NCBI RefSeq assembly: GCF_000143415.4 | Contig: NW_003314418.1 | Location: 137,891 to 154,301, forward strand | Origin: Selaginella moellendorffii | Taxonomy: Eukaryota; Plantae; Lycopodiophyta | Length of the DNA: 16,411 nt | Reading direction: 5' to 3' | Shown: one piece after another, positions 1 to 16,411 of the stretch | How the letters are laid out: each line of letters opens with the position of its first letter | How positions within the stretch are numbered: position 1 is the stretch's first letter | Made by a program: the position numbers and the translations under genes | The notes under the pieces: generated by a model | Database searches by the model: none | What the model was told of the DNA's origin: nothing | Seen by the model: the letters and a program-made list of their open reading frames with translations, nothing else

Positions 1-432
1 TCTGAAGCTCAGTGAGCTTTTCAGGTGGAGGTAGTTCTAAGTTGTCACCATAGTACTATGGGCCTTGGATTATTCTCAAACAAGTTGGAGACCTTGCCTA
101 TCAACTAGACTTGCCTAGTGGTGTGAAGATTCATCCCGTCTTCTATGTAGGGAAGTTGAAGGCATGTTTGCATTCTGGTAATATCTTGGACCAGTCTGCA
201 ATCAAGATTCCGGAGATAGATGTTTGAAGGTTGGCCCTACTTGTGTGTTATAGCAACGGCTAGCATGCACACGTCATAAGACTTGGAGAGAGTTACTTGT
301 TCAGTGGAATGGTTATTCTCCATATGATGCTACATGGGAAGCTGAGGATGACATTCCAGAGGAAGAGGAGAAGTAGTCACTTGCTCCTATCCTTTCTTTC
401 TTTTCTGACCCCATTGATGGCTGGAGGTGTTG
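1..432 (+). mobile_element. Ty3/gypsy chromovirus remnant: integrase C-terminus (GPY/F region) and chromodomain, degenerate
   Basis: Manual translation gives KLSP*YYGPWIILKQVGDLAYQLDLPSGVKIHPVFYVGKLK (stop at 51-53), then ELLVQWNGYSPYDATWEAED at ~290-349. These match the gypsy integrase GPY/F motif and the chromodomain. It runs off the window start. Confidence 0.88.
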
Positions 433-581
433 TGTCACGTGACACAGTTAGCAGTTTTGTTAGTGGGAGGCTTTGCTAGCTTCTCTCTCCTCACCTACTA
501 TTCATCATAGTTGGAGCAGAGGGAAAAATGTCACTGTATTTCGTGATGAACCAGCTGATTCTGGACCTAGGTCTCTGATTG
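433..581 (+). mobile_element. Putative short or deleted 3' LTR of the chromovirus remnant
   Basis: Begins TGTCACG just after a purine-rich tract downstream of the chromodomain. The equivalent 149 bp in the second copy (14246->14098) ends CTGATCA where zf-RVT similarity stops. This copy ends TTG, so the right boundary is uncertain. Confidence 0.4.
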
Positions 582-844
582 AAGAGCCAAATACCAACTG
601 CAAATTTGCATGTGAAGAGGTGTTCAAGCATCTCCACGGGGTTTTCATTGCATAGAATACACAGAGTTTTGTGAACTGTGAGCCAATCACCAACAGGGAT
701 GCTGTCCTGCACAAGAAGCCAGCTTACCTTAGCTTCCACCAGTGTCTTCCACATGTTCATAATGTACTTCCAATTCTTCAACCTCCACATAAGCTTGGTG
801 TCAATTTTATCCATCAAAAGCTCTTTGCGATGCTTAGACCTGTA
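582..844 (-). mobile_element. LINE (L1-like) ORF2 C-terminal zinc-binding (zf-RVT-like) remnant
   Basis: ORF 491..859 contains MWKTLVEAKVSWLLVQDSIPVGDWL..CILCNENPVEMLEHLFTCKFAVGIW, the W..kv..W...lp..CxxC..E..HLF.C.FA..W pattern of plant non-LTR retrotransposons. Confidence 0.75.
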
Positions 845-898
845 CATATAAAAAGACATACTTGGGGTGAAAGCTCAAAGTGTGTGTTTCTCAAGGAA

Positions 899-913
899 GG
901 GGGGGGGGGGGGG
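899..913 (+). repeat. G15 homopolymer within a purine tract
   Basis: aaggaa-G15-aagg read directly. Confidence 0.9.
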
Positions 914-1259
914 AAGGATTATGGAGGGTTCCCAATGTATAGTAGGGATAATGGTTAGAATGTATGTCTCACCACCTGAGATATTAGTTTGGCTTCTATT
1001 GGGTTGTGTTGCTCCTTGTTTTGCGTCCAGCTTGGGGCTAAGCCCAAGCTCCATGCTGCTCTAGTCAGTGGGGTAGCTTCTTCCTCGCATTAGGTCACTG
1101 GTATGCCAAAATTGTGCTAGATTTCGTCTGACACCATTTTGCGTGTAGGTGCTGGATATGAGGAGCTGGTGCTCATGGGATTGTACTGAACCCTTATTTC
1201 ATAGCACAACGGGCTTGGAGTTTGGCTCCAAATTCAGGTGCACTACAAAGAGGAACTGC

Positions 1260-2439
1260 AAGACATGGGTGACACTGCTGCGGGGATTTGCTCACGGCGG
1301 AGAGATTGGGCGAGCGAGAGAGGTGCTGGATCAGATGCCCGAGACGAATGTGGTAGCGTGGACAATCCTCGTGCAGGGTTTCGCACAGCATGGGCGAGTG
1401 GGTGATGTGAAGGCCACGTTTGATTCCATGCCCGAGAAGAACAGCATCACTCATGCGGTGATGCTCATCATGTTTGCGGAGAATGGATTCGTGGAGGATG
1501 TCTTCCAGGAGATTGTACACCAAAACGCGATCCTCTGGGGGGCGATGCACTGCTGCTATGCCCAAAATGGGGATTTGATTCAAGCCAAGAGTTTGTTTGA
1601 TAGGATGCCTCTGCACAGCATACTTTCGTGGACGATTATGATCAAGTCATACGTGCAAAAAGGTGACGCTGATTAAGGAAAACAATTGTTTGAAGCAATG
1701 CCACACAGAGGTCTTGTTTCATGGAACTTGATAATCACTGTTTATGCCCAGAGAGGTTGTTTCAAAGAAGCTATACGAGCGTTTTCTTTGTGTTGCTGCT
1801 GGGATTCCTATTCATGGAACACAATTCTCGTGATATACGCTTTAGATGCAAATATTTGTGAGGCGAAGAAGACGTTTGATAGAATACCAACTTGGAATTT
1901 TGTCTCCTGGAACACGATGCTAGCAGCATATACCTAGACCGGCCATGCGTATTCTGCGATCCAGCTTTTGGGTGATGTTTCTTCACGGCTTTGATCCTGA
2001 TAAGGTAGCGTTTGCCATCGTTTTGACGGCGTGTAGCCATCTGGGGCTCGTCAAGGAAGCAAGCTACTTCACGGCAATGAGCTTTGACAATGGATTGGAC
2101 CATTCGCAAGACCACTACACCTGCATTGTTGATGCTCTAGGACGGCTAGGGCGATTGGAAGAGGCCGAGGATGTCCTGGAGAATATGCCTTTGCCAGCTG
2201 ATGGAGTTGCATGGGCAACGTTTCTTACCGCATGTGAAAACCACAGGGAGATGAATCAAGGGATGCATGCTGCGGAATTTACGTGCCAGTCCAGCCTTGT
2301 GAGTGATGCATTGCCTTATGTGATGCTGGAGAACATCTTCAGATTTGATGTGTTGACCCAAACATCGATTGTTGATAGCCAGCCATTCTGTGAGCCGCCC
2401 CATCCCTCATGGATGGAGAGCGGACGCACAGAGGATTGA
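1260..2439 (+). pseudogene. PLS-class PPR pseudogene (tandem 31-aa SS-like motifs, then P2-L2-S2-E), apparently 5'-truncated
   Basis: Repeats such as VVAWTILVQGFAQHGRVGDVKATFDSMPEKN; L2/S2 FAIVLTACSHLGLV..HYTCIVDALGRLGRLEEAEDVLENMP; E1 VAWATFLTAC. Interrupted by TAA (1674-1676), TAG (1935-1937) and a frameshift near 1965. No DYW domain. Confidence 0.9.
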
Positions 2440-4320
2440 GCATAGGAGAGTCTTCATGAGGAGCATAGTCCTCCGCCTCTCGTGTATGAGTCCGTGGTGT
2501 CTTATGCATCTGGAATGTTAAGTGCAGTGGGTTTGCTATAGTCAGCAATGCAAGATCCAATGCTGCTGTTGTGAATTTCAGCAGCAGCATTGCGCTCCTT
2601 CTGCTCCACATCAGTGCCATGCTAGGCGTGGCAATCCAGATTCTCAAGACCATGCCGGTGAGAGTGAGCCGTGGAAGTCTCTCATGAGCTCTTGTTTAAA
2701 GTGGGAAGTAGTGGTGTGGAAAGCTTGCGTTTGAGGCACGGGTGGAGATGGGCTCATTGCAGTAAGGTGATAGCTCGTTCCCATTGCCTTCCTTTTGTAT
2801 CCTATCTCCCTGGTTGCCTCCCAACATGCTTCATATGTTCTCCTCTCTGTGTTCCATATGGTATCCTCTCCGCTTGCGAAGCATTGCACAGCATGTTGCT
2901 GGAGCTGGGCCTCAGCCCGTTCGTTGACGGCTAGCATTTACGAAGGCTTCATGGGATGTTGATACAGAGAATTAAGTTTAAAGACAATTGGCCCACTTTT
3001 ATGATGGGCTTAATCTATGTTGACTGGATTGTTCTTTGCAAAGCATGTATGCAAGGCGATTTTACAAGGAAATTTATCAAATCTTCCGCAAAGTCAATGC
3101 CATAATCTGTCAAGAACCAAATCCTTGGAGAGCTTTAGGAATTAATATATGCATAATGAAGGATAGTTGATGATGAGAAGTTTGACATATGTTATTAAAC
3201 ATATTATCTAGCATAGCAATCAGGGATGCTCAACATCCCAAACAATTCTCCCCATTGGAAATAAGAAATATCACAAGTGCCATCCATTCCTTTCGAAAAC
3301 TTTCTTTCTATTCTGCAGGGTGGAGTTATATAATGTTGTGGTACTTATATTCCATGGTATTGGAAGAGAAGGGAATAGATTGGTCACGAAACATTGAACA
3401 AGTGCTAGTTGCCATTGAAGAAGCAATATTGCCCTGTCTTAAACTCTCAGGAATACTAGACTCAACTAGAGATATACTTCAGTTCCCTTTAATCTTCCAG
3501 TCTAGCATCATTCCAAATCCAGGATTGGTATTCAGATTAGAATATTGCTAGCTTTTTAAGACAAGTATAATAGTTGTTTTGAATCGTTAGGATCATCCTT
3601 TAGTGATTTTAATCTACATTAAGTTATAATTTAAATAGATTGCTACTTTGTCCTCTATGACATGCTAGATGGAGAAAAAGTGTTATATAAGCTCATATTT
3701 TTAATGCATCAAGTATTCTTTACAAACCAAATATTTATTTTAATAGCTTTTTTTCTGCAGGCTATTTGCAAAAGAACACCCACAAGGTATATGACCTGTT
3801 TAGTATTTGCACACACATATTCTTTATTTTTCCACAATACCTATCTTTTATGGCTTCAGTTAAGTTATAGTCATTTACACCTTTGAGTATAGGCACTATA
3901 TTTTTGGCTTGCTTAAGCAAACCACTGGGTATTCTTGAATATTCTATAATTTAATTGTTGATATTTATTTAGAATAATTTTGTGTTTATAAATTAAAAAC
4001 ATTTTAATAATGGTCATCACGTTGACTACATGGCAAAAAGATGTTCTAATGTATTTTCAAAGCTTTTAAATCTGAGAACTACTAGTTCAATGTTTGGACA
4101 AACTTCTCAAGTTTAACCAGCTGCCACCTCCATGCAAGGGTACTTTCCATGAGCTCAAAGGGTAGAGGGCTAGCTCTTGATATTTTTTGGTTGTTCTCTA
4201 GGCTCCAATCTGTTAGGAGTGATGCAAAGAGACTGTTATTGATCAGGCCAGGGATTTCCAACCCAAAGCTATGTTTCTCATACCTGAAAAGAATATACAT
4301 ATCCTCTTGTAGTTTCTCTT

Positions 4321-5010
4321 CTAAATAGAAGACAAGTGCCTGAGGCTGTACGTATCGAAGTACAAACCAAAGAAGCAGATCAATGGATCTCCCCGCAACA
4401 CATCAATCAGCAGTCGAATGAGCCGAGCAGCACATTCTTGATCCTCTTCCAGTCGATCCACTTTCCTGTAACCAATGGTACTACCGCTGCTCACCAGGTA
4501 CCAGCCCAGCTCGCTGTCCCATGCCTCGACGTGATATTCCATGACCCTTTGTCCCATGTTTACTGGCTCTCGGATCTCCAGTACGTTGAACTTTGAGACC
4601 TTGCCAAGATCAAGCTCGATCCAGCCGGTCGACTCCCCTTGCATTGGAGCCCAGAAAGTTTCCATTCGGCCCGAACGAAGAGCTGCGAACGCTGCTTGCT
4701 GTCACGGACAAGGGATTCGCTGCTAAGTTGACGCTGAAGATGGAATCTATGGCGGAGCTAAACCGCTCCAGCGTCTGGAAGTCGGATTCGTCGATCAGTC
4801 CCGACGAGTTTGGAGGGACGTTGAGCAGGAGCAAGCAGTTCCTGGCGGATGATTTGTAGAAAACGTCGAGCAGCTGCTCCAGGGATTTTGGAGCCTCGTT
4901 CCTGTGCCAAAACCAACCAGGCCTGATGGAGATATCGCACTCCGGAGGGAGCCAGTCGGTTCCAGCACTCTCTCCAGACATCAAGTACCTGTTGATGTTG
5001 CGAATTGGAT
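4321..5010 (-). pseudogene. FUC1: Alpha-L-fucosidase (GH29, plant FUC1-like) C-terminal half, 5'-truncated and frameshifted
   Basis: DWLPPECDISIRPGWFWH..LLDVFYKSSARNCLLLLNVPPNSSGLI (ORF 4610..5290) continues after a frame change at ~4666 into METFWAP..LEIREPVNMGQRV..GSTIGYRKV (ORF 4321..4665, beta-sandwich domain). The N-terminal catalytic part is absent. Confidence 0.9.
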
Positions 5011-5014
5011 CGAC

Positions 5015-5340
5015 TCCTCCGGACGTGGCTTGGGCTCCTCCGGGCGCGGCTTGGACTCCTCCCGCTGTGGCTTCGGCTCCTCCCACTGAGGCTTGGCCTC
5101 CTCCTGGCGATGATCCATGGCCTCCTCCTCCCGGAGAAGAACCGCGGCGTCCTCCTCCTAGAGTAGAACCATGGCCTCCTCCTCCCGGGGCACCCCCTCC
5201 TCGAGCCGCCTCAGAACCATGGCCTAATCCTCCCGGGGCCAGATTCAGAGATCCGCGGCCAACCCCGGCCACCCCGCGCCCTCCTCCCACTCCATGGCCA
5301 CCTCTCCCTCCATGGGCACCTCTTCCTCCTCCTGTTGGTG
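5015..5340. repeat. GC-rich degenerate minisatellite: Gly-rich on -, WPPP/Pro-rich on +
   Basis: Recurrent (cca)tggcctcctcctcc units. Open on both strands (ORFs 4610..5290 - and 4926..5537 +). Confidence 0.8.
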
Positions 5341-5523
5341 AAGATAGAGCACGAGCAGGCCCAGATCCAGCTCGATCGGCCCCATTTCCCAGAGCTCTGT
5401 TTCCTCTTCCAACCCTAAAATCGGATTACCTGCTTCTTCCTCTCCTCATAAATCTCCGCGGCTGCTGCCATGTTTTAATTCTCGGGCCGTGCCGCGAGAT
5501 CAGATCTTCTTCGCAGGCACGCC

Positions 5524-5532
5524 AAACCCTAA
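5524..5532. promoter_or_regulatory. Telo-box (AAACCCTAA), with a partial copy at ~5411-5418
   Basis: Exact motif at the boundary between the GC-rich tract and AT-rich intergenic DNA, upstream of aaaacATGGC (5471, - strand). Function is inferred only. Confidence 0.45.
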
Positions 5533-6858
5533 CCTAAGAATCTTCTCGAATATTTCCGGAATAATTTTTAACAACTTCCCTTAAAATAAAATGACAACAC
5601 TTTAGATTTGGTCGGGGTTTTTGAAAATTACTTAAGAATCCTCCCTTTTTTTTCGTGCGAATCCAAAATACTAATAATTTTCCCATAAAAAATAAGGGTA
5701 AGTACATTACTTTAGCTTAAGCTATTGTGCAAATAGGGAAAACGTAAATTTTGAACTTTAATTTTCGTCTCTTGGTCCAGAGCTAAACTCTTATAAACAT
5801 CTCTAAACATGCTCATTTAATTAACCACCAATGAACGGCAAAGATATTTTTACCAGCACTCCCCCACTAATTTTCTTTCGAAAATAAAAAACTAAAAGCA
5901 AAGAAGATATTATCAAACACTATTTTTTCAATGTTTGTTTTTTTTCTTATTTTCTACTATTAATTAACTTACAACTCAATTACACAATATTTGGAGCTGG
6001 AAGAATTGAATCCAAATTAATTTCAGCAAACTGATGAGGATGGACAATTTTTATTTTCATTTCTTTTGCTTTCTTAATTTACATTTCTTAATTTGTTTCT
6101 ACTCTTCTTATACACACTTCTTCAGTGTATTTGGCCCATTATATTTAGCTGAAACACATGTACATGTACACTAGTACACTACGTACTAAGCCTATGATAC
6201 ACAGTTGTTGCTAATTCTCAACGATTTGTGCATCTGCTGGTTGATACACACACACACACTGTGTAGGGCTAGCTCCATCCACAAGAGAGCCTTGAGGTTG
6301 GGCACCAGAGGCTGGAAGAAGTCGTCACAGGAGAGAGCAAGCAGGTCACCACTCACTACAAGCTCAAAAAATCTGGAAGGAAGACGTCGCCAAGGAACTG
6401 GTGAGTACGTCGCAAGAAACAAATGCCGTCGTCACCAGCTTCCACACGTCTTCAACGTGCTCTAGGAGCACAAACCCAAAGTTGGTCATGCCACAAGCCA
6501 CCATCACCTTGCTCCCGGAACATGAGGCAGTACTTGCTATCAGCAAAGAGTTTGGGTACTGGCAAGTCTTCATACTAAGGCTTATTATCTGAATCTGGGC
6601 GCTCTGTTTTGGGGCACCTGTTGGCAGGTTTAGTCAGCATTCCCCGATTCTGCTACCAAAAAGAAATTTAAATTTAAGACAACGTGTCATCCTCCTTTTG
6701 CATAGTTTTAACTTTTAAATGTTAAGTTTTTTCTCCGTGAAGTTCAGGTTGGTGGCAGTACTTTGACGAGGCATGCTCACTCAGCGGCCCATGTTTCTGC
6801 TTGACTCACGGAGGGTTTAAAACCAGGGATAACTGCAAGAAAGAGCACTGACATGTTT

Positions 6859-7263
6859 TCAAAAGTAGTTGTCACAGGAACATCTGCCATCCTGGAACAC
6901 ATGAACCCGACTGGCATCTTTGCAGATGATTAGCCTTTTTTCCAGCTTAGAGATGAGAGCAGTGGCCGCATGGCAATCGTCACAAACTCGGAGATTTTTC
7001 ACGATTCTGATGGTCTCCTTCTGGTGCGAGTTCACCAGAGCACACCCCAGCGCAAGCTTCTCACTGTGGCCGCACAGGTGATCTTCCTCAGGTATGTCTT
7101 TTAGAACGTTGATCACATCGCTCGCGTACCCCTCCTCTTTCATTCTCAGCAACAATTGCTTGAGCTTGGCCGCAATCTCGTCGCTCTGTGAGTGACTCCT
7201 ATCCCCGACAGAAAAAGAATGCACTTTTCCTGAGCTAACATCCGTCCACCAGCTTCTCCCGGG
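6859..7263 (-). other. DYW deaminase domain, DYW:WW subtype
   Basis: PGRSWW begins at 7263, HSE lies at 7068-7060 and CDDC at 6984-6973. The terminal tripeptide is NYF. Confidence 0.92.
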
Positions 7264-10200
7264 CTCCCTGAAGCTGCCTTCACCTCTCATTCTCTCCACA
7301 ACAGCGGCTCTTTCACTGAGCATCCCCAGGTTTCCAAATATATTGGCCATCAATGCGTAGGGCGTGCCGCTCTTGGGATCCATCTCCACAAGACGCTCAA
7401 ACGCGAGTTTGCCGATCGTGTAATTCTTCCACTTCCGACAGGCTCCGAGCAGGGACGTCCAAACCACTGCATCCGGTTCAAAAGGCATGGCTCTGAGAAC
7501 TCTCACAGCTTCGTCGAGGAGGTTAGCTCGCCCGAGCATATCGATCAGGCACACATAATGCTCCAGACGTGGCTTGACTCCATACTGCTTGGGCATTTCA
7601 TCCAGAAGCTGCCTTCCTTTCCCGACCAGACCACCATGGCTGCAAGCGTTCAACACCGAAACAAAACTCACATCGTCAGCTTTACAGCCCTCTTCCTGAG
7701 TCATGGAATAGAAACGCTCCAAGGCCTCGATCGATCGGCCCTGGAGAGTGTAAGCCTGTATGAGAGAGTTCCAGAGACCCGTGTCGTCCCGAGCTCGGCA
7801 CTCGTCAAACGCTTCCTGAGCAGAATCAACATCGCCGCATTTGCCGTAGAAGCTCACCAGGCTGGAGCCCAGAACTGGATTGTTTTTCAGCAGCCCTTTA
7901 TGCTTCGCCAGCTGGTGAATCTCCCTCCCGAGCTTGATCGCCATCACACTCCCGCAAGCAACAAGGACGCAGGTGTAGGTGCAAGCATCAGCTTGAATGG
8001 TGTTATCAGCTCTCAGGGCAGAGTAGTACTCCAGAGCAAGTTCAGCTCGCCCGTTCGTGTTGCAGCCCTGGATGATCGCAGTGTAGGACACAACACTCCG
8101 AGTTCCCATGGAGTTGAAAATCTTGCGAGCCTCCTCAAGCTCGCCACACTTGCAGTACATGTCTACCAGGCAATTCGCCACGAACAGATCTAGCTGTTTC
8201 TTCTCCTTGCTCAGCATTGAATGGATCTCCATCCCGATGCGTAGAGCTCTCTCCCTCTTCTCGCTGGATTCGGTAGCAAGTGTGGAGCAGGCGCTGATCA
8301 CCACGACATGAGTCTGATCGTCGGGTTGAATGGTGTTATCAGCTCTCAGGGCAGAGTAGTACTCCAGAGCAAGTTCAGCTCGCCCGTTCGTGTTGCAGCC
8401 CTGGATGATTGCGGTGTAGGACACAACACTCCGAGTTCCCATGGAGTGGAAAATCTTGCGAGCCTCCTCAAGCTCGCCACACTTGCAGTACATGTCTACC
8501 AGGCAAGTAGCCACGAACAGATCTACCTGTTTCTTCTCCTTGCTCAGCATTGAATGGATCTCCATCCCAATGCGTAGAGCTCTCTCCCTCTTCTCGCTGG
8601 ATTCGGTAGCAATTCTGGAGCAGGCGCTGATCACCGCGACATGAGTCCAATCGTCGGGTTGAATGGTGTTATCAACTCTCAGGGCAGAGTAGTACTCCAG
8701 AGCAAGTTCAGCTCGCCCGTTCGTGTTGCAGCCCTGGATGATCGCGGTGTAGGACACAACACTCCGAGTTCCCATGGAGTGGAAAATCTTGCGAGCCTCC
8801 TCAAGCTCGCCACACTTGCAGTACATGTCTACCAGGCAATTCGCCATGTACAGACCTAGATGTTTCTTCTCCTTGCTCAGTACTGAATGGACTTCCATCC
8901 CGATGCGTAGAGCTCTCTCCCTCTTCTCGCTGGATTCGGTAGCAAGTGTGGAGCAGGCGCTGATCACCGCGACATGAGTCCGATCGTTGGGTTGAATGGT
9001 GGTACAAGCTCTCAGGGCAGAGTAGTACTCCAGAGCAAGTTCAGCTCGCCCGTTCGTGTTGCAGCCCTGGATGATCGCGGTGTAGGACACAACACTCCGA
9101 GTTCCCATGGAGTGGAAAATCTTGCGAGCCCCCTCAAGCTCGCCACACTTGCAGTACATGTCTACCAGGCAATTTGCCACGAACAGATCTAGCTGTTTCT
9201 TCTTCTTGCTCAGCATTGAATGGATCTCCATCCCGATGCGTAGAGCTCTCTCCCTCTTCTCGCTGGATTCGGTAGCAAGTGTGGAGCAGGCGCTGATCAC
9301 CGCGACATGAGTCCGATCGTTGGGTTGAATGGTGGTACAAGCTCTCAGGGCAGAGTAGTACTCCAGAGCAAGTTCAGCTCGCCCGTTCGTGTTGCAGCCC
9401 TGGATGATCGTGGTGTAGGACACAACACTCCGAGTTCCCATGGAGTGGAAAATCTTGCGAGCCTCCTCAAGCTCGCCACACTTGCAGTACATGTCTACCA
9501 GGCAATTCGCCACGAACAGACCTAGATGTTTCTTCTCCTTGCTCAGTACTGAATGGACTTCCATCCCGATGCGTAGAGCTCTCTCCCTCTTCTCGCTGGA
9601 TTCGGTAGCAAGTGTGGAACAGGCGCTGATCACCGCGACATGTGTCCAATCGTCGGGTTGAATGGTGTTATCAGCTCTCAGGGCAGAGTAGTACTCCAGA
9701 GCACGTTCAGCTTGCCCGTTCGAGCCACAGCCGTGGATGATCGCGTTGTAGGACACAACACTCCGAGTTCCCATGGAGTGGAAAATCTTGCGAGCCTCCT
9801 CAAGCTCGCCACACTTGCAGTACAAGTCTACCATGCAAGTCGCCACGAACAGATCTAGATGTTTCTTCTCCTTGCTCAGCATTGAATGGATCTCCATCCC
9901 GATGCGTAGAGCTCTCTCCCTCTTCTCGCTGGATTCGGTAGCAAGTCTGGAGCAGGCGCTGATCACCGCAACATGTGTCCGATCGTTGGGTTGAATGGTG
10001 GTACAAGCTCTCAGGGCAGAGTAGTACTCCAGAGCAAGTTCAGCTTGCCCGTTCGAGCCGCAGCCCTGGATGATCGCGTTGTAGGACACAACACTCCGGG
10101 TTCCCATGGAGTCGAAAATCTTGCGAGCCTTCTCAAGCTCGCCACACTTGCAGTACATATCGATCAATCCCGTCAACAAGTAGATGTTGCTTTTGTGCTC

Positions 10201-10605
10201 ATCACTCTTGAGCACAGCTTCATGGGCTTGTTTTCCCAAAGAAAGGGATCTGCTCTCAGCTGAGTCTCTCACGCGGTGTATCAGCCTCCCTAAACTCACC
10301 GGTTCCTCACCAGCTACAGCTGGGGTATGTGGAGATTTGTAGCGGGCCGTGGTGGCCTTACCTACAGCTGGGTCAGCGAGCGACTCGAGTTTTGCAGAGA
10401 CCCAGGTTGGTGTTTTCCTGTTGGCGATCCACAGGCTCTCTCCGGTAGAAACATGTTTGAAATCCGGGTAGGACTCTGAGAGGAACTTGTTTTTCTTCTT
10501 GAACCTGTTGTCCCACCAGAAAGTGGGATCCCTGAAAAACGTTTTCCACTCCATGAGATTGTTGAGAAATGACACACACCACACAAACCCTAGCGCCGCA
10601 CGCAT
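6859..10605 (-). CDS. PLS-class PPR protein with N-terminal OSB-type PDF motif and C-terminal E1-E2-DYW(WW-type) cytidine deaminase; putative C-to-U editing factor
   Basis: Uninterrupted 1248-aa ORF with about 25 PPR motifs, P2-L2-S2, E1 (VVWTSLLGAC), E2 (PYALMANIF), PG box PGRSWW, HSEKLA, KNLRVCDDCH and HVFQDGRCSCDNYF*. The start could be M1 (10605) or M18 (10554). Confidence 0.95.
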   Translation of the reverse strand: MRAALGFVWCVSFLNNLMEWKTFFRDPTFWWDNRFKKKNKFLSESYPDFKHVSTGESLWIANRKTPTWVSAKLESLADPAVGKATTARYKSPHTPAVAGEEPVSLGRLIHRVRDSAESRSLSLGKQAHEAVLKSDEHKSNIYLLTGLIDMYCKCGELEKARKIFDSMGTRSVVSYNAIIQGCGSNGQAELALEYYSALRACTTIQPNDRTHVAVISACSRLATESSEKRERALRIGMEIHSMLSKEKKHLDLFVATCMVDLYCKCGELEEARKIFHSMGTRSVVSYNAIIHGCGSNGQAERALEYYSALRADNTIQPDDWTHVAVISACSTLATESSEKRERALRIGMEVHSVLSKEKKHLGLFVANCLVDMYCKCGELEEARKIFHSMGTRSVVSYTTIIQGCNTNGRAELALEYYSALRACTTIQPNDRTHVAVISACSTLATESSEKRERALRIGMEIHSMLSKKKKQLDLFVANCLVDMYCKCGELEGARKIFHSMGTRSVVSYTAIIQGCNTNGRAELALEYYSALRACTTIQPNDRTHVAVISACSTLATESSEKRERALRIGMEVHSVLSKEKKHLGLYMANCLVDMYCKCGELEEARKIFHSMGTRSVVSYTAIIQGCNTNGRAELALEYYSALRVDNTIQPDDWTHVAVISACSRIATESSEKRERALRIGMEIHSMLSKEKKQVDLFVATCLVDMYCKCGELEEARKIFHSMGTRSVVSYTAIIQGCNTNGRAELALEYYSALRADNTIQPDDQTHVVVISACSTLATESSEKRERALRIGMEIHSMLSKEKKQLDLFVANCLVDMYCKCGELEEARKIFNSMGTRSVVSYTAIIQGCNTNGRAELALEYYSALRADNTIQADACTYTCVLVACGSVMAIKLGREIHQLAKHKGLLKNNPVLGSSLVSFYGKCGDVDSAQEAFDECRARDDTGLWNSLIQAYTLQGRSIEALERFYSMTQEEGCKADDVSFVSVLNACSHGGLVGKGRQLLDEMPKQYGVKPRLEHYVCLIDMLGRANLLDEAVRVLRAMPFEPDAVVWTSLLGACRKWKNYTIGKLAFERLVEMDPKSGTPYALMANIFGNLGMLSERAAVVERMRGEGSFREPGRSWWTDVSSGKVHSFSVGDRSHSQSDEIAAKLKQLLLRMKEEGYASDVINVLKDIPEEDHLCGHSEKLALGCALVNSHQKETIRIVKNLRVCDDCHAATALISKLEKRLIICKDASRVHVFQDGRCSCDNYF
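7993..10159 (-). repeat. Coding tandem array, 333-bp period (111 aa = S31 + P36 + long L44), about 6.5 copies
   Basis: tcgccacacttgcagtac recurs at 8141, 8474, 8807, 9140, 9473, 9806 and 10139, an exact 333-bp spacing with no indels. Confidence 0.98.
10387..10548 (-). other. PDF motif resembling that of OSB organellar ssDNA-binding proteins (aa 20-73)
   Basis: WKTFFRDPTFWWDNRFKKKN..YPDFKHVSTGESLWI..TPTWVSAKL matches the recalled OSB consensus W..ff..P..WWDNR..K.np..PDFKHK.tGeaLWl...P.WV...L. Confidence 0.88.
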
Positions 10606-11435
10606 ACCCTAGAAATCCCGATTTGTTAGTACTTAACTGTAGCAGTAAAAAGCTCGTGGTTTCTGTTTTTTCTTTTTCTAATTCTTTTCCTTTTTAAACT
10701 TTACAATGTCACAGCTTAACTGCAGCAGCTTAGATGTTTATTGTGTCTTTGATATATATAGAAAGTGAGCCAGCAGCAATCAGTTGCTCAAGAGCTGAAG
10801 AATCAGTACATGCATAATTTTCAGACAATGGGGCGACATGCCCAGAAGCCTCAGGGCACCAGTTTCATGCAGAACACTTTCGCAAATGACTCTCGCCCGG
10901 GGCCCATGCACAGGAGTCCTCGGGCGGTGGTAAAACCTCACAAGGCCTCACGTAATTATATTCACTCTGCTCCGCAACATATGTTACCACACCAAACTCT
11001 TCGCACATGAAGCCATGCACGGAGGAAAAAACCAAGCAAGGCCTCACGTGCTTACATTCAGTCCTTCTATGTGTTCTTGGCCTCACTCAGTTCATCTCCT
11101 TTGTTGTCCACCTGCGCTTCTTTACTTCATGTTTTTGCTTGCATGCTTCAATTGACATCTTCAGATTTTCAAGCGAACGATTGTGGCATACCGTGGCTAC
11201 GTTTTTCGGCAGAGCTTGGAGGTGCTGAAAGTGGCATTAAGTTCGTGGAAGATTGATCTTGATTTGGATTGTATGGATCTCTATAAATTTTGAAACTTGA
11301 GTTTATTTTTCTTCTTTTTCTTCTGTGGTTCCAATTGACTGGTGTCAAACTTGCTTTTGCAGACTATCTCTAGTACTTCTGGATGCGATCAAGGCCTGCT
11401 GCTCATTGCTTCAAAGGAGGATATGATAAGTGATC

Positions 11436-12017
11436 NNNNNNNNNNNNNNNNNNNNNNNNNNNNNNNNNNNNNNNNNNNNNNNNNNNNNNNNNNNNNNNNN
11501 NNNNNNNNNNNNNNNNNNNNNNNNNNNNNNNNNNNNNNNNNNNNNNNNNNNNNNNNNNNNNNNNNNNNNNNNNNNNNNNNNNNNNNNNNNNNNNNNNNNN
11601 NNNNNNNNNNNNNNNNNNNNNNNNNNNNNNNNNNNNNNNNNNNNNNNNNNNNNNNNNNNNNNNNNNNNNNNNNNNNNNNNNNNNNNNNNNNNNNNNNNNN
11701 NNNNNNNNNNNNNNNNNNNNNNNNNNNNNNNNNNNNNNNNNNNNNNNNNNNNNNNNNNNNNNNNNNNNNNNNNNNNNNNNNNNNNNNNNNNNNNNNNNNN
11801 NNNNNNNNNNNNNNNNNNNNNNNNNNNNNNNNNNNNNNNNNNNNNNNNNNNNNNNNNNNNNNNNNNNNNNNNNNNNNNNNNNNNNNNNNNNNNNNNNNNN
11901 NNNNNNNNNNNNNNNNNNNNNNNNNNNNNNNNNNNNNNNNNNNNNNNNNNNNNNNNNNNNNNNNNNNNNNNNNNNNNNNNNNNNNNNNNNNNNNNNNNNN
12001 NNNNNNNNNNNNNNNNN
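11436..12017. other. Assembly gap (582 N)
   Basis: Run of N. Confidence 1.
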
Positions 12018-12533
12018 CAAAGAGGTGAGGTGTCTTAAAGAGGAGATAATAGAGCTGAGCATGGAGCTGAACTTGGCTTTTGCTCCTTCTTGTAAGAGCT
12101 AACTAGCTAGCAAAAACAGAGGAGATGGTGAAAAGGATGCCTCTTGAACTCCAAGAGAGCAACAGACCTTTTTTCTTAAGGGGGGGAGAAGCTCAGAAGT
12201 AGGAGCAGTGGAGCAAGAGGTTAGGGCTGATGTCATCCCTGTGCGCCAAGACTGCTGGGTGGTTCGGGGCTTGGTTAAAGTAGGCAACCGGGTGGAGGCA
12301 GGGGGTTGGGAGCAATCCGAGGCTTGAGGTATGACTTGTCTTTTCTACCTGGTGGAACTCCATCCGAGCATTCCTACTTCCCTCTTTTAAGCTGCGCGAG
12401 TTAGCTCGTCACATTTTTACTCTAATTTCACAATAACTCGCATTTTCACTCTAATTACGTCCTTTTTTCCCTTCCTCCCCCCCCCTCATATCCCTAAACC
12501 TCAGGATCATATGGAGCATATAAAAAATGTGAT

Positions 12534-12610
12534 TAACACCTCTCACTCTTGATCTTGTGGGATTCATAATATGATAACACCTCACTCCTACTCTTGTGGG
12601 CTCCATAAAT
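12534..12610. repeat. Imperfect tandem duplication, ~41-bp period
   Basis: taacacctctcactcttgatcttgtgggattcataat followed by taacacctcactcctactcttgtgggctccataaat. Confidence 0.7.
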
Positions 12611-12659
12611 ACAATCTTGTTGAGTTTATCTATATCTACCATAGAATATATGGTAGAAT

Positions 12660-14097
12660 CCTTACATCAATCCGTTCACACACAATATCGAGCTAACTGC
12701 TTCACATGGATCTTCTCTTGACGTTGTGCATTGAGTGCCCCACATAGATTTGTGGACCAACTTGTTGGACGATGTGATAAGGACCTATGCAGCAAAAGCC
12801 TTGGATCCGCAACACCCGATAACTCACCAACACTTGATCTCCAACGACATATGTAGAAACTTTAGAAACTCCAGCGGGTGCAAAGTCCGGGCAAAAGTAG
12901 AGTGGAATTCAGTTATTCGGAATGTGCCACACCCAGGAATTCAATCCAAAGCTCTTCTCTTCAAAGTGATTGTGTCAGGTTTATATCCACGAAACTGAAG
13001 ATCTTGCCTAGACAGGGTGGTAACTAGAAACAAGGAATCGATTGGCACTGCTCCTCTCAACACAAAGAAGGTCCAGGATGGAATAGCAAAAGAGATGTTG
13101 AAGATATGGAAGTCACATTCCTACCCAGGTTAAGTCAGAAAGAACCAGACCATCTGACAGAGGCATTAGCTGATCGCTTGTTCTTCAACGTAGCGCATAA
13201 GAACAGTAATCAACAGTATATAGGTGACTGTTCAGCTCCAGGCTTGGGTAGAGGTCTTTGGCCTAGGTGGCATAGAAATGTGGGAGCTTCAATCAAAGAC
13301 TTATTGGATCTACAAAGAGCTAGCAAGCCATCACTTACATGTTGGGATCTTGTTTTTCTTCCTCAGCAGTGGACAAGGTATGATACAATGAAAAAGGTAA
13401 AGTCAGGTATTTGTTTAACGTCCGCTTGGAGCAAACCCTGCTCATCGGATGGCCTCATGACAACCCAGGATGAAAACTCCACATCAAAGCTTAAGGCGCT
13501 TGTGATCGTCTTCATCTTGCTTTACAAACTGAAGTTATCGAGGTTCGTGATTGGATAATGCTTGATGGTGCTGAGACTCAAATCATCTTTGTTATGGAAA
13601 CAACCCCATCACCTCAAGGTATTGTTTTGTATCCCCATAACAGTGGTGCACTGTTTCCATGTATAGTTCCCGAGGAGGTCCCAATTCCCAGGATGGCCTT
13701 CGGTAAAAGGATCAGGACAATACATCAGAGAGGGAAATACCCTGAACTGGATCCTAAAGTTCAACTGGGAGAATGCTCTGCAATACACTAGTTTGGGGAG
13801 TACCTAAATCTGATCTTATGTAGGATCCGGCTCATACAGGTCTAAGCATGGCAGAGAGCTTTTGATGGATAAAATTGACACCAGGCTTATGCGGAAGTTG
13901 AAGAATCGGAAGTACATTGTGAACATGTGGAAGACACTGGTGGAAGCTAAGGTAAGCTGGCTTCTTGTGCAGGATAGCATCCCTGTTGGTGATTGGCTCA
14001 CAGTTCACAAAACTCTGTGTATTCTATGCAATGAAAACCCCGTGGAGATGCTTGAACACCTCTTCACATGCAAATTTGCAGTTGGTATTTGGCTCTT
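12660..14097 (+). mobile_element. Degenerate LINE ORF2 3' region ending in a zf-RVT-like domain
   Basis: zf-RVT is clear at 13832-14097 (SYRSKHGRELL..MWKTLVEAKV..CILC..EHLFTCKFAVGIW). The upstream extent is tentative, based on broken same-strand ORFs and a weak post-RT-like N..L...WI..R......LW..LL pattern at ~12680-12770. Confidence 0.55.
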
Positions 14098-14711
14098 TGA
14101 TCAGAGACCTAGGTCCAGAATCAGCTGGTTCATCACGAAATACGGTGACATTTTTCCCTCTGCTCCAACTATGATGAACAGTAGCTGAGGAGAGAGAAGC
14201 TAGCAAAGCATCCCGCTAACAAAACCACTAACTGTCTCACGTGACACAACACCTCCAGCCCTCAATGGGGTCAGAAAGAAAGAAAGGATAGGAGCAAGCG
14301 ACTACTTCTCCTCTTCCTCTGGAATGTCATCCAAGTCATATTCAAAATTAGGAAACAACATCATCCTCAGCTTCCCATGTAGCATCATATGGAGAATAAC
14401 CATTCCACTGAACAAGTAACTCTCTCCAAGTCTTACGACGTGTGCATGCTAGCCGTTGCTATAACACACAAGTAGGGCCAACCTTCAAACATCTATCTCT
14501 GGAATCTTGATTGCAGACTGGTCCAAGATATTACCAGAATGCAAACATGCCTTCAACTTCCTACATAGAAGACAGGATGAATCTTCACACCACTAGGCAA
14601 GTCTAGTTGATAGGCAAGGTCTCCAACTCGTTTGAGAATAATCCAAGGCCCACAGTACTGTGGCGACATCTTAGAACTACCTCCACCTTGAAGAGCTCAC
14701 TGAGCTTCAGA
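13835..14711. repeat. Dispersed inverted repeat, copy B (pairs with 1..844)
   Basis: Direct reverse-complement alignment. Copy B carries 34 extra bp between TCATCC repeats at 14327 and 14361. Confidence 0.97.
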
Positions 14712-15650
14712 CAACTGAAGGAAAACCTTGTCTCCAACCTGAAAATACTTGTGCTGACAATGCTCATCAGCCAACTCCTTTGCCTGGTGCTCCTTAAGAG
14801 AAGCCAAGTTCATACCAACAGGGGACCAAGGTTGAAAGCCATACATTGCCATAAACAGAGCCATCTCAATAGCCAAATGGAGGGCACAGTTATGGGCAAA
14901 CTCTAACAAAGGCAGGTACTTCTCCCAAATACCTTGCCTCTTCAAATGACCAACAAACGATCTCAGCATGTCTTCCAGCACCTAATTAACTCGTTTTGTT
15001 TGTCCATCTGACTGTGGATGCTCATGCTCAGCTTTGTCTCAAGCTTCTGGAACACCGTCTGCCAAAACTCCAAAGTGAACATGGAATCCCAATCACTTAC
15101 AACATCCTTAGGCAGCCCATAGAGAAATACAGCTGAGCAAGGTCAAAAGCCTTAGCATTCATATTCACAAGGAAGAAGTGAGCCAACAGCATCACATAAT
15201 CCACAACAACCCAGATAGCATCATTGCCTTAAAGTGCCTACTATGAAACTCATAGAAAATGCTATCCCACTTCTGCTGAGGTTAACTATGGTAGAGACCT
15301 TCATGCTTCTGACAATCCATTGTGACTGCCTGGCTGGTCTAACAACTATGCACATACTTATCAACACTTGACTTCATTCCAGGCAAAAATAAATGCGTCT
15401 CTACCAGAACACACGTCCTCGATCAACAGACACTCTTACAGAATCCACTGTCAACGACTATCTGAGTCTTTTGAGGATCTTTCTGCACACCATCTCATGG
15501 CACCACATGTCCGAGATAGGTGATCTCCTCCAAGAAGAACTCACTCTTTGACAGTTTAGAATACAGCTTATTCTCCCTCAATAGCAGCAGCATTTGCCTC
15601 ACATGCATCTCATGTTCCTCCTTAGTCGTAGGACATCATCAAAGTAGTGC
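14098..15650 (-). mobile_element. Ty3/gypsy chromovirus remnant: partial RT, integrase, chromodomain, putative LTR; internally deleted
   Basis: RT: YFDD (15646-15635), LRENKLYSKLSKSEFFLEEITYLGHVV..DPQK. Integrase: PGMKSSVDKYVHSC, DAIWVVVD, GLPKDVVSD, HPQSDGQT, LEDMLR..WEKYLPLLEFAHN, GPW..HPVF. Chromodomain LVQWNGYSPYDATWE. Many stops and frameshifts. Confidence 0.92.
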
Positions 15651-15659
15651 CTCACACAT

Positions 15660-16335
15660 GAGATTGCATAACTCTATCAATAGAACTGTTTAATAATAGT
15701 TAGCCTTAGCCATCATATGAAGCAACATCTTTGCTGAGTTAGAAAAGACTCCTTGAGCATTCCAAAACTTCAAAATGAGATAGTCAAAGGATCTCAGCTA
15801 GCAATAAGTTGTTCTAGCATGGTTAATCATTTTTTTGATTGATTTTTCTTGGTTGATTTTGTATTATATTGCCATTCATAGTGATGGAACGTTATACTCA
15901 AGTGATGTCAAACCTTCAAGGCTGTAGGTGAGCTTGAATGGTGTCAAATTTATTAAAACCTTATATGCAGTTTGATATGTCTACAAAGCATCGTAAATGT
16001 GATCGTCCCAGTCTTTCTGATTTATTTTCACGATTTTCATGAAGATGTTTTTGAATGCTACTTGACTGTTGCCTTGAGGATAGTACGGTGTTGAAGCCTT
16101 GTGTTGGATAGTGAATTCTTGAGTCAAAATCTTGATGGTTTCATTGATGAAATGTGTTCCTTGATCAGTGACAAGTTCTCAAGATTTATGATGATGTTTT
16201 TGTAAATGAACTTTGTTGTGTTCTTTGTTGTAGCAGTCTTTATTAGTTGAGCTTCAGCCCATTTTGTGATATAGTCTATTGCAATTAGAATGTACTAGTT
16301 TTGCTTGGAGCTTGTCATAAGTGGACCAACAAACC
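15660..16335 (-). mobile_element. Second, distinct Ty3/gypsy integrase remnant (non-chromovirus, Athila/Tat-like type)
   Basis: Manual translation: FVGP..YILIAIDYITKWAEA..ELVTDQGTHFINETIKILTQEFTIQHKASTPYYPQGN..KDWDDHIYDAL*TYQTAYK..TPFKLTY. It is more AT-rich than the adjacent element. Confidence 0.85.
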
Positions 16336-16411
16336 AAGCCAGGATAGAGCAGAATGATAAGGTTAGGGGTGAGCTGTCGTTCGTGGCGGGAACCTGTGCG
16401 CCCTCCCTTTT

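Follow-up and report, generated by a model that had tools for sequence, protein, structure and literature searches.

Near-identical triplets and differing code strings in a multi-copy family of Selaginella PPR-DYW genes

RNA editing sites in Selaginella number in the thousands, as do its PPR genes (3,861 in S. moellendorffii; PMC13386178), and how new site-specific editing factors can originate so rapidly is an open question. A 16,411-nucleotide stretch of the S. moellendorffii genome (hereafter the window) poses this question within a single gene. An initial annotation described an array of near-identical PPR units there as a recently amplified scaffold whose base-specifying residues toggle, acting as a "rewritable specificity cassette". 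We asked whether variation in this array is concentrated at the code positions, how the codes change, and what may maintain their differences.

Architecture of the gene and its array

The sole long open reading frame (ORF) of the window, at 6859-10605 on the minus strand (1248 aa), contains PPR, E, E+ and DYW Pfam domains and represents an S. moellendorffii PLS-class PPR-E1-E2-DYW gene. The start chosen by the ORF caller (10605) lies 17 codons upstream of an ATG that is conserved across copies (MEWKTFF); that earlier ATG is out of frame in several copies, and three sequencing runs carry a 2-bp insertion at 10571. Counted from the conserved ATG, the coding sequence spans 6859-10554 (minus strand, 1231 aa). 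On this same strand, the protein opens with a PDF-like motif (WWDNR...PDFKH...LWI; 10420-10551), recognized from the sequence and from a similar motif in Sphagnum and Diphasiastrum PPRs, while a Pfam scan of the N-terminus gave no match. The near-identical array, S1-[P(36)-long L(44)-S(31)]x6-P7, occupies 7987-10185, as delimited by a tandem-repeat call, alignment and predicted helices, with P motifs starting at 10092, 9759, 9426, 9093, 8760, 8427 and 8094. A non-repetitive tail common to all family copies (L-S-P2-L2-S2; 7471-7986; predicted positions -8 to -4) leads into the E1 and E2 motifs (7264-7470; Pfam E_motif and alignment to the synthetic PPR-DYW 9kfx). The DYW deaminase domain (6862-7263; PF14432, E 2.6e-27; compared with PDB 9kfx, 7o4e and 7w86) has a PG box (PGRSWW), HSE at 7068, CxxC at 6984, a second zinc site and a C-terminal NYF.

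Judged by this architecture, with P-L-S triplets followed by P2-L2-S2-E1-E2 and a deaminase holding the PG box, HxE, CxxC and second zinc site, the gene is a PLS-class PPR-DYW of the PG type. Its PG box and HSE place it with C-to-U DYW:PG factors and apart from DYW:KP (PMC9478123); they stand where U-to-C enzymes have a KP box and an HAE active site. The triplets, P2-L2-S2-E1-E2-DYW tail, PG box, HSE, CxxC and second zinc site are shared with C-to-U factors such as PpPPR56 and OTP86. Unlike those proteins, in which triplets are typically ~30% identical, the Selaginella triplets show ~87% protein identity, the L motif has 44 residues, there are ~25 motifs and a PDF-like N-terminus without an evident transit peptide, and the gene belongs to a family with many near-identical paralogs. 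The window copy also differs by a three-residue deletion in the gating domain: 9 bp are missing in frame directly before the HSE, at the gating-domain end (7075-7098, minus strand; a gap against 9kfx and 7o4e). This deletion is found in the window copy only, as the longer form is present in 10 of 10 other copies checked and runs X1, X13 and X17 contain the deleted bases. The gating-domain region has been tied to DYW activation (PMC7611903), and the window copy may be a weakened family member.

By inspection of the copies, the conserved ATG directly precedes the PDF-like motif with no evident transit peptide at this start. Just upstream of the ORF, TACTAAC, a pyrimidine run and an AG (10609-10631, minus strand) resemble a 3' splice site that is not conserved in all copies; the AG at 10610-10609 is in frame in most copies, and an upstream exon is possible. 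Contigs from two runs, which we guess to be RNA, cover the gene and stop near 10580-10613 at its 5' end, which fits with expression of the family. Across a wider set of proteins, PPRs with an N-terminal PDF-like motif (that of the window at 10420-10551; P0045, P0002, P0322, P0444 and P0406) tended to have more homogeneous PLS arrays than others (18 versus 468 proteins, Mann-Whitney p 0.011), a loose pattern from a comparison that takes no account of kinship.

Family copies and their genomic setting

Protein searches with the full-length sequence or the units alone returned only 30-46% identical PPRs and two broken models, and the full-length protein was not found in the protein collection searched. 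The family emerged only with a C-terminal query, which matched S. moellendorffii proteins at 97-99% identity, in clusters of ~30 gene models (some redundant) on ~10 scaffolds. In public gene models the arrays are spliced out or cut short (models of 617 aa and 364 aa), which may explain why our literature search, with most subscription papers outside its reach, found no description of the family.

We recovered 12 further copies (L001-L012) from the public assembly, giving 13 with the window, whose own scaffold is absent from the 12 fetched loci. Full arrays contain 4-9 P motifs with mostly intact frames, and the same ATG (window 10554) and an open frame to the DYW domain occur in all copies except L001, which lost its N-terminus through deletions, L006, which is more distant and split, and the partial L012. 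The array of L003 is interrupted by a sequencing gap, and four copies other than that of the window have CxGC at the zinc motif. The C-terminus has a pN/pS of 0.30 across family copies, indicating that the family is under purifying selection.

The gene sits in a duplicated segment (5511-16333, no strand assigned), parts of which are 85-97% identical to other loci. Flanks of the family loci are likewise 85-97% identical, so the gene has spread in duplicated segments that lie among transposon remains. Alleles and paralogs are indistinguishable here because L002, L008 and others have flanks of ~95% identity; for the same reason we rejected the idea that the gene is single-copy with L001 as its other haplotype. 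Elsewhere in the window, an inverted pair at 1-862 and 13835-14688 (95-99% complementary, a zf-RVT fragment in each) flanks a 13-kb region, and the same element accompanies most family copies, on their upstream or downstream side. At 1149-2439 (plus strand), stops or frameshifts break a second, unrelated PPR gene into three ORFs. Pieces of an alpha-L-fucosidase / F5-F8 gene at 4321-5290 (minus strand), with a Gly-rich 21-27-bp repeat at 5012-5236, have been duplicated together with the PPR gene in L001, L002 and L008, and 11436-12017 is an assembly gap (582 N).

None of the reads or contigs in the sequencing runs checked extends across the whole array. Run X17 has one contig at depth ~10 for each flank and two P-type pieces with depths of 46.5 and 20.3, which sum to ~6.6 P motifs per gene with a T:N ratio of 4.6:2.0, against 5:2 in the window, if contig depth, not strictly copy number, is taken as such. 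Short-read depth is consistent with a real array, supporting its size and leaving the unit order putative. Over 6700-10700, the X17 flanks are single long contigs, compared with a dozen or more copies in the reference assembly; accessions may vary in family size, or the copies may have collapsed at low coverage.

Recombination reassorts two half-motif blocks

Tandem Repeats Finder placed the array at 7993-10158 with a period of 333, 6.5 copies, 94% matches and no indels, in frame. Each 111-aa unit comprises S (31), P (36) and long L (44) motifs, with borders and numbering that agree with predicted helices, and 82 of the 111 columns are invariant among window units. From N to C, S5 reads T,T,N,N,N,T,N with S always last; the P 5/last pairs are NN,ND,TN,TN,TD,TD,TD; L2 is R,W,R,R,W,Q and L last is D,G,D,G,D,D. 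Re-read from the window translation, these agree in full with the residues listed in the initial annotation, including its observation that all four P-motif code states (NN, ND, TN and TD) are present. It had also counted L2 and L last as code positions; the residues are as given there, but these are weak specificity positions and count for little, since L motifs serve chiefly as spacers (PMC7190159). At L2 of unit 6, the Q occurs in the window copy alone, and an R codon takes its place in most or all of the depth of three runs (8315 T>C).

The formal test that the initial annotation had asked for shows code positions to be more variable than expected by chance. Recurrent variants among window units fall in 4 of 6 code columns and 10 of 105 others (Fisher p 0.002), and a circular-shift test that keeps linkage gave p 0.027 (5/last) and 0.009 (2/5/last) in the window and p 0.009-0.018 over 41 internal family units. 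Variants also recur in the ten non-code columns; the initial annotation had noted that some non-code residues co-vary. Its premise that natural PPR arrays are highly degenerate describes most matches (median ~32% identity at triplet spacing), but some PPRs, in moss, lycophyte, fern, conifer and amoeba, are 65-85% homogeneous. P0258 and P0086, whose repeats are 100% identical, were excluded as probable assembly duplications. In PLS arrays of Sphagnum (P0045), Diphasiastrum (P0002, P0322) and Cryptomeria (P0001, P0414), triplets are 66-80% identical. As in Selaginella, their code positions are 1.6-3.8 times more variable and several have the PDF-like motif; unlike Selaginella, they are built of canonical 101-aa triplets of older divergence, and the Sphagnum cluster keeps one code string. 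The Selaginella array is so the extreme end of a continuum of partly homogeneous PLS arrays across moss, lycophyte, fern, conifer and amoeba. The amoebal PPR-DYW proteins of Balamuthia mandrillaris P0424, P0429 and P0461 have 65-77% identical triplets.

The residue-by-residue toggling envisaged earlier gave way to a different picture, in which codes switch as linked half-motif blocks. Over 65 units, S5 (T30:N22), P5 (N29:T36) and P36 (N31:D34) are all near 50% frequency, and internal units comprise TD 13, TN 12, ND 8 and NN 8. P12, P13 and P16 track P5 (r2 0.6-0.8) and P30 and P31 are linked to P36 (r2 0.94-1.0), whereas linkage between the P5 and P36 blocks is lost (r2 0.04) over the 40-nt, almost invariant stretch that separates them. 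The block alleles are N5-G12-S13-Q16 or T5-N12-T13-R16, and C30-T31-N36 or D30-N31-D36, and the four P codes are recombinants of these two half-motif blocks. Independent point toggling at P5 and P36 is rejected by this linkage. Since codes arise as recombinants of linked blocks, nearby non-code residues vary like code residues; P12, P13, P16, P30, P31 and also L13 are as variable as the code residues themselves. The T/N state of S5 is a separate switch that flips alone on several backgrounds. In L001-L012, S5=N is followed by P5=N in 1 of 52 units, with ~7 expected from the margins; P5 and P36, at equal distance, reassort freely.

Units differ by 15.1 nt within genes and 15.6 nt between genes, at least nine recombination intervals are required and 38 of 40 internal units are distinct. 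The ~95%-identical 333-bp S-P-L triplets form one pool common to all copies, in keeping with the recently amplified scaffold of the initial annotation, and recombination inside invariant stretches reassorts the two half-motif blocks. The comparison between copies that it had called for revealed differences in unit number, unit order and code order; the window and L001 each have seven P motifs, out of register. Code state follows array position, mostly via end units (rho 0.38-0.56; internal units 0.19-0.31), with first units tending to NN-type and last units to TD-type, a gradient as predicted by descent from two ancestral triplets.

Predicted targets, selection and the origin of new readers

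With S2 set at -4, the standard PPR code yielded ten different predicted target strings with an identical tail from ten fully read copies. The variable units are predicted to read ~-28 to -9, with P7 to P5 at -9 to -15, a range that overlaps positions -15 to -6, which are reported to determine specificity (PMC12604669). Predicted targets are A/G-rich, while the sequence contexts of Selaginella editing show a preference for U and an avoidance of G and C (PMC12604669). A scan of the gene itself, the locus and neighbouring transposon DNA for self- or transposon-targeting found no excess of predicted targets over shuffles.

Common unit variants comprise 12 nonsynonymous to 1 synonymous, compared to 56 to 42 for rare variants (p 0.011); the contrast loses significance (p 0.21) when blocks are taken as the independent units, because the 12 common nonsynonymous variants fall in about five blocks. 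Array-wide pN/pS is ~0.8, and pS at code columns alone is unusable, with few sites and a value driven by the last unit. A Sphagnum PPR-DYW cluster with 79%-identical triplets has a code enrichment ratio of 3.6 (p 0.01) and a single code string in 8 of 8 members read. As this array is equally enriched with a fixed code string, enrichment alone does not prove rewriting, and differences between copies are the stronger evidence. Copies do differ in their code strings. A rewritable specificity cassette would imply selection for new targets, which the contrast between common and rare variants suggests but the block-level count (p 0.21) does not bear out.

We consider it probable, from sequence comparison, that this is a young multi-copy S. 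moellendorffii family of PLS PPR-DYW (PG) C-to-U editing factors and a birth-and-death source of new editing specificities, much as RFL genes are for P-type PPRs. The RNA-reading tract draws on one pool of S-P-L triplets that vary in number and order between copies; by the standard code, each copy is then predicted to read a different sequence at ~-28 to -9, and tail and deaminase stay constant. In this reading, hybrids would have arisen by unequal crossover and gene conversion between an N-terminal NN-type and a C-terminal TD-type triplet, selection would maintain differing code blocks as the scaffold is homogenised, and the substrate would be organellar mRNA. In its favour are the domain order and catalytic residues, the thirteen copies with their differing arrays and predicted targets, the single pool of recombining units, the unlinked blocks and near-50% code switches, the contrast between common and rare variants, purifying selection on the C-terminus, the X17 depth and the contigs of the two probable RNA runs. 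Weighing against it are the negative scan for targets, the conserved start without an evident transit peptide, the block-level p of 0.21, the positional gradient of code states, the A/G-rich predicted targets, the DYW deletion of the window copy, the CxGC of four copies and the lost N-terminus of L001.

The same hybrids could be by-products of unequal crossover in a neutral accordion, in which one triplet was duplicated, the two copies diverged once and the gene was then spread by segmental duplication among transposon remains, with the common tail setting any target and the distal code unselected. This account, which we hold possible but a minority prospect, explains the positional gradient, the equal variability of linked non-code residues, the array-wide pN/pS, the block-level p of 0.21, several damaged copies and the equally enriched Sphagnum array with its one code string. 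It sits poorly with three code switches near 50% beside only one common synonymous site, with S5 flipping alone on several backgrounds, with array frames open in nearly all copies, and with P7 to P5 lying within the specificity stretch (PMC12604669). At the other extreme, it is rather unlikely that programmable cytidine deaminases form a natural combinatorial library here, with half-motif blocks kept at intermediate frequency by selection and reassorted every few generations into new specificities, for new organellar sites or, without a transit peptide, non-organellar nucleic acids.

A non-organellar repertoire, whose substrates in the cytosol or nucleus would be single-stranded DNA or the RNA of transposons, viruses or the host, would make shuffling an arms-race device. 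The conserved start directly at the PDF motif, a putative single-stranded nucleic acid binding motif, would suit this, as would predicted targets unlike organellar contexts and clustered, fast-changing copies; in human cells, nuclear transcripts can reportedly be edited by plant editing factors (PMC9508816). PDF-PPR relatives in Sphagnum nevertheless have a long presequence-like N-terminus, the in-frame AG leaves room for an upstream exon, and neighbouring transposon DNA lacks a target match. We know of no natural non-organellar PPR-DYW, and regard such a role as improbable. Finally, arrays or unit order might be read chimeras from alleles and paralogs, as the many 95-99% identical copies, the unspanned array, eight private substitutions in window units and the private Q and 9-bp deletion could indicate. 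We find this very improbable, since both P types occur at multi-copy depth, between flanks of single depth, in independent runs, 5-26 nt separate one unit from another, frames are intact and common sub-orders recur between loci such as L007 and L009.

TAL effectors and PRDM9 zinc-finger arrays, which bind DNA, also consist of near-identical repeats that vary at base-contacting residues and change by repeat recombination. The likeness to our preferred reading is analogy without homology: the Selaginella code is split over two residues 31 apart, one unit reads three bases, and the Pfam scan found no TAL family (33-35 aa repeats, RVD at 12-13, DNA binding). The closest precedent is PPR shuffling in RFL clusters (PMC5075784; radish Rfo, PMC2848758), which share gene clustering, unequal crossover and conversion, motif gain and loss, and high variation at positions 5 and last with altered predicted targets; in RFLs, predicted targets shift through recombination and through variation at positions 5 and 35 (PMC5075784). 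RFLs are an angiosperm clade of P-class proteins without E/DYW domains or deaminase, whereas the Selaginella gene is a lycophyte PLS-DYW with near-identical triplets on an editing enzyme and breakpoints inside the P motif; the family works like RFL without being a member. Synthetic consensus PPRs (dsnSc/GRASP, dsn3PLS-DYW; PMC12604669, PMC8110955) have the same repeated scaffold, NN/ND/TN/TD codes and DYW fusion, but the Selaginella array is natural, its non-code residues travel with code residues and its S motifs are only TS and NS.

The family offers a near-isogenic natural series, with one tail and deaminase, ten predicted readers and traceable breakpoints, so that the origin of editing specificity can be tested by expression in E. 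coli and by comparison with the editome. The series also makes visible the scaffold residues that travel with each code, which is useful for PPR design. With targets that are predicted, the reshuffled blocks among sister genes could show how new editing enzymes arise.

What the first reader, a model, noticed from the sequence alone, without database searches (positions are those of the whole stretch)
10387..10548. OSB-type ssDNA-binding PDF motif fused to a PPR-DYW deaminase
Seen: aa 20-73 of the 1248-aa ORF form a complete WWDNR..PDFKH..LW..P.WV motif, in frame with the PPR array and a deaminase that keeps HxE and CxxC. Established: PDF motifs mediate ssDNA binding in OSB proteins, and typical angiosperm PLS-DYW factors have only a transit peptide before the repeats. 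Inference: this is a three-part architecture of ssDNA-binding module, sequence-reading array and cytidine deaminase. It could tether editing to nucleoids or transcription bubbles, or target C deamination to ssDNA like a natural base editor. I cannot tell whether the fusion is already catalogued in non-seed plants.
Basis: partly seen in the sequence, partly recalled or inferred. Interest (0 to 1): 0.88.

Follow-up and report, generated by a model that had tools for sequence, protein, structure and literature searches.

The report
PDF motif on PPR-DYW editing factor
A Selaginella gene for an organelle RNA-editing enzyme (PPR-DYW) really does start with the small single-stranded-DNA-binding "PDF" motif otherwise known only from plant OSB proteins, and PPR proteins with this motif also occur in mosses and ferns, apparently undescribed.

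Summary
Residues 18-77 of the intact 1248-aa ORF (window 6859..10605, minus strand; Selaginella moellendorffii) form a complete PDF motif.

- **Sequence match:** an exhaustive phmmer search gave 490 hits, and most of the top ones are SSB/OB-fold OSB proteins. A profile built only from OSB PDF motifs scores the segment at about 66 bits (E about 1e-22).
- **Structure match:** an AlphaFold model of the segment matches only the PDF motifs of Arabidopsis OSB1-4.
- **Rest of the protein:** a PLS-class PPR array, E/E+ motifs and a DYW deaminase with HxE and CxDCH intact.
- **Transcription:** RNA contigs run unbroken through the motif and stop about 30-50 nt upstream of the first ATG.
- **Not an artefact:** PDF+PLS-PPR proteins also exist in a second Selaginella family, in Sphagnum, and in Adiantum, Ceratopteris and Pteridium. 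A DYW domain was found only in this Selaginella family.
- **Literature:** no held paper links PDF motifs to PPR proteins.
- **Function is inferred only.** Most likely the PDF is a flexibly tethered accessory module that binds single-stranded nucleic acid 5' of the PPR footprint. Nucleoid tethering or DNA deamination is possible but untested.

Seven other first-reader notes report the same fusion on other pieces of this genome.

The parts
6859..10605 (-). Intact 1248-aa ORF (stop included): PDF motif, linker, PLS PPR array, E/E+ motifs, DYW deaminase
   Evidence: about 96% identical and syntenic to S. moellendorffii GL377592.1, where the same gene is an open 1029-aa frame
10555..10605 (-). Met1-Leu17 leader; uncertain whether it is translated. 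It holds an (AC)n run
   Evidence: RNA contigs of two runs carry a 2-base insertion at 10571, which breaks the Met1 frame. One paralogue model (P0154) starts at the Met18 equivalent
10375..10554 (-). PDF motif (aa 18-77); the finding's core is 10387-10548
10294..10374 (-). Linker (aa 78-104), predicted disordered
   Evidence: AF2 model of aa 18-288: pLDDT below 50 for model residues 61-82 (ORF aa 78-99); helical repeats begin at model residue 88 (ORF aa 105)
7426..10293 (-). PLS-class PPR array, including seven near-identical 111-aa P-L-S triplets
   Evidence: Pfam PPR families; P1-signature spacing of 111 aa, six times in a row
7141..7425 (-). E (E1/E2) and E+ motifs, aa 1061-1155
   Evidence: PF20431 and PF20430
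6862..7131 (-). DYW cytidine deaminase domain, aa 1159-1248, with HSE, CDDCH and CSC; the protein ends in NYF instead of DYW
   Evidence: PF14432, 94.9 bits over model positions 1-92 of 93; aligned to 9kfx, 7o4e and 7w86
10606..10657 (-). 5' UTR; the transcript 5' end lies at about 10636-10657
   Evidence: RNA contig depth falls to zero upstream of about 10657 and stays at zero to 11400

Best explanation
Shown: this is a real, transcribed Selaginella moellendorffii gene for a PLS-class PPR-E-DYW protein. At or near its N-terminus it carries one bona fide OSB-type PDF motif, joined to the PPR array by a linker of about 25 residues that is predicted to be disordered. It belongs to a subfamily of PLS PPR proteins with one to three N-terminal PDF motifs. 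That subfamily is present in mosses (Sphagnum), lycophytes and ferns, and no held paper describes it. The window's family is the only one found that still ends in a DYW deaminase. Inferred: the PLS array reads an organellar RNA and the DYW domain deaminates a C just 3' of the footprint, as in other PPR-DYW factors. The basic PDF module (net charge about +4) acts as an accessory, sequence-unspecific binder of single-stranded nucleic acid. It would sit 5' of the PPR footprint and raise affinity or residence time on the transcript. Whether its natural ligand is RNA or ssDNA is open.
For: PDF identity. Foldseek against Swiss-Prot AFDB returns only AtOSB1-4, each at its PDF motif (OSB1: rmsd 1.8 A over 59 residues, 44% identity). 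PPR/E/DYW identity and catalytic signatures. Transcription through the motif without joints, in four runs from four studies, with no coverage upstream. Recurrence of the PDF+PLS architecture: Selaginella P0101/P0152; Adiantum P0098, P0162 and P0164; Ceratopteris P0167; Pteridium P0161; Sphagnum P0168 (four species); several of these come from transcript contigs. The window PDF is sister to that of P0101 (support 100/97), and the two proteins align over their whole length. Flexible linker. PDF is the ssDNA-binding element of OSB proteins according to PMC6963530, PMC4166229 and PMC6451138.
Against: No binding or editing data exist for any PDF-PPR protein. OSB1 and OSB2 are reported to prefer ssDNA over RNA (PMC4166229), which argues against RNA as the ligand. 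The nearly invariant Lys after PDFKH is lost here and in P0101. The PDF starts at residue 2 (from Met18) or residue 19 (from Met1), leaving no obvious transit peptide, so organellar location is not shown. Two paralogues (P0153, P0002) have the first half of the motif out of frame, so the family includes decaying copies. Differences from the GL377592.1 copy are too few to test selection.
Confidence: 0.55

Rival explanations
1. One reading: the PDF binds ssDNA and tethers the editing factor to nucleoids, transcription bubbles or R-loops so that editing is co-transcriptional, or it even lets the DYW domain deaminate C in ssDNA.
For: In OSB proteins the PDF is the ssDNA-binding element and prefers ssDNA to RNA. 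The motif here keeps all invariant positions. The linker is flexible.
Against: No data. All other PDF-PPR proteins found lack a deaminase, so the module did not evolve for DNA deamination. DYW domains are known as RNA deaminases. DNA deamination in organelles would be mutagenic.
Confidence: 0.17
2. The PDF acts as a protein-protein, oligomerisation or import-related module rather than a nucleic-acid binder, for example by recruiting OSB or other nucleoid proteins, or a trans-acting DYW partner in the E-type members.
For: It lies at the extreme N-terminus in most members, 5-32 aa from Met1, where targeting or interaction signals usually sit. AtOSB2 forms tetramers (PMC6963530). Most family members lack a DYW domain and would need partners.
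Against: The only experimentally reported activity of PDF is ssDNA binding. The motif is strongly basic.
Confidence: 0.15
3. The gene is an evolutionarily young, possibly functionless copy within the very large Selaginella PPR expansion. The PDF is inherited from a functional PDF-PLS ancestor but has no role here.
For: The gene belongs to a multi-copy family with frame-shifted members. The number of triplets differs between copies. The 4 differences in the N-terminal 149 codons against GL377592.1 are all nonsynonymous. S. moellendorffii is reported to have thousands of PPR genes (PMC13386178).
Against: The 1248-aa frame is intact, all catalytic and motif residues are kept, and the gene is transcribed.
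Confidence: 0.1
4. Artefact: an unrelated OSB gene fragment lies upstream and is joined to the PPR gene only by an accidental open frame.
For: None beyond the lack of a long-read cDNA.
Against: A single RNA contig spans 10132-10636. The same architecture occurs in independent species and in transcript contigs. Homology to P0101 runs from the PDF through the linker into the array. There is no SSB/OB domain nearby.
Confidence: 0.03

Closest known systems
[quoted passage not shown] 2006, as cited in PMC6963530)
   Same: It shares the roughly 50-aa PDF motif, by sequence profile (about 66 bits) and by predicted fold (Foldseek probability 1.00 to all four, at their PDF motifs). Both are plant-specific proteins linked to organelles.
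   Different: There is no SSB-like OB-fold domain. The motif is N-terminal and single rather than C-terminal in one to several copies. It is followed by a PPR array and a deaminase. It has a 4-residue insertion and has lost the Lys after PDFKH.
Canonical PLS-E-DYW RNA editing factors (e.g. Physcomitrium PPR56/PPR65, Arabidopsis OTP86; PMC6397227, PDB 7o4e)
   Same: PLS triplets, E1/E2 and E+ motifs, and a DYW domain with PG box, HxE and CxDCH. The gene has no introns.
   Different: A PDF motif sits in front of the array in place of a recognisable transit peptide. The triplets are stretched to 111 aa and seven of them are nearly identical. The C-terminus is NYF rather than DYW.
PPR proteins with other accessory nucleic-acid-binding domains (PPR4 with RRM; pTAC3/PpPPR_107 with a SAP domain; PPR-SMR proteins; OTP51 with LAGLIDADG; list in PMC9459714)
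   Same: The principle is the same: a helical-repeat RNA reader joined to a second small nucleic-acid-binding or nucleic-acid-processing module.
   Different: PDF is not among the listed accessory domains. Those fusions are in P-class proteins, whereas this one is in the PLS (editing-type) class.
PDF-PLS(-E) proteins of Selaginella (XP_024517303.1), Sphagnum (e.g. KAH8944416.1), Adiantum (KAI5076972.1, KAI5061374.1), Ceratopteris (KAH7415344.1) and Pteridium (EP00250 P014300)
   Same: The order is the same: PDF motif(s), linker, PLS array, E motifs. In Selaginella and ferns the triplets are likewise stretched to 110-120 aa. The window's PDF is sister to that of XP_024517303.1.
   Different: They end after the E motifs with no DYW deaminase. 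Fern members can have two or three PDF motifs. All are annotated only as PPR or hypothetical proteins.

Membership tests
PDF motif (as defined in OSB proteins) | A motif of about 50 aa with the conserved Pro-Asp-Phe signature and flanking W/WWDNR and LW..P.WV positions | tested here: met
   All 8 invariant columns and most of the nearly invariant columns of a 100-motif alignment are present
PDF motif (as defined in OSB proteins) | Significant profile match to PDF motifs taken from proteins that also carry the SSB-like OB fold | tested here: met
   OSB-only HMM (180 motifs): 67.3 bits overall, E 3.8e-23; best domain 66.2 bits, E 8.6e-23. The motifs used were themselves picked by similarity to the query, which is a mild circularity.
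PDF motif (as defined in OSB proteins) | Same predicted fold as the PDF motifs of AtOSB1-4 | tested here: met
   AF2 model with pLDDT 77. The only significant Swiss-Prot AFDB hits are OSB1-4, each at its PDF motif. There is no solved structure to compare with.
PDF motif (as defined in OSB proteins) | Binds ssDNA | not testable with these tools
   Needs EMSA or anisotropy with aa 18-100
OSB protein family | SSB-like OB-fold domain N-terminal to the PDF motif(s) | tested here: not met
   No PF00436 hit in the ORF, and no match to the SSB region of an OSB protein. The protein shares the motif but is not an OSB protein.
PLS-class PPR-DYW RNA editing factor | Array of P, L and S type PPR motifs | tested here: met
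   PF13041, PF01535 and PF12854 with 9-18 matched stretches each; triplet periodicity
PLS-class PPR-DYW RNA editing factor | E1/E2 (E, E+) motifs between the array and the deaminase | tested here: met
   PF20431 at 35.8 bits and PF20430 at 25.8 bits, both above their cut-offs
PLS-class PPR-DYW RNA editing factor | DYW deaminase with PG box, HxE and CxxCH zinc site | tested here: met
   PF14432 at 94.9 bits over the full model. The alignment to 9kfx shows EPGRSW, HSEKLA and CDDCH; the terminal triplet is NYF.
PLS-class PPR-DYW RNA editing factor | N-terminal organelle transit peptide / organellar location | tested here: inconclusive
   Only 17 residues precede the PDF, and their frame is not kept in all copies. 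No targeting predictor was available.
PLS-class PPR-DYW RNA editing factor | Site-specific C-to-U editing activity | not testable with these tools
   Needs a heterologous or in planta assay

The most novel reading that the evidence does not exclude
The PDF module directs a PPR-guided DYW deaminase to single-stranded DNA at organellar nucleoids (displaced strands of transcription bubbles, R-loops or replication intermediates). Editing would then be physically coupled to transcription, or the enzyme would act on DNA as a natural, sequence-guided ssDNA cytidine deaminase. More broadly, the PDF-PLS subfamily would link organellar genome maintenance with RNA processing in non-seed plants.
Probability: 0.12. 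Interest if true: 0.9.

Novelty: new variant of a known kind. Interest (0 to 1): 0.62.

Why it matters
PPR-DYW proteins are the self-contained RNA base editors of plant organelles and are being engineered as tools. OSB proteins, through their PDF motifs, control recombination of organellar DNA. A natural fusion of the two, kept in mosses, lycophytes and ferns, has several consequences:

- It adds a new accessory domain to the PPR repertoire, and the first one found here in the PLS (editing-type) class.
- It gives a simple way to ask what a PDF motif binds when it is taken away from the OB fold.
- It makes testable whether some editing or splicing factors are anchored to nucleoids or ssDNA.
- It shows that current annotation mislabels these genes: no PDF model exists in Pfam, and gene models splice out the repeat array.

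Tried and rejected
- **Pfam:** it has no model for the N-terminal 100 aa, so a blank there means nothing.
- **Word-indexed protein search:** with the N-terminus it missed all OSB proteins and even P0101. The exhaustive phmmer search was needed.
- **Solved structures:** there is no analogue of the PDF fold (Foldseek pdb; VIA-align wide search, best Z 2.1), so the fold gives no clue to mechanism.
- **dN/dS against the GL377592.1 copy:** uninformative, with 4 nonsynonymous and 0 synonymous changes in 149 codons.
- **Original OSB1 paper (Zaegel 2006):** not held. The properties of the PDF are taken from three later papers that cite it.
- **NCBI 497-aa models:** rejected as the true product. The array they remove is an open frame, and RNA contigs continue 26 nt past the supposed splice donor. 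That is short of the tool's 31-nt bridging rule, so this point is suggestive only.
- **Single origin of all PPR-linked PDFs:** could not be decided. The tree has two PPR-linked clusters on 69 columns.
- **Seed plants, hornworts and liverworts:** whether they have PDF-PPR proteins could not be tested.

Full report
**The sequence**

The window's longest ORF lies at 6859..10605 on the minus strand and encodes 1248 aa. The finding's coordinates, 10387-10548, are aa 20-73 of it.

Pfam assigns the body of the protein to the PPR families (9-18 matched stretches each). It also finds an E motif (aa 1061-1119), an E+ motif (aa 1128-1155) and a full-length DYW deaminase (aa 1159-1247, 94.9 bits). It finds nothing in the first 100 residues. 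The DYW domain aligns end to end with a solved synthetic PPR-DYW (9kfx), with OTP86 (7o4e) and with DYW1 (7w86). It keeps the PG box, HSE and CDDCH, and the last three residues are NYF instead of DYW.

**The organism and the gene model**

The N-terminus is 96% identical to two NCBI models from Selaginella moellendorffii.

- The locus of one of them (XP_024536012.1, on GL377592.1) is syntenic with the whole window at about 96% identity.
- At that locus the gene is one open 1029-aa frame, yet the NCBI model of 497 aa removes the PPR array as an intron.
- The window copy has two more 111-aa P-L-S triplets.

**Is the N-terminal segment a PDF motif?**

Yes, on four lines of evidence.

- **Exhaustive search.** phmmer of aa 18-85 against 1.84 billion representative proteins found 490 proteins at E<=1e-3. 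Many carry several tandem matches.
- **The hits are OSB proteins.** Of the listed proteins that carry the motif (the best 150 plus cluster members), 80 also have an SSB-like OB domain. This was shown by Pfam on samples and by phmmer with the SSB region of one of them.
- **Profile match.** I built an HMM from 180 PDF motifs taken only from those SSB-domain proteins. It scores the window protein at 67.3 bits overall and 66.2 bits for the best domain (E about 1e-22 for a single comparison). In a 100-motif alignment the window sequence has every invariant residue. It differs by a 4-residue insertion and by Val for the nearly invariant Lys after PDFKH.
- **Structure match.** An AlphaFold model of aa 18-91 (pLDDT 77; helix, three short strands, helix) matches only the four Arabidopsis OSB proteins in Swiss-Prot AFDB, each at its PDF motif. 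OSB1 aligns at rmsd 1.8 A over 59 residues. No solved structure resembles the fold.

The protein has no OB fold, so it is not an OSB protein. It only shares the motif.

**Is the segment part of the transcript?**

Contigs of four RNA-type runs from four studies cover 10132-10636 without joints. Nothing lies between about 10657 and 11400, which is the pattern of a transcript rather than of contaminating DNA.

Their three base differences match the GL377592.1 allele. Two runs carry a 2-base insertion in the (AC)n run between Met1 and Met18, and one paralogue model starts at Met18. Met18 is therefore a plausible true start, which would put the PDF at residue 2. Either way there is no obvious transit peptide.

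**Is the fusion peculiar to this gene?**

No. The same search and one follow-up found PDF motifs at the N-terminus of PLS-class PPR proteins in several other lineages:

- a second Selaginella family (P0101/P0152, 910 aa);
- Adiantum capillus-veneris (two genes, one with two PDFs) and A. nelumboides;
- Ceratopteris richardii;
- Pteridium aquilinum (three PDFs, from a transcriptome);
- four Sphagnum species (a conserved protein of about 841 aa);
- several unnamed transcript contigs.

None of these has a DYW domain; they end after the E motifs. Only the window's family has one, and two of its seven copies have the first half of the PDF out of frame.

The window's PDF is sister to that of P0101 with 100/97 support. 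The two proteins align from the PDF through the linker and the array to the E motifs. The Selaginella and fern members also share stretched triplets of 110-120 aa, against the canonical 101-103. The architecture is therefore inherited, not an accident of this locus.

**Anatomy**

A second model, covering aa 18-288, shows three parts:

- the PDF as a separate small module;
- a low-confidence linker at ORF aa 78-99;
- confident helical repeats from aa 105 onwards.

**What is known**

Three papers state that the PDF is a 50-aa motif responsible for ssDNA binding in OSB proteins, that it is conserved in green plants, and that OSB1 and OSB2 prefer ssDNA to dsDNA and RNA.

Full-text searches found no paper that links the PDF motif or OSB to PPR proteins. 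A review of Physcomitrium PPR proteins lists RRM, LAGLIDADG, SMR, NYN, CBS and SAP as accessory domains, but not PDF. A 2026 kingdom-wide survey of editing factors mentions neither PDF nor OSB.

**Mechanism**

Shown: the domain order, the intact catalytic signatures, transcription, and conservation of the PDF-PLS architecture.

Inferred: the array and DYW domain act as in other editing factors. The basic, flexibly tethered PDF adds unspecific binding to single-stranded nucleic acid on the 5' side of the footprint.

They gain no specific support, because the motif is mostly found on PPR proteins without a deaminase.

**Other notes of this scan**

Seven further first-reader notes describe the same fusion on other pieces of this genome. 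That fits a multi-copy family, but they are unchecked and were not used as evidence.

Noticed in passing
window 7993-10159; L002 10001-13090: The PPR array consists of near-identical 111-aa P-L-S triplets. The window copy has two more than the GL377592.1 copy (1248 against 1029 aa). NCBI gene models (about 497 aa) remove the whole array as an intron although it is an open frame.
   Followed up: partly
P0153 and P0002 (S. moellendorffii paralogue models, scaffold GL377592.1): Both read the first half of the PDF motif in another frame, sharing the out-of-frame stretch RFSGIPLSG. P0002 also has a disrupted DYW domain. This is probably one decaying locus seen as two haplotypes.
   Followed up: partly
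window 10571 and 10579: RNA contigs of two runs have a 2-base AC insertion in the microsatellite between Met1 and Met18. Contigs of two other runs diverge upstream of 10579 into an AT-rich sequence, presumably the 5' end of another copy.
   Followed up: no
window 151-844 and 13835-14561: Inverted repeat arms, 96-99% complementary and about 13 kb apart, bracket the PPR gene. One arm holds a zf-RVT (reverse-transcriptase zinc-binding) fragment at 491..859 (minus strand).
   Followed up: no
window 1149-2439 (+) and 4610-5290 (-): PPR fragments in two short ORFs and an alpha-L-fucosidase fragment. The syntenic GL377592.1 locus continues into a Sec16-type TPR gene. This fits another scan note about a SEC16/PPR/fucosidase mosaic nearby.
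   Followed up: no
P0101, P0098, P0162-P0167 (N-termini): In most PDF-PPR proteins the PDF begins only 5-32 residues from the annotated start, leaving little room for a canonical transit peptide. The Sphagnum protein has about 110 residues upstream.
   Followed up: no
P0101, P0024, P0161, P0163-P0167 compared with P0168: PLS triplets of Selaginella and fern PDF-PPR proteins are stretched to 110-120 aa by an acidic insertion in the S motif. The Sphagnum member keeps the canonical 101 aa.
   Followed up: partly
P0033 (Coptis chinensis), P0003 (Kingdonia uniflora): Odd PDF carriers: a kinesin-motor protein with three PDF motifs, and a 1160-aa protein with 13 PDF motifs. Both may be gene-model fusions or tandem expansions.
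   Followed up: no
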